Both the position numbers and the translations under genes were made by a program. Shown piece by piece: positions 1 to 64,000 of a stretch of 64,000 bases of DNA. The first letter of the stretch is position 1. The number at the start of each line of letters is the position of its first letter. The DNA is taken from assembly GCA_963734545.1 (NCBI GenBank), contig CAVTHO010000005.1:32001-96000 (forward strand). Direction: 5' to 3'. Origin of the DNA: an uncultured Spirochaetota bacterium. GTDB lineage: Bacteria; Spirochaetota; Spirochaetia; SZUA-6; Fen-1364. Below the pieces are notes generated by a model. It made no database searches. It was not told the DNA's origin and was given only the letters and a program-made list of their open reading frames with translations.

Positions 1-411
1 ACATTGCGCGCTATCCGCGGCTTCTCGTGCAGTACCTGCCGGGGCTCTTCACTCGGGTTTGTCATCATCCTCGTGTTCAAGATGCGGAAGAGTCCCTTTG
101 ACCTGTCGGTGTCGCACCATGCCCACCAGGAGATCGTGCGCGGCATCACCACCGAGTTCTCGGGCCGCACCCTGGCCCTGATCGAGATCGCGCACTGGTA
201 CGAGACGATCGTCGTGCTCGGCATGGTGGCGCTGTTCTTCGCCTCCATACCCTGGCTGGCCGCCGTGGTCACCGCGGCGGTGTTCTTTGCCATGATCCTC
301 GTGGACAACGTGTTTGCGCGGGTGAAGTGGCAGCTTGCACTGGCGAGCGGGTGGATCGTTGCCGCCACCCTCGGGGTGGGCAACATCCTGGTCGTGTACT
401 TCCTGAGATAG
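1..411 (+). CDS. echB: Ech hydrogenase membrane subunit B (NuoH/complex I subunit 1 family), 5'-truncated by the window edge; probable 1-nt insertion near 51
   Basis: Contains KMRKSPFDLSVSHHAHQEIVRGITTEFSG and DNVFARVKW motifs with hydrophobic helices; sits immediately upstream of echC-D-E-F. Confidence 0.85.
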   Translation, partial: TLRAIRGFSCSTCRGSSLGFVIILVFKMRKSPFDLSVSHHAHQEIVRGITTEFSGRTLALIEIAHWYETIVVLGMVALFFASIPWLAAVVTAAVFFAMILVDNVFARVKWQLALASGWIVAATLGVGNILVVYFLR

Positions 412-416
412 AGGAG

Positions 417-1364
417 ATGGCGGGAATGCACGCGTTCAGGAGATCACCCTGGGTCCTCCACTACGACGCCTCCAGCTGCAATGGCTGCGACATCGAGGTG
501 GTGGCCAGCCTGACACCGATGTACGACGTGGAGCGGCTCGGCGTGGTCAATACCGGCAACCCCAAGCACGCCGACATCTTTCTCGTCACCGGCTCGGTGA
601 ACGCGCAGAACCTCAAGGTGCTGCGCACCCTCTACGAGCAGATGCCCGAGCCGCGCGTGGTCGTGGCAGTGGGAATCTGCGCAACCTCGGGCTGCGTGTT
701 CCGCGAGTGCTACAACGTGATGGGCGGAGTGGACACCGTGCTGCCCGTGGACCTGTACGTGCCCGGCTGCGCCGCGCGCCCGGAGTCGATCATCGACGGG
801 GTGATCCAGGCGGTGGAGCTGCTGGAGAAGAAGCGGCGGTTCATGAAAGTCATGCACGGCCGGATGAAGGCCATCGTCATCGAAAGGGCCACGCCGCTGG
901 ACGCGCCGGAGATTCTTGCCCTTCAGAAGATCGTCTACCAGAACGAGGCGGAGATGTACGAGGACTGGAGCCTCACGCCGCTCAAGCAGACCCTGGCGGA
1001 GATGCGGGTGGATTTCGAGTCCAAGGTGTTCATCAAGGCAGTCGTGGGAGGCAAGATCGTCGGCTCGGTGCGCGGCTACATGGTGGACGCCGCAGGAAAT
1101 GCGCAAGCGGGCGCCGGGGGCACCGCGCACATCACGCGCCTCATCGTGCTTCCCTACTTCTGGCAGCGCGGGATCGGCACGAAGCTGGTGCAGGAGATCG
1201 AGGGCTGCTTCCCCCAGGCGCGAAGGTTCGAGACCTTCATGGGCCAGAAAAGCAGGCATACGATGGAGCCCTACCAGAAGCTGGGCTATGTCCCCATCCG
1301 GCAGGAGAAGGTCTCCGAGCAGCGTGACAGGGTGTATTTCGCAAAGGAGAAAACCGGCGAATGA
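417..1364 (+). CDS. echC: Ech hydrogenase small subunit C (NuoB-like) fused to a C-terminal GNAT acetyltransferase domain
   Basis: RBS GAGGAG directly before ATG 417. Fe-S motifs SCNGCDIE, GNPKHAD, VGICA and VPGCAARPE are present. After about residue 150 comes a GNAT fold (IVGSVR...RLIVLPYFWQRGIGTKL...YQKLGY). Confidence 0.88.
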   Translation: MAGMHAFRRSPWVLHYDASSCNGCDIEVVASLTPMYDVERLGVVNTGNPKHADIFLVTGSVNAQNLKVLRTLYEQMPEPRVVVAVGICATSGCVFRECYNVMGGVDTVLPVDLYVPGCAARPESIIDGVIQAVELLEKKRRFMKVMHGRMKAIVIERATPLDAPEILALQKIVYQNEAEMYEDWSLTPLKQTLAEMRVDFESKVFIKAVVGGKIVGSVRGYMVDAAGNAQAGAGGTAHITRLIVLPYFWQRGIGTKLVQEIEGCFPQARRFETFMGQKSRHTMEPYQKLGYVPIRQEKVSEQRDRVYFAKEKTGE

Positions 1365-1759
1365 CGGAAGAAATGCGCAAGCCGGCTCGCAATCCGCCGG
1401 AGCCCCAGATCATCGAGGAGATCCCCATTACGACCCTGCTCGAGAGGGCGCAGCGCATGCGCACCGAGGGATGGCGGCTGGCCCAGGCCTGCTGCACCCG
1501 GCTCGTGGCCGACCAGGAGGTGAACTACAGCTTCGACAGGGACGGCCTGCTGCACACGCTGCGCGTGCGCCTGCCGATGAATGACCCGGTGCTGCCCAGC
1601 ATCTCCCAGTTCTTCTGGGGCGCGTTCCTCTACGAGAACGAGATGCACGACCTCTTCGGCATCACGGTGAACGGGATGGCGGTGGATTTCCACGGGCACT
1701 TCTATACGACCATGATCCCCACCCCCTACGTGACCAGGGAGCCGGACCATGGCGAATAG
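1361..1759 (+). CDS. echD: Ech hydrogenase subunit D (NuoC-like)
   Basis: LPSISQFFWGAFLYENEMHDLFGI motif; ATGA overlap with the echC stop. Confidence 0.88.
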   Translation: MTEEMRKPARNPPEPQIIEEIPITTLLERAQRMRTEGWRLAQACCTRLVADQEVNYSFDRDGLLHTLRVRLPMNDPVLPSISQFFWGAFLYENEMHDLFGITVNGMAVDFHGHFYTTMIPTPYVTREPDHGE

Positions 1760-2829
1760 AACGGTCATCCCTTTCGGGCCCCAGCACCCGGTGCTGCCCG
1801 AGCCCATCCACCTCGACCTCGTGCTGGAAGACGAAAAGGTGGTGGAGGCCGTCCCGAAGATCGGCTACGTCCATCGCGGATTCGAGAAGCTCGTCGAAAA
1901 GATGGACTTCAATGAGCTGGTCTACGTGGCGGACAGGATCTGCGGGATCTGCGCCTTTATCCACAGCATGGCCTACTGCCAGGGCGTGGAGACCGTGATG
2001 CATGTCGAGGTCCCTCCGCGCGCCACGTACCTGCGCACGCTCTGGTCCGAGCTGGCCCGGCTCTCCAGCCACCTGTTGTGGATGGGGCTGATGGCCGACG
2101 CCTTCGGTTTCGAGAGCCTCTTCATGCAGTGCTTCCGCCTGCGGGAAAAGGTCGTGGACATGCTGGAGGAGATGACCGGCGGGCGTATCATCCTGGGCGT
2201 CTGCAAGGTCGGCGGGGTCCGCCGTGACGTCGACAATGAGACGCTCAAGGCGATCGTCGGCAGGGTGAACGATCTTGAAAAGAGCATGCGCCGGGTCGCG
2301 GAGGTGTTCCTCCAGGATGACTCGGTGAAGCACCGCCTGGCCGGCGTCGGCGTGCTCACAAAGGAACAGGCATCCGCGCTCGATTGTGTCGGCCCCATGA
2401 TGCGCGCGAGCGGGATTGCCCGGGACACCCGCATGCAGGGATACGCGGCCTATGCCGGCCTGGACTTCGAGCCGGTAGTGGAGACCGAGGGGGACTCCTA
2501 CGCGCGCTGCGCGGTGCGGATCAGGGAGCTTTTCCAGTCGGTGGATCTCATCAACCAGGTTGCCGCCAGGGTCCCGGCCGGGGAAGTGGCGGTGAAAGTG
2601 AGCGGCTATCCCGAACGGGGAATATCACTCCCGCTGCGAGCAGCCGCGCGGGGAGGTGATCCACTACGTCAAAGGGGACGGCACGCGCTACCTGCAGCGC
2701 TACCGGGTGCGCACCCCGACCTTCGCCAACATCCCCGGCCTGGTGAAGATGCTGCAGGGCTGCCAGCTCGCCGACGTGCCGGTCCTGGTGCTCACCATCG
2801 ACCCCTGCATCAGCTGCACGGAGAGGTAG
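1749..2829 (+). CDS. echE: Ech [NiFe]-hydrogenase large subunit E (group 4); 1-nt insertion near 2610 in this assembly
   Basis: N-terminal GPQHP, GYVHRG and RICGIC motifs. After removing one C near 2610 the frame reads EQPRGEVIHYVKG...RTPTFAN...DPCISCTER* (stop 2827-2829). There is no C-terminal cleavage extension, which is typical of Ech. Confidence 0.9.
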
Positions 2830-2831
2830 GG

Positions 2832-3320
2832 ATGTCTGTTTTTATCATGACGCGTACCGTGCTCAGGAACCTCTTCTCCCGACCCGCCACCCGGCTGTAC
2901 CCATGGCCAGGGAAGGCCAAGGGGCGCGGGGCCATGGATGGCGGAAACGCCCCATGGCCAGGGAAGGCCGAGGGGCGCGGAGCCATGGATGGCGGAAGCG
3001 CCCCAGTCCGGGAGAAGGAGGCGCACCGGTCCGCGCGGAGCCGCGGCCACATCGAAATAGACATCAATGTCTGCATCTTCTGCGGCGCCTGCGCGAAACG
3101 CTGTCCCACCGACGCGATCATCGTCACCAAGCCGCAGAAGGAATGGAACATCGACCGGCTGCGCTGCTGCGCGTGCAATGCGTGCGTCGAGGTCTGCCCG
3201 GTGAAATGCCTGTCGATGGACAGCCGCTACACCGCCCCCACCGTGACCAGGGACAAGGACATTTTCCGGCAGCCGCCGAAATCGGCCCAGGAGCCGGTAC
3301 CTGCGGACAAGGCCCCCTAG
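2832..3320 (+). CDS. echF: Ech hydrogenase subunit F (2x[4Fe-4S], NuoI-like) carrying a 34-aa repeat insertion
   Basis: NLFSRPATRLYP start, then CIFCGACAKRCP and CCACNACVEVCP ferredoxin motifs. Confidence 0.88.
   Translation: MSVFIMTRTVLRNLFSRPATRLYPWPGKAKGRGAMDGGNAPWPGKAEGRGAMDGGSAPVREKEAHRSARSRGHIEIDINVCIFCGACAKRCPTDAIIVTKPQKEWNIDRLRCCACNACVEVCPVKCLSMDSRYTAPTVTRDKDIFRQPPKSAQEPVPADKAP
2901..3005. repeat. Tandem 2 x 51-bp palindromic repeat inside echF
   Basis: Units 2901-2951 and 2952-3002 differ at only 3 positions. Each contains GGCC-AGGGAA-GGCC and GGGGCG..GCCATGGATGGC..CGCCCC hairpins. Confidence 0.9.
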
Positions 3321-4990
3321 GGTTTCCCGCCGGCCATGGCGATCCTGGCCTTGTACTCCGGCGAGCCCTTCACGAAGTACTTGCTGCTCCAGCGATTGTC
3401 CGAGGTGAGCCGGAAAGCCTCGAGGTTGCCCGACTTTCGTCGATCGTACTGCATGCGCGCCCTGTAGTGCTCGAACAATCGGAGAAACTCCGCGAAATAG
3501 ATGGCCGCCAGCCGGGGGCATTCGGTGATCTCCAGCAGGTTCTCGTCGTTGTTGTGCAGGGAATTGCCGCTGAAATTGGCCGACCCGGTGAAGACGACCG
3601 GCCGATCCCCTTCCGCGTCGATCACGACGAACTTGTGATGCACCCGGACCATGATCCGGGGGTTCTCTCCCGGCCACAGCACGCGCTCGGGAGCGAATCC
3701 CGTCGGGGTATCACCCGCGTCGAAGGCCCTGTAGCCGGCCACGTCGTGTTCCTTTGCGGACCGGTTCATGATGTCTATCTTTGCCGCCACGTCGGCACGG
3801 CCGGGGTCCCCGCTGGGCGCGGTCTCCGAGACCCGGTTCACGAGAGCGAGCATCATCTTTCCGTCATCACCGGCGCCGAAGACAGCGTCCAGAAGGGGCT
3901 TGTCGGTGGGGTCATACGCGCACAGAAGAACCGAGTGAGCGGCCTTTTTCACCGCATCCACGATGGTCTGGAGAGAGTCGCGGCTCGCCTGACCTTCAGG
4001 AGGAAAGAAGACCCTGACCTTTGCGTCGCCGACGCTGATTCCGCTCGACCAGCCCTTCTGCCTCTTGCGGGTCTCCGCAAGGCTCGGGTCTCCGTCGAGC
4101 AGGGCCTTCCTGTCCAGGTAGAGCCGGGCGAGCTCAGGAGATTCGAATGCATGAATCACGTTCGCCTGCGCGGACAGGCCTTCGCTGGTGAAGTTGGCCG
4201 AGCCGGTCAGGACAGCTTCGGCCTTGTTCGTCGCGCCGACGCGAACCAGGAACTTGTCGTGCATGATGTTGGCGTGCGTGCGGGCGATGAAACCCGTCTT
4301 CGGCTTTCCCGCGGTAATGAGCTCGCTGATCGCGGCGTCCGATGTATGGTCGCCCGCAGTCTGGTTGTATGCCAGCGCCAGGTCACCCCCGTACTGCTCG
4401 AAGCCGGGAACGATCCAGGTCTCGTCGGTCAGGTGGTAGATTGCGCCCTGGACAGGCTTGCCGGACGCGCGACCCAGGAAATCAGGCACAGCCAACTCCA
4501 TGCCGTTGGCCAGCCATGCGCGTGCCGCCTTCTGATGTGCCGCGGTCGAAAGGTCGGAAAACTGTTTTCCAAAGGCCTGCGAGCTGACAACCGCGCGATT
4601 GAAATGCGTGGTGATCCCCTGCTCTTCCACTTGAGGAATTCGTACGTCGATGGTTGCGGATTCGGCCTCCAGGAGCCTGGGTGATGCGGCAGGACCGATC
4701 ACGGGTGTCACATGGTAGGAGAATGACGTTCCGCGGTCCTTTGTGTCGATTCTTGCGTCCCACCAGTAGAACTTCTGTATCGGGGCTTCATTGCTCGGGA
4801 AATCGCTCTGATCCGGTTTGGGGCCGTTGAATCCAATGCGGTTGGGCAGCCAGCTTCGAGAAGCGCCAAAGAACCCGGGCGCGCGCAGGATCGCGAATCC
4901 CAGGAAGTCCGGCCTGCTGTCGCCTTCCGGCCAGTCGAAGGCAAGCAAAACAAGGGTCGGGGACTGGTACGATTTTACGATCACCGGCAT
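3317..4990 (-). CDS. Phospholipase D superfamily protein with two HKD-type domains and no signal peptide
   Basis: HDKFLVRV...TGSANF and HHKFVVID...TGSANFS...NNDENLL motifs. Confidence 0.85.
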   Translation of the reverse strand: MPVIVKSYQSPTLVLLAFDWPEGDSRPDFLGFAILRAPGFFGASRSWLPNRIGFNGPKPDQSDFPSNEAPIQKFYWWDARIDTKDRGTSFSYHVTPVIGPAASPRLLEAESATIDVRIPQVEEQGITTHFNRAVVSSQAFGKQFSDLSTAAHQKAARAWLANGMELAVPDFLGRASGKPVQGAIYHLTDETWIVPGFEQYGGDLALAYNQTAGDHTSDAAISELITAGKPKTGFIARTHANIMHDKFLVRVGATNKAEAVLTGSANFTSEGLSAQANVIHAFESPELARLYLDRKALLDGDPSLAETRKRQKGWSSGISVGDAKVRVFFPPEGQASRDSLQTIVDAVKKAAHSVLLCAYDPTDKPLLDAVFGAGDDGKMMLALVNRVSETAPSGDPGRADVAAKIDIMNRSAKEHDVAGYRAFDAGDTPTGFAPERVLWPGENPRIMVRVHHKFVVIDAEGDRPVVFTGSANFSGNSLHNNDENLLEITECPRLAAIYFAEFLRLFEHYRARMQYDRRKSGNLEAFRLTSDNRWSSKYFVKGSPEYKARIAMAGGKP

Positions 4991-5077
4991 CTCGACTTTC
5001 CGTCCTTTGATATCAATTTATTCAACCGCGCGGCCTCGGGGCAACTCTTCGCATTCCGTGGTATACTTCTGGCACTC

Positions 5078-6007
5078 ATGATCGAAGATACGCTCAGAGC
5101 CTGGGCCGCGCGGAAGGGCTACGACGTCGCGTGGGGGCCGGGCACGCATCTGCGTGACGTGCGGGCGGAAATATCCGGCCGCGGCGCGCGGGGAGACCTT
5201 GCGCCGGATTTTGTCGAGAAGTGGCTGGGCTGGATCAGAGAACCCGTCGCGGCTGCCCCGGTCCCCGAAACCGTTATTGCCGTGGCCGTCCCCTGCCCTG
5301 CCTGCAGCATACGATTCACGCACCGGGATCGCGTGCTCACTGCAACGGTCCCTCCGACCTACGTAGAGGACGCGCGTGACAACGAGAGGATCCGGCAGGA
5401 GCTCCTGGAGCTTCTGCCGGAGCTGAACGGAGACCTGGTGCTCGTGGGGCCTGCCCGCAAGGCGCTTGCGGTACGCCTGGGACTGACCGCCTACGGCCTG
5501 AACAACATCACCTACTCGCCGAACCTGGGAAGCAGCATTCTGATCGTCGCCCTGGCCACCTCGGCCAGGCTTGCGTCATTGCCCGGGCCGCAGGCGCACC
5601 GGTCCGAGGTGCTCAGTGAATGCGAATCCTGCGGCCTTTGCCGGGATGCCTGTCCCACCGGCGCCATCCCCCGGGACCGGTTCCTCCTCAGGGCGGAGGG
5701 CTGCCTGACCTGCTGGAACGAGCTGCCCGGTCCTCTGCCGGCCTGGCTCCCTGCCGATGCGCACAACTGCCTCATCGGCTGCATGACGTGCCAGGAGGTC
5801 TGCCCGTGCAACGAAGGACTGCTGAAGACGAAGGACAGCGGAGTCGTCTTCGACGAGAGAGAGACCGCCGCGCTTCTGGCCGGCGCGGAGGCGGCGGCGC
5901 CTGCGCTGCATGCCTCGATCCAGACGAAGCTCGAGAGCATCGGATTGGCGGGAATCAGGAATGTGCTAGGAAGGAACCTTGCGCTGCTGATGGCCGCGGG
6001 AAAATAG
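5078..6007 (+). CDS. QueG/epoxyqueuosine reductase-like 4Fe-4S double-cluster protein
   Basis: KALAVRLGLTAYGLNNITY, CESCGLCRDACPTGAI, CLT and GCMTCQEVCP motifs. Confidence 0.75.
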   Translation: MIEDTLRAWAARKGYDVAWGPGTHLRDVRAEISGRGARGDLAPDFVEKWLGWIREPVAAAPVPETVIAVAVPCPACSIRFTHRDRVLTATVPPTYVEDARDNERIRQELLELLPELNGDLVLVGPARKALAVRLGLTAYGLNNITYSPNLGSSILIVALATSARLASLPGPQAHRSEVLSECESCGLCRDACPTGAIPRDRFLLRAEGCLTCWNELPGPLPAWLPADAHNCLIGCMTCQEVCPCNEGLLKTKDSGVVFDERETAALLAGAEAAAPALHASIQTKLESIGLAGIRNVLGRNLALLMAAGK

Positions 6008-6034
6008 AGGGCGGGGACGCTCGTCCCCGCCCTC
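6007..6034. terminator. Perfect inverted repeat with 13-bp arms between convergent genes
   Basis: GAGGGCGGGGACG-CT-CGTCCCCGCCCTC. Confidence 0.65.
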
Positions 6035-6050
6035 AGCGCGCATCCGCTTT

Positions 6051-7916
6051 CTAGTAGTTGGGCAATACCGGGGTGAACTCCTGGATAAGGGCATTCGTGT
6101 AATCAGAAACCACGATGTTGCCTGCCGCATTGATCGCAATGTCGATAGGCCACCCGAAGGTACCGCCGCCGACTCCGGCGCCCCCGAATTGGAGGATATA
6201 GTTGCCGGACGAATCAAATTTCTGGATCCGACGGTTCATCATATCGCACACGAATACATAGCCGTCCGCATCCACCGCGATGCCGATCGGGAAACTGAAC
6301 TGGCCATCGCCGGTGCCGAATGAGCCCCATTTCAGGAGAAAATGCCCCTGGGAGTCGAACTTCTGGACCCGGTTCAATTCCGCATCAGTGACGTAGCAGT
6401 TCCCGTCCTTGTCTACCGCGATGCCGTATGCCGACGATGTAAACTGGCCGTTGCCGGTGCCGGACACCCCCCCTCCCCACGATGTGGCAAAGTAAGGTCC
6501 CGGATGCAGAACCTGCACCAGGTAGTTGTTGATGTCCAGGACATACATGTCACCCGACTTGCCGATCGCAATACCTCTTGGTCCGGAGAACGCGGGGGAT
6601 CCGGGGTTGGTGACCGTATCGTGCCAGGCCCCTGTTGCCGTGTCGAACACCTGAATTTCGTTTCCATTCCCGTCAGGAATGTACACGTGCCCGGTCGTGT
6701 CCGTTGCGATGGTAGTGACGTCCAGCTCGAATTGCTGGTTGGCGGGAAGCGTAGAGGAGACAATTTGCAGAAGGTAATTACCGGAAGGATCGAACTTGGT
6801 GACCCTCTGATTGATGAAATCCGCTATGAGGCTGTTGCCGCTGGAGTCAAAGGCAATGCCCACGGGGAGAGCCGTGATGCCGGGTGCAGAACCGGCCCCG
6901 CCGCCCCAGGATGCGTTCCACGCCGGCGCCGTGGTCGAATTGAGGGGAGGGTCGTACTTTTGAATCCTTCCGTTGAAGCTGTTCCCATCCGAAACGTAAG
7001 AACGACCGGCGCTGTCGATGGCGACGCTGTTGGGCGAAGTGAATTGCTGGTCCGCGGTTCCTGATGATCCCCACTGAGTCAGGTAGGCGCCGGCGGTGGT
7101 AAACTTCTGAATCCGGCTGTTGCCTGTATCCGCAACGTAGACGTACTGGGTGCTGCCGGAATCGATCGCGACGCCGTACGGGGAGCCGAACTGCCCGTTC
7201 CCTGTTCCCGATGTCCCCCACTTGTACAGAAATACGCCGGTCGAGTCGAACACCTGCACCCTGTAATTGTACGTGTCCACGACATAGACGTTGCCGGACC
7301 GGTCCAGCGCAACCTGACGAGGGCTGCTGAACGCCCCGTCGCCTGACCCGGAGGTCCCAAAGGTTCCAATGTAGGTGCCCGAGGTATCGAACCGGACCAC
7401 GCGATTGTTGCCCGTGTCCACGACATAGACCCCGTTGTTGTTGACCGCGATTCCGACGCAGTAATTCAGCGCGAGTCCGTTGTACAGGGTGGCATCACCC
7501 CACTGGGTAACCAGACTTCCTGACACGTTGTACTTCTGGACCTGGTTTGCGCTGTTGATGATGTACATGTTCCCGGGGCCGTCGAAAGCCATGTCATACA
7601 CCGCGCCGAATCCGACCGAAGAGGTGAATCCGTAGGTCTTCAGAATGACGCCGGTGTTGTCGAACTTGCGGATCCTGAAGCTCGAATCAGCCACATAGAC
7701 CTTGCCCGCCGTGTCGACCTTCACGACCGGGTTCAGGAAGTTCCACTCGGGGTGCGGGTTGCCCCACTGCCTCACGAACTTGTACGTGGTGTCCGCGAGC
7801 CTCGACTTTGCGATCTCCTGCTTGATCCGTCCCAGGAAGGGGCTCGGGCACCCCGCCAGACCGACGAGGGCGACCGCGACGATTCCTACAAATGCGATTC
7901 TTCTCAGTCCTGCCAT
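6051..7916 (-). CDS. NHL-repeat beta-propeller lipoprotein (about 12 blades)
   Basis: Lipobox LVGLAG-C; repeated F.SP.GVAID..G.VYV.D..N.RIQKF units. Confidence 0.88.
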   Translation of the reverse strand: MAGLRRIAFVGIVAVALVGLAGCPSPFLGRIKQEIAKSRLADTTYKFVRQWGNPHPEWNFLNPVVKVDTAGKVYVADSSFRIRKFDNTGVILKTYGFTSSVGFGAVYDMAFDGPGNMYIINSANQVQKYNVSGSLVTQWGDATLYNGLALNYCVGIAVNNNGVYVVDTGNNRVVRFDTSGTYIGTFGTSGSGDGAFSSPRQVALDRSGNVYVVDTYNYRVQVFDSTGVFLYKWGTSGTGNGQFGSPYGVAIDSGSTQYVYVADTGNSRIQKFTTAGAYLTQWGSSGTADQQFTSPNSVAIDSAGRSYVSDGNSFNGRIQKYDPPLNSTTAPAWNASWGGGAGSAPGITALPVGIAFDSSGNSLIADFINQRVTKFDPSGNYLLQIVSSTLPANQQFELDVTTIATDTTGHVYIPDGNGNEIQVFDTATGAWHDTVTNPGSPAFSGPRGIAIGKSGDMYVLDINNYLVQVLHPGPYFATSWGGGVSGTGNGQFTSSAYGIAVDKDGNCYVTDAELNRVQKFDSQGHFLLKWGSFGTGDGQFSFPIGIAVDADGYVFVCDMMNRRIQKFDSSGNYILQFGGAGVGGGTFGWPIDIAINAAGNIVVSDYTNALIQEFTPVLPNY

Positions 7917-10096
7917 ATGACCACCTTTTTCACCTGGCTCTGGTCGGCGGCGCGGGTCGCCTCCTCGCCCCGGAGGTCGAGATAGGCGAACTTCTGCGCC
8001 AGCTCGGGATCCTTGTTCTGCAGATCCTGGTACGCCTTCTTTGCGATCGAATAGTTCTCCAGCGCGTGATTGGCGCGGGCAACGCAGAGCAGCACCGTGG
8101 GGCTGTTCGGGTCCTTCTTGTAGGCCCTGTTGTAGAACTCGAGGGCCTTGTCCACGTGGGACTGCACGAAATAGATATTGCCGATGTTGATCAGGGCCGG
8201 CACGTACTCTTCCTTTGCCAGCACCTGCAGGAGGCTCTTCTGCGCCTTGTCGAACAGGCCGTATCGCGAATAGAGAACCGCGAGGCTGTTCAGCGGCTTG
8301 GACTTGTTCGCCGCCTTGTTGACGGCAGCCAGGAGGGCAGCTTCCTGCCGCCCGATCTGGCCCGTGACAAAGGTGTTCACCTCGTCCGTGTAGACTTTCA
8401 CCAGCTTGTCCTGTTGAGGAATGGCGACATTGGAGTCAGTGCTGGAATAGCCGACCGGCTGGTACATGTTCCAGGCTTCATGCAGGGGATAGAATCCCGC
8501 CTGCTTCTTGGCGACATTCTCCCTCCATTCCTTGGCGCCGAGCTGCCACGCCTTCTGGAAGCCGCCTTCCCGCAGCGTGATCTCTATGGGCAGCCATACC
8601 TTGTTTCCCTGGTAGATGAAATCGTCGGAATTCTGGAAAGTCTTGCGCGCCTCATCAGGGCTCATCTGGAGCGCCACCGCCATGTAGATGTGGCCGGGAA
8701 TCGTGATGAACGCGGTCTCCACTCCCACTGCCTCGAACATCGAGGCGTACAGGACGGAGAAATCACTGCACTTGCCCCCCTTGTAGTCCAGCGTCTGCTG
8801 GGGGAACTGGATGTAGTCCACCGTCTTGTTGTCCGAGTTCAGCGTGGCGACAGGGTCGGTGGAGTACGTCAAGCCGAAGAGGGTGAGCGCGTCGTGCATG
8901 GCCATGGCCAAGAGCAGGTTGGGTTCGAGAGTGGCGCTCGCTTTGCCCTGCACCATCGACTGCACGTTCTTGGCGAACCTGACCGCGGTGGGATCATTTG
9001 CGGACACGAACGCGGCTGCTTTCCTGTCATCGTCCCACGTGAGCGAGTTGCGGCGCAGGACCTGCAGGGTCTGCACCGAGTCCTGCGTCAGGTCCTTTCC
9101 ATTGAGCGTGTACTGCAGCGTGACGCGCGCGGTCACCTTCGTGGCTTCCGTGTTGGCCAGTATGTCCTTTGTGAACAGGCCGAACAGATCGACCGAGGCG
9201 TCGGCGCCGGAGGCGATCTTGTCCGGTCCCCTTGTTTCCTTGGGATCGGTCATGTATTCCTTGACGAAGACGCTCACCTTGACGTTCTGCACGGCGGACT
9301 TCTCGTAGTTGTGCAGAACAACGGAGCCGATGGGATGATCGTCATAGAACTTGTAGAAAACCGGGTAGACATCCGAGATGCTGACCTTGCTCAACTGCAG
9401 GCCCGTTCCCGGCTTCAGCGTGCCCGGCTGCCCCTGGAGGAGCTGGGGCCTCGGCTGCTGCGGCCTGGCCGACTCGGGCTCGAACTTCTGCACGGTGACG
9501 GGCGTGCCCAGCCCGATCGAGGCTCCCAGGGAAACCCCGACGCCCGTATAGAGACCTATCTGGTAGAGGAACGAAGTGCCTAGATTCAGCGTCACCGCGG
9601 GCGGGAAAACCCAATAGACATCGAGCCCGGCTGTGACGTACGGGTTCCAGTATCCTTTTGGATCGCCGTTGATAAACCCATAGGTGGCCCCGCCGTCGGC
9701 ATGCGCTTCGACACCGAGATTGGGGATGAAGTTGTATGAGTAGCCGACACCGACCTTCGCGGAAGTGAAGGATACTGTCGTGTGCCCGGGGTTCGCGCTG
9801 TATCCATACTCGAGACCGACCCTGGCGAGCGCTTGCGGAAGAAAAGGCATGCGGTACTGACCGGTCACCGAGCCTCCTCCGCCAAGGGTGAAGAAGTTGG
9901 TGCTGTCACCAAGGGGAATGTTCAGGGTTGGGGATACCTGGATGGAATAGGGGGAAAGGTTCAGGGGTATCACCCCCGGTGCGGCTCCCGCATTCGGTGC
10001 AGCGGTCGCTGCCGCGACTGCCGGCTTGTCACTGCTCTGGGCCCATGCGCCAAGAATGCCCAGGAGAATGAATGCCATGACCAACGCCTTCTTCAT
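7904..10096 (-). CDS. Secreted multidomain protein: OM beta-barrel-like N-terminus, Ig-like region, transglutaminase-like core, C-terminal TPRs
   Basis: Signal peptide; amphipathic strands (e.g. AKVGVGYSYNF, YVTAGLDVYWVF); GKCSDFSVLYASMFEAVG...PGHIY...PIEIT; TPR helices such as ALINIGNIYF. Confidence 0.75.
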   Translation of the reverse strand: MKKALVMAFILLGILGAWAQSSDKPAVAAATAAPNAGAAPGVIPLNLSPYSIQVSPTLNIPLGDSTNFFTLGGGGSVTGQYRMPFLPQALARVGLEYGYSANPGHTTVSFTSAKVGVGYSYNFIPNLGVEAHADGGATYGFINGDPKGYWNPYVTAGLDVYWVFPPAVTLNLGTSFLYQIGLYTGVGVSLGASIGLGTPVTVQKFEPESARPQQPRPQLLQGQPGTLKPGTGLQLSKVSISDVYPVFYKFYDDHPIGSVVLHNYEKSAVQNVKVSVFVKEYMTDPKETRGPDKIASGADASVDLFGLFTKDILANTEATKVTARVTLQYTLNGKDLTQDSVQTLQVLRRNSLTWDDDRKAAAFVSANDPTAVRFAKNVQSMVQGKASATLEPNLLLAMAMHDALTLFGLTYSTDPVATLNSDNKTVDYIQFPQQTLDYKGGKCSDFSVLYASMFEAVGVETAFITIPGHIYMAVALQMSPDEARKTFQNSDDFIYQGNKVWLPIEITLREGGFQKAWQLGAKEWRENVAKKQAGFYPLHEAWNMYQPVGYSSTDSNVAIPQQDKLVKVYTDEVNTFVTGQIGRQEAALLAAVNKAANKSKPLNSLAVLYSRYGLFDKAQKSLLQVLAKEEYVPALINIGNIYFVQSHVDKALEFYNRAYKKDPNSPTVLLCVARANHALENYSIAKKAYQDLQNKDPELAQKFAYLDLRGEEATRAADQSQVKKVVIWQD

Positions 10097-10350
10097 AGGC
10101 CTGCCCTCCTGATCGCTCGTGGGCTTCTATGCCCCACAACAATTCGCTTTCACGCCATAAAGCCTGACTAATTTACTTATCTTTAACATGCAATGAATAT
10201 CGCCGAATATTAGCAAAATCAAATGGTATGCTGAGATTTCCGGAAAAAAAGTGGTTGGGCCAGCTATGCAAGCGTGCGAGAACTGATATTCCAGATCAGG
10301 GACGAGTTTGCAGGATATGGCATTAGTTCGATGCGCCGGGCAGGGGCTGC

Positions 10351-11403
10351 CTAAGGCTTCAGAACCACCCGCATCCCGTCGCGTGCCTCCATCACCCTGA
10401 ACGCTTCCTGGACCTGCTCGAGCTTGAGGATCGGATTTGCCAATAGCGCGGCGGGGAAGTCTCTGCGCCCCAGGAGGGTGACCGCCTTCTGCACCTGCCG
10501 CGGGGTGGAATCGCTTGCCCCGATCACGGCCAGCTCGCCGTAGTGGACCTTGCGGCTGTCGAGAGAGAGCATGCTCGTGCCGACCGGCAGCGACGCGAAC
10601 AGGCATACCCGGCCCTTCTTGCGCACAAGGTCGAGTGCCTGTTCCTGCGCGCCCGCATCCGGGGCTGCCACGATGACACAGTCGGCGCCCACGCCCCCGG
10701 TTTCCTCCCGCACTGCCGTCAGAAGGTCTTCCCGTGTCGTGTTCACGAGCCGGTCACAGGCAAAGCCCGCGGCCTGCGCGAGCCGCTTTCCCTCACGCTG
10801 TGCAAGGATGAGCTTCGCCGCCCCGTATTCCCGGGCGACAAAGAGGTTCATGATGCCCAGCGGCCCCGCGCCGAGCACGACAACCGTTTCGCCCCTGGCT
10901 ATGCCGCAATTCTCCACCGCGTTCACCGCGCAGCTCACCGGCTCGGCGAGCGCGGCGTGCTCGGGCAGGATCCCTTCGGGCACCCGGATCACGTGCCCGT
11001 TCTTCAGCGCAAGCGCGGGAATGACCACGTACTCCGCCATTCCACCGGGGTATGCGAACCCCATCGGTTTGAGCGCCGCGCAGAGGTTGTTCCAGCCGTG
11101 TATACAATAGAAGCATTCGCCGCAGGAAATCGAGGTCGCCATCACCACGCGCTCCCCGAGGGAGTACCCCGGGACCCCGCTGCCCACTGTCTCGACCAGA
11201 CCGGTGAACTCGTGGCCCATGGTCATGGGCGGCTTCATGCGGGGGTTGCCGTTCCTGAAAGTCTTGTGGTCGGATCCGCACACGGCGCAGGCGTCGATTT
11301 TCACCCGCAGCTCCCCTGCGCCGCATGGGGGAACAGGGACCTGCTCGACACGCACGTCCCCTTTGCCGTGGAACACGGCAGCCATCATTGTGCGCGGACT
11401 CAC
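10351..11403 (-). CDS. Zn-dependent MDR alcohol/polyol dehydrogenase (L-iditol 2-dehydrogenase-like)
   Basis: CGSD, GHEFTG, CGECFYC...C and GAGPLG motifs. GTG at 11403 overlaps the upstream stop; ATG 11388 is an alternative start. Confidence 0.88.
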   Translation of the reverse strand: MSPRTMMAAVFHGKGDVRVEQVPVPPCGAGELRVKIDACAVCGSDHKTFRNGNPRMKPPMTMGHEFTGLVETVGSGVPGYSLGERVVMATSISCGECFYCIHGWNNLCAALKPMGFAYPGGMAEYVVIPALALKNGHVIRVPEGILPEHAALAEPVSCAVNAVENCGIARGETVVVLGAGPLGIMNLFVAREYGAAKLILAQREGKRLAQAAGFACDRLVNTTREDLLTAVREETGGVGADCVIVAAPDAGAQEQALDLVRKKGRVCLFASLPVGTSMLSLDSRKVHYGELAVIGASDSTPRQVQKAVTLLGRRDFPAALLANPILKLEQVQEAFRVMEARDGMRVVLKP

Positions 11404-12083
11404 AGGGTCTTCAGCTCGATGGCGCGGCCCTTCAAGCCGCGATGGGTGGCTGTTCCGCGGGGTCCGGTCTCGTCGGCGTAGCCGATGAGCCAGGTGTTGC
11501 GGCCCTGCATGAGCTTGCCTTCGCCTCCCTGGTCCGGCGTGAAGTCGATGGGCGCATGCGCACCTTTCGGTTGTATCACGATGCAGCGGAATCCCTCCGC
11601 CTCGTGCACGTGAACCGGCGTGCTGTGCAGGCACCACGGGAAGACTTCATACACGGTCCCGCGGGGAACATAGAATGCGCGCGTGCGGGACACGTCGAAT
11701 GTGCCGGCCGGCCATACGATGTCGCACACGAGCCCCATCAGCACGACCATGTCCGTGCCGGCCACCACCACCTCGGCGCACTTGTGATATTCAAGGGCAT
11801 CGAGGCGCGTGTTTCTTCCCTGCACGGACTCCACCTGCAGCTCGGTGGAGCCGAAGATCTCGCGCAGGGTGGAGGCAAGCTCCGCCGGGCACGCATCGGC
11901 CTGCTCGCTCACGCTGCGGTGCACGCCGGCGCCGCTGCCCGGCAGCCCCTCTCGCGAGCCGAGGAGCGCGTCGACCGGCCGGTCGTGACGCACGCGGCCG
12001 TAGCGGAGGAAGCTGGTGTCGTCAACGGAGAGCATATCGATGTCGGGGTTGAGCTCGTTCAGCTTCCTCATCGTGCGGTCCAT
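11400..12083 (-). CDS. DUF4867-like cupin (ureidoglycolate lyase-like fold)
   Basis: GRNTRLDALEYHKCAEV...AFYVPRGTVYEV...LHSTP...NTWLI pattern, recognised from memory of the family. Confidence 0.7.
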   Translation of the reverse strand: MDRTMRKLNELNPDIDMLSVDDTSFLRYGRVRHDRPVDALLGSREGLPGSGAGVHRSVSEQADACPAELASTLREIFGSTELQVESVQGRNTRLDALEYHKCAEVVVAGTDMVVLMGLVCDIVWPAGTFDVSRTRAFYVPRGTVYEVFPWCLHSTPVHVHEAEGFRCIVIQPKGAHAPIDFTPDQGGEGKLMQGRNTWLIGYADETGPRGTATHRGLKGRAIELKTL

Positions 12084-12091
12084 GATTCCCC

Positions 12092-13099
12092 CTATGCCCG
12101 TTTCCGGTGTGTCAGGAAATCGATGGACACCGCGACGAGAAGGATGGCGCCGGTCACGAAGTTCGACCAGTACGGGGACACCCCCAGGAGATTGATGGCG
12201 GTCTGGATGAGGGCCAGAAGCACGATGCCGAGCACGGCGCCCAGGACCGTGCCTTCGCCGCCGTTCATGCTGGTGCCGCCGATGACCGCAGCCGAGATCG
12301 CGTCCAGCTCCACTCCCTGGTATCCGTACGGCGGGGCGGAGCTGAACCGCGCGATGGCCAGGATTCCCGCAATGGCCGCCAGGAGACCGGAAAGGACGTA
12401 CACGCCCATGCGCACCCGGTTGACGTTGATGCCGGAGAACCGCGCCGACTTCTCATTGCTGCCGATGTAGTAGACCTTGCGGAGGACCGTGGACCGGCGG
12501 GCCAGAAAGTCGAAGAGGATGACGACGACGATGAAGAGCACGATGACGAACTGCACGCCCGTCTGTCCCAGCATTCCCCGGCCGATGAACTTGAAGCTCG
12601 CCGGCACGTTGTTCAGGGGAAGCGGCATTGCCTCGGAAAAGACATACGCGGTGCCGCGCGCGATCTGGCTCATGGCGAGGGTGACGATGAACGGGGAAAG
12701 GCCCACGCGCGTGATGAAGAAGCCGTTGACGAACCCCACGAAGACCCCGACTCCGATGCCCGCAAGGGAAGCGATCCAGATGTTCCAGTTGTAGACGAGG
12801 AAGAGCTGGCCGGCCACCACGCCCACGAACGCCATGACGGCGGCCACGGAGAGATCGATGCCGCCGCTGATGAGGACCAGGGTCATGGCAATGACCACCC
12901 ACCCGTTGATGACGAAGATCTTGAACATCGTGCTGAAGTTCTCACCGGTGAGGAACACCGGGGAGAGGAAGGCCATGACGGCGCCGAGGATGAGGATGAT
13001 GAGGATCGTCGTACCTTCCCGGAATCCCGCCAGGCCGCCGAGCGCCCGCGCGAGGCCGGATTTCTGCCGCACCGGTCCCTGAAGGTTCAGCTGACTCAT
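12092..13099 (-). CDS. Sugar/polyol ABC transporter permease (RbsC family)
   Basis: LISGGIDLSV, IGSNEKSARFSGI and ELDAISAAVIGGTSMNGGEG motifs. Confidence 0.92.
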   Translation of the reverse strand: MSQLNLQGPVRQKSGLARALGGLAGFREGTTILIILILGAVMAFLSPVFLTGENFSTMFKIFVINGWVVIAMTLVLISGGIDLSVAAVMAFVGVVAGQLFLVYNWNIWIASLAGIGVGVFVGFVNGFFITRVGLSPFIVTLAMSQIARGTAYVFSEAMPLPLNNVPASFKFIGRGMLGQTGVQFVIVLFIVVVILFDFLARRSTVLRKVYYIGSNEKSARFSGINVNRVRMGVYVLSGLLAAIAGILAIARFSSAPPYGYQGVELDAISAAVIGGTSMNGGEGTVLGAVLGIVLLALIQTAINLLGVSPYWSNFVTGAILLVAVSIDFLTHRKRA

Positions 13100-13118
13100 G
13101 TTGACTACTCCTTCTTCC

Positions 13119-14627
13119 TCAATTCGTGCTGAGGCACGCCATCTGGATGATGGACGATTCGTTGATGTCCGCTCCCTCGAGCGTGCCGCACGTCCTGCCC
13201 TCGTACATGACGAGCACGCGGTCGCACACCCCCACGACCTCCGGGAGCTCCGAGGAGATCATGATCACCCCCACCCCCTTCGAGGCGAGCTCGCGCAGCA
13301 GGTGATAGATCTGGCTCTTCGCGCCGATGTCGATCCCCCGGGTGGGCTCGTCCATGAGGACGATCTTCGGGGAGACGGAGAGCAGCTTGGACACGAGGAC
13401 CTTCTGCTGGTTTCCGCCGCTCAGGCTGCGCAGCTTCTGAGAGACGCTCGCCACCTTGATCTGCATCTCGGTGACGAACCTCCGCGCGAGCCCGATCTCC
13501 CTGCTCTTCTGGATCAGCTTGAACCGGGCAACGGCGTCCAGCCGGATGACCGAGATGTTGGACGCGACGCTCATGTCGAGGAACAGCCCTTCACGGGCCC
13601 GGTCTTCGGTGAGATAGACGATGCCGTTGCGAATGGCGTCCTTGTAGCTGCGCAGGTTGAGCTTCTTCCCCATGAGGGACACCTCTCCGGCGCTCTTGCG
13701 GTACAACCCGCTGATGGTGCGGGCCACCTCCGTGCGGCCCGAACCGACGAGCCCGGCCATGCCGAGGATCTCCCCTCTGCGCAGGGAGAAGGAGACGCCG
13801 CTGAACTCGCCGTCCATGGCAAGGTCCTTCACTTCCAGGAGCACCTCCCCGCCGCCCGCGTCGGCGCTCTTCGGGGGATAGATGTCCTTCAGCTCCCGGC
13901 CCACCATGAGATTCACGAGAGACACCTGGTCGATGTCCCGCACCGGCCTCGTGTCGATGAGCGCTCCGTCCCGCAGCACGGTCACCATGTCGGCAATGGC
14001 GTAGATTTCCGCCAGGCGGTGGCTGATGTAGATGACGCCCATGCCCTTGCCGCGAAGGGTCCCGATGATGCGGAAGAGCGCCGCCGTCTCGGATTCGGTC
14101 AGGGCCGCCGTGGGCTCGTCGAAGATGATGACCCTGCAGTTGGCGGAGATCGCCTTGACGATCTCGACCACCTGCTGCTGCGACACGGAGAGATCCGCCA
14201 CTTTCTGACGCGGATTGATGAGGGCGTGCGAGTCGAAATCCGAGAGCAGCTTCCGCGCCATGGCATTGATGGCGCGAAACTGCACGAAACCTTTCCCCTC
14301 CCCCTTCATGGCGTGCATGAAGATGTTTTCCGCCACGGTGAGGTGCTGGCAGAGGGTGATCTCCTGGTGCACGAACCCGATGCCGATGCGCAGCGCATCA
14401 TGGGGGTCGCGAATGTGCAGCCGCCTGCCTTCGAGCAGGACCTCTCCGGTATCGGCCTGGTGAACGCCGCCGATGACGTTCATGAGGGTCGATTTGCCCG
14501 CCCCGTTCTCCCCCACGACGGCGTGGACGCTGCCGGGGGCGAAGGAAAGGCTGATGCCGGAGAGAGCCTGCGTGGCGCCGAAGCGCTTGCTGATGTTCCG
14601 TACTTCCAGAATTGCCGTTGTGTCCAT
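13119..14627 (-). CDS. Sugar ABC transporter ATP-binding protein (RbsA/MglA family, two ABC domains)
   Basis: GENGAGKST, LSGGNQQK and DEPTRGIDIGAK motifs. Confidence 0.93.
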   Translation of the reverse strand: MDTTAILEVRNISKRFGATQALSGISLSFAPGSVHAVVGENGAGKSTLMNVIGGVHQADTGEVLLEGRRLHIRDPHDALRIGIGFVHQEITLCQHLTVAENIFMHAMKGEGKGFVQFRAINAMARKLLSDFDSHALINPRQKVADLSVSQQQVVEIVKAISANCRVIIFDEPTAALTESETAALFRIIGTLRGKGMGVIYISHRLAEIYAIADMVTVLRDGALIDTRPVRDIDQVSLVNLMVGRELKDIYPPKSADAGGGEVLLEVKDLAMDGEFSGVSFSLRRGEILGMAGLVGSGRTEVARTISGLYRKSAGEVSLMGKKLNLRSYKDAIRNGIVYLTEDRAREGLFLDMSVASNISVIRLDAVARFKLIQKSREIGLARRFVTEMQIKVASVSQKLRSLSGGNQQKVLVSKLLSVSPKIVLMDEPTRGIDIGAKSQIYHLLRELASKGVGVIMISSELPEVVGVCDRVLVMYEGRTCGTLEGADINESSIIQMACLSTN

Positions 14628-14653
14628 GCCGCAGCTCCCTCGCGGAAAATGTC

Positions 14654-14674
14654 GGGCACGCCGAAGGCGTGCCC
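14654..14674. terminator. Hairpin between the binding-protein and ATPase genes (attenuator or mRNA stabiliser)
   Basis: GGGCACGCC-GAA-GGCGTGCCC. Confidence 0.5.
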
Positions 14675-14708
14675 TAAAGATACAACAATTTCCGACTTGC
14701 CCGGGATC

Positions 14709-15737
14709 CTACCAGGGCTTGAAGTTCGTCGCTCCGCGCGCCTTCTGCCACTTGTCGGTGTAGAAGTACTTCGCGTTGTCCTTGTTGATCAGGTCGAGCC
14801 CGTTGTCCACGTACGGAAGGTTCATGACGAACTGGCCGTTCGCCGTGGTACCGTTCAGCGGGTTGAGCATGTTGTTCTTGGTGAGATACAGAAGCATCAT
14901 GCAGAGGTAGCCCTGCACGTACGCGTTCGGCTGGATGGAGCCGAACATCTGTCCCGCCTCGATCATCTGGAGGATCGTCGCGTCCATGTCGCAGGTGAGG
15001 ACTTTGATCTTTCCGCCGAGCTCGACTGCCGCCTGGGCGGCGCCGCGGCCGGACGGCCCTTCGGGGGAGAATACCGCGCCGAGGTCAGGGAACTTCTGGG
15101 CGGTCTGCATGACTGCCGTGTACGCCTTCTGGTTGTCCTGCTGGGTAAGAATGTCGGCCACGACCTCGATCCCGGGGAACTCCGCCTTGATCGTGTTGAC
15201 GAAGGTGGTGGAGCGCAGCATGTGGTTGGACTGCGTGTTGCGGGTCACCATGACCTTGCCCTTGCCGCCGAGCGCCTTGCCGAGGGCCCGTGCCGCGAAC
15301 TGTCCTTCCTTCACGTTGTCGGAGGTCACGAACGCAACCTTCGATGCCGCGGAGGCGTTGCTGGCAAACGTCACGACAGGGATCTTCTTCTCGAATGCCG
15401 CGTTCACCGGCTCGACGAAGCCTGCGTCGTCGATGGGGGAGAGCGCGATGCCTGCCGGACTCTTCGACATGATCTGCTCGAAGACGGTCACCTGTTCGGG
15501 AAGCTTGTACTCAGGTGTGCCCTGGTACACGGCTTTGACCCCGAGCTGCTTTGCCGCGTCCTTGAAGCCTTCGAACGCCGCAACCCAGTACTCGACGCCG
15601 GACACGAACGTGCACATGTAGTAGGTCTGGTTGGCAGGCCCGTTGAACTTCTTGTTCTGAACCTGCGCGGACAGTGCCCCTGCCCCGATGAGGCAGAGCG
15701 CGAGCAATACACCGAGAACCTTGAAACGCCTGGCCAT
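14709..15737 (-). CDS. Sugar ABC transporter periplasmic substrate-binding protein
   Basis: Signal peptide ending ALSA-Q; class I periplasmic-binding fold (GIALSP, FVTSDN, QPNAYVQGY); AGGAGG RBS. Confidence 0.9.
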   Translation of the reverse strand: MARRFKVLGVLLALCLIGAGALSAQVQNKKFNGPANQTYYMCTFVSGVEYWVAAFEGFKDAAKQLGVKAVYQGTPEYKLPEQVTVFEQIMSKSPAGIALSPIDDAGFVEPVNAAFEKKIPVVTFASNASAASKVAFVTSDNVKEGQFAARALGKALGGKGKVMVTRNTQSNHMLRSTTFVNTIKAEFPGIEVVADILTQQDNQKAYTAVMQTAQKFPDLGAVFSPEGPSGRGAAQAAVELGGKIKVLTCDMDATILQMIEAGQMFGSIQPNAYVQGYLCMMLLYLTKNNMLNPLNGTTANGQFVMNLPYVDNGLDLINKDNAKYFYTDKWQKARGATNFKPW

Positions 15738-15769
15738 TGTTACCCTCCTTGTAGGTTAATGGTGACTGG

Positions 15770-15798
15770 ATTGTGGGGCATGAAATGCCGGTTGTCAA
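15770..15798 (-). promoter_or_regulatory. Sigma70-type promoter of the sugar ABC operon with an inverted repeat in the spacer (candidate IclR operator)
   Basis: TTGACA-17 nt-CACAAT on the minus strand; GGCAT-GAA-ATGCC at 15777-15789. Confidence 0.55.
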
Positions 15799-15945
15799 GA
15801 AAAATTTGATAAGTCAACGAAATATTTTAAATAACAAATATCTATCTCAAAATGACAGAAAAATGGAGAAAGCTGGCCTATAATCGATTTACTGGTGATT
15901 TTATGTATCTATACTTAGACGAAAAGGACCGGCCAGCGGCCGATC

Positions 15946-16800
15946 TCAGGAAGCAGAAGCGTGCGGGGTCTTGTCCGGCTGCGCCGCGCGGACTTTGCCG
16001 ACGAAGAAGCTGCCGGAGTAGCCGATATCCTTCGACACCCTCCAGGCGCACTCCAGAACGAGAAGCTCGAATGCGGCCTTGTTCGCCGCGTCGATGGTGC
16101 TGAGAAGGCACGTGACTCCCAGGCCGGCAACGACCTTGCCCTGCACGTCGAAAACCGGCGCGCCTATGCAGAGTATTCCCGACGTGTACTCCTCGTTGTC
16201 GTAGGCGAGCCCTGTCTGGCGCGTGCGCTCGAGCTGCTGCAGCAGCTCGGTGCGGAGCACGATGGTGTTGGGTGTCAGCCCGACGAGCCGGGACGGAATC
16301 ACCTGCTTCACCTCCTCCTCGTCCATGAAGGCGAGCACCGCCTTGCCGTACGCGTTGGGGTGATAGTAGACGAGGCTGCCCGGAACCACGCGCAGGTAGA
16401 ACTGCACCTCGGGGCTCACCGTGTCGATCACGAGCATCTGGTCGCCGTGAGGAATCTGGATCTGGCAGGTTTCTTCGGTCTCCCGGCAGAGCCACTCCAT
16501 GTGCGGCCGCGCCCGCTGCCGGAGCTCGAACCGGGTGTACAGGCTCATGCCCAGGGAGAACACGCGGGTGCTCAACTGGTAGCCGCTGGAGATGGGGTCC
16601 TGCACCGTGTATTCGCGCTCGGTCAGACGCTTGAGGATGCGGAAGACCGAATTGACGGGTATCTTCAGGCAGCGGGCGAGCTCGGTCGTCCCGAAAGGCC
16701 GGGGGTGCTTTGCCATGAACTCCAGGATGTCCAGGGCGCGATCCACCGCGGGAGCCGAGTACTCCCTGATCTTCTTTTCCACTTTGCTTCCTGCAGGCAT
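15946..16800 (-). CDS. IclR family transcriptional regulator
   Basis: APAVDRALDILE HTH start; GKAVLAF and YDNEEY...CIGAPVFD effector domain. Confidence 0.92.
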   Translation of the reverse strand: MPAGSKVEKKIREYSAPAVDRALDILEFMAKHPRPFGTTELARCLKIPVNSVFRILKRLTEREYTVQDPISSGYQLSTRVFSLGMSLYTRFELRQRARPHMEWLCRETEETCQIQIPHGDQMLVIDTVSPEVQFYLRVVPGSLVYYHPNAYGKAVLAFMDEEEVKQVIPSRLVGLTPNTIVLRTELLQQLERTRQTGLAYDNEEYTSGILCIGAPVFDVQGKVVAGLGVTCLLSTIDAANKAAFELLVLECAWRVSKDIGYSGSFFVGKVRAAQPDKTPHASAS

Positions 16801-16862
16801 TTCATTTCCAATCTATCGTTCCCGCCCCCGGGCGTCAAGGGAACTCGGGCATGACCGCCCGG

Positions 16863-19031
16863 TCACTTCTCCGTCATGACCCAGACACCGCTCCATTTTT
16901 CCGCGGGCGGGGCAGCGGCAAGCTCCCGGCACTTGCGGGCATATGAGGCAGCCACGGGATCTTCAGCCGCGACACCGGCGAATATGCCTTCCGCCTCTGC
17001 GAACCTCCCCGCATAGTACTCCTGCAGGCCCCTGTCGAACACTTCGAGGGCCGGCTTCCGGGCGGCGAACTCGGCCGGCAGCATCGGCTCGAACACGACG
17101 ACAGGCTCCTTGCGGCCGACAACCGCGACGCGAGAGAGCTCGCGCACGGGAAACGCGCCCGCCATTTTCTCCACCACGGCCCGGGAGATCATTGTGTAGG
17201 TGCCGAACTGCTTGTTGATGCCCTCCAGCCGGGCCGAGAGGTTCACCTGGTCGCCCAGCATGGTGTAGTCGAACCTTGTCTTCGAGCCCATGTTCCCGAC
17301 CACGGCCGGCCCCGTATTCATGCCGACGCGCATGCGCATGTCCTTGCCGATGCGCGCCCGGATGCCGGGCCGCATCTCGGCCAGCTTTGCCTGGCAGCGC
17401 AGCGCGGCCCTGACCCCGCGCACCGCGTGGTCCTCGAGCGTGAGAGGCGCGTTCCAGAAGGCGATGATCGCGTCTCCCTCGAACTTGTCGATGGTTCCTC
17501 CCTCCTCCTGGATGATGTCCACCATGGCCGTGAGGTACTCGTTGAGAAGCGCGGTCAGGTCCTCCGGGGTGAGCGCCTCGGAGATGCCGGTGAAGCCCTG
17601 CACATCGGAGAAGAAGATCGTGAGCTCGCGCCGTTCCCCGCCCAGCCGAAGGCGCTCCGGGTGCGCAATCAGCTCGTCGATGACGGCCGGGCTCAGGTAC
17701 TGCTTGAAGGCCCCCTTGATGTAGCGCTTCTGCTGTCCCTCGGTTGCATAGGTGACCAGGCTGCCGCCCAGCAGAGAGATCACGGCTCCCAGCTCGAGGG
17801 CCACCACCTGCAGCCAGTACCCCAGCGCGTAGGCAGCGATACCCAGGGCGGGCGCGACGGGAAGGAACGCCACGTAGATCAGCGCGCTCCGGCCCGCGCC
17901 GGAGACCGCCGTGCCGGAGAGCCCGGCCCCGATGCAGAGCAGGAGGAGGAGAAGGATCGTCGCCGCAACGGGGACGGGTTTCATGAAATCGCCCGAGAGC
18001 AGATTGTCCAGCATGGTGGCGTGTATCTCCACGCCGGGATAGTCCCCTGTCATGGGCGACGGCTTCAGGTCGAAGAGACCGGGCGCCGAATAGCCGTAGA
18101 AGACGTACTTGTCCCTGACCACGTCCGGCTTCAGGCCGGGCTCCGTGCCCTCCTGGATCTGGAGGTCCGCCTGCACCACGGCAGCAGCGGTGAGGGCCAT
18201 GTGCGTCGCGGAGGGGCCCCGAAACCTCAGGATGGCCCGGCCTTCCCCGTCGATGGGAACTTCCCTGCCGTCCACGATGAGCTTCCCCGGGCTGATGGAT
18301 ACGGCGGAAGAACCCGGGTTCCCGGCCAGGTATGCGGCAAGAGCCTCGGCAGGCACGACCCGGCCGTCGAACACGCTGAACAGCGCCCCCCGCCGATAGA
18401 CCCGGTCGGCCGGATCCGGGGCGATGTACGCATTGGCAAGCAGGTTCGCGCTCCTCCACAGCTCGGGTATCGGGAACTCGGCCATCGGGTAGACGAGCGT
18501 CTTCGGGCCGGCCTTGCGGACCCAGTCCTCCAGGCCGGTTACGACGAGCGGCGGCCGGGGATAGCCCGGCGGCCAGTTCTTCTCCGTGGCCTGTGCCGAG
18601 CCGAAGTTCATCGCGATCACGACCCGGCCGTTTTTCGCCACGCCGTTTCCCATGGCTTCATCGTCGGAAACTCCGTACACGGAGGGCTCCGTGAAGAACA
18701 CGTCCAGCACGAGGGCCTTGGCCCCGCCCCGCGCGCAGAAATCGGCGACAGCGGTGTACACCTCGCGCGGCCACGGCCAGGAAAGCGCGTTCTCCTTCCT
18801 GCCCCACTCGAGGCTCTTCTGGTCCAGAAGAATCGTCGCGACCTGGCTGGTAGCCTTCCCCGGCCGGGCGAGGAGGCGGGCCCGCAGGTCCCATGTCCGG
18901 GCCTCGAAACCGTTCAACGCGCCGAGGAGCCAGACGCCGAGCACGAGCGCGGCGCCGGCCGCGCCGATCAGAGCACCCTGGATCAGCTTGCGCAGGCCGC
19001 CGGAGATCTCGGACTGTCTTCTGCTTGCCAT
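16863..19031 (-). CDS. CHASE2-domain membrane adenylate/guanylate cyclase (class III)
   Basis: CHASE2 motifs WPWPR, DVFFTEPS and PGVEIHAT; three TM helices; FSDVQGFT, DKFEGDAI, GMNTG and YTMLGDQVNLSARLEG. ATG 19031 follows a GGAG RBS. Confidence 0.92.
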   Translation of the reverse strand: MASRRQSEISGGLRKLIQGALIGAAGAALVLGVWLLGALNGFEARTWDLRARLLARPGKATSQVATILLDQKSLEWGRKENALSWPWPREVYTAVADFCARGGAKALVLDVFFTEPSVYGVSDDEAMGNGVAKNGRVVIAMNFGSAQATEKNWPPGYPRPPLVVTGLEDWVRKAGPKTLVYPMAEFPIPELWRSANLLANAYIAPDPADRVYRRGALFSVFDGRVVPAEALAAYLAGNPGSSAVSISPGKLIVDGREVPIDGEGRAILRFRGPSATHMALTAAAVVQADLQIQEGTEPGLKPDVVRDKYVFYGYSAPGLFDLKPSPMTGDYPGVEIHATMLDNLLSGDFMKPVPVAATILLLLLLCIGAGLSGTAVSGAGRSALIYVAFLPVAPALGIAAYALGYWLQVVALELGAVISLLGGSLVTYATEGQQKRYIKGAFKQYLSPAVIDELIAHPERLRLGGERRELTIFFSDVQGFTGISEALTPEDLTALLNEYLTAMVDIIQEEGGTIDKFEGDAIIAFWNAPLTLEDHAVRGVRAALRCQAKLAEMRPGIRARIGKDMRMRVGMNTGPAVVGNMGSKTRFDYTMLGDQVNLSARLEGINKQFGTYTMISRAVVEKMAGAFPVRELSRVAVVGRKEPVVVFEPMLPAEFAARKPALEVFDRGLQEYYAGRFAEAEGIFAGVAAEDPVAASYARKCRELAAAPPAEKWSGVWVMTEK

Positions 19032-19044
19032 CCCGGATACGCTC

Positions 19045-19950
19045 CTAGATGGCCCCCAGAGAAGCCCGGTACCGGGCCTGCCGCGCGTCTTCAGCCGAGG
19101 AGGCCGCGACAGCGGGCTGCCCCCCCAGCGTCTTTTCCACCGCGGTGATCCGGACCTGGGGATCCGGATGCGTCTTGGCAAAATCGAGGCCGCCCGGTTT
19201 CAGCTTGCCCTTCATCACGGTGAGCATCTCGTCGAAGGCCTGTGGATCGTAGCCTGCCTTCCGCATGATGACGAGCGCCATCTGGTCCGCCTCGAGCTCC
19301 AGCTCGCGAGAATAGCCCGAGTTCACGAGGGTATTGGTGATGTCGTTGATGGAATCCTTGAACACTCCGGTGAGCTGTTTCAGCTCAGGGGAGCCCGCCA
19401 CCTGCACGGTGGTATTCACCCCTGACTGGATGGCGGCCGTCCAGCGGGCGTTGCTGATTGCCTTCAGACCGTGCTTCAACACGACATGGCTGATCTCATG
19501 CGCGAGGATTGCCGCCACCGTCTCCTCGCTGTCCGCGCAGCGCAGGAGGCCGCGGCTGATCAGGATGAGCCCGCCCGGAGCCGCGAAAGCGTTTATCTCG
19601 TCGGAGTCCAGGATGAGGAAGTGGTATCCGCCGAACGTCTCGGGCCTGTCCGAGTACAGCGAGAGGCTGCGCCCCAGCACGTTGACGTAGTCGGTCGCCT
19701 TCTGTTCGCTGTACGCCTTGCGCGTGGCAAGGATGTTCGCCGCCACTGCCCGGCCGATATAGTATTCCTGCTCGGGGGTGATCTCCTGGGATGCCGTCTG
19801 GACGGCCTCCACGGTCTGCTTGATCGCGGCCTGCTTGTTCGGGTCCCCGGCAACATCCATGACAGTGCCGAGAAGGTCTCCGCCCATGCTCGCGCAGCCC
19901 ATCATGCCGAGAATGAAGAGAACGGGAAGGGGACGGATCAGTGATTTCAC
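19045..19950 (-). CDS. M48 family metallopeptidase lipoprotein
   Basis: Lipobox-like ILGMMG-C; INAFAAPGG, HEISH, ELEAD and THP motifs; GTG start overlaps the upstream TGA. Confidence 0.9.
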   Translation of the reverse strand: MKSLIRPLPVLFILGMMGCASMGGDLLGTVMDVAGDPNKQAAIKQTVEAVQTASQEITPEQEYYIGRAVAANILATRKAYSEQKATDYVNVLGRSLSLYSDRPETFGGYHFLILDSDEINAFAAPGGLILISRGLLRCADSEETVAAILAHEISHVVLKHGLKAISNARWTAAIQSGVNTTVQVAGSPELKQLTGVFKDSINDITNTLVNSGYSRELELEADQMALVIMRKAGYDPQAFDEMLTVMKGKLKPGGLDFAKTHPDPQVRITAVEKTLGGQPAVAASSAEDARQARYRASLGAI

Positions 19951-20450
19951 TGCGCGCCTCCTTCCGGTGACGTAAGGCCGCCCTGCTTGATGAATGCGGC
20001 AAGCTGCTCGGGGCTCACCACGATCTGCCCCATGCGGTTCACCCACGTGTAGTCGAGCTTGCCTTCCGCCTTGTATTCCTTCTCGACGGATTCATTGAAG
20101 CCCTTGCCCGCCAGCGCGACCTCCCCCGTGGAGGCGCCCTGCGCCACGTTCTCCGTTCCGGACTTGAGGGCGATCATCTTCTCCTGGAGGGCCGAGAGGC
20201 TGACCCAGCCCTGGAGCTTCCCGTCCGGACCGCGCACCTTGACCCAGCTCTTCGAGGCGCCGGCAGGCTGGTCGAGGACCGTGACCCGGTCCGCGTACTT
20301 GAGCGTGCCCAGAATTCTGCCCAGGTAGCTTGCCGTGGCCCGCACCGAAGTCTCTTTGACGGTCACGCTCATCTGCTTCTGGTCAGCGGCGAAAACGACA
20401 CCCGCGGCGAGCACGAGGCACGCCGCAATGCACAGGCGAAGTATCCTCAT
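19947..20450 (-). CDS. Secreted SH3b-domain protein
   Basis: Signal peptide VFA-A; VRATASY...LKYADRVTVL...WVKV...GWV; conserved-looking tail ALAGKGFNESVEKEYK. Confidence 0.75.
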   Translation of the reverse strand: MRILRLCIAACLVLAAGVVFAADQKQMSVTVKETSVRATASYLGRILGTLKYADRVTVLDQPAGASKSWVKVRGPDGKLQGWVSLSALQEKMIALKSGTENVAQGASTGEVALAGKGFNESVEKEYKAEGKLDYTWVNRMGQIVVSPEQLAAFIKQGGLTSPEGGAQ

Positions 20451-20526
20451 CCCTCTTGCCTCCCTCGTCCAAGGTAGCGTGAAATCGGCTGGTTGTCACG
20501 GCCGAAATTCGATACACTCAGCCCCG

Positions 20527-21450
20527 ATGCCGCTCACGGGAACGACTCACAAGATGGCAATCGCGTGCCTGGCGATTACGCTGGCCGTGGGCTGCACGGG
20601 TCGTCAGCCGGCGCCGGGCCCGGGTGAGGCGGGGAAGGCGGCTGCCGCCCCTGCGCGGGATGCCTCCATCCTCAATACCGGCTCCGATACCCTCGTCAAC
20701 CTTGCCCTGGCCTGGGCCGAGCGGTACATGGCTTTACGGCCCGAGGTGCGCATCTCGGTAACCGGCGGGGGCTCAGGCACCGGCATCGCCTCTCTCATCA
20801 ATGGCACGGTCCAGATCGCGAACGCTTCCCGGGAGATGTCTTCGGAGGAGATCGCTGAAGCAAAGAAGAACGGCATCACGCCGGTGAAGTTCATCGTGGC
20901 CCTGGATGCCATTGCCGTGGTCGAGAACCCGCATAATCCTGTCCGTGGACTTACACTTCACCAGATCTCGGATATGTACACGGGAAAGATCCGCCGCTGG
21001 TCCTCTGTTGCCGGCGATGACCGGCCCGTGGTCCTTCTCTCACGAGAGTCCAACTCGGGCACCTACGTCTATTTCCTGGAGCAGGTGCTGCGCCTCGGGG
21101 ACAGCAAGGCGAAGACGCTGTTCTCACCGGAGACGCTTCTCATGCCTTCCTCGGAGGGCATCAGCACCGAGGTGCGGCAGAACGTGAACGCCATCGGCTA
21201 TGACGGGCTGGGATATGTGACCCCGGACCAGAAAATGATTGCCGTGGCGCGTACCGCGGAAGGTCCTTTCGTTCTCCCCTCTGCTGCGACGGTGCTGGAC
21301 AAGTCATACCCGGTCTCCCGACCCCTCTACATGTACACGGCCGGTGAGCCGTCAGGCGCGGTAAAGGCATATCTCGATTGGGTCATGGATGAAGGCCAGA
21401 AGCTCGTGACTGAACTGGGCTTTGTGCCGCTCAGAAAGGGCGGAGAATGA
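20527..21450 (+). CDS. pstS: Phosphate ABC transporter substrate-binding lipoprotein
   Basis: LAVG-C lipobox; GSDT, GGGSGTG, ASR and RESNSGT motifs. Confidence 0.92.
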   Translation: MPLTGTTHKMAIACLAITLAVGCTGRQPAPGPGEAGKAAAAPARDASILNTGSDTLVNLALAWAERYMALRPEVRISVTGGGSGTGIASLINGTVQIANASREMSSEEIAEAKKNGITPVKFIVALDAIAVVENPHNPVRGLTLHQISDMYTGKIRRWSSVAGDDRPVVLLSRESNSGTYVYFLEQVLRLGDSKAKTLFSPETLLMPSSEGISTEVRQNVNAIGYDGLGYVTPDQKMIAVARTAEGPFVLPSAATVLDKSYPVSRPLYMYTAGEPSGAVKAYLDWVMDEGQKLVTELGFVPLRKGGE

Positions 21451-22364
21451 TGTCGGCCCCTCGCGCGCGGCATCGCGTTCCCCTGGCCAGGATCTCGGAG
21501 CTCTCCATCGAGACGCTCATCCGGGTGCTCGGGTTCTCCACCATCGGCCTGGTCCTCCTGATCTTCCTTTTCCTCCTGCGTGAAGGTATTCCCGTCTTTT
21601 TCGAGGTCCCCCTGCGCGGGCTTTTTTCCTCGCACTGGTACCCCACATTCGGGATATTCGGCACCCTCCCCCTGATCCTCGGTTCCATTCTCGTCACGCT
21701 GCTCGCCATCCTCATTGCCCTGCCTCTCGGCGTGGCAACAGCGGTGTTCGTACGCGAGGTCGCCCCGCGATGGGCCCGGGAGATACTGAAGCCGATCATC
21801 GAGGTGCTCGCCGGAATCCCTTCGGTCGTGCTCGGCTTTTTCGGCATGACCTTTGTCGCGCCCCTGGTCAGGGACGTGCTCGGAGCGCCCACAGGCCTCA
21901 CGGCATTTTCCGGGGCGATCATCCTGGCCTACATGGCCCTGCCCACCCTCATCAGCGTGGCGGAGGACGCGCTCGATTCGGTGCCCAGGAGCTATCGCGA
22001 CGCGGGCCTGGCCATGGGCGCCACCCGCTGGCAGACCATCTGGCGCGTCGTGGTGCCTGCCGCCCGGTCCGGCATCCTCACGGCGGTCATGCTCGGCATG
22101 GGCAGGGCGATCGGGGAGACGATGGCAGTGATGATGGTGACGGGCAATGCCGCGGTCATGCCGTCCTCCCTCGCGTCGCTCTTCCGGCCGGTGCGCACCA
22201 TGACCGCCACCATCGCCGCCGAAATGGGTGAAGTGGCGAGGGGGAGCACGCACTACCATGCCCTGTTCGGCATCGGGATCATCCTCTTCGTGCTCACGTT
22301 CCTCATCAACCTCGCGGCTGCCAAGGCGATCTTCGAGAAGAAGCGGAAGGGAGGGCTGCGCTGA
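21447..22364 (+). CDS. pstC: Phosphate ABC transporter permease
   Basis: LAGIPSVVLG and GRAIGETMAV motifs. Confidence 0.93.
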   Translation: MMSAPRARHRVPLARISELSIETLIRVLGFSTIGLVLLIFLFLLREGIPVFFEVPLRGLFSSHWYPTFGIFGTLPLILGSILVTLLAILIALPLGVATAVFVREVAPRWAREILKPIIEVLAGIPSVVLGFFGMTFVAPLVRDVLGAPTGLTAFSGAIILAYMALPTLISVAEDALDSVPRSYRDAGLAMGATRWQTIWRVVVPAARSGILTAVMLGMGRAIGETMAVMMVTGNAAVMPSSLASLFRPVRTMTATIAAEMGEVARGSTHYHALFGIGIILFVLTFLINLAAAKAIFEKKRKGGLR

Positions 22365-23209
22365 TGAACCGCGCCCTCGCCCAGAAGCTGGGATTCGCCC
22401 TGCTCGGGCTCGTCTCCCTCCTGGTGGTGGTGCCCATCCTGGTCGTGATCGGCGTCATCGTGGCCCGGGGCATCGTGGCCATCAACTGGCAGTTCCTCAC
22501 CACGATGCCGCACGGCGGCATGAAGGAAGGCGGCATCCTGCCCGCCATCGTGGGTACGCTGCTCCTGACGCTCGGCACGGCACTCGTGGCGGTGCCCATC
22601 GGCATCGGCGGCGCCGTGTACCTTTCCGAATACGCCCGGGACACCCGCCTCACACGCGCCATCCGCCTTGCGATCGTCAATCTCGCCGGCATCCCCTCCA
22701 TCGTCTACGGCCTGTTCGGACTGGGAATGTTCGTGCTCTTCTTCCGGTTCGGCACCTCGATCCTCGCCGGGTCCCTCACCCTCGCCATCATGACCCTTCC
22801 GGTCATCATCAGCACCGCGGAAGAAGCGCTGCGCGCCGTGCCCCAGGAGTTCCGCACCGTGTCTTCGAGCCTCGGAGGGACCCGCTGGCAGGGCATCCGC
22901 AACATCGTGCTTCCCCAGGCGCTGCCCGGCATCATCACGGGCGTGATCCTCGGCCTCCTGCGCGCCGCGGGTGAGACGGCGCCGATCCTCTTCACCGTGG
23001 CAGCGTTCTATCTCCCGCGGCTGCCCACCTCTCCGCTGGACCAGACCATGGCCCTGCCCTACCACCTGTACGTGATCAGCACGCAGGTGCCGGGCATGCC
23101 CCTGTCCGTGCAGTACGGCACCGCCCTGGTCCTCCTGGGGCTCGTGCTGTCCCTGAACATCGTGGCCACGCTGATCCGCGGCTACTTCCGGAGAAAGCGG
23201 CAATGGTAG
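22364..23209 (+). CDS. pstA: Phosphate ABC transporter permease
   Basis: LAGIPSIVYGLFG and RAAGETAP motifs. Confidence 0.93.
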   Translation: MNRALAQKLGFALLGLVSLLVVVPILVVIGVIVARGIVAINWQFLTTMPHGGMKEGGILPAIVGTLLLTLGTALVAVPIGIGGAVYLSEYARDTRLTRAIRLAIVNLAGIPSIVYGLFGLGMFVLFFRFGTSILAGSLTLAIMTLPVIISTAEEALRAVPQEFRTVSSSLGGTRWQGIRNIVLPQALPGIITGVILGLLRAAGETAPILFTVAAFYLPRLPTSPLDQTMALPYHLYVISTQVPGMPLSVQYGTALVLLGLVLSLNIVATLIRGYFRRKRQW

Positions 23210-23994
23210 GCGGGACGCACACGAGCGCGCTGGATCGCCAGGCCGCCAAGGTGAGAGTCGAGGGGGTGAGCTACTGGTACGCCGGCAGGCAGTCGCTCTC
23301 CGACGTGAGCCTCACGCTGCCGGACCGGGCGGTGACGGTGCTCTTCGGTCCGGCCGGGGGAGGCAAGACCACCCTGATGCGCCTGGTGAACAGGCTGAAC
23401 GACCTGGTGGACGGCACGCGCATGACCGGCCGCATCCTCCTGGACGGTGAAGACATCTACGCTCCCGGCGTAGACGTGACCCGGCTGCGCCGGAGGGTGG
23501 GGATGGTGTTCGCGCTGCCACTGCCGCTGCCGGGAACGGTCAGGGAAAACGTTCTCTACGGTCCCCGGCTCGCGGGGGAGCGGAACGCGGGAAAACTTTC
23601 GGAAATCGTGGAGCGCAGCCTCACCCAGGCCGCCCTGTGGAGCGAGGTGAAGGACAGGCTGGACGGGCCCGCGCTGAGCCTGTCCGGCGGCCAGCAGCAG
23701 CGGCTCTGCATCGCCCGGAGCCTGGCGCTGGAGCCCGAGATGCTGCTCCTGGACGAGCCGACCTCCGGCCTCGACCCGATCTCCACGGCCAAGGTGGAGG
23801 AGTCCCTCTTCGAGCTGAAGAAGCAATACGCGGTGGTCATCGTGCCGCACAGCGTGCAGCAGGCGGCGCGCGTGGCGGATTTCGCCGCCTTCTTCCTCTC
23901 GGGCGAGCTGGTGGAATGCGGCGACGGCCCGCAGGTATTCACGGCGCCCCGGGAAAAGAAGACCGAGGACTACGTGACGGGGAGGTTCGGATAG
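23203..23994 (+). CDS. pstB: Phosphate ABC transporter ATPase, divergent copy
   Basis: [30 protein letters not shown] and YVTGRFG; the Q-loop and H-loop are atypical. Confidence 0.85.
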
Positions 23995-24764
23995 TGAAGG
24001 GAAAGATCGCCGTCAGGGATCTCACCTTCAGCTACGGCGCACGGGTCGCCCTGCAGGACGTGAGCATCGACGTGGAGGACAGGCGGATCACCGCGCTGAT
24101 CGGCCCCTCGGGGTGCGGCAAGTCGACCTTCCTGAGGTGCCTGAACCGCATGAACGATACGATCCCGGGAGCCCGGGCAAAGGGAAGCGTCCGCATCGAC
24201 GATATGGACGTCTATGCCCCCGGCACCGACGTCGTGGAGCTCCGGAAGAAGGTGGGGATGGTCTTCCAGCGGCCCAACCCCTTCCCCCAGAGCATCTTCG
24301 ACAACGTGGCGTTCGGACCGCGCGTGCTGGGCACCCATCGGGGGAATTCCCTCGAAGATGAAGTGGAGAAGAGCCTCCGGGCAGCCGATCTGTGGGAAGA
24401 AGTGAAAGACACGCTGCACCACGACGCCCTTTCCCTCTCCCTGGGGCAGCAGCAGCGGCTGTGCATTGCCCGGGTCGTGGCGGTGGCGCCGGAGGTCATC
24501 CTGATGGACGAGCCCTGCTCCGCGCTGGACCCCATCGCGACCCTCCGGGTCGAGGAGCTGATGCGCACCCTGACGGAAAAGTACACGATCGTCATCGTGA
24601 CGCACAACATGCACCAGGCCGCGCGTGTATCCGACTGGACCGGCTTCTTCTGGCTGAACGAGCACAGGGCGGGAATTCTCGCGGAGTTCGGGGCAACGGA
24701 GCTGATCTTCACGAGCCCGCGGGACAAGCGAACGGAAGACTACATTACGGGGCGATTCGGATAG
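23994..24764 (+). CDS. pstB: Phosphate ABC transporter ATPase
   Basis: [32 protein letters not shown] and YITGRFG; GTG start overlaps the upstream TAG. Confidence 0.92.
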
Positions 24765-24833
24765 AAGCGCAGAAGCGCCGCAAAGGGGCGCAAGACGCGC
24801 CCGAGTGAAGACGCGGGCGCCCAAGGAGGACCT

Positions 24834-25502
24834 ATGGCACGGGAAAAGTTCGAACACGACCTGCACAGGCTGCAGGATGAGATACTCGCCCTGGGAGCGA
24901 TGGCGGAGAGCGCAGTGGCCGAATCCGTGCGTACGCTGAAGAATCAGGATTTCGCGCGTGCCCGCGTCATCATCGAGGGGGACCGGCACATCAATGAAAA
25001 GCGCTACGCCATCGAGAACGAGGCCCTCACCCTGATCGCCACGCAGCAGCCCATGGCAGGTGACCTGCGCACCCTGGCAGCGATCCTGGAGATCGCCACC
25101 GAGCTGGAGCGCATGGCGGACTATGCCAAGGGGATCGCGAATGTCGTGCTGATGATCGGAAGCGAGCCTCTGATCAAGCCCCTGGTGGACATACCCCGGA
25201 TGGCGGACAAGGCGTGCGATATGCTGCACAGGGCCCTGGAAGCCTTCCTGAAGCAGGACGTGGAGGCGGCGCGCGCCATCCCCAAGGAAGACGCGGCGGT
25301 GGACGCTCTGTACGAGCAGATCTACCGGGAGCTCATCACCCACATCATCGCGGACCCGAAGGCCATCGACCAGGCCACCCGGCTGACGTGGGTGGCCCAC
25401 AACCTGGAGCGGGTGGCCGACAGGGTGGGCAACATCTGCGAGCGGATCGTGTTTTCGATCACGGGCCGGGGCGAGGAGCTCGACGACCCTGTGGCGTACT
25501 AG
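24834..25502 (+). CDS. phoU: Phosphate signalling protein PhoU
   Basis: QQPMAGDLR, ELERMADYA and LERVADRVGNICE motifs. Confidence 0.95.
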   Translation: MAREKFEHDLHRLQDEILALGAMAESAVAESVRTLKNQDFARARVIIEGDRHINEKRYAIENEALTLIATQQPMAGDLRTLAAILEIATELERMADYAKGIANVVLMIGSEPLIKPLVDIPRMADKACDMLHRALEAFLKQDVEAARAIPKEDAAVDALYEQIYRELITHIIADPKAIDQATRLTWVAHNLERVADRVGNICERIVFSITGRGEELDDPVAY

Positions 25503-25561
25503 GGCCGGCCCGCCTTGCACAGGGCGCGCCAAAGGGGATAAAGTTCCCCCCCTGTAAACCC

Positions 25562-27559
25562 ATGAGCGATCCCTCGCAGGAAAAACTATTCTCCCGGCTG
25601 AAAAGCCTCATTCTGGGCGGCGCCAAGGACTTCCGGGACCCCCACATCTTCCACAAGCTCACCCTTGTCGCTTTCTTCGCCTGGGTGGGTCTGGGGGCGG
25701 ACGGACTCTCCTCCGCCAACTATGGTCCCGAGGAGTCGTTCCTTTCGCTCGGCGTCCACGGCCACCTGGGCATTTTCGTTGCCATCGCCACCGCCATCAC
25801 GATCTTCGTCATTGCCTCCAGCTACTCGCAGATTGTCGAGCTCTTCCCCTCGGGCGGAGGCGGCTATCTCGTGGCGAGCAAGCTGCTCTCTCCCACCCTC
25901 GGCATGATCTCGGGGTCCGCCCTTCTAATCGATTACGTCCTTACCATCACGATCTCCGTGGCAAGCGGGGCTGACGCCATTTTCAGTTTCCTGCCGCTCG
26001 GCTGGCTGCGGCTCAAGGTCGTATTCGCGGTGGTCGGTGTGCTCGTTCTTATGGTGATGAACCTCAGGGGCGTGAAGGAATCCGTGACGCCCCTCGTCCC
26101 GATCTTCCTTCTTTTCCTCGTCACCCACGCGTTCGCCATCGTATTCGCGCTGGCCACGCACGCGCCCGCCGTGGGTGAGGTTGCGCGCAGCACGGCCGCG
26201 GACGTGCGCGCCGCCACGGCACAGCTCGGAACATTCGGCGTATTCATTCTCGTGATGCGCGCCTACAGCATGGGAGCCGGCACGTATACGGGCATCGAGG
26301 CGGTGAGCAATGGGCTGCCCATCCTCCGAGAGCCCCGTGTGCAGACGGCAAAGAGGACGATGCGCTACATGGCGGCCTCGCTCGCCTTCATGGCAGCGGG
26401 TCTCATGATCGGGTACCTGCTCTTCGATGTGCAGCACGTCACGGGCAAGACCCTGAACGCGGTCCTGATGGAACGCATCACGTCAGGCTGGGGCGGAGGC
26501 GGCACCGCCTTTGTGCTCGTCACCCTGATCTCGGAGGCGGTCCTTCTATTCGTGGCAGCGCAGGCCGGCTTCCTGGACGGTCCGCGGGTCCTGGCAAACA
26601 TGTCCCTGGACAGGTGGCTGCCCAGCCAGTTCAGCCTGCTCAGCGAGCGACTGGTGATCAAGAACGGCATCCTCATCATGGGAGGAGCCGCCATGATCGT
26701 CATGCTTGCCAGCCGGGGGTCGGTCAAGTTCCTGGTCGTGCTCTATGCCATCAATGTGTTCATCACCTTCTGCCTGTCCCAGGCAGGCATGGTCCGGCAT
26801 TGGTGGCAGGAGCGCAAATCGGTCTCCGCGTGGAAGAAAAAGATCCTCATAAACGGCTTCGGGCTTCTTCTCACCAGCTTCATCCTCATCTCGCAGGTCG
26901 TGCTCAAGTTCCAGGAGGGAGGTTGGATCACGCTGCTCGTTACCGGCTCCCTCGCGGCGGTTGCAGTCACGATCAAGCGTTTCTACTACCGGACAGGAAA
27001 ACGGCTCGCCCGGCTGGATCACCTCATGACCGCTGTTGCTGACGCGGAGACCGCGGCGCCGCCGGATTCGAGGCGGAAGCCGGCCCTGAAATTCGATCCG
27101 CGGGGAAAAACCGCGGTCATCCTCGTCTCCGGCTTCAATGGAACGGGCCTGCACACTCTCCTCAGCGTGAAAAGAGTATTCGGGGAAACCTTCCGCAACT
27201 GGTACTTCATGCAGGCCGGTATCATAGACGCGGACAGGTTCAAGGGCGTGGAGGGAATGGAGAAGCTTCGCGCGCACGTGGAAAACGGCCTGGAGCGCTA
27301 CGTGAAGTTCCTTAAATCCGAAGGGCTCTACGCGCAGGGCTACTCGGCCGTGGGCACGGACGTGTCGGACGAAATCTGCGATCTGGCCCGGGCCATCTAC
27401 GAAAAGAACCCGAACGCGGTCTTCTTCGGAGGCCAGATAGTGTTCCCCGAGGACTCCTTCCTCTCCCGGCTGCTCTTCAACCACACGACCTTTGCCGTGC
27501 AGAGACGGCTGCACCAGCTCGGCATTCCCTTCCTCGTCATGCCCGTTCGCGTGCAATAA
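25562..27559 (+). CDS. APC-superfamily permease, KimA-like (probable K+ transporter)
   Basis: ADGLSSANYGPEE, YTGIEAVSNG and LYAINVFITF motifs; about 12 TM helices plus a soluble C-terminal domain. Confidence 0.8.
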   Translation: MSDPSQEKLFSRLKSLILGGAKDFRDPHIFHKLTLVAFFAWVGLGADGLSSANYGPEESFLSLGVHGHLGIFVAIATAITIFVIASSYSQIVELFPSGGGGYLVASKLLSPTLGMISGSALLIDYVLTITISVASGADAIFSFLPLGWLRLKVVFAVVGVLVLMVMNLRGVKESVTPLVPIFLLFLVTHAFAIVFALATHAPAVGEVARSTAADVRAATAQLGTFGVFILVMRAYSMGAGTYTGIEAVSNGLPILREPRVQTAKRTMRYMAASLAFMAAGLMIGYLLFDVQHVTGKTLNAVLMERITSGWGGGGTAFVLVTLISEAVLLFVAAQAGFLDGPRVLANMSLDRWLPSQFSLLSERLVIKNGILIMGGAAMIVMLASRGSVKFLVVLYAINVFITFCLSQAGMVRHWWQERKSVSAWKKKILINGFGLLLTSFILISQVVLKFQEGGWITLLVTGSLAAVAVTIKRFYYRTGKRLARLDHLMTAVADAETAAPPDSRRKPALKFDPRGKTAVILVSGFNGTGLHTLLSVKRVFGETFRNWYFMQAGIIDADRFKGVEGMEKLRAHVENGLERYVKFLKSEGLYAQGYSAVGTDVSDEICDLARAIYEKNPNAVFFGGQIVFPEDSFLSRLLFNHTTFAVQRRLHQLGIPFLVMPVRVQ

Positions 27560-27578
27560 CAGGCCCTGTTGTTCTCAC

Positions 27579-27706
27579 TTGTCCCGTCCGCCACTTCGAC
27601 AGTACATTGAGGTACAGGAGGCGTGTAGACGCCTCCGAAGGTCGCCCCGTATGGGGGACCAGGGGCTTGCCCGTTCGGGAAGCCGCTGATGCCTGAAGGA
27701 GGCACG
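27579..27706 (+). promoter_or_regulatory. hsp20 promoter followed by a four-hairpin 5' leader (candidate RNA thermometer)
   Basis: TTGTCC(27579)-18 nt-TACATT(27603). Hairpins at 27617-27636, 27640-27660, 27664-27684 and 27690-27704; the last overlaps the AAGGAGG SD. Confidence 0.55.
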
Positions 27707-28252
27707 ATGATGACCAACAAGGTGTGGACGTTCGATCTCGGGCGCATCATGGACGAGGCGTTCAAGTTCGCGGAAAGCTTCGGCGAAGCGTTCGACCACG
27801 ATGCCGCGGAAAAGATGCGCCAGGCCGCGGAGCACTTCGGAAGGGGCCCGTTCGGCAACCCCGACTATTACCCCGCCTACATGTACCCGCCTTCCACCAT
27901 TTACCTCACCAAGGAGAAAAAGCTCGTGATGGAGATCGCCCTGGCGGGATTCGAAGAGAAGGACGTGAGCGTCCAGTTCCGGGGGGATCACCTCATCTTC
28001 TCGGCAAAGGCGCCCCAGACGCAGGCGAGCGAAGAAGGGGTCCAGTACTTCAAGCGCAGGCTCAAGCTCAAGGACATCGAAGAGCAGCGCTACTACGTGC
28101 CGGCGGACAAGTTCGATCAGGCGGGGACCCAGGCGAGCTTCCACAACGGCCTCCTGCGGGTGGTCGTGCCGCCGCGCGAGCAGCCTGAAACCGGAGAGGA
28201 GATCCGGATCCGCATCCGGACCGGTGCGGACGCGCCGGAGGGCTCCGCTTAA
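27707..28252 (+). CDS. Small heat-shock protein (Hsp20/alpha-crystallin)
   Basis: YPP..IY...EIALAGFEEKDVSV...ASFHNGLLRVVVP; AAGGAGG RBS. Confidence 0.88.
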   Translation: MMTNKVWTFDLGRIMDEAFKFAESFGEAFDHDAAEKMRQAAEHFGRGPFGNPDYYPAYMYPPSTIYLTKEKKLVMEIALAGFEEKDVSVQFRGDHLIFSAKAPQTQASEEGVQYFKRRLKLKDIEEQRYYVPADKFDQAGTQASFHNGLLRVVVPPREQPETGEEIRIRIRTGADAPEGSA

Positions 28253-28349
28253 ATCTCCGATTGGAGCTTTACACTCCTCCCCGGGGCCGGTATATACTTT
28301 CCCGAGAGCTCGTGAACGAATCGACCGATGGAAGGAGGAACACGACACA

Positions 28350-29610
28350 GTGCGCTGCCGCCTCCCGCGCCTGACACTCGTGATTGCCGCCCTCCTGTCG
28401 GCGGCGCTGCTGCACGCCGTCCCCGCGGAAACCTCAGGTGAAAAGAAGGGGGAGCCCTTCACCCTTGTGGCCCGGTCCGCGATCCTCATCGACCAGGCCA
28501 GCGGGCGCGTGCTCTACCAGCGCAATGCGGACCAGCCCTTCGTGCCCGCCTCCCTGGCCAAGCTCATGTCGCTGCACATCATCTACGAGAAGCTGGCGGA
28601 CCGCTCCATCGAGCCGGACGGACGTCGTGTCCCTCACGGCGCATGCCTGGGCGGACAACCAGGCCCCCGGCTCCACCCTGATGAACCTGGGTCCCGGCCA
28701 GATCGTCACGGTGGAAGAGCTGATGAAAGGAATGGCGGTGGCCTCGGGAAACGACGCGGCCACCGCCCTGGCCGAGTACGTGGCAGGGAGCACGGCGAGC
28801 TTTGTGCGGCTGATGAACGAAGAGGCGAAGTTCCTCGGCTACACGACCACGCGGTTCACGGACCCGGCCGGCGTGCAGGAGGCCAATCGCGTGAGCGCCC
28901 GCGAGTTCGCCGACTTCTGCCGGCGCTATATCGATCAGCATCCCGAGGCGCTGCCCGAGCTGCACTCCCTGCGCGAGTTCGAGTATCCCCTTGCCCAGAA
29001 CCTGCCCGACCGCCGGCGCACCGCGCTCGTCACCAAGAAGCAGTACAACGGGAACTACCTCGTCTGGGATGATTTCGGCGTGGACGGGCTGAAGACGGGG
29101 CACCTGGACGACGAAAACTTCACGGCAGCCATCACCGCCCGCCGGGGTGACATGCGCCTCATCGTGGTCCTGCTCGGCGTGCCGGGCCACACGCTGAACG
29201 AGGGTGCGCGCAACCGCTCGGCAGACGGCATGGCCCTTCTCTCCTACGGGTTCAAGAACTTCACCACCGTCGAGCTGGATGCGCCACCCCTGACACCGGT
29301 GCGCGTGTGGAAGGGAGATACGCGGGGGGTGAGCATGGCGCCGTCGGGAGTCGTGCGCATCACCGCCCGAAAAAGCGAGCTGGAGTCCCTCGAGTACAGG
29401 GTCGTGCTCTCCGCGCCCGTCGTGGCGCCGATAGTGAAAGGCCAGGAAATCGGCGCATTGGTCTATTCGTCGGGGACCGAAGAGGTGGGCCGGATTCCCC
29501 TCCTGGCCACGGCTGATGTAGAGGCGGCGGGGCTCCTTCGCCGGATGTGGGATTCTGTCGTGCTCGGTGTCTCCTCCATAGTAGGCGGCGCCGCGGCGGC
29601 TTTGAGATAG
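28350..29610 (+). CDS. D-alanyl-D-alanine carboxypeptidase (peptidase S11, PBP5-like); 1-nt insertion near 28611
   Basis: Signal peptide; PASLAKLM (SxxK), SGND (SxN) and GLKTG motifs split across two frames; PBP5_C domain. Confidence 0.88.
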
Positions 29611-29663
29611 CCGGGGACGATACCTGACGCGTCCCTCGGCATGACTTTGAAGGGAGGACCGCG

Positions 29664-30290
29664 ATGAATGCTGAACCCAAGTTTCCCGTGACCCTGCAGA
29701 TCGACTACCCGGACAGGGAGCTGAACCGGCTCACCACCTTCTTCAGGTGCATCATGCTGATACCGCCCGCCGTCATTCTCGGGCTGCTCCTGGGGCCCGG
29801 AGCAGGGTGGGGCAGCGGCACGGGAAGGGCCTTCTTCGGCACCGGCGCGATTCTTTTCCTGCCTGCTCTCCTCATGATTCTTTTCCGGCGCAAGTATCCG
29901 AGATGGTGGTTCGACTGGAACGTGAACATCACGAAGTTTTCCGCGCGGGTATGTGCTTACGCGGCGCTGCTGACCGACGAGTTTCCTTCCACGGAGAGGG
30001 AGCAGTCGGTGCACATCGTCATCCCCTTCCCGGACGTGAAAAAGGACCTGCTTCCCGGCATGCCGCTGGTGAAGTGGTTCCTGGCCATCCCCCATTGGTT
30101 CATCCTGTTTTTCCTGGGAATCGCGGCGGGGTTCTGCGTGTTCATCTCCTGGTTCGCGATCCTGTTCACCGGCCGCTTCCCCAGGTCATTCTTCGATTTC
30201 GTGGTGGGTGTGGCCCGCTGGGGCCTTCGGGTGAGCGCGTACGCCGTGCTGCTCGTGACGGACGTCTATCCGCCGTTCTCGCTCAGATAG
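29664..30290 (+). CDS. DUF4389 membrane protein (duplicated domain)
   Basis: Two ILFxxxxPRxxFDxxV...RVxAY..LxTD.xP repeats. Confidence 0.82.
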   Translation: MNAEPKFPVTLQIDYPDRELNRLTTFFRCIMLIPPAVILGLLLGPGAGWGSGTGRAFFGTGAILFLPALLMILFRRKYPRWWFDWNVNITKFSARVCAYAALLTDEFPSTEREQSVHIVIPFPDVKKDLLPGMPLVKWFLAIPHWFILFFLGIAAGFCVFISWFAILFTGRFPRSFFDFVVGVARWGLRVSAYAVLLVTDVYPPFSLR

Positions 30291-30684
30291 GCGCGCTCTC
30301 GCCCTTTCCGCAGTTGCAGCTCCCCCCTTCGCAGCCGCACGGCTCGGAGGAGGTGGCGCATTGGCCGCCGCAATTGCATTCGGTCTGCGGTGCGGGATTG
30401 GGGTTTTCGATGCTGAAGCCGCTGTTCTCCGGCTCGTCCACCCAGGTGACCAGGGACCCGTCCATGTACGACAGGCTCTGCGGGTCGATGACGACCCTGA
30501 TCCCGTTTGATTCGAATATCTGATCGCCCTCTTCGGGCTCCTTGTCGTCGATGCCCATGCCGTAGCGGAAGCCGGAGCACCCCATTCCCGCTACCCATAC
30601 CCTCAGGGTCGCCCCCGCTTTCCCCTGCTCGGTAAGGAGCGTGGTGAGCTGTCCTGCGGCCTTGTCCGAAAGCAAAATCGCCAT
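30283..30684 (-). CDS. IscA/ErpA (HesB) family Fe-S carrier with a Cys-rich C-terminal extension
   Basis: GMGCSGFRYGM, VIDPQS and GFSIENPN, followed by CNC..C..CGC..CNC. Confidence 0.88.
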   Translation of the reverse strand: MAILLSDKAAGQLTTLLTEQGKAGATLRVWVAGMGCSGFRYGMGIDDKEPEEGDQIFESNGIRVVIDPQSLSYMDGSLVTWVDEPENSGFSIENPNPAPQTECNCGGQCATSSEPCGCEGGSCNCGKGESAPI

Positions 30685-30792
30685 ATATAGAGATATAGAA
30701 ATAAAACGCTTTGAAGTCAAGGCGGCCGGACCGGTCCCCGCAACGTTTCGCCCTTGACCAACGGGAGGGCGCCCCGCATCATCCCCCCTAAC

Positions 30793-32598
30793 GTGAAAAA
30801 GTCGCAGAAATGGTCCGATGTCGCGCGCTGGCTGGGATACGTGAGACGCAGCCCGCGGGAGCTCGTCGCGGCATTTCTCTGTCTTGCCGTGGTGATGGTC
30901 GCGGACGTGGTGACACCGAAAATCTTCGGCTCAATCATCGACTCGGTCATCTCGCCCCCGGCCCTCTCCGCGGGAGCAGTCAGGCTCCCCGTTCTCGGCC
31001 TCCTTCCCGTGACCACCGCTCTTCTCTGCATCCTCGGCTTCCTTCTCTCGATCATCGCGCTTCGCGGATGCGCGCAGTTCGGCACGAGCGCAATTCTCGG
31101 GGAGATCGGTGAGCACGTGCACCTCGACATCCGTCAGGAGCTCTTCGATCATCTCCAGAAGCTGCCGCTCTCCTGGTACGATGTTTCCTACACCGGCAAG
31201 ATCATGGCGCGTCTCACCACCGACACCGACGCGCTCTGGGCCCTGCTCTCCAACGGCGTACGGAGCGTCATCGGCCCCGCGCTCACCATTGTCCTGGTCG
31301 TGATCATCCTCTTCACGATTTCGGTCCCGCTCACGCTGGTCGCCCTCGTGACGGCGCCCCTCTCGGGTCTTCTGTATCGCACGGCGCGCCGGCAGGTGAC
31401 GGAAGCGACCCGGCTCCAGCGTGAAACCCTCTCTTCCCTCTACGCGCGGCTGCAGGAAAGAATTTCCGGAGTGCGGACGATCAGGATCTTCGCCCGGGAG
31501 AAGGAGGAGAGCCGGCTCTTCGGAGCGGATATCCGCGCCCTCTACGCCAAGAACGTCACGCTCATCAGGAGCTGGTCGCGCTTCGGGATGCGCGCCTGGT
31601 GGATCACGGCGGCGGCGAATGCCTGCATCCTCTGCATCGGCGGAATCGTCGTGGCGCGCGGCGGCTTCACCATCGGCAGTCTCGTCTCCTTCAGCCTGTA
31701 CGCCGGCATGCTCTTCGGTCCCCTTGGACAGCTCGTGGACAGCTACGCCCAGCTCATGACGAACGGCGAGGTGGCGATGCGCCGCATCTTCGAAGTGCTG
31801 GACGAGCCGATCGCGCGGGAAGTCAGCTCGGGAATCGAGCCCTGCCCGCAGCTGCGAGGCGGCATCCGGCTCGAGTCGGTGTCCTTCTCCTATGTGCCGG
31901 AAAGCCCGGTCCTCCGCGACGTGAGCATCGAGATACGACCCGGGGAGCGGGCCGCCATCGTCGGCCCCTCGGGCGGGGGAAAGTCGACCCTGGTCAATCT
32001 CATATGCCGATTCTATTCCCTGGGCAGCGGCCGCATCCTGGTGGACGGCGCCGACATCACCCGCTGGGACGTGAAGAGCTGGAGACGACGCATCAGCTAC
32101 GTTGCGCAGGACAGCTTCATCTTTTCCGGGACCATCCGGGACAACATACGGTTCGGAAAGCCCGAGGCATCGGACGATGAGGTCGAGCGCGCGGCCGCGC
32201 TTGCAAACGCGCTGGACACCATCAGGGCGATGCCGCGGGGGTTCGACACTGTCGCGGGTGAGCGGGGCATCACCCTTTCGGGAGGACAGCGCCAGCGCAT
32301 CGCCATCGCGCGCGCCCTGGTCCTGGACCCGAGCATCATCATCATGGACGAGCCGACCAGCGCGCTGGACGCCGAGAGCGAATCAATCCTCCTGGAAGCC
32401 CTCGACTCGGTATTCAAGGGCCGTACCTGCATCGTCATCGCGCATCGTCTCTCGACCGTCGTCAACTCGGACACGATATTCGTGCTCTCCGAGGGAAGGA
32501 TCGTGCAGCAGGGCAGGCACGCGGAGCTCCTTGCCGCACCGGGGATCTACCACGAGCTGTGCACCCGGCAGTTCCTCCTGGGCGGCACCCGGGTCTAG
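30793..32598 (+). CDS. ABC exporter, fused TMD and NBD (MsbA/Sav1866-like)
   Basis: GPSGGGKST, LSGGQRQR, DEPTSALD and IAHRLST motifs; start uncertain (30754 or 30793). Confidence 0.9.
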   Translation: MKKSQKWSDVARWLGYVRRSPRELVAAFLCLAVVMVADVVTPKIFGSIIDSVISPPALSAGAVRLPVLGLLPVTTALLCILGFLLSIIALRGCAQFGTSAILGEIGEHVHLDIRQELFDHLQKLPLSWYDVSYTGKIMARLTTDTDALWALLSNGVRSVIGPALTIVLVVIILFTISVPLTLVALVTAPLSGLLYRTARRQVTEATRLQRETLSSLYARLQERISGVRTIRIFAREKEESRLFGADIRALYAKNVTLIRSWSRFGMRAWWITAAANACILCIGGIVVARGGFTIGSLVSFSLYAGMLFGPLGQLVDSYAQLMTNGEVAMRRIFEVLDEPIAREVSSGIEPCPQLRGGIRLESVSFSYVPESPVLRDVSIEIRPGERAAIVGPSGGGKSTLVNLICRFYSLGSGRILVDGADITRWDVKSWRRRISYVAQDSFIFSGTIRDNIRFGKPEASDDEVERAAALANALDTIRAMPRGFDTVAGERGITLSGGQRQRIAIARALVLDPSIIIMDEPTSALDAESESILLEALDSVFKGRTCIVIAHRLSTVVNSDTIFVLSEGRIVQQGRHAELLAAPGIYHELCTRQFLLGGTRV

Positions 32599-32702
32599 CG
32601 CATCAGGTGCAGGGGCTCCCGGCGCGCACGCGCGCCTGCCGCCCTGCGGATGCACGAAGGCGTCCTTGTTCCACGGCGGCCCGTTCTGCTACACTCCGCG
32701 CC

Positions 32703-33795
32703 ATGAACGCCATCGACGGGGCTCTCGGCTTCGTCCGCCCGGCCGTGCGCGGGATGGACGGCTACGTGCCCGGGCTCCAGCCCGGGCCGACAGAGCGGAT
32801 CGTGAAGCTCAACACGAACGAAAACCCCTATCCCCCTTCCCTCCGGGTGCTCGAGGCCATGCGGAAAGCATCGAATGAATCGGTGCGGCTCTATCCGAGC
32901 CCCGATGCGGCGCCCCTCCGGGAGCGCGCCGCGGCCACGTATCGGCTGCGCCCCGACCAGGTCCTCTGCGGCAACGGCTCCGACGAGATCCTCGCCCTGC
33001 TCATGCGCGCATTCGTGGATACCGGCGACACGATCGCCTACTTTCAACCCTCCTATTCCCTGTATCCGGTGCTCGCTGCAATTGCGGAGGCGCGCACGGC
33101 GGAATTTCTCCTGCCGCGTGTGGCGCGCGGGGAAGAGATGGCCGCGGTCCCGATGCCCGCCGCCAGGGCAAAAGTGTTTTTTCTCACGACACCGAACTCT
33201 CCTTACGGGGTGGTATTTCCTCCTTCCTGGATCGCGCGCCTGCTCGGCGATTTTCCGGGCATCGTGGTTGCGGACGAGGCCTACGTGGATTTTGCGGACG
33301 AATCCAGCCTTTCCCTGCTCGCCGACAACCCGCGGCTGGTGATCGTGCGGACCCTGTCCAAGGCCTACTCCCTGGCGGGCATGCGCGCCGGTCTCGCCTT
33401 CGCGCACGCGCTCCTGATCCGGGAAATGATGAAGGTGAAGGACAGCTACAATGTCGAGCCGGCTCGCCCAGGTTGCCGCGTGCGAAGCACTGGCCGACGA
33501 GCAGTACTTCAGGAAGACGCGCGACATGATCCTGGCCACACGCGCGCGGTTTTCGGGCCTCCTCGGCGGCATGGGCTTCACGGTGCTTCCCTCGGCGGCG
33601 AACTTCGTTTTCGCCGTTCCCCCGGCAGGCCTGGCGGCCCGGTCGCTGTTCGAGAGACTTCTCGCGCGCGGCTTCCTCGTGCGCCACCTGCGCGCGCCCG
33701 CCGTCGCGGACGGGCTTCGCATAAGCATCGGCACGGACGCGGAAATGGATGCCCTTGCCGATGCCATGAAGGAGGAAACCAGTGGCCATCAGTAG
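32703..33795 (+). CDS. hisC: Histidinol-phosphate aminotransferase; 1-nt insertion near 33455
   Basis: KLNTNENPYPPS, GNGSDE, DEAYVDF and RTLSKAYSLAGMR, then PSAANF and RISIGT in the next frame. Confidence 0.9.
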
Positions 33796-34966
33796 CAGGA
33801 TCCGCGGCAGCATCGAGAGCTCCTCCTGGATACGGAAGATGTTCGAGACAGGCAACGTGCTGCGGGCCGCGCACGGGGCGGACAAGGTGTGCGACTTCAG
33901 CCTGGGAAACCCGGACGTCGAGCCTCCGCCCGCTTTCCAGCGCGCGCTGGAAGAGGTCGTGTCCGCTTCCGTCACGCGCAAACACGGCTACATGCCCAAT
34001 GCCGGCTACCCCGAGTCGCGCGCGGCCGTGGCGGAACAAGTGGCGCGGGAGCAGGGCGTTGCCGTCACGGCAGACCATGTGGTCATGTCGTGCGGGGCAA
34101 GCGGCGCGATGAACTGCGTGCTGAAGACCATCCTGGATCCCGGCGACGAGGTGATCGCCAGCGTCCCCTGCTTCATGGAGTACGTCTCGTACGTCGACAA
34201 CCACGGGGGAAAGCTGGTGCTGGCTCCCAGCCGGCCCGACTTCGACCTCGATGTCGACGCCATCGAAGCCCTGATCGGCGCGCGCACCGCGGCGCTCATC
34301 ATCAACTCGCCGAACAATCCCACCGGCCGGATCTACCCGGAAGCCACGCTGCGGCGGCTCGCCGATATGCTCCTCCGGGCGGGAAAGAGCACGGGCCGGA
34401 CCATCTATCTTCTCAGCGACGAGCCGTATCGCAAGATCGTATACGGGGGAGCAGCTGTTCCTGCCGTCATGCGGCTCTACCCGCACTCCCTCGTCGTTGC
34501 CTCGTACTCGAAGGACCTGTCGCTGCCCGGCGAGCGGATCGGTTTTGCCGCGGTGAGCCCGGCTGCCGATGATGCGAAGAGGCTGGTGGACGGGGTTATC
34601 CTGTGCACGAGGATCCTGGGCTACGTGAACGCCCCCGGCCTGATGCAGCGTGTCATTTCCCGGATCCAGGGCGTGTCGGTGGACGTGGAGATCTATCGGC
34701 GCAAGCGCGACCTCTTCTGCGCGGCCCTTTCTTCCATTGGATATCAGACTACCGTGCCCGAAGGGGCCTTCTATATATTCCCGCGCGCGCCGGGAGGGGA
34801 CGATCTCGCATTCGTCCAGGAGCTGCAGAAGGAGCTCGTGCTCGTCGTACCGGGGCGCGGCTTCAGCCTGCCGGGCTATTTCCGCATTGCGTATTGCGTG
34901 GACACTCCGGTGATCGAGCGTTCCTTCGCAGGTTTTGAGCGCGTCTTCAAGAGGTTGGGCGGATGA
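33782..34966 (+). CDS. Class I PLP-dependent aminotransferase (aspartate aminotransferase-like)
   Basis: FSLGNP, INSPNNPTG, SDEPY and SYSKDLSLPGERIG motifs. Confidence 0.9.
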   Translation: MAISSRIRGSIESSSWIRKMFETGNVLRAAHGADKVCDFSLGNPDVEPPPAFQRALEEVVSASVTRKHGYMPNAGYPESRAAVAEQVAREQGVAVTADHVVMSCGASGAMNCVLKTILDPGDEVIASVPCFMEYVSYVDNHGGKLVLAPSRPDFDLDVDAIEALIGARTAALIINSPNNPTGRIYPEATLRRLADMLLRAGKSTGRTIYLLSDEPYRKIVYGGAAVPAVMRLYPHSLVVASYSKDLSLPGERIGFAAVSPAADDAKRLVDGVILCTRILGYVNAPGLMQRVISRIQGVSVDVEIYRRKRDLFCAALSSIGYQTTVPEGAFYIFPRAPGGDDLAFVQELQKELVLVVPGRGFSLPGYFRIAYCVDTPVIERSFAGFERVFKRLGG

Positions 34967-35946
34967 GAAGCATCAGAACAAGCGCCGGGCTGCTTTCCCT
35001 GTTCACGCTTGCCGCGCTCCTGGCGGCCCCCGTCTTTGCCCAGGCCGCAGAGACCGCCGCGCCCGGGCCGAGCTTCAATGCCGGCGGCAGCGATCTTGTT
35101 CCCGCGGAACCCCGCGCCATGAGCGTGCCGCAGGCGGTGATTCTCGGCATCGTAGAAGGGGTCACCGAATACCTTCCGGTCAGCTCCACGGGACACCTGA
35201 CCGTGGTGCAGGATCTCCTGGGGCTTTGGGCCACCCCGGAGGAAAAAAGCGCCTCCGATGCTTACGCCATCTGCATCCAGGCAGGCGCCATCCTCGCGGT
35301 GCTCCTGATCTACAGGCGCAGGATCACGGGGATGGCGCGCGGCATCATCGGCAGGGACCCGGGCGGGCTTCGCCTGCTCGGCAGCCTGGTCGTGGCCTTC
35401 ATTCCCGCCGCCTTTTTCGGTCTCTTCCTCGAAGGGCGCATCAAACACTACCTGTACGGGATCTGGCCTGTTGCCGGCGCATGGCTCGTGGGGGGTATCT
35501 TCATCCTGGCCGTGCTCGCCCGACAGGGCACGCGGGAGGGCAGGACGCTGGAGGGGCTCACCTGGCGGATGGCGCTTCTCGTGGGGCTTGCCCAGGTCAT
35601 CGCCCTCTGGCCGGGTGTCAGCAGGAGCCTCGCCACGATCGCCGCCGGTCTGTTCGTCGGTCTCACGCTGTCCGCGGCCGTGGAGTTCAGCTTCCTGCTG
35701 GGCCTGCTCACACTGGGCGCGGCCACGCTCTACGAGGGGTTCAAGCTCGGGCCCGAGATCGTGCGCACATTCGGATGGGTTGCGCCCGTGACCGGCCTGG
35801 TGGTGGCGGCAATTGCCGCATTCCTGGCAGTGAGATGGATGGTGGAGTACCTGCGCACGCGCAGCCTCGCGGTCTTCGGCTGGTACCGGATCGGCATTGC
35901 GCTCCTGGTCGGCGTGCTGGTGCTGACAGGGATTCTCAAGCCCTGA
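34963..35946 (+). CDS. uppP: Undecaprenyl-diphosphate phosphatase with a signal-peptide-like N-terminal extension
   Basis: GIVEGVTEYLPVSSTGH, IQAGAILAV, PGVSRS and EFSFLL motifs. Confidence 0.92.
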   Translation: MRSIRTSAGLLSLFTLAALLAAPVFAQAAETAAPGPSFNAGGSDLVPAEPRAMSVPQAVILGIVEGVTEYLPVSSTGHLTVVQDLLGLWATPEEKSASDAYAICIQAGAILAVLLIYRRRITGMARGIIGRDPGGLRLLGSLVVAFIPAAFFGLFLEGRIKHYLYGIWPVAGAWLVGGIFILAVLARQGTREGRTLEGLTWRMALLVGLAQVIALWPGVSRSLATIAAGLFVGLTLSAAVEFSFLLGLLTLGAATLYEGFKLGPEIVRTFGWVAPVTGLVVAAIAAFLAVRWMVEYLRTRSLAVFGWYRIGIALLVGVLVLTGILKP

Positions 35947-35989
35947 GCGCGGACCTCCGCGGCCTTCCCGTCGACGTGCCGGCCAGGAC

Positions 35990-36865
35990 TCAGCCCACCA
36001 GCTTCAGGATCCTTTCCCGGAACGCCACGTAGCCGCAGCAGATGAGCACCAGCGCGGAGCCAGCCAGGGTGGCGGCACGCATCTTCTCTCCGAACACGAT
36101 GACCCCGAGAAGCACGTTGAGCACGGGCACGAGAAAGGCCAGGAGGCTTCCCTCCGTGGCCGGCACGTGCTTGTACGCCCAGGTCATGGCAAGCTGCGCC
36201 GCGGTGGCGAGGGCGCCGACGCCCAGAAGTATCAGCCAGATCCGGCCGCCGAATGCAAAGGAGCTCGTCAGGGTGGGCCACCCGACCACGAACAGGCCGA
36301 AGATGCACTGCGCGAGGTAGATAACGTACGGTGTATCCGTCTCGCGAAGTTTCTTGATCGCGACCACCGCGATACCGGAGAGGACACCGCCCAGGAGGGC
36401 CAGCAGCTCCTCCACGCCAACCGACTGAATCCGGCCCGGATTCACCACGAGCGCGATTCCCAGGAATGACACGAGCACCGCCACGACCACGTCCCAGGAC
36501 AGCTTTTCCTTCAGCATCAGGGGAGCAAGCAGAGCGGCAAAGACGGGGTAAGTGTAGTTGAGGATCGTGCCTTTCCCCAATCCCAGCATCGTGATGCCCC
36601 GGAAGAAGAAGTAGACCGAGGTGGCGCCGATCAGGCCGCGGGCGATCAGCCACCAGCGGTTGACCGGCTTCAAGCGCGTGACTCCCGCCAGGGCAAGCCC
36701 CACTATTACCACGATCCCCGTGACAAACCGGGCCGAGGCCACGAGCGAGGTGTTGACCGACCGCAGGAGGGGGATCAGCAGGGACATGGCGGAAAACAGC
36801 ACGCTGGATGCGGCCATGACAGCCATGCCTCCGCCCGTGGGAGGATGAAAGCGGGTACCCGCCAC
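35990..36865 (-). CDS. DMT/EamA family transporter
   Basis: About 10 TM helices in two repeats (LNYTYPVF...LKEK; FGEK). Confidence 0.88.
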   Translation of the reverse strand: MAGTRFHPPTGGGMAVMAASSVLFSAMSLLIPLLRSVNTSLVASARFVTGIVVIVGLALAGVTRLKPVNRWWLIARGLIGATSVYFFFRGITMLGLGKGTILNYTYPVFAALLAPLMLKEKLSWDVVVAVLVSFLGIALVVNPGRIQSVGVEELLALLGGVLSGIAVVAIKKLRETDTPYVIYLAQCIFGLFVVGWPTLTSSFAFGGRIWLILLGVGALATAAQLAMTWAYKHVPATEGSLLAFLVPVLNVLLGVIVFGEKMRAATLAGSALVLICCGYVAFRERILKLVG

Positions 36866-38185
36866 TAGAGCCGCGCCGACAGTTCCACGTATTGCCGGGA
36901 GGTCTTGCCCACATAGATCTGGCGCGGGCGCATGATCCGGAAATCCTCGCCGTGGTACATCTCGCGCCAGTGGGCCAGCCAGCCGGGGGTGCGGCCGATT
37001 GCGAAGAGCACGGTGAACATGTCGTAAGGCATGCCGGCGGCGCGCAGGATGAGGCCGGAGTAGAAGTCCACATTCGGGTAGAGATTGCGCGAAAGGAAGT
37101 ACTCATCCTTGAGGGCGATTTCCTCCAGGCGCAGCGCGATATCGAACAATGGATCGTCCATCCCCGGCTTTTTCAGCAGGGTGTGGCACGCCGCCTTGAG
37201 GATATTCGCGCGCGGGTCGGTGCTCTTGTAGACCCGGTGGCCGAACCCCATGAGCCTGTCCGGCGTGTTCCTGTCCTTGGCCCGCGCGACGTATTCCGTG
37301 CCGTCCCCGTGCGCGTCCCGTATCTTCTCCAGCATCGTGATGACTTCCTGGTTTGCCCCGCCATGACGCGGGCCCCAGAGAGCGGATATGCCCGGCGGAT
37401 ATGACTGCATACACATTGGCCAGGCTCGAGCCCGTCATCCGCACCGTGGAGGTGCTGCAGTTCTGTTCGTGATCCGCGTGCAGGATGAGGAACAGGTCGA
37501 TGGCCCGCACGATGTCGTCGTCCAGCTTCGACTCCTTCACCGGGGAGGAGAACATCATGTTCAGGAAGTTGGGCACGTAGCGGAGCTGGTAGGACGGGTA
37601 GACAATGGGCTCCCCGATGGACTTCTTGTATGAAATTGCCGCGATCGTGCGGACCTGGGAGATGAGATTGGCCAGGATCTGCCGCTCGGCCTTCTCGTCC
37701 ATCACCTCGGGAATCGGGTAGAATGTGGAGAGTGAGGCAACGGTCGTGGCGAGGATTCCCATGGGATGCGAGCCGCGCGGGAAGCCCACGAAAAAGTGCA
37801 GCATGTCCTCGTGAATGAGGGAAGACTCGTTCAGGAAAGTGGAGAACTCATCGAGCTGCGTGGTGGTGGGCAGCTCGCCATAGAGAAGAAGGTATGCCAC
37901 TTCCGTGAACGTGGAATGCGCGGCGAGATCCTCGATGGGGTACCCGCGGTAACGCAGGATGCCTTTTTCCCCGTCGATGAATGTGATCGCGCTCCGGCAG
38001 GACCCGGTATTCTCGTAGCCCTTGTCCAGCGTCACGTAGCCGCTGGCCTTGCGGAGGCCGCTGACATCGACGGCCTTTTCTCCCTCGGTCCCCCGCACGA
38101 CCGGCAGCTCGTACTCCCTTCCCTCGAGAATGAGCTTCGCGGTCTCGGGCGTCCCTTGCCCGCCTGCGATCTTCGGCAGCGCCAT
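36865..38185 (-). CDS. gltA: Citrate synthase; 1-nt insertion near 37391
   Basis: [13 protein letters not shown] and [11 protein letters not shown], then [26 protein letters not shown] and RPRQIY in the next frame. Confidence 0.93.
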
Positions 38186-38197
38186 GTTTTCCCCTTT

Positions 38198-38215
38198 CGT
38201 GTATAAGCATACACG
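38198..38215. promoter_or_regulatory. Inverted repeat in the gltA promoter region (candidate operator)
   Basis: CGTGTAT-AAGC-ATACACG, lying between a minus-strand TTGACT and the gltA RBS. Confidence 0.45.
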
Positions 38216-38307
38216 GAATGAAAAAAGTCAATGGCGCAGGCGCCGGGAGGCCCGCGGGGCCTGCGGCGGTATTGCCCGGCGCGAAGCGTCGGGCTACCGT
38301 GTACCGC

Positions 38308-39096
38308 ATGGACCTTTCCTGGCGGGCGCTGGGCGGCGAGGGCGCCCCGATCCTCATCCTGCACGGGCTTTTCGGCTCCTCCCAGAACTGGTCCGGCATG
38401 GGACGCAGGCTGGTCTCCCACGGGAAGGTATGCTGCCTGGACCTGCGCAACCACGGGGATTCGCCGCACGCGCCCACCCACTCACTCGCCGACTGTGTGG
38501 GAGATCTCCACGACTGGACGACGGCCCACGCGCAGGGCCCGGTGCGGCTGATCGGCCACTCGATGGGCGGCCAGGTTGCCATGGGCTTTGCCCTCGCCCT
38601 GCCCGATCTCGTGTCGGGGATCGCCGTCGTGGATATCGCGCCGCGGCCTTATCCGGCCGACCACGAAATGGAGCTCCGGGCCCTCCGGACGGACATCCGG
38701 GCATGCAGAACGCGCGCCGAGGTGGATGCGCTCCTGTCGCCGCACCTTCCGGACCCACGCGTCCGCCAGTTCATTCTTACGAATGCCGTCCGGGCGGAGG
38801 AGGGCTTCCGATGGCGGCTGAACGTCGAGGCGCTGGCCGCGAGCACCCTGTCGAGCGACTTCGCCGAATTGGCGGGTCGATACGAGGGGGAGGCGCTCCT
38901 GGTGGCCTGCGGAAGGTCGGCATACATCAAGGAGGAGGACCGTGGGCTGATGCAGCGCTTCTTTCCGGGTGTCCGAATCGAGACGCTGCCCGAAGCGGAC
39001 CATTGGCCGCATATCTCCGCCCCTGCCGCGCTGGAGAGAATCCTGGGTGAGTTCCTGCGGCGCACGGGCGGGAATTCGGCCCGGGAAATGCAATAA
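38308..39096 (+). CDS. Alpha/beta hydrolase, YbfF-like esterase
   Basis: LHGLFGS, DLRNHGDS, GHSMGG, VVDIAP and ADHWPH motifs. Confidence 0.88.
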   Translation: MDLSWRALGGEGAPILILHGLFGSSQNWSGMGRRLVSHGKVCCLDLRNHGDSPHAPTHSLADCVGDLHDWTTAHAQGPVRLIGHSMGGQVAMGFALALPDLVSGIAVVDIAPRPYPADHEMELRALRTDIRACRTRAEVDALLSPHLPDPRVRQFILTNAVRAEEGFRWRLNVEALAASTLSSDFAELAGRYEGEALLVACGRSAYIKEEDRGLMQRFFPGVRIETLPEADHWPHISAPAALERILGEFLRRTGGNSAREMQ

Positions 39097-39123
39097 CTTT
39101 GCCCCTGCCCCGTCGTTGATACC

Positions 39124-39633
39124 GTGAGCGCGGAAACGCAGAAAAAGCGGATTGCGGGCTTTATCGCGACCGAGTGGACCCGGCTGGTGGGCTACGTGCG
39201 CGCCTGGATTGCCGACACCGCGGACCGCGACGCGGAGGACGTGGTCCAGGACGTGATCGAGAGGCTGTTCGAAAAGGCGGACGTGACCGAGCCGGTCGCG
39301 GACCTCTCCGCGTACCTGTACCGCTCGCTGCGGAACAAGGTCATCGACCTCTACAGGAAGCCGAAGCGCGCGGCGGAGCTCCCCGAGGATCTTTCCGATG
39401 TGCGGTTCGAGGCATCGGAGGCGATGGATCGGGAGGAGGCGCGCGAGGCCTTGTTCGAGGCGATCGACGAGCTTCCACCGGCGCAGCGGGAGGTCCTGGT
39501 TGCCACGGAGCTCGAGGGAAGGAGCTTCAAGGAGCTTGCCGAGGAGTGGGAGACGCCGATCGGAACTCTCCTGGCAAGAAAGCACCGCGCCGTCCGCGCG
39601 CTGAAAGAGACGCTCACGGGAGGTATCGAATGA
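39124..39633 (+). CDS. ECF sigma factor (sigma70 regions 2 and 4)
   Basis: DAEDVVQD, YLYRSLRNKVIDLYRK and LPPAQREV...SFKELA...PIGTLLARK. Confidence 0.9.
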   Translation: MSAETQKKRIAGFIATEWTRLVGYVRAWIADTADRDAEDVVQDVIERLFEKADVTEPVADLSAYLYRSLRNKVIDLYRKPKRAAELPEDLSDVRFEASEAMDREEAREALFEAIDELPPAQREVLVATELEGRSFKELAEEWETPIGTLLARKHRAVRALKETLTGGIE

Positions 39634-40096
39634 TGGGAAAGAGAATGCGCGACATGTGGCCCGGCGTGCACCCGGCGGTGAAGGCGCTTCGCGTCGCGGG
39701 CCTGGTTGTCATGGGTGTGGTCGGGGCGGCGTTGTTCGCCCTGGTCTTCGGCTGGCTGGTGATGATCCTGTGGAACTGGCTCATGCCCGCCATCTTCCAC
39801 CTCGGGCTGATCACCTACTGGCAGGCTTTCGGGATAGTGATCCTGTCCAAGCTGATCTTCGGCGCGGCAGGCGGCGGCAGGCACGGCGGCGAGGCACGGC
39901 GGCCCGTGGAAGGGCAACCCCTGGGCGCGGATCGCACGGCAACGCCAGGGACAACTGGCGGTACTATCGGGACTTCTGGGAAGAAGAGGGCAGGCACGCC
40001 TTTGACCGGTATCTCGAGCGCAAGAAAGCGGAAGAGGCCGGGCAACCGGGGCCCGAGCAACCGGGCGGCCATCCGGAGCCCGGGCGCCGTGAATGA
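39630..40096 (+). CDS. Small membrane protein coupled to the ECF sigma; about two indels at 39890-39930
   Basis: ATGA overlap with the sigma gene; LWNWLMPAIF.L..ITYWQAFG segment; the C-terminus WRYYRDFWEEEG lies in another frame. Confidence 0.7.
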
Positions 40097-40118
40097 CGAC
40101 GCGCAGCGAATGAGCAAA

Positions 40119-40148
40119 GAAGGGGGGTGAATGCCCCCCTTCCCTTTT
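40119..40148 (+). terminator. Intrinsic terminator after the ECF operon
   Basis: GAAGGGGGG-TGAATG-CCCCCCTTC followed by CCTTTT. Confidence 0.6.
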
Positions 40149-40177
40149 CCCGAGGACTCAGGCTAGTGTGTCGAACC

Positions 40178-41057
40178 ATGAACACGAGCACGGTCGGCAG
40201 GGCGGAAAAGCTCGCCATGTGGATGGGGATCGTGGGCAACACGGTCCTCTTCGCGTGCAAGATCCTCGTCGGGCTTCACGTTCAACAGCATCGCCATCAT
40301 CTCCGACTCATTCAACTCGCTCACCGATATCGTGGCCTCCACGATCGTGCTCATCAGCGTCCAGGAGCTCGTACAAGGAGCCCGACGCGGACCATCCCTT
40401 CGGCCACAAGCGCGCCCAGCCCATCGCCGGACTCGTGGTGGCGATATTCACCGGTATCGTCGGTTTCGAGATCATCACGCAGTCGGTCGGGCGCCTGCTC
40501 AACGGTGAGCAGATCGAAATGGGAGTCCTGCCCATCCTCCTGGTGAGCGGCGTCATGGTCGATCAAGCTGGGCATGCACATCTTCGCGCGGCAGGTGGCG
40601 AGCATGACCGGCAGCCCCGCCATCATGGCCTCTGCCACGGATCACCGCAACGACGTGCTGGTTTCCGCGGCGGTGCTTTCCGGCGTCGTCGCTTCGAACC
40701 TCGGCTTTCCCGTGTTCGACCCCATTGTGGCCATCCTCGTCGGACTGTGGATCATCCGGGCGGGCTTCCTGCATCGGAAAGGACAACATCAAGTACCTCA
40801 TGGGTGAGGCACCGCCGCCTGAGCTGGTGGACAAGGTCCGGGAAAAGGCGAAGGCCGTGGAAGGGGTCATCGGACTGAACGACGTATTCGCCCATTACGT
40901 GGGCACCACGGTGGAGATCGAAGTCCACATCGACGTGGACAGGCGCCTGAGCATCGAGGACGCGCACGGCATCGGCAAGAAGGTGCAGTGGGCAATCGAG
41001 GACATGGAGGAGATCTCGCGGGCCTTCATCCACATCGACCCGCTGGAAGCCACGTGA
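40178..41057 (+). CDS. Cation diffusion facilitator (FieF-like) with about four frameshifts in this assembly
   Basis: PDADHPFGHKRAQP, DHRNDV, FDPIVA and IHIDP motifs spread over three frames. Confidence 0.85.
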
Positions 41058-41085
41058 GCGGATGCAGTCCCGTTGGGCGCGCAGC

Positions 41086-41724
41086 TCAGGGAGCCGCGAG
41101 TTCCCGCGACTCCACCATGACCACCCCCACTTTTTCCATTGCCGCGAGGGCCTCCTGCACGCTCCCCTTCGGATGGTCCACGCCGCGGCACGCATCCCGC
41201 ACCAGCGTGACGCGAAAGCCGAGCTTGCGGGCATCCATGGCCGAGGCAAGAACGCAGTAGTCGGTGGCAAGGCCGCAGAGATAGATCTCCCGGGTACCGA
41301 GACCCTTGAGATAGTAGCGCAGACCCGTGTCGGTCCTGCGGTCGTTCTCGAAAAAGGCGGAATACGAGTCGAGGTTCCTCCGAAGTCCTTTCCTGAGCAC
41401 CAGCTCGATCCTGCCCGACTCCAGCCGCGGGTGGAGCTCCGCCCCGCGCGTTGCCTGCACGCAATGATCGGGCCAGAGCACCTGCTCGATGCCGCCCGCA
41501 TCCACGAGATCGAGGGGCTTGTGCCCGGGGTGACTGGAAGCGAAGGAGACGTGATCCGGCGGATGCCAGTCCTGGGTGGCTGCCACCCGGTGAAAGAAGG
41601 GCATGATGGCGTTGATGACCGGAACGACGGCGTCTCCCTCCTCCACCGCCAGGCTTCCCCCGGGGCAGAAGTCGTTCTGCACATCGATGATCAGGAGCAT
41701 CCGCTCCACGCCGTTTCCCCGCAT
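41086..41724 (-). CDS. pncA: Nicotinamidase/pyrazinamidase
   Basis: IDVQNDFCPGGSL, TQDWHP, WPDHCVQ, DSYSAF and GLATDYCV motifs. Confidence 0.93.
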   Translation of the reverse strand: MRGNGVERMLLIIDVQNDFCPGGSLAVEEGDAVVPVINAIMPFFHRVAATQDWHPPDHVSFASSHPGHKPLDLVDAGGIEQVLWPDHCVQATRGAELHPRLESGRIELVLRKGLRRNLDSYSAFFENDRRTDTGLRYYLKGLGTREIYLCGLATDYCVLASAMDARKLGFRVTLVRDACRGVDHPKGSVQEALAAMEKVGVVMVESRELAAP

Positions 41725-41765
41725 GAGGCACCCCGCGATCAGTGTAACACGCCGGGAGCCCGTGG

Positions 41766-42338
41766 ATGAAGGTCCTGATCATCGATAACTACGATTCGTT
41801 CACGTACAACCTCGTGCAGGCGTTCGGCGAGCTGGGCGCCCGGGTCAGCGTCATCCGCAACAACCAGGCGAGCCTCGATGAGATCGAAAGCCGGAAGCCG
41901 GCCCGGATCGTCCTTTCACCCGGCCCGGGAGGCCCGTCGGACGCGGGAATCTGCGTCGACGCGGTCCGACGATTCGCGGGACGCATTGACATCCTGGGCG
42001 TCTGCCTGGGTCATCAATGCATCGGCGCTGCCTTCGGCGCGCGGATCGTGCACGCGGCGCGTCTGATGCATGGAAAGACCTCCGCAGTGTTCCACGAGGG
42101 GGAATCGGTTTTCAGGGGGCTCCCCAATCCATTCGAGGCTGCCCGGTATCACAGCCTCGCGGTGAGCAGGCGCGGGTTTCCCGCGGCGCTGCGCATCATC
42201 GCCGCCGCGGAGGACGGAACCATCATGGGACTCCGCAGCCGCGCGCATCGTGTCACCGGGATCCAGTTCCACCCCGAATCATTCATGACAAGGCTCGGGC
42301 TTTCGATTCTGCGGGCATTCCTGGAGGGGAGGGGATAG
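41766..42338 (+). CDS. pabA: Aminodeoxychorismate/anthranilate synthase component II (glutamine amidotransferase)
   Basis: IDNYDSFTYN, SPGPG, GVCLGHQ and QFHPES motifs; upstream of pabB and pabC. Confidence 0.88.
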   Translation: MKVLIIDNYDSFTYNLVQAFGELGARVSVIRNNQASLDEIESRKPARIVLSPGPGGPSDAGICVDAVRRFAGRIDILGVCLGHQCIGAAFGARIVHAARLMHGKTSAVFHEGESVFRGLPNPFEAARYHSLAVSRRGFPAALRIIAAAEDGTIMGLRSRAHRVTGIQFHPESFMTRLGLSILRAFLEGRG

Positions 42339-43868
42339 GTGGCGGCGCGAAAGAACCTGACAGGACGAGCGCACGCGCAGTCAGTCTACCCGCGGTCGAC
42401 CCGGGTTCGGTCAGCCGAGATCGACCTGGCCGCGACTCCCGAGAGAGTATTCGCCGCGCTTGCCGACGAGCCATACGCGGCATTCCTCGATTCGAGCGCG
42501 GGAAGCCGGGGTGAAGCGCGCCGCTCGTACATCGGCTGGCGTCCCGTTCTCGTTCTGCGCGCGCGCGGCAGGACCTTGGAGACGATACAGGACGGGAAAA
42601 GCGTCATCTCCACGGAAGACCCGCTCGAAGCGCTGCGGCGCGTCCTGCGCGCAATGGGGCCGTGCCGCTCAGGCCGGGACCAGGGATTGATCGGCGGCCT
42701 GATCGGCTACCTCGGGTACGAGCTCGGAGGCCAGATCGAATCCGTGGCGATGAGGCACCGACAGAATGCAGGCGCGCCGGACCTGTATTTCTGTCTCTAC
42801 GACACTGTCTTCATCTACGATCATGCGCGCTCCGCGTGGAGCATGAGCTCCTTTGCTCCGCGGAGCCTTGCGGAAACGAGCCGGGAGCTGGTGCGCGCGC
42901 TGAACCCGGGCTCCGCGCCCCGGCCCGGGAGAAAAGAGCATGTCTCCCTGATGCGGCCGCTGAAATCCAACTTCACCCGCGCGCAATATCTCGCCGCGGT
43001 TCGGCGCGTGAAGCGTCTCATACGTGACGGCGAGGTCTACCAGGTGAACCTGTCCCAGCGTTTCTCCACGGAGATCTCCTGCTCACCGTGGGAGCTCTAC
43101 CTCGCTCTCCGGCAGCTCAATCCCGCCCCCTACTCGTGCTACCTCAAGTTCCCCGAGCTGGTCCTTGCCAGCTCGTCGCCGGAGCTTTTTCTGCGCGTGC
43201 GCGGACGGGAAGTGGAGACCCGGCCGATCAAGGGAACGCGTCCCCGTGGACGGAACCCCGCGGAAGACCGCGCGCTGCGCAAGGAGCTTGCCGCGAGCGG
43301 AAAGGACGCGGCGGAGCTTGCCATGATCGTCGACCTGGAGCGAAATGACCTGGGGAAGGTCTGCGACTATGGATCGATCCACGTGAAACGCCGCTCCCGC
43401 ATCGAAAGCTACGCGACCGTATTCCATTCCGTTGCGAGCGTGATCGGCCGCCTGGCGCCGGCGAGAGATATCGTGGACCTCATCCGCGCGGCCTTTCCCG
43501 GCGGCTCGATCACCGGCTGCCCGAAAATCAGCGCCATGCGGATAATCGATGAGCTCGAAACGGCTGCGCGCGGTCCGTACACGGGCTCGATCGGCTACAT
43601 CTGCGCCAATGGCAATGCGGAGCTGAATATCGCCATCCGCACCTTTGTCGTCAGGGGGAGGACCGTGAGCTTCCATGTGGGCGGGGGGATAGTGGCCGAT
43701 TCAGATCCGATCGCCGAGTATCAGGAGACGCTGCACAAGGGCAAGGCCCTGGCCAACGCGCTCCGTGACGCAGAATCCGCGGAGTACCGTGACGCAAATC
43801 CGTGGAGTACGGCGTACTCGCCGAACGGGTACTCCCGTACCGCGATGCCTGTGGGACGACTGCAATGA
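42339..43868 (+). CDS. pabB: Aminodeoxychorismate synthase component I
   Basis: YQVNLSQRF, NPAPYS, SSPELF, TRPIKGTRPR, MIVDLERND and FPGGSITGCPK motifs. Confidence 0.9.
   Translation: MAARKNLTGRAHAQSVYPRSTRVRSAEIDLAATPERVFAALADEPYAAFLDSSAGSRGEARRSYIGWRPVLVLRARGRTLETIQDGKSVISTEDPLEALRRVLRAMGPCRSGRDQGLIGGLIGYLGYELGGQIESVAMRHRQNAGAPDLYFCLYDTVFIYDHARSAWSMSSFAPRSLAETSRELVRALNPGSAPRPGRKEHVSLMRPLKSNFTRAQYLAAVRRVKRLIRDGEVYQVNLSQRFSTEISCSPWELYLALRQLNPAPYSCYLKFPELVLASSSPELFLRVRGREVETRPIKGTRPRGRNPAEDRALRKELAASGKDAAELAMIVDLERNDLGKVCDYGSIHVKRRSRIESYATVFHSVASVIGRLAPARDIVDLIRAAFPGGSITGCPKISAMRIIDELETAARGPYTGSIGYICANGNAELNIAIRTFVVRGRTVSFHVGGGIVADSDPIAEYQETLHKGKALANALRDAESAEYRDANPWSTAYSPNGYSRTAMPVGRLQ
43819..43839. 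repeat. 21-bp hairpin repeat, copy 1 (in the pabB 3' extension)
   Basis: CGCCGAACGGGTACTCCCGTA, identical to 44781-44801. Confidence 0.85.
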
Positions 43869-44707
43869 CGCAGGTTGTCTATTTCGACGGGTCTTTTGTG
43901 TCAGCTGACATGGCCCGGCTTCCGGTGCTCTCACGCGCCGTGCTCTATGGCGAGGGCCTGTTCGAGACGCTGCGCACGTACGACGGCCTGCCCTCAGCGC
44001 TCGCTCCGCACCTGGCTCGACTGGAGCTTTCCGCCCGGGCCCTCGCCATCCCGCTGCCGGCCAATCTGGCAGGCGCGGCGCGCATCATTCCGCGGCTGCT
44101 CGCGCGCAACGCGCTTTCCGATGCCGTTGTGCGTATCTCGGTCCTGGCGGGACGGTCCGCCGAAGGCCTGCCGGCAATCGCCGACAGGTCGCACCTGCTG
44201 ATCGCCGTCAGGAGAATTCCCGCCGCGCTGGAAAAGGAACGGGCTCGCGGCATCAGGGCGGTGACGATCCGCGCCGGCTCGCTCCCGCTGTCCGCCCACA
44301 AGACAACCTCGTACCTGCGCAGCGTGGCTGCCCTGCGCGGGCACGCGGGAGCGCGCGAGGTGGTGTACGTGGACGAGGCAGGCAGGATACTCGAAGGATC
44401 GACATCGAACATATTTGCCCTTGTGGGCACCCTTCTCGTCACCCCGCCGGCAGACGGACGGATTCTCCCCGGCGTGACGAGGCGGATTGTGCAGGAGATC
44501 GCCGGCCAGGCGGGGTTGAAGGTACAGGAGAGGCCGATGTCCGCGCAGAGCGCCGCGGGGGCGGACGGCCTCCTGATCACGAACTCCGTGATCGAGCTCC
44601 TGCCCGTCATCGAGCTCGATGGACGGGCAATCGGCGGAGGCAGACCGCATCCCCTCACGAAAGTCCTTCACGGTCTTTACCGGGCACGGGTCCGCAGTCA
44701 GGGATGA
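43865..44707 (+). CDS. pabC: Aminotransferase class IV (aminodeoxychorismate lyase-like)
   Basis: YGEGLFETLR, HLARL, HKTTSY, EGSTSNIF and LPGVTR motifs; ATGA overlap with pabB. Confidence 0.8.
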   Translation: MTQVVYFDGSFVSADMARLPVLSRAVLYGEGLFETLRTYDGLPSALAPHLARLELSARALAIPLPANLAGAARIIPRLLARNALSDAVVRISVLAGRSAEGLPAIADRSHLLIAVRRIPAALEKERARGIRAVTIRAGSLPLSAHKTTSYLRSVAALRGHAGAREVVYVDEAGRILEGSTSNIFALVGTLLVTPPADGRILPGVTRRIVQEIAGQAGLKVQERPMSAQSAAGADGLLITNSVIELLPVIELDGRAIGGGRPHPLTKVLHGLYRARVRSQG

Positions 44708-44709
44708 CT

Positions 44710-44845
44710 ACCGCGCCAAAATGACGCGCAAGCGCGTCGGGGCGCGGTGAGAGGGCGAGCGAGGGCAGGGTCGGCGTCCGCGCCGAACGGGTACTCCCGT
44801 ATGCCCGTAAGCGAGCCCGCAGGGTGGACTATGGCGCCCCCGCAG
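44710..44845. repeat. Multi-hairpin intergenic element containing copy 2 of the 21-bp repeat
   Basis: ACCGCGCC..GACGCGC-AA-GCGCGTC..GGCGCGGT hairpin (44710-44748), then nested GGGCGAGCGAGGGCA...TGCCCGTAAGCGAGCCC around 44781-44801. Confidence 0.65.
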
Positions 44846-44914
44846 CCAGCCGTTTTCTGTTGTCCGCCGGAACGTCGAGCAGGCTGACGGTCCCATCCGG
44901 CCCGGGGAAGTTGA

Positions 44915-45619
44915 TCAAGGACGCGTCAGCTTGAAGCGAACGGGTATGATGAGGCGGAACGGGACGGACCTGCCTGCCTGCAGCGCCGGCTCGAAAGAAG
45001 CATGCCGGACCGCCTGGAGCGCTGCCTGGTCAAGAGCATTGTGGCCCGAAGAGGTGAGGACTTCAGCGCTGACCACGACGCCCGATTCGTCGATGAAAGC
45101 CGAGATTCGGACGACTCCCTCGAGCCCTGCCTTCCGCGCGCTCCGCGGATAGGTCGGCAGAATCTCCGCCTTCGGACGGGGAGGAGAAAGCGCAGGTGCC
45201 GCGGCAGTACCATGGGCCCGGTCGTCGGTTCCACCGGTGCCTGCCCTGCCCGCTTCAGTTCCAGCCCCTGCGCCTGAAACCGTCGCCTGGTCGCCCGGGC
45301 CGGATGGTCCTGCGGCGCGCTGCATCGTCACGGGCAGAGCCGCGGCGTCGCTTGGATCGCTCGGGGCCTCAGCAGCGGGGAAAGCAGCGGATGCGGCAGC
45401 CTGCGTCGGCAAGGGAACGGCTGCTGCCGCAGCGGCCCGGCTCACCGGCGCCGGGCCCGCGTTGCTGCCGGCATTGGGCGTCTCTGCATACTCAAGGGCA
45501 AGCTCGACTGTCGGCACCCTCGTATCAATCTGTCCCGGGGACCGTGGGACGAGCAGGATGAGGGCATGGAGGCTGCCTGCCACGACGAGGGAAAGGGTGA
45601 ATACAAGCCGCGGCCCCAT
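44915..45619 (-). CDS. tonB: TonB family energy transducer
   Basis: N-terminal TM helix with SLH, Ala/Pro-rich linker and PTYPRSARKAGLEGVV...SSGHNALDQAA C-terminal domain. Confidence 0.9.
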   Translation of the reverse strand: MGPRLVFTLSLVVAGSLHALILLVPRSPGQIDTRVPTVELALEYAETPNAGSNAGPAPVSRAAAAAAVPLPTQAAASAAFPAAEAPSDPSDAAALPVTMQRAAGPSGPGDQATVSGAGAGTEAGRAGTGGTDDRAHGTAAAPALSPPRPKAEILPTYPRSARKAGLEGVVRISAFIDESGVVVSAEVLTSSGHNALDQAALQAVRHASFEPALQAGRSVPFRLIIPVRFKLTRP

Positions 45620-45639
45620 TGTGCTCCCCTGCCTCCTCC

Positions 45640-47607
45640 TTACCAGTGCAGGCGCACGCCGGTCTCGATGGAGAACGGGGGCATCGGGAAACCCGCCTGG
45701 GTATAGTACAGCGTATTGAAGATGTTGTTCAGCGCGAGCGTGAACGCGATGTTTTCGCTTGCCGTCAGCCTGTAGTCGGCATTGGCAACGAAGTATCCCG
45801 GGAGCGCGCCGGACTCGACATTCGCGATGTCCGTATATTTTTTGCTCACGTACTGGGCTCCGATTCCGAAGGAGTGGGTCTTGTTCTGGTACCGGGTCTC
45901 GAGGCTGAGAGTGTGCAGGGGCACAAAGGGCACCCGCCGGCCTTCGTCAATCGGAACCGTCTGTCCCAGGTACCGCAGGATCAGGCTGTATATGAATGTG
46001 TAGCCGGCCTCAATGGATATCCGGTCCGTGAGCGCAACCCTGGCATGGAGCTCGACGCCTGGCTGCAGCGATTCTCCGATGTTCACCGCGAAGTAGGTTG
46101 CGGCGCTCGGGTCCCAGCTTATGCTGTTGTAGAGCAGCCTCGCGAACACGGACGCGTCAAGCGCGAGACCCGGCCTCTGCAGGGTCCAGCCGATCTCGCC
46201 GCTGAACGAGGTTTCCGGCTTCAGATCCGGATTCCCCACGTCTCCGTACGGGTCGATCCAGTAGAGCTCGTTCAGCGTGGGCACGCGGTAGGCGCTCCCG
46301 AACGAGGCGCGCAGCGAGGATTCGTCGGAAAGGAGCACGACGGCGCTGAGAGAGTACGAAAGACTGCCGTTGAAATCGGAGAAGTAGTCGTAGCGCGCGG
46401 TCGGAGTGATCGTCAGCCAATCCACGGGGGTGACGGGCGCCGAAAGAAAGCCGGCAACGTTGAGCCTGTTCTTCAGACCTGCCAGGTTCGTGCTGTCCGC
46501 AAAATCGTCGATGACGCTCCCGCCATAGATCAACGCGGCAAGGTCGGAAAGCGTGAGCTTCTGTGTCACGTCCACGCTCCCGGTCCGGGTGCGGTGAGTG
46601 CTGGCCGGAGGAGAGGCGGGATCATGCAAGGCAAGCTCGTCATAGCGATAGAAGGCCTTGAGATCGAGGGTCAGCGCGTCGGTCAGGAACCGGTTGGTCT
46701 TCCAGGAAAGGGTCCCGGAGACCGCCGAGTCGGTTTGTCGCGCCGTTGTGCTGACGTAAGTCAACGAGCCGGGCGTCCCCGTGTCGGAAGTGTCGAGCAC
46801 CGCTTTCAGACCGATCTCGCCGCCGAAGAGGGGGGCATCGAGCCCGGCGAACCCGCTGCCGGAGAGGGAGTCTGCATTCGTCTTCCTTCTCCAGGCGTTG
46901 ATGCCGGTGGGATCGTTCCAGGTGAACCCGTTCGCGGCCCGGGTGAAGGATCCGCCGCCGCTGAGGCCGATATCTCCCAGTTTCCCGGCAAGCGACAGGG
47001 TGACTGCCTGGCTGTCCAGGAGATCCAGTGGGTCGGCGGAAACCGGAGTCGCGGCAAGGGTGGGGGAAACGGTGTGCGCGTCATGCGGAATATAGCTGCC
47101 GTTCAGAATGCTCAATGTGAGCTCGGACGCGCGCGCCTTTTTCGTGATGATGTTGATCACCCCGCCGCTGGCCATCGTCCCGTACAGCGCGCTCTCCCCG
47201 CCCCTCACGATCTCGATGTGGTCGATGATCTCCATCGGGATCGACGACAGGTCCACGGCGCCGTCACGGCTCGAGTTCAGCCGTATGCCGTCAAGGAGGA
47301 CAAGGACCTGGCTCGAGGTGGAGCCTCTCAAGCTCACCGTCTGGCTGGCGCCGACCGGTCCGTAGTCGTTGACAACGACTCCCGGCTGGCCGCTGATCAC
47401 CTGCGCGACATCGGTAGCGCCCGATTCTGCGATCTGCGCGGCACTGATGACGCTGACCGAGCTCGGTGATTCGAGGATCGTCGAATCGACCCGGGTCGCG
47501 GTCACGACCACCTCGTTCAGCTCGGCGGTGTTTTGCGCCCCGAGGGGCGCGGACGCAGGAGCGATGCACGCAAGAGCGGCGCTTGCGAAGAGGATCTTTC
47601 TGTTCAC
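45640..47607 (-). CDS. btuB: TonB-dependent receptor, probably cobalamin (BtuB-like)
   Basis: Signal peptide; EVVVTATR TonB box; plug motifs LRG..VLVLLDG and IEIVRG..SALYG; NPDLKPE; C-terminal Trp; downstream of a B12 riboswitch. Confidence 0.85.
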   Translation of the reverse strand: MNRKILFASAALACIAPASAPLGAQNTAELNEVVVTATRVDSTILESPSSVSVISAAQIAESGATDVAQVISGQPGVVVNDYGPVGASQTVSLRGSTSSQVLVLLDGIRLNSSRDGAVDLSSIPMEIIDHIEIVRGGESALYGTMASGGVINIITKKARASELTLSILNGSYIPHDAHTVSPTLAATPVSADPLDLLDSQAVTLSLAGKLGDIGLSGGGSFTRAANGFTWNDPTGINAWRRKTNADSLSGSGFAGLDAPLFGGEIGLKAVLDTSDTGTPGSLTYVSTTARQTDSAVSGTLSWKTNRFLTDALTLDLKAFYRYDELALHDPASPPASTHRTRTGSVDVTQKLTLSDLAALIYGGSVIDDFADSTNLAGLKNRLNVAGFLSAPVTPVDWLTITPTARYDYFSDFNGSLSYSLSAVVLLSDESSLRASFGSAYRVPTLNELYWIDPYGDVGNPDLKPETSFSGEIGWTLQRPGLALDASVFARLLYNSISWDPSAATYFAVNIGESLQPGVELHARVALTDRISIEAGYTFIYSLILRYLGQTVPIDEGRRVPFVPLHTLSLETRYQNKTHSFGIGAQYVSKKYTDIANVESGALPGYFVANADYRLTASENIAFTLALNNIFNTLYYTQAGFPMPPFSIETGVRLHW

Positions 47608-47636
47608 GGAAATCTCCCGACGGCCTTCTCGATCCC

Positions 47637-47718
47637 CATCCGCGTGCTCGTGCGCGAACTTGCGCACCTGCGGGTTTCATCCGCGAGCTCGTGCGCGTGC
47701 TTGCGCACCCGCGGGTTT
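47637..47718. repeat. Tandem 2 x 41-bp hairpin repeat in the btuB leader
   Basis: CATCCGCG(T/A)GCTCGTGCGCG..CTTGCGCACC(T/C)GCGGGTTT at 47637-47677 and 47678-47718. Confidence 0.85.
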
Positions 47719-47827
47719 ATCGTGTCATCCGCACGGGATGCAGAGATGAGGTCCAGGCATTGATGCGCGGGGAATCAGCGGTTGGGAAAACGGCACGCCA
47801 GGCATCCTCTCTCCACGAAGGGTAAAG

Positions 47828-47990
47828 GTTTCAGGAATCGTCTCCTGGCTTCCGGGTCAATCTCCCCGCAGCGCCTTCTCGCCTCCCTCAGAGGCAATGG
47901 CCGGGATGTCTCCATCCGTGCTGCAGGAATCCCCGGTTACAGTGGCGGGACCGCTGCGGAATTGCACCGCATTCCGTGTTCCCTGAAACA
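47828..47990 (-). ncRNA. Cobalamin riboswitch
   Basis: Minus strand reads GGAAT-GCGGTGCAATTCCGC-AGCGGTCCCGCCACTGTAACCGGGGA...GCCATTG...GAGAAGG...GAAGCCAGGAGAC (B12 box); closing stem GTTTCAGG/CCTGAAAC. Confidence 0.95.
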
Positions 47991-48005
47991 GGCAACGCGG
48001 ACTAG

Positions 48006-48034
48006 AATCTAACAGGGGCGGCCTTTCCGGTCAA
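48006..48034 (-). promoter_or_regulatory. Sigma70-type promoter driving the riboswitch-btuB-tonB transcript
   Basis: TTGACC-17 nt-TAGATT with an extended -10 TG. Confidence 0.6.
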
Positions 48035-51000
48035 TCGGGCTTTTTCTGCATCGGGACCTGCGCGAAATCTTCGGGCTTCAGGAGGTCCATGTTTTTCTCC
48101 TGGGAGGGAGGGTATGCGCGCAGGAAGTCCTCCTGTCCCGGGCTCCGCCCGTCGGGCCAGGCCACATCCATCACACGCGTGTGATTTGTATCAGCGGCGC
48201 CGCCGCCGATCCTCCACTGCTCGGCCCTTGGAAGCACGTCCCGCACCCGGCGAACGCCCGGGGCGGGAAAGCCATCCTGGCTCAGCACGAGCCCCACGTA
48301 CGCGCACGTCGTGGGGTCCAGGCCGCCCAGGGCCGCGCGAGGCACGATGATCGTCACCTCCCGGCGCGGCGCGTTCACGACCGCCCGAACAGGGCTGCCG
48401 GGGACCTCCGCGGGCTTTCCAGAAGCGTCGGGCACGATGAGCTTCTGGTTCCACCCTTCCACCCAGATGGCATACTCCCAGCCGAAACCTTCAGGCAGCG
48501 ACGCGTTTCGCCCCTCCAGCAGCATGCGGGGGCCGGTCCCTGCGCCGGGGTCCCTGTCGATATAGATGTCGAATGTCTGCAGCGACAGACCGATGCCCGA
48601 ACCCCACGGGTTGCCGATCGGTGCCCCCATGCGGAACCGGAAAACGAGGTTGGCGTCATTCGCGGTGACAACAAAGCTTTGGATATCGAACGCTCCTTTG
48701 TCGAATACCGCATCTGTCGGATAGGTGTATGATCCCGGGCCGTGGTCGTCCCCCGAGGGGTCCCGGACATCCAGAACGACCCTGCCGGTGCCAAGGTCGG
48801 GAACCACCACCTGCGCGGGTCCGGGTGCGGGAAAAACCACCAGATCCCTGTCTCTTGTCGAAAGCACGACCTGCATCTCGAGCTGGTCTCCGATCGATAG
48901 TTCGCCGATGGCTGACAGAGGCAGCGCGATCTCGGCAACCTGCCCTGTCACGGCCGCTTTCACTTCGGCGTTCCCGGGATCCCACGTATCATATGGACCC
49001 TGCGTGAGGAACCGGGCCGAGGCGGTGCCCTCCCCCGGCGTGACCTCAACTGCGAACCCTGCCTGGAACCCGAGCACGCTCCTCCTGAGGGTGAATGAGC
49101 TCGAGGTCTTCTGCCCGGGGCGCGAGAGGTACACCTGCAGCGAAGAGCCCGGTCCGCCGGCGCGTATCTCCTGCCCCAGGTCAATGCGAAAATACGCGTG
49201 GGACAGGTCAAAACCGTAGTAGAAAGCGCGCAGCCGGTCCGACCCCTTTGCCATGGCCCCGCCCTGGAAAATGACCGCACCCGCCTTGTCCCATTCGCCC
49301 GGGCCTGCCACGCCGTCTATCGTGGGCGTGAAGGGGAGCTCGAATGCCCTGGTCGGAGCCACCGGCTTCCGCGCGATGATCGGCACCTTCAGGAATTCGG
49401 GCGCGGGCAGGGCGAGCGCGGCGTATACCTCGCCGAGAAGTGCGCGGAATGCCTCGTCGAAGTATTCGTCATTTCCGGAGTCCTGGTCTTTGCCGAACCA
49501 CCAGAACCAGTCCGATCCCTCGGCAAGATACATTGCGTCGAGCGCCCGGGCCAGCCTCTGCGGGCTGGTCTTCTTTTTCTTGTAGAAATCGTACTGGGCC
49601 AGGGCATTGCGCGCCTTTCCGAGATAGTTCCACGCCGTCGTTTCCTCCGGCTCTCCTATCCACGTGGAAAAATCCGGGGAAAACCAGCAGCCGGCCCAGA
49701 GAGAGTCGAGCCTGCGCTGGTCGGGGAACAGTTTCAGATATCTGGACGGCGTCACGGTGAGGACCGTCGTGCTTGCGGAGAGCTTTCGGTACAGCGCGTT
49801 GAGAAAATCCTTGCCGTCATTGGGATAATTTTCCCACGCGTTTTCACCGTCGAGTATCACGCTCACCAGGTGCGGGCCTTTCGCGCCCTGTGCGCGCAGC
49901 CTTTCCCGGATGGCCTCCAGCCTGTCCATGAAGTCCTGCGCCGCCTCCTCTCCGGGGGTCCCGGAGTACTCGAAAGCGACAAGGTCCGAGATCCGGTTGT
50001 CGCGGAACGTGACCGCAACCCGGGGCCCGGACCTGAATTGCACGTAATAGGGCCGGTAGAGGTCGTCTGCGTCGGTCACGACATCGCCCGCATCCCGATT
50101 GAAGCCGGGTTTGCCCAGCGATTTTGCGAGCACCTGCTCGCCGGATGCCATCCACCGATAGCCGGCCTCCGCCACCAGCTTCACGATGTCCTGCGCAACG
50201 GCGCCTTCCGCGGGCCACAGGCCGACGGGCTTCCTTCCGTAGTGGCTCTCGTAGACCTCGACGCTCCTCGCAAGCTGCGCAATTGCGTCTTGCGGATAGG
50301 AGAATCGCGCCGGCATCTGGGCAGTGGGATCGCTCCCGGCGGCCAGGTCGGAGTTGTAGACGAGCGGAAGGATGGGATGGGCGTACGGAGTGGTGATGAC
50401 CTCGATCTGGCCCGCGTCCTGGAGCTTTCTGTGCTCGGGAATGATTTTTCTGATGATGTCACGCGCGCTCTTGAAGAGGATGGCCTTGTCCCGCTCATCG
50501 AAGTCCCTGCCTTTGCGCACAAGAGACGCGAGCGGCTCCTGGGCCAGGAAGTCAGGATCGAACCAGGCGAGGTTGAACCAGACCTGCAGGTCCCGGAAAT
50601 CCTGAGCGGAAAACGTATGGAGAGCCGATTGGATTGCCTCCTCGGTCGTCCCTCCCCTCTTGTCCAGGAGCTCCTTGTAGCGGGGAAACCGGGCAATCAC
50701 GCGGCTCCAGTTCGTGTCGAAGAACCTCTGGAGGATGAAGACCTTGTCCGCGGCGGCAAGCTTCTCCGCGGGGATCCCGGCCGCCACCTCGTAGGAATCC
50801 CGGGCGCCGGAGGCCAGGTCGTCGAGCTGCCGTATCAGGACCGGCGTCAGGTCGAAGGTGACACGGATGTCGGGATACTTCTCGAGCATGGCAGCCATGT
50901 CGTAGTAATCCTTGGTGGCATGCACCCGCACCCATGGCCGCGTGTACACCCCGGACGCGTTCTTATAGTAGAGAGGCTGATGCTGGTGCCAGACCAGGCT

Positions 51001-51108
51001 GAGGTAAAGCGCGTCTCCCTCGCGTCCCTCCGCAGGGAGCAGCGAAGGGGCAGCAAGGAGAGCACCCGCAAGTGCCAGTGAGGCGAGGAATGCGGCGCGC
51101 GCGGACAT
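48031..51108 (-). CDS. Secreted GH57 amylopullulanase with C-terminal DOMON/glucodextranase-like domains
   Basis: WHQHQPLY, PYAHPILP, GLWPAEGAV (nucleophile), ILDGENAWE (acid/base), AEGSDWFWW and DPSGDDHGPGSYTYPT. Confidence 0.92.
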   Translation of the reverse strand: MSARAAFLASLALAGALLAAPSLLPAEGREGDALYLSLVWHQHQPLYYKNASGVYTRPWVRVHATKDYYDMAAMLEKYPDIRVTFDLTPVLIRQLDDLASGARDSYEVAAGIPAEKLAAADKVFILQRFFDTNWSRVIARFPRYKELLDKRGGTTEEAIQSALHTFSAQDFRDLQVWFNLAWFDPDFLAQEPLASLVRKGRDFDERDKAILFKSARDIIRKIIPEHRKLQDAGQIEVITTPYAHPILPLVYNSDLAAGSDPTAQMPARFSYPQDAIAQLARSVEVYESHYGRKPVGLWPAEGAVAQDIVKLVAEAGYRWMASGEQVLAKSLGKPGFNRDAGDVVTDADDLYRPYYVQFRSGPRVAVTFRDNRISDLVAFEYSGTPGEEAAQDFMDRLEAIRERLRAQGAKGPHLVSVILDGENAWENYPNDGKDFLNALYRKLSASTTVLTVTPSRYLKLFPDQRRLDSLWAGCWFSPDFSTWIGEPEETTAWNYLGKARNALAQYDFYKKKKTSPQRLARALDAMYLAEGSDWFWWFGKDQDSGNDEYFDEAFRALLGEVYAALALPAPEFLKVPIIARKPVAPTRAFELPFTPTIDGVAGPGEWDKAGAVIFQGGAMAKGSDRLRAFYYGFDLSHAYFRIDLGQEIRAGGPGSSLQVYLSRPGQKTSSSFTLRRSVLGFQAGFAVEVTPGEGTASARFLTQGPYDTWDPGNAEVKAAVTGQVAEIALPLSAIGELSIGDQLEMQVVLSTRDRDLVVFPAPGPAQVVVPDLGTGRVVLDVRDPSGDDHGPGSYTYPTDAVFDKGAFDIQSFVVTANDANLVFRFRMGAPIGNPWGSGIGLSLQTFDIYIDRDPGAGTGPRMLLEGRNASLPEGFGWEYAIWVEGWNQKLIVPDASGKPAEVPGSPVRAVVNAPRREVTIIVPRAALGGLDPTTCAYVGLVLSQDGFPAPGVRRVRDVLPRAEQWRIGGGAADTNHTRVMDVAWPDGRSPGQEDFLRAYPPSQEKNMDLLKPEDFAQVPMQKKPD

Positions 51109-51118
51109 GAGGGGCCTT

Positions 51119-52018
51119 TCAGTCCCCCTTCACCGAACCAAGGGTGAGGCCGGATACGAGCCATTTCGAAGTGAAGAGGAACAGCCCGCCCACCGGTATC
51201 GAGATCAGGATCGACGCGGCCGCGTAGGCTCCCCACTGGGTCTGGAACTGCTGCTGGAGGCTCTGCAGGCCCAGGGGCCACGTGAGGACCGCCGGCCTCT
51301 GGAGCATGATGCGCGCCAGGAGAAAGTCGTTCCACGAGTTCATGAAGTTGAAGAGGAACACCACGGCAAGGGCCGGAGCCGCCAGGGGCAGAACGATCCG
51401 GTAGAGCGTGTACATCCGTGAGGCGCCGTCGATCATGGCCGCCTCCTCCAGGGAGCTGGGGATCGTGTCGTAATAGCCTTTCATGATCCAGATGCTGAAC
51501 GGGATCGAGCTCACCGAGTAGCTGAGGACAAGACCGGTGTAGGTGTTGATGAGTCCCAGACGCGCCGCGATGATGTACAGGGGAACCATCATCATGGCGG
51601 CCGGTATCATCTGCGTGGTGAGCAGGAAGATGAGGAAGCCTGAGCGGCCGTGGAATCTCCATCGGGAGAAGGCGTAGGCGGAGGTTGCCGAAAGGAGCAG
51701 CCCCATGATCGAGGTGGAGATGGTGATCAGGAGACTGTTCCAGATCCAGAGGGGAAAATCCTTTTCAAAGAGGATCGCACGATAGTTCCCCAGGTCGGCG
51801 TCCGGCGGGATGATGGCGAGCGAGGTGCTGAGCAGCCGATCATGCGGCCGCAGCGACACCGCCAGGATCCGCAGCGCGGGGAAAAGAGCGATCACGCACG
51901 CCGCGATCAGAATGAGGTTGACGAGGAGTCGAAACCAGATGCTCTCCCCTTCTATGCGCGCCGTGAGGAGCCGCGCCGGAAGGCTTCTTTTCCTTCGTAC
52001 GACGAGTGTGTCTTCCAT
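51119..52018 (-). CDS. malG: Maltodextrin ABC transporter permease
   Basis: KGYYDTIPSSLEEAAMIDGA EAA loop and GLTLGSVKG terminus. Confidence 0.85.
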   Translation of the reverse strand: MEDTLVVRRKRSLPARLLTARIEGESIWFRLLVNLILIAACVIALFPALRILAVSLRPHDRLLSTSLAIIPPDADLGNYRAILFEKDFPLWIWNSLLITISTSIMGLLLSATSAYAFSRWRFHGRSGFLIFLLTTQMIPAAMMMVPLYIIAARLGLINTYTGLVLSYSVSSIPFSIWIMKGYYDTIPSSLEEAAMIDGASRMYTLYRIVLPLAAPALAVVFLFNFMNSWNDFLLARIMLQRPAVLTWPLGLQSLQQQFQTQWGAYAAASILISIPVGGLFLFTSKWLVSGLTLGSVKGD

Positions 52019-52028
52019 GCTCTCCTCC

Positions 52029-53048
52029 TCAGCCCCGCACGCTCTTCAGCGCGCCGGTGAACCGGATGTAGAACGCGGAAAAGACGAACAGGATCAGGAA
52101 AATGACAATGGCGAAGGCCGCCGAGAATCCGTAGCGGTTGTACTCGAAAGCTGCGCGGAACAGGGCCGTCACGAGGATGTCGGAAGTCTCCAGACGGTTT
52201 TCATTGATGAAGTAGGGGACATTGAAGTTGTTGAACGTCCAGATCACTCCCAGGATGACGGCGGGCGTGAGAATGGGCGCCATGAGGGGCAGGCTTATGG
52301 AGCGCAGCTTGCGCCACCCCGTGGCCCCGTCCAGGTAGGCTGCCTCGTAGTACTCCTTGGCGATGCTCTGGAGCGCACCGAGGCAGATCACCATCATGAA
52401 GGGAACGCCCAGCCAGATGTTGGTGATATTCATGGCAACGAAGTTCCAGAAGGGATCCGATTTCCACTGCACCCCGGGGATGCCGACAGCCCTCAACAGG
52501 ATGTTGACGAACCCGTATTCGAAGTGGAACTCTCCGCGCCAGGTGAGGCACGAGATGACCTGCGGGATCGCCCACGGGATGATCAGCAGCACCTTGTAGA
52601 GGCCTTTCAGGAGCAGTTTGCGATTCAGGAGCAAGGCAAGCCCCAGGCCGAGCGTCACGTGAAAGACGACCTGGATGCCGGTCCACAGGATGGTGCGGAG
52701 AAAAACCGGGAAGAACATCACCTGCTTGAGCACGGGCTCGGTGAAGATGAGCTTGAAGTTATCCCAGCCTTGCAGCAGCCCGTAGTCCGGATTCTTGAAT
52801 CGGCGCAGGCTCATGTTGCTGAAGGCCAGGCGCAGCTCGAGCAGGATGGGATACACGATCAGGACGGCAAGCCCGATGATGGCAGGGGCCAGCAGCATGT
52901 AGACCAGCGCATTTTTTGCCCGGAAGAGCTTTCCCGCGACCAGGTAGACGAGAAGCTCGATCAGGACAACGCCGACGACCAGGGCGAGCACCGTCGCGCC
53001 TACCTGACCCAGGCTGCTTGTGATGACTTGGGATGTCAGGGAATGCAT
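52029..53048 (-). CDS. malF: Maltodextrin ABC transporter permease
   Basis: IIPWAIP, WLGVPFMM, YEAAYLDGA and FNNFNV motifs. Confidence 0.85.
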   Translation of the reverse strand: MHSLTSQVITSSLGQVGATVLALVVGVVLIELLVYLVAGKLFRAKNALVYMLLAPAIIGLAVLIVYPILLELRLAFSNMSLRRFKNPDYGLLQGWDNFKLIFTEPVLKQVMFFPVFLRTILWTGIQVVFHVTLGLGLALLLNRKLLLKGLYKVLLIIPWAIPQVISCLTWRGEFHFEYGFVNILLRAVGIPGVQWKSDPFWNFVAMNITNIWLGVPFMMVICLGALQSIAKEYYEAAYLDGATGWRKLRSISLPLMAPILTPAVILGVIWTFNNFNVPYFINENRLETSDILVTALFRAAFEYNRYGFSAAFAIVIFLILFVFSAFYIRFTGALKSVRG

Positions 53049-53077
53049 ACGTCCCTCCGTTCATGTCGGCGGACGAG

Positions 53078-53117
53078 AAAAAAGGGACAGGGCGCGCGTG
53101 CGGCAGTCCCTGTCCCC
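53078..53117 (-). terminator. Stem-loop with U-tract after malE
   Basis: GGGACAGGG/CCCTGTCCC stem followed by T6 on the minus strand. Confidence 0.6.
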
Positions 53118-53136
53118 GTGAATGCAACGATTCCCG

Positions 53137-54366
53137 CTACTGGAGCGACTTGATCGCGGCCACCGCGGCTTTCTGCATGTCCGCTGCCGCAGCCTCGGCC
53201 TTCTTGGTGCCGGCGAGCACAGCAGCCATCTCGGGCTTCATGGCATCCCAGTTGGCGCGCATCTCGAGGACGGTCGGCATCGGGGTCCCGACGACCATCT
53301 GATCCGAGGAGCCCTTCAGGATCGGGTCGCTCGTGATGAGCTCGTCACTCAGCGCGTCTTTGAGCCCCGGCAGGCGCGAGAGCTTGGCAACCATCATGAC
53401 CTGCATCTCCCTGCCGGTCACGAACTGGATGAAGCCGCGAACCGCAGTGAGCTTGTCACCCGAGAGGTCCTTGGGCAGCATGAAGAAGGCGCCGCTGGTG
53501 TAGGGAGCGGGCCACGTGCCCGTCGCCGCCACCCGGGGGATCCGGGCAACGCCGAGGTCGTCCTTCAGGGCATCCTTGTAGGCGCCGAGCGACCAGTCGC
53601 CGTTGATGATCATGGCGGCCTTGCCCTCCTTGAAGAGGGTATCCGCCCCGTTGTAGTCGCTTTCAGAGGGAACGATCTTCCTGTCCTTCAGGCTCTTCAG
53701 GAACTTCAGAGTATCCACCATCTGCTTGGTGTTGAGCGTGGGGGTGATGCCGTCCCGGGCGAACACGGCGCCCTTGAACCCGCCCAGCCAGGGCACCAGC
53801 CAGAAAGGCTCGGTCTGGTTGTACACAAGGGGATAGACGCCTTCCGGCATCTTGCCCGCCAGCGCGAGGAGCGCCGTGGTCGTGGCAGGCGGCGTCTTGA
53901 TGAGGGACTTGTTGTACAGGAGCATGAGGTGATTGCCGTTGGCAATGGGGACTCCCCAGACTTTTCCTTTGAGAGTCACCGCCGCGAGGGCCGCATCCAC
54001 GTACTTCTTCAGATTGAATAGCGGGTCCACCGGCTGGATGATGTCAGCGGTCGTGAAAGGGCCTGCGTGATCGTTCACCGTCCAAAGGAGGTCCGGAGCG
54101 GAGCCGGCGAGGCTCGACGTCTGGAAGTCCTGTCGGAGCAGCTCCACGTCCTTGTTGACCACCTCGAAGGTGATGTTCGGGTAGAGTTTCGTGAAGAGAT
54201 CGGTCTCCAGCTTCACGAACTGCAGGGCCCCGTCCTGCTCTCCTTCCTTTGTCCAGAAAAGGATGCTCGTGGGTCCCACCGCGGCAAGGTCCTTTGCCGT
54301 GACCTCCGCCATGACCAGCGGGGCTACGGACGCAAGGATGAGGAACACGAAGAGAAGCTTCTTCAT
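53137..54366 (-). CDS. malE: Maltose/maltodextrin-binding protein
   Basis: Signal peptide MKKLLF; GSAPDL, LLYNKSL, FKEGKAAMIINGDW and PMPTVLEM..W motifs; GGAGG RBS. Confidence 0.85.
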   Translation of the reverse strand: MKKLLFVFLILASVAPLVMAEVTAKDLAAVGPTSILFWTKEGEQDGALQFVKLETDLFTKLYPNITFEVVNKDVELLRQDFQTSSLAGSAPDLLWTVNDHAGPFTTADIIQPVDPLFNLKKYVDAALAAVTLKGKVWGVPIANGNHLMLLYNKSLIKTPPATTTALLALAGKMPEGVYPLVYNQTEPFWLVPWLGGFKGAVFARDGITPTLNTKQMVDTLKFLKSLKDRKIVPSESDYNGADTLFKEGKAAMIINGDWSLGAYKDALKDDLGVARIPRVAATGTWPAPYTSGAFFMLPKDLSGDKLTAVRGFIQFVTGREMQVMMVAKLSRLPGLKDALSDELITSDPILKGSSDQMVVGTPMPTVLEMRANWDAMKPEMAAVLAGTKKAEAAAADMQKAAVAAIKSLQ

Positions 54367-54535
54367 TCGACACCTCCTCCACTCAAGAAAGATTGAGAGA
54401 AAATCCAAAGAACACAAGGCAGCGGATAAGAAACTACCGCCGCCTTCCGGGATGGTCAAACAGGCACCGCCTGCACGATTTTTCCCCCGGAATCGTCCGC
54501 CCTGTTGCACTTTCTCCGAATTCGATGTAACATAA

Positions 54536-54549
54536 TGCAACCGGTTGCA
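54536..54549. promoter_or_regulatory. LacI-family operator between face-to-face malE and lacI promoters
   Basis: Perfect palindrome TGCAACCGGTTGCA. Flanked by + strand TTGCAC(54505)-17-TAACAT and - strand TTGACA(54579)-16-TATACT. Confidence 0.8.
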
Positions 54550-54599
54550 CCAGTATAACAACTCCGAACCGATTGTCAAGCGCGATTTCCGGAGGGGGC

Positions 54600-55678
54600 A
54601 TGGAGCGCAAAAAACGGGTGACCATCTACGACATCGCGCGGATGACCGGGGTGACCACGGCCACCGTGTCCCGGGTCATCAACGGCAAGCACGGCATCTC
54701 GCGCGAGACGCGGGATCGCGTGATCGCCGTCATGCAGAGGGAGCGCTACTTCCCCTCGCCCGCCGCCTCGGGTCTCCGGAAAAAGAGCACGCGGGAGATC
54801 GGCATCCTCTCCCCCTTCTTCATCGGGGACTTCTTCCTGAAGATCTTCGAGAGCCTGCACCGCCAGCTCAAGGACTTCGACCTGATCCTCTACAATGCGC
54901 AGACCCCTGCCCATCGCCGGGAGGTCATCGACAGGATCGTGGCGGAGGAGAAGCTCTGCGCCCTGATCGTGGCCAGCACGCCGATCCTCCTCGAAGAGGA
55001 GATGCTCGTTTCCAGTCTCGGCGTCCCGGTCGTCATGCTGGAGGCGCGTCACCCCGCCTACAGCTCTGTCGACTATGACCACCAGATCGGCGCGTTCAAG
55101 GCGGTCAGTCACCTCATCGAGCTGGGCCACCGGGAGCTCGCCATCATCGGGGGCAAGCCCGAGACCCGGCTGTACTCCCCCATCGGCAAGGAGAGGCTCA
55201 AGGGATACCGCATGGCGCTCGCGGCAGCGGGCATCCCCGTCCGGGAGGAGTACATCATGAGCGGGGAATGGACGAGCGCCGACGCGAGCGCCAGCGCGAG
55301 GAAGCTGCTCACGCAGAGGGCCCCGCCCACCGCTATCTTCGCCACGTCGGATGTCCAGGCGGCCGGCGTCCTGATGGCGGCCCGGGACCTGGGCGTCAAG
55401 GTACCCCGGGAGCTCTCTGTCGTCGGGTACGACAACATCCCGTTTGCCGAGTTCCTCTCCCTCACCACGATGTGGCAGCACCACGACCAGCTTGCCCGCA
55501 ACACGGCCAACCTCCTGCTGGAAGAGCTTCGCACCGGGGTACGGACCGGTGAACGGGTCATGCTGCAGCCCGAGCTCGTCATCCGAGCCTCTACCGGGGC
55601 GCCTGCCCGCTCCCACCGGGGAAGAGGGGCCCGTTCCGGGCAACGAGGGGCCCGTCCCGGGCAGCGAGGGGCCCGTGA
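54600..55678 (+). CDS. LacI family repressor of the maltodextrin locus; 3' end uncertain (the assembled frame runs to 56222)
   Basis: TIYDIARMTGVTTATVSRVING HTH; LSVVGYDN, LTT and PELVIRAST motifs. Confidence 0.88.
55624..55676. repeat. 2.5 x 21-bp tandem repeat at the lacI/malQ junction
   Basis: GAGGGGCCCGT(T/C)CCGGGCA(A/G)C units starting at 55624, 55645 and 55666. Confidence 0.88.
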
Positions 55679-57198
55679 GCGCGGAAGCGCCCCGCGCAAG
55701 CGGAATCCTCCTGCATCCCACGTGCCTGCCGGGGCCATATGGAATCGGAGACCTGGGCCCCGCGGCGTACCAGTTCCTCGATTCCCTCGCGTCCGCCGGA
55801 CAATCGCTCTGGCAGGTCCTTCCCCTGGGGCCGACGGGGTTCGGGGATTCTCCTTACGCCTGCTTCTCGTCATTCGCCGGCAACCCGCTGCTCGTGAGCA
55901 TCGATATTCTTCGGGAGTGGGGCCTCATCCTGCCGGAGGACCTTCACCCTCTTCCCCGATTTTCCGATGCGCGCGTGGACTATGGCGCGGTGATCAAGTG
56001 GAAGATGCCGCTCCTGCGTCAGGCCGCGTCGCGGTTCCTTCGCTCGGCGGACGGACCGCACCGGGAAAAGTTCGAAGCCTTTCGCAGGGAAGAATCCTGG
56101 TGGCTCGAGGACTATTGCGTCTTCATGGCGGTCAAGCAGGTGCACGAGGGGGCATGGAACCAGGCGTGGGAAAGGCAGATCGCCCTGCGAGTCCCCGCTG
56201 CCCTGGCCCGGTTCGCACGTGAGCGCGTGGATGCCATAGCGGTCGAGGCGGTCGTCCAGTACTTCTTCTTTTCGCAGTGGGATTCCCTGCACGCGGCAGC
56301 GGCGGGCAAGGGCATCCGGGTCATCGGCGACCTTCCGATTTTCGCGGCACCGGACAGTGCGGACGTGTGGACGAACCGGGCGCTCTTCCTCCTCGATTCC
56401 GACGGAAGACCGACCGCCGTGTCCGGGGTGCCACCGGACTATTTCGCAGTGACAGGCCAGCTCTGGGGTAACCCCCTCTACAACTGGGATGCCCTGGAGA
56501 ACCAGGGCTTTCGATTCTGGATCCAGCGGATCCGGGCCGCCCGTCGGCTGTTCGATTTCGTGCGCATCGATCACTTTCGCGGGTTCGATGCCTGCTGGTC
56601 CGTGCCGGCCGGAGCGCCTACGGCGGAGAACGGCCGGTGGGTGAAGGTGCCGGGCGCGCGCCTGTTCGAGGCCATGGAACGGGAACTGGGCGCCCTGCCG
56701 ATCATCGCGGAGGATCTGGGCCTGATCACGCCGGAGGTGCGCGCGCTTCGGGAAAGATTCGGGTTCCCCGGCATGCGCGTCCTGCAGTTCGCGTTCGACA
56801 GCCGGGAGGCAGGGGTCTTGAGCGCGGACAATCCATTCCTTCCCCACAACCACGCGCCGGACTCCGTCGTCTACACGGGCACCCATGACAATGACACGAC
56901 CCGTGGATGGTACGCCACCCGGACGCCGCAGGAACGGGCGTACCTGGATGAGTATGCGCCGCTCGGCGAGCCTGACGTGGAATGGCGTCTCATCCGGATG
57001 GCCCTCGCATCCGTGTGCCGCTTCGCCGTGATCCCGCTTCAAGACGTGCGGGGTCTCGGCACCGAGGCACGGATGAACACGCCGGGCACACGCAGTGAAC
57101 GCAACTGGTCCTGGAGGGTCGGCGAGACCGGCCTCGATGAAGCATCGGCGGCCAGGCTGCGCTCTCTCTCCGTGCTCTACGGCCGCGCCCGGTCCTGA
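55675..57198 (+). CDS. malQ: 4-alpha-glucanotransferase (amylomaltase, GH77)
   Basis: RASGILLHPT, WQVLPLGP, GDLPIF, RIDHFRG, IAEDLG and YTGTHDNDT motifs. Confidence 0.95.
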   Translation: MSAEAPRASGILLHPTCLPGPYGIGDLGPAAYQFLDSLASAGQSLWQVLPLGPTGFGDSPYACFSSFAGNPLLVSIDILREWGLILPEDLHPLPRFSDARVDYGAVIKWKMPLLRQAASRFLRSADGPHREKFEAFRREESWWLEDYCVFMAVKQVHEGAWNQAWERQIALRVPAALARFARERVDAIAVEAVVQYFFFSQWDSLHAAAAGKGIRVIGDLPIFAAPDSADVWTNRALFLLDSDGRPTAVSGVPPDYFAVTGQLWGNPLYNWDALENQGFRFWIQRIRAARRLFDFVRIDHFRGFDACWSVPAGAPTAENGRWVKVPGARLFEAMERELGALPIIAEDLGLITPEVRALRERFGFPGMRVLQFAFDSREAGVLSADNPFLPHNHAPDSVVYTGTHDNDTTRGWYATRTPQERAYLDEYAPLGEPDVEWRLIRMALASVCRFAVIPLQDVRGLGTEARMNTPGTRSERNWSWRVGETGLDEASAARLRSLSVLYGRARS

Positions 57199-57303
57199 AC
57201 TGCCTGGATGATCGAACGGGCACTGCACGCGTCGGCGTTTACTTCTTGCCTTCGATGCGGCAGCCCTCATAAAATCGAATCCTGAGAAAAAGGAGAATGC
57301 CCC

Positions 57304-59145
57304 GTGCAGCCGCGAGGATCCATCGCCGCGAGATTCGCGCGCATCCAGAGTGCCTTCAGAAAAGACGGATTCTCGGTGCGGCATCTCCCTCATGCAGAGG
57401 GGCGCGGACAGATGGCCGGGTGCTGGCTGAAGGACGGACGAATGGGCGTGGCCGCCGAACACCCAGGTGCCGGCAGGCCCAAAAGAGCCTACTACCTGGA
57501 AGGGAGCCCCCGGGTAATGGGCTGGCTGCTCGGTGCCATGGCGGAAGGGGATATTTCGCGCATGGCGAACGAATACGTGCAGAACGTGACGTTCGCGTAC
57601 TTCGACAGCGCGGCAGCTTCCCGCGGCGGCGTGCTTGCACCCTTGAAGGAGCTGATGGTCCGTCTCATCGCCGAGGCTTCCCAGGTGATGCTCCCGGACA
57701 TTCCGCCTGCCTATATCGAGGAGATTGACGGCATCGTGGAGGGATGCAGGTCGGTCAACCCCTGGACTCTGGTGCGCCGCGAGAACCTCCTGGCTCTCAA
57801 TCTCGGGTTCGACTACCTGCTCGCCCACATCTACTCGGGAAAGCCTTTTGCGGAAAGAGGATACAATCCGAGACTCCTCAAGACCCCCCTGGGATGCAAC
57901 GCTTTTTCCCTGTCCGGTGCCGCGGCGGGCGGCAAACATTTTTTCGGCCGGGATTTCATGTTCCCCACCGCGGACGTGCTGCAGGATACGGCGTGCCTGA
58001 TCATCCATCGGCCCGACGAGGCCGCGGGACGCTCGCCGCTGGCTTTTGTCAGCCAGACCGCTCCCGGCATCGTGGGGTCAATGACGGGATTGAACGCGAA
58101 AGGCGTGGCCATGGGCGTGGACATGCTTCCGATCCGATTCTGCAATCCGGATCGGCCGGGCTTCAATTCCCTTCTTCTTGTCCGGGATTGCCTGCAATCG
58201 TGCAGCTCGGCAGAGGAGGTGGTTCGTCACGTCACCGAAGCCCCGCGCGGTGTTCCCTGGCTGTATCCGGTTGCCGACGCCCGCGGCGGCGCATACGTCA
58301 TTGAAGCCGGCCCTCGTCTTTCTCCGGGGGAAGAGTTTCCATACGCCACCTACGTCCCCCGGTATTACCGCGGACGTCTTCCGCGGCGGCACTATATCGA
58401 GATGGTGCGGCGCAAGTACGGCACGCCATTGCCGGACAGAGGGCTCTTCGCGCGCAGCCGTGACTACCGGTTTCCACAGGAATACATCGAGGACTGGAAC
58501 GAGCAGCTCTGGCATGCCTTTGATCGAAGCTGGCTTCTCAAGCTTGCGGACGCCTCGGTCGCTGTCATGGAGAGCATTGCGGATGCTTTCAAGCCAAAGA
58601 CCGGCAACCTCTGGAGAATGCTGGGCGGCGAAATAGAAAAGCTCAACCAGGGTTCCGCCGCCTGCTCCCCGTCCTACTTCATGGAGCGCGGCTACATCAA
58701 CGCGACGTGGACGGACAGCAACTGCCCGGGACCCTTTTACTTCGCCCCCCAGCGTGAAGACCGGTCCGACGTGCTCGTGGCAACGAATCACTGCATCTCG
58801 CCCGAGATGAGGCTCGCCGGCATGAACGAATGGACGGCAATCCTTACCGGCGGCACCTTGAACGACATGCAATGGCGGTACGATGAGCTCAACCGCGAGA
58901 TCCTCGATGCCCTCGAGGCCGCCCCTTCCGGGATCGATGAGAAGGTTGCCTGGCAGCTCATCGACTTCCTCAGGCCGAACGGGAAGTTCCCCGCGTACTA
59001 CAATCCGGGCGGCACCCGTGACTGGCGCGAGGTGCAGGTGCACGGCAGCGTGAGCCTCTGTGAGCTCACCGGAAGGACATTGACCAGCCTGTTCGGCTAC
59101 TACGGGGACGCGCCGGTCACCATTCGCCTGGGCGCCTACGTGTAA
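57304..59145 (+). CDS. C45-family Ntn hydrolase (autoproteolytic acyltransferase/peptidase-like)
   Basis: EEIDGIVEG prosegment, LG-CNAFS cleavage site and nucleophile, FGRDF, GLNAKGVAMG and ATNH motifs. Confidence 0.7.
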   Translation: MQPRGSIAARFARIQSAFRKDGFSVRHLPHAEGRGQMAGCWLKDGRMGVAAEHPGAGRPKRAYYLEGSPRVMGWLLGAMAEGDISRMANEYVQNVTFAYFDSAAASRGGVLAPLKELMVRLIAEASQVMLPDIPPAYIEEIDGIVEGCRSVNPWTLVRRENLLALNLGFDYLLAHIYSGKPFAERGYNPRLLKTPLGCNAFSLSGAAAGGKHFFGRDFMFPTADVLQDTACLIIHRPDEAAGRSPLAFVSQTAPGIVGSMTGLNAKGVAMGVDMLPIRFCNPDRPGFNSLLLVRDCLQSCSSAEEVVRHVTEAPRGVPWLYPVADARGGAYVIEAGPRLSPGEEFPYATYVPRYYRGRLPRRHYIEMVRRKYGTPLPDRGLFARSRDYRFPQEYIEDWNEQLWHAFDRSWLLKLADASVAVMESIADAFKPKTGNLWRMLGGEIEKLNQGSAACSPSYFMERGYINATWTDSNCPGPFYFAPQREDRSDVLVATNHCISPEMRLAGMNEWTAILTGGTLNDMQWRYDELNREILDALEAAPSGIDEKVAWQLIDFLRPNGKFPAYYNPGGTRDWREVQVHGSVSLCELTGRTLTSLFGYYGDAPVTIRLGAYV

Positions 59146-59154
59146 AAGGCGGCC

Positions 59155-59976
59155 CTAGCGCGCTCCCTTCAGAGCTTCAGCCGCCAGAATCACGGCGCTG
59201 ACGTGAATCGAGGCGCCGGAGATGGCGTCCGTGGTTCCGTCTGCCTTCAGGGGAATTCTGGCAGGGTCCTGGACCTTCAGGATCGCGGCCTGCACAGCGG
59301 CGGCCTGCACGTTCCACTCGCCTTTCTTGGCTGCCTTCGCCATCCCATAGCGCCCTTCCTGCGCCTCGACGAGCTTGGACTTCAGCTTGGGAGACTTGTT
59401 GGTGCCGTTCCAGAGCACATCCACGATGGTGCCGTTGACTACCGTGATGAGCACCGAATCCTTCCAGCCGGTCTGCTTGTCGAAATCCGCCTGCTCCTTG
59501 AAGAACCAGCCGTCCTTCTTGTAGATGCCTTTCGCCACCGGGCCCGCGGCAAGCGCCTTGTTGACCAGGTCGTAGAAAGTCTTGACGTGGAGTGAGGCCC
59601 CTGATATCGCGTCAGTTGTTCCGTCCTGCTTGAACTTGTCGAATGCCGGGTTCTGGGACTTCAGCAGATAGGCTTCCACATTGGCGGCCTGCTGGTCCCA
59701 TTCAAGCCCTATCTTCGAAGCTTTCTTCATGCCGTACCCGCCGGCAGCGGCAACTGTCTTCCTGTCAGCGACGCCGAGATTGGAGACCCCGTTCCAGACG
59801 ACCTTTGTGATCTTGCCCCCGGCCACGGTCACGACCACCTGTTCCTTCCAGCCGCCCTGCGGCGCGAAACCGGGATCCTGGGCAAAGTAGACACCATTTG
59901 CGGCTTTGACCTGGCCGAACGCAATGCCGGCCATTGCGACAGCCAGGATCAGTGAAAGAGCCATCATGCGCTTCAT
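59155..59976 (-). CDS. Secreted protein with two FMN-binding (flavinylation) domains
   Basis: Signal peptide; internal duplication with two TDAISGAS motifs. Confidence 0.85.
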   Translation of the reverse strand: MKRMMALSLILAVAMAGIAFGQVKAANGVYFAQDPGFAPQGGWKEQVVVTVAGGKITKVVWNGVSNLGVADRKTVAAAGGYGMKKASKIGLEWDQQAANVEAYLLKSQNPAFDKFKQDGTTDAISGASLHVKTFYDLVNKALAAGPVAKGIYKKDGWFFKEQADFDKQTGWKDSVLITVVNGTIVDVLWNGTNKSPKLKSKLVEAQEGRYGMAKAAKKGEWNVQAAAVQAAILKVQDPARIPLKADGTTDAISGASIHVSAVILAAEALKGAR

Positions 59977-60068
59977 TGTATTCCTCCAGATTTCAAGAGC
60001 AGGTGACCCATATATAGGACCGCGTGTCGGCAGTTCATGTCAAGGGAGAATGGCCGGGGAGCCCGCAC

Positions 60069-61607
60069 TCAGCCTGCTGCGGCGAGCCTGCGCTCCACGA
60101 AAACTCCCGCAAGGGCGGCGCCAATCCATGCCAGCGCCGCGCAGATCAGCATGACCACCTTGAAGGTGTCCACAAAGGCAAGCCGTATTGCCATCTGGAC
60201 CTCTCCCGCCTTTTCAGGGGAGACCTCGGCCGGCACAGCGGCGGCCCCCAGACGGGGTGCCTCAGCGGAAAGCGCTGCGCGGGCCGTGTCGGCAATGTTG
60301 ATCGGCGTCGTGCGCGCCCTCAGGGAGTTTGAAAACAGAAAGAGCGCGGCGCCGCCCACGACTGCAATCGCCAGCACTCCCGCAGTCCGGGAGACTGCGT
60401 TGTTGATGCCCGAGGCGGTGCCCGCGAAATGGGTAGCCACCGAGCTCATGACCGCTGTGCTGAGCGGCGCGACCGTGATTCCCATGCCGACTCCCAGCAG
60501 GACCACACCGGGGAAGAATGTCACCCAGTAGTGTGAGGGACCATCGGAAAGGCCGCTGAACGCCATGAAGAGGAACGCGGCCCCCGCAATTGCCGGCCCG
60601 ACAATGAGGGGCAGGCGGGGTCCTGCCTTGTCCACCAGTCCCCCTGCCCAGCGCGAAAGCGCCATCAGTATCAGCGCAAACGGGGTGAACGCAAAGCCCG
60701 CGGCGGCCATGCTGTAGCTCTGCGCCTGGATGAGATCCAGGGAGAGGAAGAACGTGCCGGCGCTCAGCGCGCCGTACAGTCCGAAGGTGAGAAGGTTCGT
60801 TCCGCTGAAAGTGCGCGAAGAGAAGAGCGTCAGCGGGATCATCGGGTGAGCGCTGCGCGCCTCCACGACGACAAAGACGGCCATCCCGACGACTCCCACG
60901 ACGAGTGACGCAAGCACGCGCGTGCTCCCGAAGCCGAGATCCGGCGCGGAGATGAACGCGTAGGTGAGCCCGGCAAGGCCGACCGCGAGCAGAGCGGCGC
61001 CGGCGAAATCGATACGCCCATCGGAACGCTCGTTGCGGCTTTCCGGGACCTTCAATAGTACAACGGCGAGGGCGGCCACGCCGATGGGAAGGTTGATCAG
61101 GAAGACGCCGCGCCACAGCCCGGCGCCGGAAAGCACGCCGCCAAGGACGGGCCCGGCAACCACAACAATCGTGGTGACTGCGGACCACGTTCCGATGGCC
61201 CGTCCCCGCTTCGTAGGATCGAAAAAGGCGCTGATGATGGCGAGACTGCCCGGTATCATGAGCGCGCTCCCGATTCCCTGCGCGAGCCTCGCGCCGATCA
61301 GGAACTGAACGCTCGGTGCGACGCCGCACACGAGGGAGGCTGTCATGAACAACCCGATGCCGATCGCAAAGACCCTCTTCCTGCCCAGAAGGTCGCCGAG
61401 GGAGCCCCCGATCGGGATCAGGGCAGCGAGCATCAGGAGGTAGGCATTCACGACCCAGAGAAGCTGCACGCCGTTCGCGCGCAGCCCCGTCTGCAGCGCG
61501 GGAAGCGCCACGTTCAGGGCTGTGCCGTCGATGAATGCCATGCTGGAGGCAAGAATAGTCGACGCGAGGACCCACGGACCGGGGTTCGATCGGATAGCGG
61601 CTGTCAT
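60069..61607 (-). CDS. MFS transporter, DHA2 (EmrB/QacA) family
   Basis: MAFIDGTALNVALP, GSLGDLLGRKR and WRGVFLINLPIG motifs. Confidence 0.92.
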   Translation of the reverse strand: MTAAIRSNPGPWVLASTILASSMAFIDGTALNVALPALQTGLRANGVQLLWVVNAYLLMLAALIPIGGSLGDLLGRKRVFAIGIGLFMTASLVCGVAPSVQFLIGARLAQGIGSALMIPGSLAIISAFFDPTKRGRAIGTWSAVTTIVVVAGPVLGGVLSGAGLWRGVFLINLPIGVAALAVVLLKVPESRNERSDGRIDFAGAALLAVGLAGLTYAFISAPDLGFGSTRVLASLVVGVVGMAVFVVVEARSAHPMIPLTLFSSRTFSGTNLLTFGLYGALSAGTFFLSLDLIQAQSYSMAAAGFAFTPFALILMALSRWAGGLVDKAGPRLPLIVGPAIAGAAFLFMAFSGLSDGPSHYWVTFFPGVVLLGVGMGITVAPLSTAVMSSVATHFAGTASGINNAVSRTAGVLAIAVVGGAALFLFSNSLRARTTPINIADTARAALSAEAPRLGAAAVPAEVSPEKAGEVQMAIRLAFVDTFKVVMLICAALAWIGAALAGVFVERRLAAAG

Positions 61608-61691
61608 ATATATGAAAGTACTGGAGCCTCGATTTCCCGGTCAATGAAAAACCGCTGTCGCCGGCCGCCGCCGCACCAGACGGGCGGGAGA

Positions 61692-63066
61692 CTACTTGTG
61701 GGCTTTTTCCTCGGTATTCTTGAGCCGCTCCTCGACGACCTTCTTCACCTGCGCGTCGAAATCGGGGTAACGGACGCGCAGGGCGTCGAAGTCGGACTTC
61801 GACAGCTTGTACACGTCGCAGTAGGTGAGGGCGCGGATGCTCGCCATTGCGGTTCTCTCCCTGGATGAGGGCTGTCTCGCCGAAGGGCGAGCCCTGGCCG
61901 AGCTGGGCGACGCGCGGCGCCTCCCACGAGCACCTCCACGTCCCCCTCGACAGGAAATACATGCAGTCGCCGAATTCGCCCTGGCGGATGATGTAGTCAT
62001 CCGGCAGAAACACCATGGGCTGAAGGAGCTGCACGATTTCGCGGATGAAGATCTCGTTCGCGTTCTTGAAGAGGGACACCTTCTGGAGGATCTTCTGGTT
62101 CATGAAGAGCAGGATCTCCATGGAGAGGGTGTGGGGAAGCTCCTCCGTGATGGATACCGACGAGATGCTCTTGCGCGTCTCCCACAGGTACGCGTAGTAG
62201 TCGCGCACCCGCTTCTGCAGCGGGCCGGGCACTCGCTTGGTGCGCAGGAAGTCGTTGATCTCCTCCATCTTCGTCCTGGTAGCTGGCGCGCGCGACGTCG
62301 AGGTTGGCGATGAGGGTGGCCACGTTACCGATGATGTACCCGTACATACCCACGCCGAAAATCATCACGACGATGGTGTAGATGATCTGCGCGTTGCTGT
62401 CATGGCTGGGCGTGTAGTCCCCGTAGCCGATGGTGGCGATGGTGGTCACGCACCAGTACAACACCGCGCAGGTACTGGTCGAACGCGGGCCGGGCCCTTT
62501 CGCTGGCCCCGATGAGCACCCAGCCGCACGCCATGAGGTGGATGACGGTGACGAACCAGAAGGCAAAGGTCACCAGGCGCATGAGAGCGGGATTCACGCT
62601 CAGGCTCTCGCGGATGTCACGGAAGATGGCGCTCACCTTGCTGATCTTGGCCATCTTCAAGACCTTGGTGAACACGATGACGTCCAGGAGGCAGAGCTCT
62701 GGACGTCGTCGCGCTTGTCACGGCGCTGAAAGACAGGGAGAAGAGCGCAGTGAAAGGGATGGCGGCAATGACATCGACGCGAACCAGCCGCGCAGGTACT
62801 GCCGCGCAATGCTCCGCCTGTCCGCGTACAGAACGAGGCCTTTCTTGACTGCCTGGTTGAAGGTGTACGGAATGTCGAGAAGGTAGACTGCCGTGATCAG
62901 CCAGTACACCGTGTCGAGCTGAAGATAGCGGAATGTGAGGCGATAGGATGTGATGATCGTGCCGGCAAGGGCGGCAGAAGATGAGGAACGCGTTGTAGAC
63001 GACCTTTGCCGTGCCGTCATAGCGGAAAACGGGGATTGCGCGGAGAATTTTCCTTGCATCGAACAT
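61692..63066 (-). CDS. Cyclic-nucleotide-gated K+ channel, SthK-like, with several frameshifts in this assembly
   Basis: NPALMRL, HLMACGW, YWCVTTIATIGYGD filter, C-linker YYAYLWETRK, and CNBD FGETAL and ASIRALTYCD, spread over three frames. Confidence 0.88.
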
Positions 63067-63136
63067 CCACTTGAATAGTATAGTGACGGCGAAACCCGTT
63101 TCAAGAAAACCTGAGGCTCCAGAAGGATTGCACACC

Positions 63137-63988
63137 ATGAAACAGTTCTTATTGCGGACGGTCTTTCTTGTTATAGTGCTTGCCGGAAATGCGAGCACAG
63201 GTATGACTGAAAACATTATCCTGGCGGACTCTCCTGCCGCGGCCGACTGGAAAGAGCCGGCAGGGATGACACTCGTCTGGCAGGACGCGTTCAACGGCAC
63301 GGCGATCAACACCTCGGACTGGGGATACGAAACAGTCGAGACAGGATGGAGCCCGTCCTGGAACAAGGAGTGGCAACGCTACACGGACAACGCCACCGGC
63401 GGTCCCAACGCCTTTATCGAAGCCGGCAGCCTCGTCATCAAGGCCATGAAAACAAATGGCGGCGACGGCGGATATACCGCTGCCCGCATGGTCACGAAGG
63501 GGAAAAAGCATTGGAAACACGGTGTCATTGCCGCCAGGATGAAGCTCCCCTCCGGCCAGGGGATCTGGCCCGCCTTCTGGATGCTCCCTGAAAAGGGGAC
63601 CTGGCCCCGGGCGGGCGAGATCGACATCATGGAGCTGATCGGCGGCGGCCCGGGCCGCGACAACAGGATGTACGGGACACTCCACGGCCCGGGGTACTCC
63701 GGCGCCGGTGGCATCCAGGGAAGCTGCAGCCTTTCGAGCAGGAACTTCAGCGACGCGTACCATGTCTTCGAGATCAGATGGAGCACGGGAAGGATAGAAT
63801 GGTATGTCGATGGACAACTTTTCCACACGGTAACGAAAGGGATGGTCCCCGGCACCTGGCCGTTTGACGATGGCGATTTCTACATACTCTTCAATCTGGC
63901 CGTAGGCGGCTTATGGCCGGGATATCCTGATGCGGCGACGGTTTTCCCCCAGGTCATGTCGATCGACTGGGTGAGGGTGTACCAGTAG
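63137..63988 (+). CDS. Secreted GH16 beta-glucanase (laminarinase-like)
   Basis: Signal peptide; WNKEWQRY, GIWPAFWML, GEIDIME catalytic motif and NLAVGG.WPG. Confidence 0.92.
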   Translation: MKQFLLRTVFLVIVLAGNASTGMTENIILADSPAAADWKEPAGMTLVWQDAFNGTAINTSDWGYETVETGWSPSWNKEWQRYTDNATGGPNAFIEAGSLVIKAMKTNGGDGGYTAARMVTKGKKHWKHGVIAARMKLPSGQGIWPAFWMLPEKGTWPRAGEIDIMELIGGGPGRDNRMYGTLHGPGYSGAGGIQGSCSLSSRNFSDAYHVFEIRWSTGRIEWYVDGQLFHTVTKGMVPGTWPFDDGDFYILFNLAVGGLWPGYPDAATVFPQVMSIDWVRVYQ

Positions 63989-64000
63989 CTCAGATCACGA

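Follow-up and report, generated by a model that had tools for sequence, protein, structure and literature searches.

Ech hydrogenases are group 4e energy-converting [NiFe]-hydrogenases, represented by the EchABCDEF complexes of Methanosarcina barkeri, Thermoanaerobacter, and Desulfovibrio, and Ech-type enzymes determine how organisms that ferment or live syntrophically in anoxic soil and sediment dispose of reducing power as H2. We know of no post-translational or metabolite control of these hydrogenases. The locus described here lies at the beginning of the window (the whole stretch of 64,000 nucleotides that was analysed) and resembles Ech hydrogenase in several respects—six genes in the order A-B-C-D-E-F, subunits like NuoL/H/B/C/D/I, a small subunit with four cysteines, the nickel-binding motifs RICGIC and DPCISC in EchE, and two 4Fe-4S motifs in EchF. 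Judged by these features, the locus encodes a membrane [NiFe]-hydrogenase of six subunits that belongs to group 4 and is of Ech type. It is unlike Ech hydrogenase in one respect: EchC is extended at its C-terminus by a GNAT domain of ~166 aa, whereas unfused EchC measures ~145–160 aa.

Each half of the fused protein has counterparts of known structure. The best match of the EchC half is MbhJ from the membrane-bound hydrogenase of Pyrococcus (6cfw chain J; 52% identity over 133 columns, E 4e-11, Foldseek), which is a single-domain protein of 143 residues without a GNAT. For the GNAT half, the best family-profile matches in the PDB are small GNATs—2atr (E 3.8e-13), RibT (5xxr, 3.4e-11), and YpeA (2pdo/4qus, 5.1e-11)—that share the size and fold of the window's domain but are free-standing. 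We know of no established substrates for these three, and therefore no function can be transferred from them. With the single sequence as query, the best result of the PDB search was a weak match to Naa20 (E 0.016), and several Nat entries appeared with the profile. The likeness to RimI and the Naa enzymes extends to two residues, a glutamate in beta-5 (E272) and a tyrosine in alpha-4 (Y286), at positions that we take to be catalytic in RimI, where they presumably align with the proposed base and acid. RimI itself was rejected as an assignment: the window's GNAT has no match to TIGR01575, and its free-standing relatives reach 26–34 bits against a cut-off of 86.4. PanM/PanZ (NF033213) was rejected in the same way, with no match for the window's domain and 16–24 bits for its relatives against a cut-off of 68. 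PanM/PanZ is a GNAT that senses acetyl-CoA and regulates PanD, acting allosterically on this aspartate decarboxylase by binding rather than transfer and, unlike the GNAT of EchC, without being fused to its target. Also free-standing, and separate from the enzyme modified, is the single-domain GNAT At2 of Clostridium ljungdahlii, which a study on formate dehydrogenase regulation presents as the major acetyltransferase identified (PMC7439476).

A single gene with two domains

One frame on the + strand runs without a stop from 327 to the TGA at 1362–1364 and carries both domains at scores above their Pfam cut-offs, in agreement with the uninterrupted fusion that the initial annotation had described. 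It offers in-frame ATG codons at 417 and 426. The first of these, which had been chosen as the start, gives a product of 315 aa (the numbering used here); the second is the likelier start because relatives begin at the residue matching it and because it follows GAGGAG by 9 nt. The features of the gene are as follows.

411–416, + strand: GAGGAG, probably the ribosome-binding site, with a spacing of 9 nt to ATG 426 (read from the sequence)
426–1364, + strand: echC-GNAT fusion gene, with an alternative in-frame ATG at 417 and the stop at 1362–1364 (ORF, Pfam, homologues)
477–809, + strand: EchC/NuoB-like [4Fe-4S] domain, residues 21–131 (Pfam, NCBIfam, Foldseek, cysteines)
780–863, + strand: last EchC helix running on as a helical linker, residues 122–149 (AlphaFold2 model; frame without stop)
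864–1361, + strand: GNAT domain, residues 150–315 (Pfam, model, Foldseek, conservation)
1086–1121, + strand: Ala/Gly-rich insert DAAGNAQAGAGG in a GNAT beta-hairpin (alignment, model)

When the 315-aa product was searched against Pfam, Oxidored_q6 matched residues 21–131 (E 3.1e-29, 101.7 bits against a cut-off of 27), and NCBIfam placed the same half in the NuoB subfamily NF005012 (134 bits against 116). The EchC part is complete, as first noted: C21, C24, C88, and C118, the ligands of one [4Fe-4S] cluster, are all present and are invariant in 30 of 30 aligned fused homologues. In the second half, Acetyltransf_1 matched residues 179–268 (41.7 bits against 20.7), and was joined by Acetyltransf_7 (32 bits against 27) and Acetyltransf_10 (30.7 against 23.6); the E values of the three range from 1.6e-10, for Acetyltransf_1, to 3.4e-7, every curated cut-off is exceeded, and the matches extend to residue 299. 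At the junction, another frame contains stops in which a TGA overlaps an ATG (ATGA at 842–845 and 863–866).

Membership of the GNAT superfamily follows from a profile match over the cut-off, a mixed alpha/beta fold, and a pyrophosphate-binding loop. This beta-4/alpha-3 loop (Q/R-x-x-G-x-G/A) is present as W249-Q-R-G252-I-G254, a P-loop-like WQRGIG (249–254) with tryptophan at the first position, and the remaining landmarks are E272 in beta-5 and Y286 in alpha-4. Both short motifs named in the initial annotation, QRGIG (250–254) and HTMEPY (281–286), were recovered. Its description of the latter as diverged holds for Asn282, which is threonine in 16 of 30 fused members including the window, but not for the tyrosine, which is kept here and in 25 of the 30.

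The AlphaFold2 model of the fusion has a mean pLDDT of 72 and a pTM of 0.57, with values of 66–94 per 10-residue block in the GNAT and low confidence across the insert DAAGNAQAGAGG; of the 30 aligned sequences, only that of the window and those of its close relatives P0002, P0006, and P0014 have this insert. Strands and helices of the GNAT follow the order expected for the fold. A helix at 122–149 leads, in the model, to the first GNAT strand at 154–157, so that the tether between the two domains is short and probably stiff. In Foldseek searches the GNAT half matched GNAT structures at E ~1e-10, and ArsN, PaiA, BAR, RimI, and Naa60 gave TM-scores of 0.63–0.81 on target length; for ArsN and PaiA, the resemblance is one of fold at 12–18% identity. 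A complex prediction of the GNAT against the EchC core, EchE (taken from L001), and EchF returned a score of 0.00 (mark, 0.32), which we weigh neither for nor against docking.

The surrounding operon and its frameshifts

The fused gene is part of an operon with the order echA-echB-echC/GNAT-echD-echE-echF. All six genes were located in this order by tblastn of EchA–F from one intact relative (L002) against the window's own genome, with echA and the remainder of echB directly upstream of the window on the same contig, and the products are NuoL/H/B/C/D/I-like, in that order (Pfam was run on EchB, EchC, EchD, EchE, and EchF). The arrangement is identical in L002, L005, L007, and L009–L012. Placement of the fusion inside the operon, with its stop overlapping the start of echD, stands as originally proposed, the overlap being an ATGA at 1361–1364. 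The parts that fall within the window, besides the fusion, are these.

1–411, + strand: 3' part of echB, NuoH-like membrane subunit (Pfam NADHdh, E 1.5e-16)
1361–1759, + strand: echD, NuoC-like, its start overlapping the fusion stop (Pfam Complex1_30kDa, E 2.8e-9)
1749–2829, + strand: echE, large subunit of the [NiFe]-hydrogenase, with its frame interrupted at 2610–2612 by a single additional C (Pfam, tblastn)
2832–3320, + strand: echF, 2x[4Fe-4S] ferredoxin-like subunit (Pfam Fer4 families; alignment)
2900–3005, + strand: 51-nt tandem repeat inside echF, 2.1 copies (Tandem Repeats Finder, score 191)

In its own assembly (5.14 Mb in 10 contigs, 89% complete), echA, echB, and echE each contain one frameshift, and intact frames for all Ech subunits were thus not found in this genome; the enzyme may not be made here. 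The echB frame breaks near 34–53, where tblastn splits the intact EchB of L002 between two frames, the change-over falling at 34–50. Contigs of two other sequencing runs, X2 (n = 3) and X4 (n = 1), leave out one letter at 53, which contradicts the echB frameshift. In echE, the window reads CCC where L001, L002, and L005 have CC. Matches to Complex1_49kDa and NiFeSe_Hases stop at residue 283 of the product (Pfam), and the C-terminal part, including DPCISCTER, lies in another frame, so that tblastn yields two pieces; no indel was reported at this site from four other sequencing runs. Both nickel-binding motifs (RxCGxCxxxH and DPCxxCxxR) are consequently present in the window but in different frames, and all 12 of the aligned EchE proteins from fused loci have the four cysteines C65, C68, C353, and C356.

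The tandem repeat in echF adds 34 aa to EchF, an insert that is missing from all eight aligned relatives. One contig of a further run (X3) skips 2902–3014 and puts nine other letters between. Adjoining echF in L009, L011, and L012 are ORFs whose N-termini, judged by eye, are HypA- and HypC-like.

Occurrence and origin of the fusion

The EchC-GNAT fusion is natural; its identity and reality are near certain. The initial annotation had suggested looking for the Oxidored_q6 and Acetyltransf_1 architecture elsewhere, and PF01058 and PF00583 do occur together in 119 of the 120 best database clusters (clustered at 90% identity), far more often than chance would give. These proteins are ~300 aa long, their identities span 93% to 55%, and the sources are JGI, ENA, NCBI, and Logan. 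The fusion ORF is intact in L002 and L005–L012, which are separate assemblies of other organisms. Contigs of run X1 (799–1164) and run X4 (698–855 and 826–947) cross the junction with 0 gaps, and no indel was reported from contigs of other runs anywhere within 415–1382; an indel restoring an EchC stop near 845–870, which had been named as grounds for abandoning the fusion, is therefore not seen in these contigs.

Across species-representative genomes, 13 of 60 ech loci carry the fused gene, and the rule in the others is an unfused EchC of ~145–160 aa, in line with the earlier statement that characterised EchC subunits have a single domain. At all 47 unfused loci, a separate GNAT of the same family was absent within ~8 kb, so that no split form was seen. 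A second scan, with the GNAT part as query, found fusion to EchC at 47 of the best 80 GNAT-family loci: 26 in Verrucomicrobiota, five in Spirochaetota, four in Omnitrophota, three each in Planctomycetota and Kiritimatiellota, one in Lentisphaerota, and five without a phylum label. Because the two scans have six loci in common, the fusion occurs in at least 54 species-level genomes, the carriers being mostly Verrucomicrobiota, with Spirochaetota, Omnitrophota, Planctomycetota, Kiritimatiellota, and Lentisphaerota also represented. All fused loci are titled as metagenome-assembled genomes or metagenome assemblies, except for the single-cell genome of Candidatus Omnitrophus magneticus, and no cultured carrier was found among them.

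Within Spirochaetota, the fusion is present in two of 401 sampled genomes and an unfused EchC (63–74% identity) in 16. At finer scale, a full-length fusion occurs in 10 of 92 genomes of the window's own order, where one further copy is broken by frameshifts, and in seven of 21 genomes of its own genus. From this patchy spread in its own lineage, we take the ech/GNAT operon to be an accessory trait. PVC bacteria are the probable source of the spirochaete copies, a direction of transfer that we infer.

Trees of the two halves differ in what they resolve. In the GNAT tree, 30 fused domains fall on one side of a branch that separates them from 70 other GNATs (SH-aLRT 96.4), which fits a single fusion event and is consistent with one shared origin of the fused GNATs. 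The EchC tree is poorly resolved (145 columns, with L013 and the duplicate loci L061, L065, and L066 left out); it contains a Spirochaetota clade of fused genes with support of 100, requires four changes of the fused label, at least two of them forced, and nests L012, a fused gene from Planctomycetales, with three genes of Omnitrophota that lack the fusion (support 99). These label changes and the nesting of L012 imply that the GNAT domain was lost at least once or that the EchC part was exchanged. With unfused relatives nested among fused ones, the domain is dispensable for Ech. Among 36 pairs from nine spirochaete sequences, dN/dS was 0.054–0.463 for the GNAT and 0.039–0.168 for the EchC part; the GNAT is under purifying selection, with weaker constraint than on the EchC core.

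Readings of the GNAT domain

Searched alone against 1.84 billion representatives, the GNAT domain gave 1426 matches at E <= 1e-3, of which 629 reached E <= 1e-10. Among the best 150 matches, 140 representatives new to this search could be classified: 78 are free-standing (<=200 aa; close relatives are typically about 150–165 aa), 54 are longer proteins with a terminal GNAT, seven have other layouts, and one is fused to EchC (two among those listed when P0030, already known from the 120 clusters, is included). Fusion partners other than EchC include IGPS (indole-3-glycerol-phosphate synthase), PRAI (PRA isomerase), SAM methyltransferases, and DUF3795; N-terminal sequences read by eye show a second GNAT as the partner in some members. 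No EchC lies within 3 kb of any of the 33 non-fused GNAT loci among the best 80, so the free-standing family is unlinked to hydrogenases. The window's GNAT matched no curated NCBIfam model at E <= 0.01, and an ESM Atlas search with it returned only generic 'GNAT family' clusters.

The family has a recognisable signature—ILALQK-AYQSEA-Y-D--IPPLTQTL, FLKA, IVGSVR, GRLIVHP--Q-RGIG, and RFELFTG--S--N--LY--LGY—that is almost fully kept in the fused set. Q170, P246, G252, and E262 are each present in 30 of 30 fused members, G254 in 27, E272 in 29, and Y286 in 25, with Phe or His in the other five. Positions 282, just ahead of helix 4, and 286, within it, normally serve acetyl-CoA chemistry and are tighter in the free-standing set (Asn in 22 of 24 and Tyr in 24 of 24, respectively), and three others are stricter in the fused set than in the free-standing one: E179 (30/30 vs 8/24), K213 (28/30 vs 4/24), and D183 (30/30 vs 16/24).

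Our preferred reading is a guess, put forward tentatively: the GNAT may be an acetyltransferase that is tethered to the complex and has Ech or its ferredoxin as substrate. The initial annotation had suggested an acyl-CoA sensor or a tethered acetylase, a proposal of which the results support the fusion, its place in the operon, and its conservation. Because EchC sits on the cytoplasmic arm, the GNAT would be held at the cytoplasmic face of the complex, where it would bind acetyl-CoA and transfer the acetyl group to a nearby amine (a lysine or an N-terminus) on either an Ech subunit or the ferredoxin that partners it. Ferredoxin-driven H2 evolution would thereby be coupled to the acetyl-CoA pool fed by pyruvate:ferredoxin oxidoreductase. 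We count in favour of this role the glycines of the CoA loop, E272, and Y286, which are mostly retained, the confident GNAT fold in the model, the conserved place of the fusion in the operon with its purifying selection, and the precedent of At2; we count against it the promiscuity of the family, the Ech relatives without the domain, the EchE N-termini, which are alike in fused and unfused loci in having a small second residue, the relaxed positions 282 and 286, and the frameshifted operon of the window's own genome. With a promiscuous family and unfused relatives, the tethered-acetyltransferase reading is only narrowly ahead of one in which the domain is a passenger.

Candidate targets were sought in the neighbouring subunits. 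The N-terminus of EchE reads M-[AGS]-x-R-T in 13 fused loci and was rejected as a target: its second residue is small in unfused loci too, so the N-termini point to no target. The tails and lengths of EchF show no consistent difference between fused and unfused loci that would mark a partner element. A separate idea, selenocysteine in paralogue matches carrying '1 TGA', was also discarded; in the window's own genome, the TGA is the stop codon of a 148-aa EchC-like paralogue.

As a passenger, the GNAT would be an active enzyme with an unrelated, ancestral substrate, to which EchC lends co-expression or a membrane location with no effect on the hydrogenase. We consider this somewhat doubtful. 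It would account for a family that is mostly free-standing or joined to IGPS, PRAI, SAM methyltransferases, DUF3795, or a second GNAT, for the lack of EchC near any of the 33 non-fused loci, and for the loss or absence of the domain in Ech relatives nested among fused ones, and the fused set preserves the acceptor-side positions of the family, which is what retention of the old substrate would predict. It sits less well with one fusion that has persisted to 55% identity in six or more phyla at dN/dS well below 1, with the very short helical linker, which suggests a fixed position on the complex, and with the stricter E179, K213, and D183, which hint at new constraints.

The domain could instead sense acetyl-CoA or CoA without catalysis and change Ech activity or ferredoxin access allosterically, a role for which PanM/PanZ offers a precedent but which we regard as unlikely. 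Retention of the CoA-loop glycines while Tyr286 has become Phe or His in five of 30 fused members and Asn282 Thr in 16, at positions where free-standing relatives are almost invariant, is what such a change of role might leave, and the short, rigid tether of the model and the weak, sub-threshold PanM matches of the free-standing relatives (16–24 bits against 68) point the same way. Against it, Tyr286 is present in 25 of 30, the window included, Glu272 is present in 29, and the window's own domain matches neither PanM nor any other NCBIfam model at E <= 0.01.

Less probable still is a structural role, with the GNAT as a stabilising, supernumerary part of the peripheral arm that has no ligand-dependent function. 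Some accessory subunits of complex I derive from enzyme-like folds, selection on the GNAT is 2–4 times more relaxed than on EchC, and a low-complexity insert is present in the window and in the three aligned sequences closest to it; nevertheless, the ligand-site positions common to the free-standing family are almost all kept, which a pure scaffold would not need. An assembly artefact, in which a lost stop or an indel joined echC to a separate GNAT gene, is scarcely credible: the frameshifts in echA, echB, and echE and the ATGA at 842–845 and 863–866, which would allow a stop/start overlap in another frame, lend it some footing, but the fusion is common to 119 of 120 best clusters from four sources, its ORFs are intact in separate assemblies of other organisms, contigs from other runs span the junction gap-free, and none of the 47 unfused loci has a split echC and GNAT.

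Whether by transfer or by binding, it is a long shot that the GNAT is a built-in acetyl-CoA input of an energy-converting hydrogenase, which would be the first such case. Were it so, acetyl-CoA from pyruvate:ferredoxin oxidoreductase would be read at the enzyme itself, or used there to acetylate the complex or its ferredoxin, and would control how fast reduced ferredoxin is discharged as H2. In fermenting PVC bacteria and wetland spirochaetes, this would amount to a direct metabolic valve linking carbon flux to the release of hydrogen. The carriers belong to groups common in peat and wetland metagenomes, and a conserved acetyl-CoA-type domain on a core electron-transfer subunit is a concrete candidate for post-translational or metabolite control of Ech-type enzymes. 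If the domain is an uncoupled passenger, the locus would caution that domain fusion need not prove functional linkage, particularly for the promiscuous GNAT family. The initial annotation knew of no hydrogenase described as regulated in this way, and our full-text literature search, which covered the main text of openly accessible papers, likewise returned no description of an EchC-GNAT fusion. Hundreds of such proteins are already present in databases, where they bear automatically assigned names, for example 'ech hydrogenase subunit C'.

Reading frames of the ech genes

The frame of echE, which encodes the [NiFe] large subunit, is interrupted: the window reads CCC at 2610-2612, where three loci from relatives (L001, L002 and L005) read CC by sequence comparison, and the extra C shifts the frame such that the C-terminal nickel-binding motif falls out of frame. 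No indel was reported at 2610-2612 among contigs from four other sequencing runs (X1-X4). For one of these runs, X3, depth was equal in both bins flanking the position, which suggests that a contig of this run passes across 2610-2612 without change. The CCC may be an assembly error or, alternatively, the mark of a real pseudogene.

Measured against the proteins of L002, which are intact, the genes for the membrane subunits are each frameshifted once, echB within window positions 34-53 and echA just upstream of the window (own contig G000:C5, about 30360). At position 53, one letter is omitted by contigs of X2 (n = 3) and X4 (n = 1), which points to the window carrying either an erroneous letter in echB or a change specific to its strain.

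The corresponding operon of a related spirochaete, L013, contains at least nine frameshifts across echA-F, one of which splits the echC-GNAT fusion; this record is unfit as evidence for a split form with echC and GNAT as separate genes.

Inserted segments in EchF and the GNAT domain

2900-3005, 51-nt tandem repeat in echF (2.1 copies, 94% matches)
1086-1121, Ala/Gly-rich insert of 12 aa in a beta-hairpin of the GNAT domain

The repeat adds 34 aa near the EchF N-terminus (PWPGKA[KE]GRGAMDGG[NS]A, twice), an insert missing in all eight aligned relatives; one X3 contig skips the repeat. The Ala/Gly-rich insert, which varies in length, is common only to the window and its three closest aligned relatives.

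Relatives of the two fused domains

Searches with the GNAT domain alone recovered proteins (P0123-P0270) in which this family is joined to a wide range of unrelated partners, among them TrpC (IGPS), TrpF (PRAI), SAM methyltransferases, DUF3795 and a squalene-cyclase-like repeat. Taken whole, the family appears uncharacterised.

The organism's own genome (G000) contains four more NuoB/EchC-like genes (34-52% identity) and so has further clusters of group 4 hydrogenase or complex I-like type:

C4:557022-557429, NuoB/EchC-like gene
C4:580448-580840, NuoB/EchC-like gene
C9 and C7, the others

The single TGA flagged in the gene at C4:557022-557429 is simply its stop codon.
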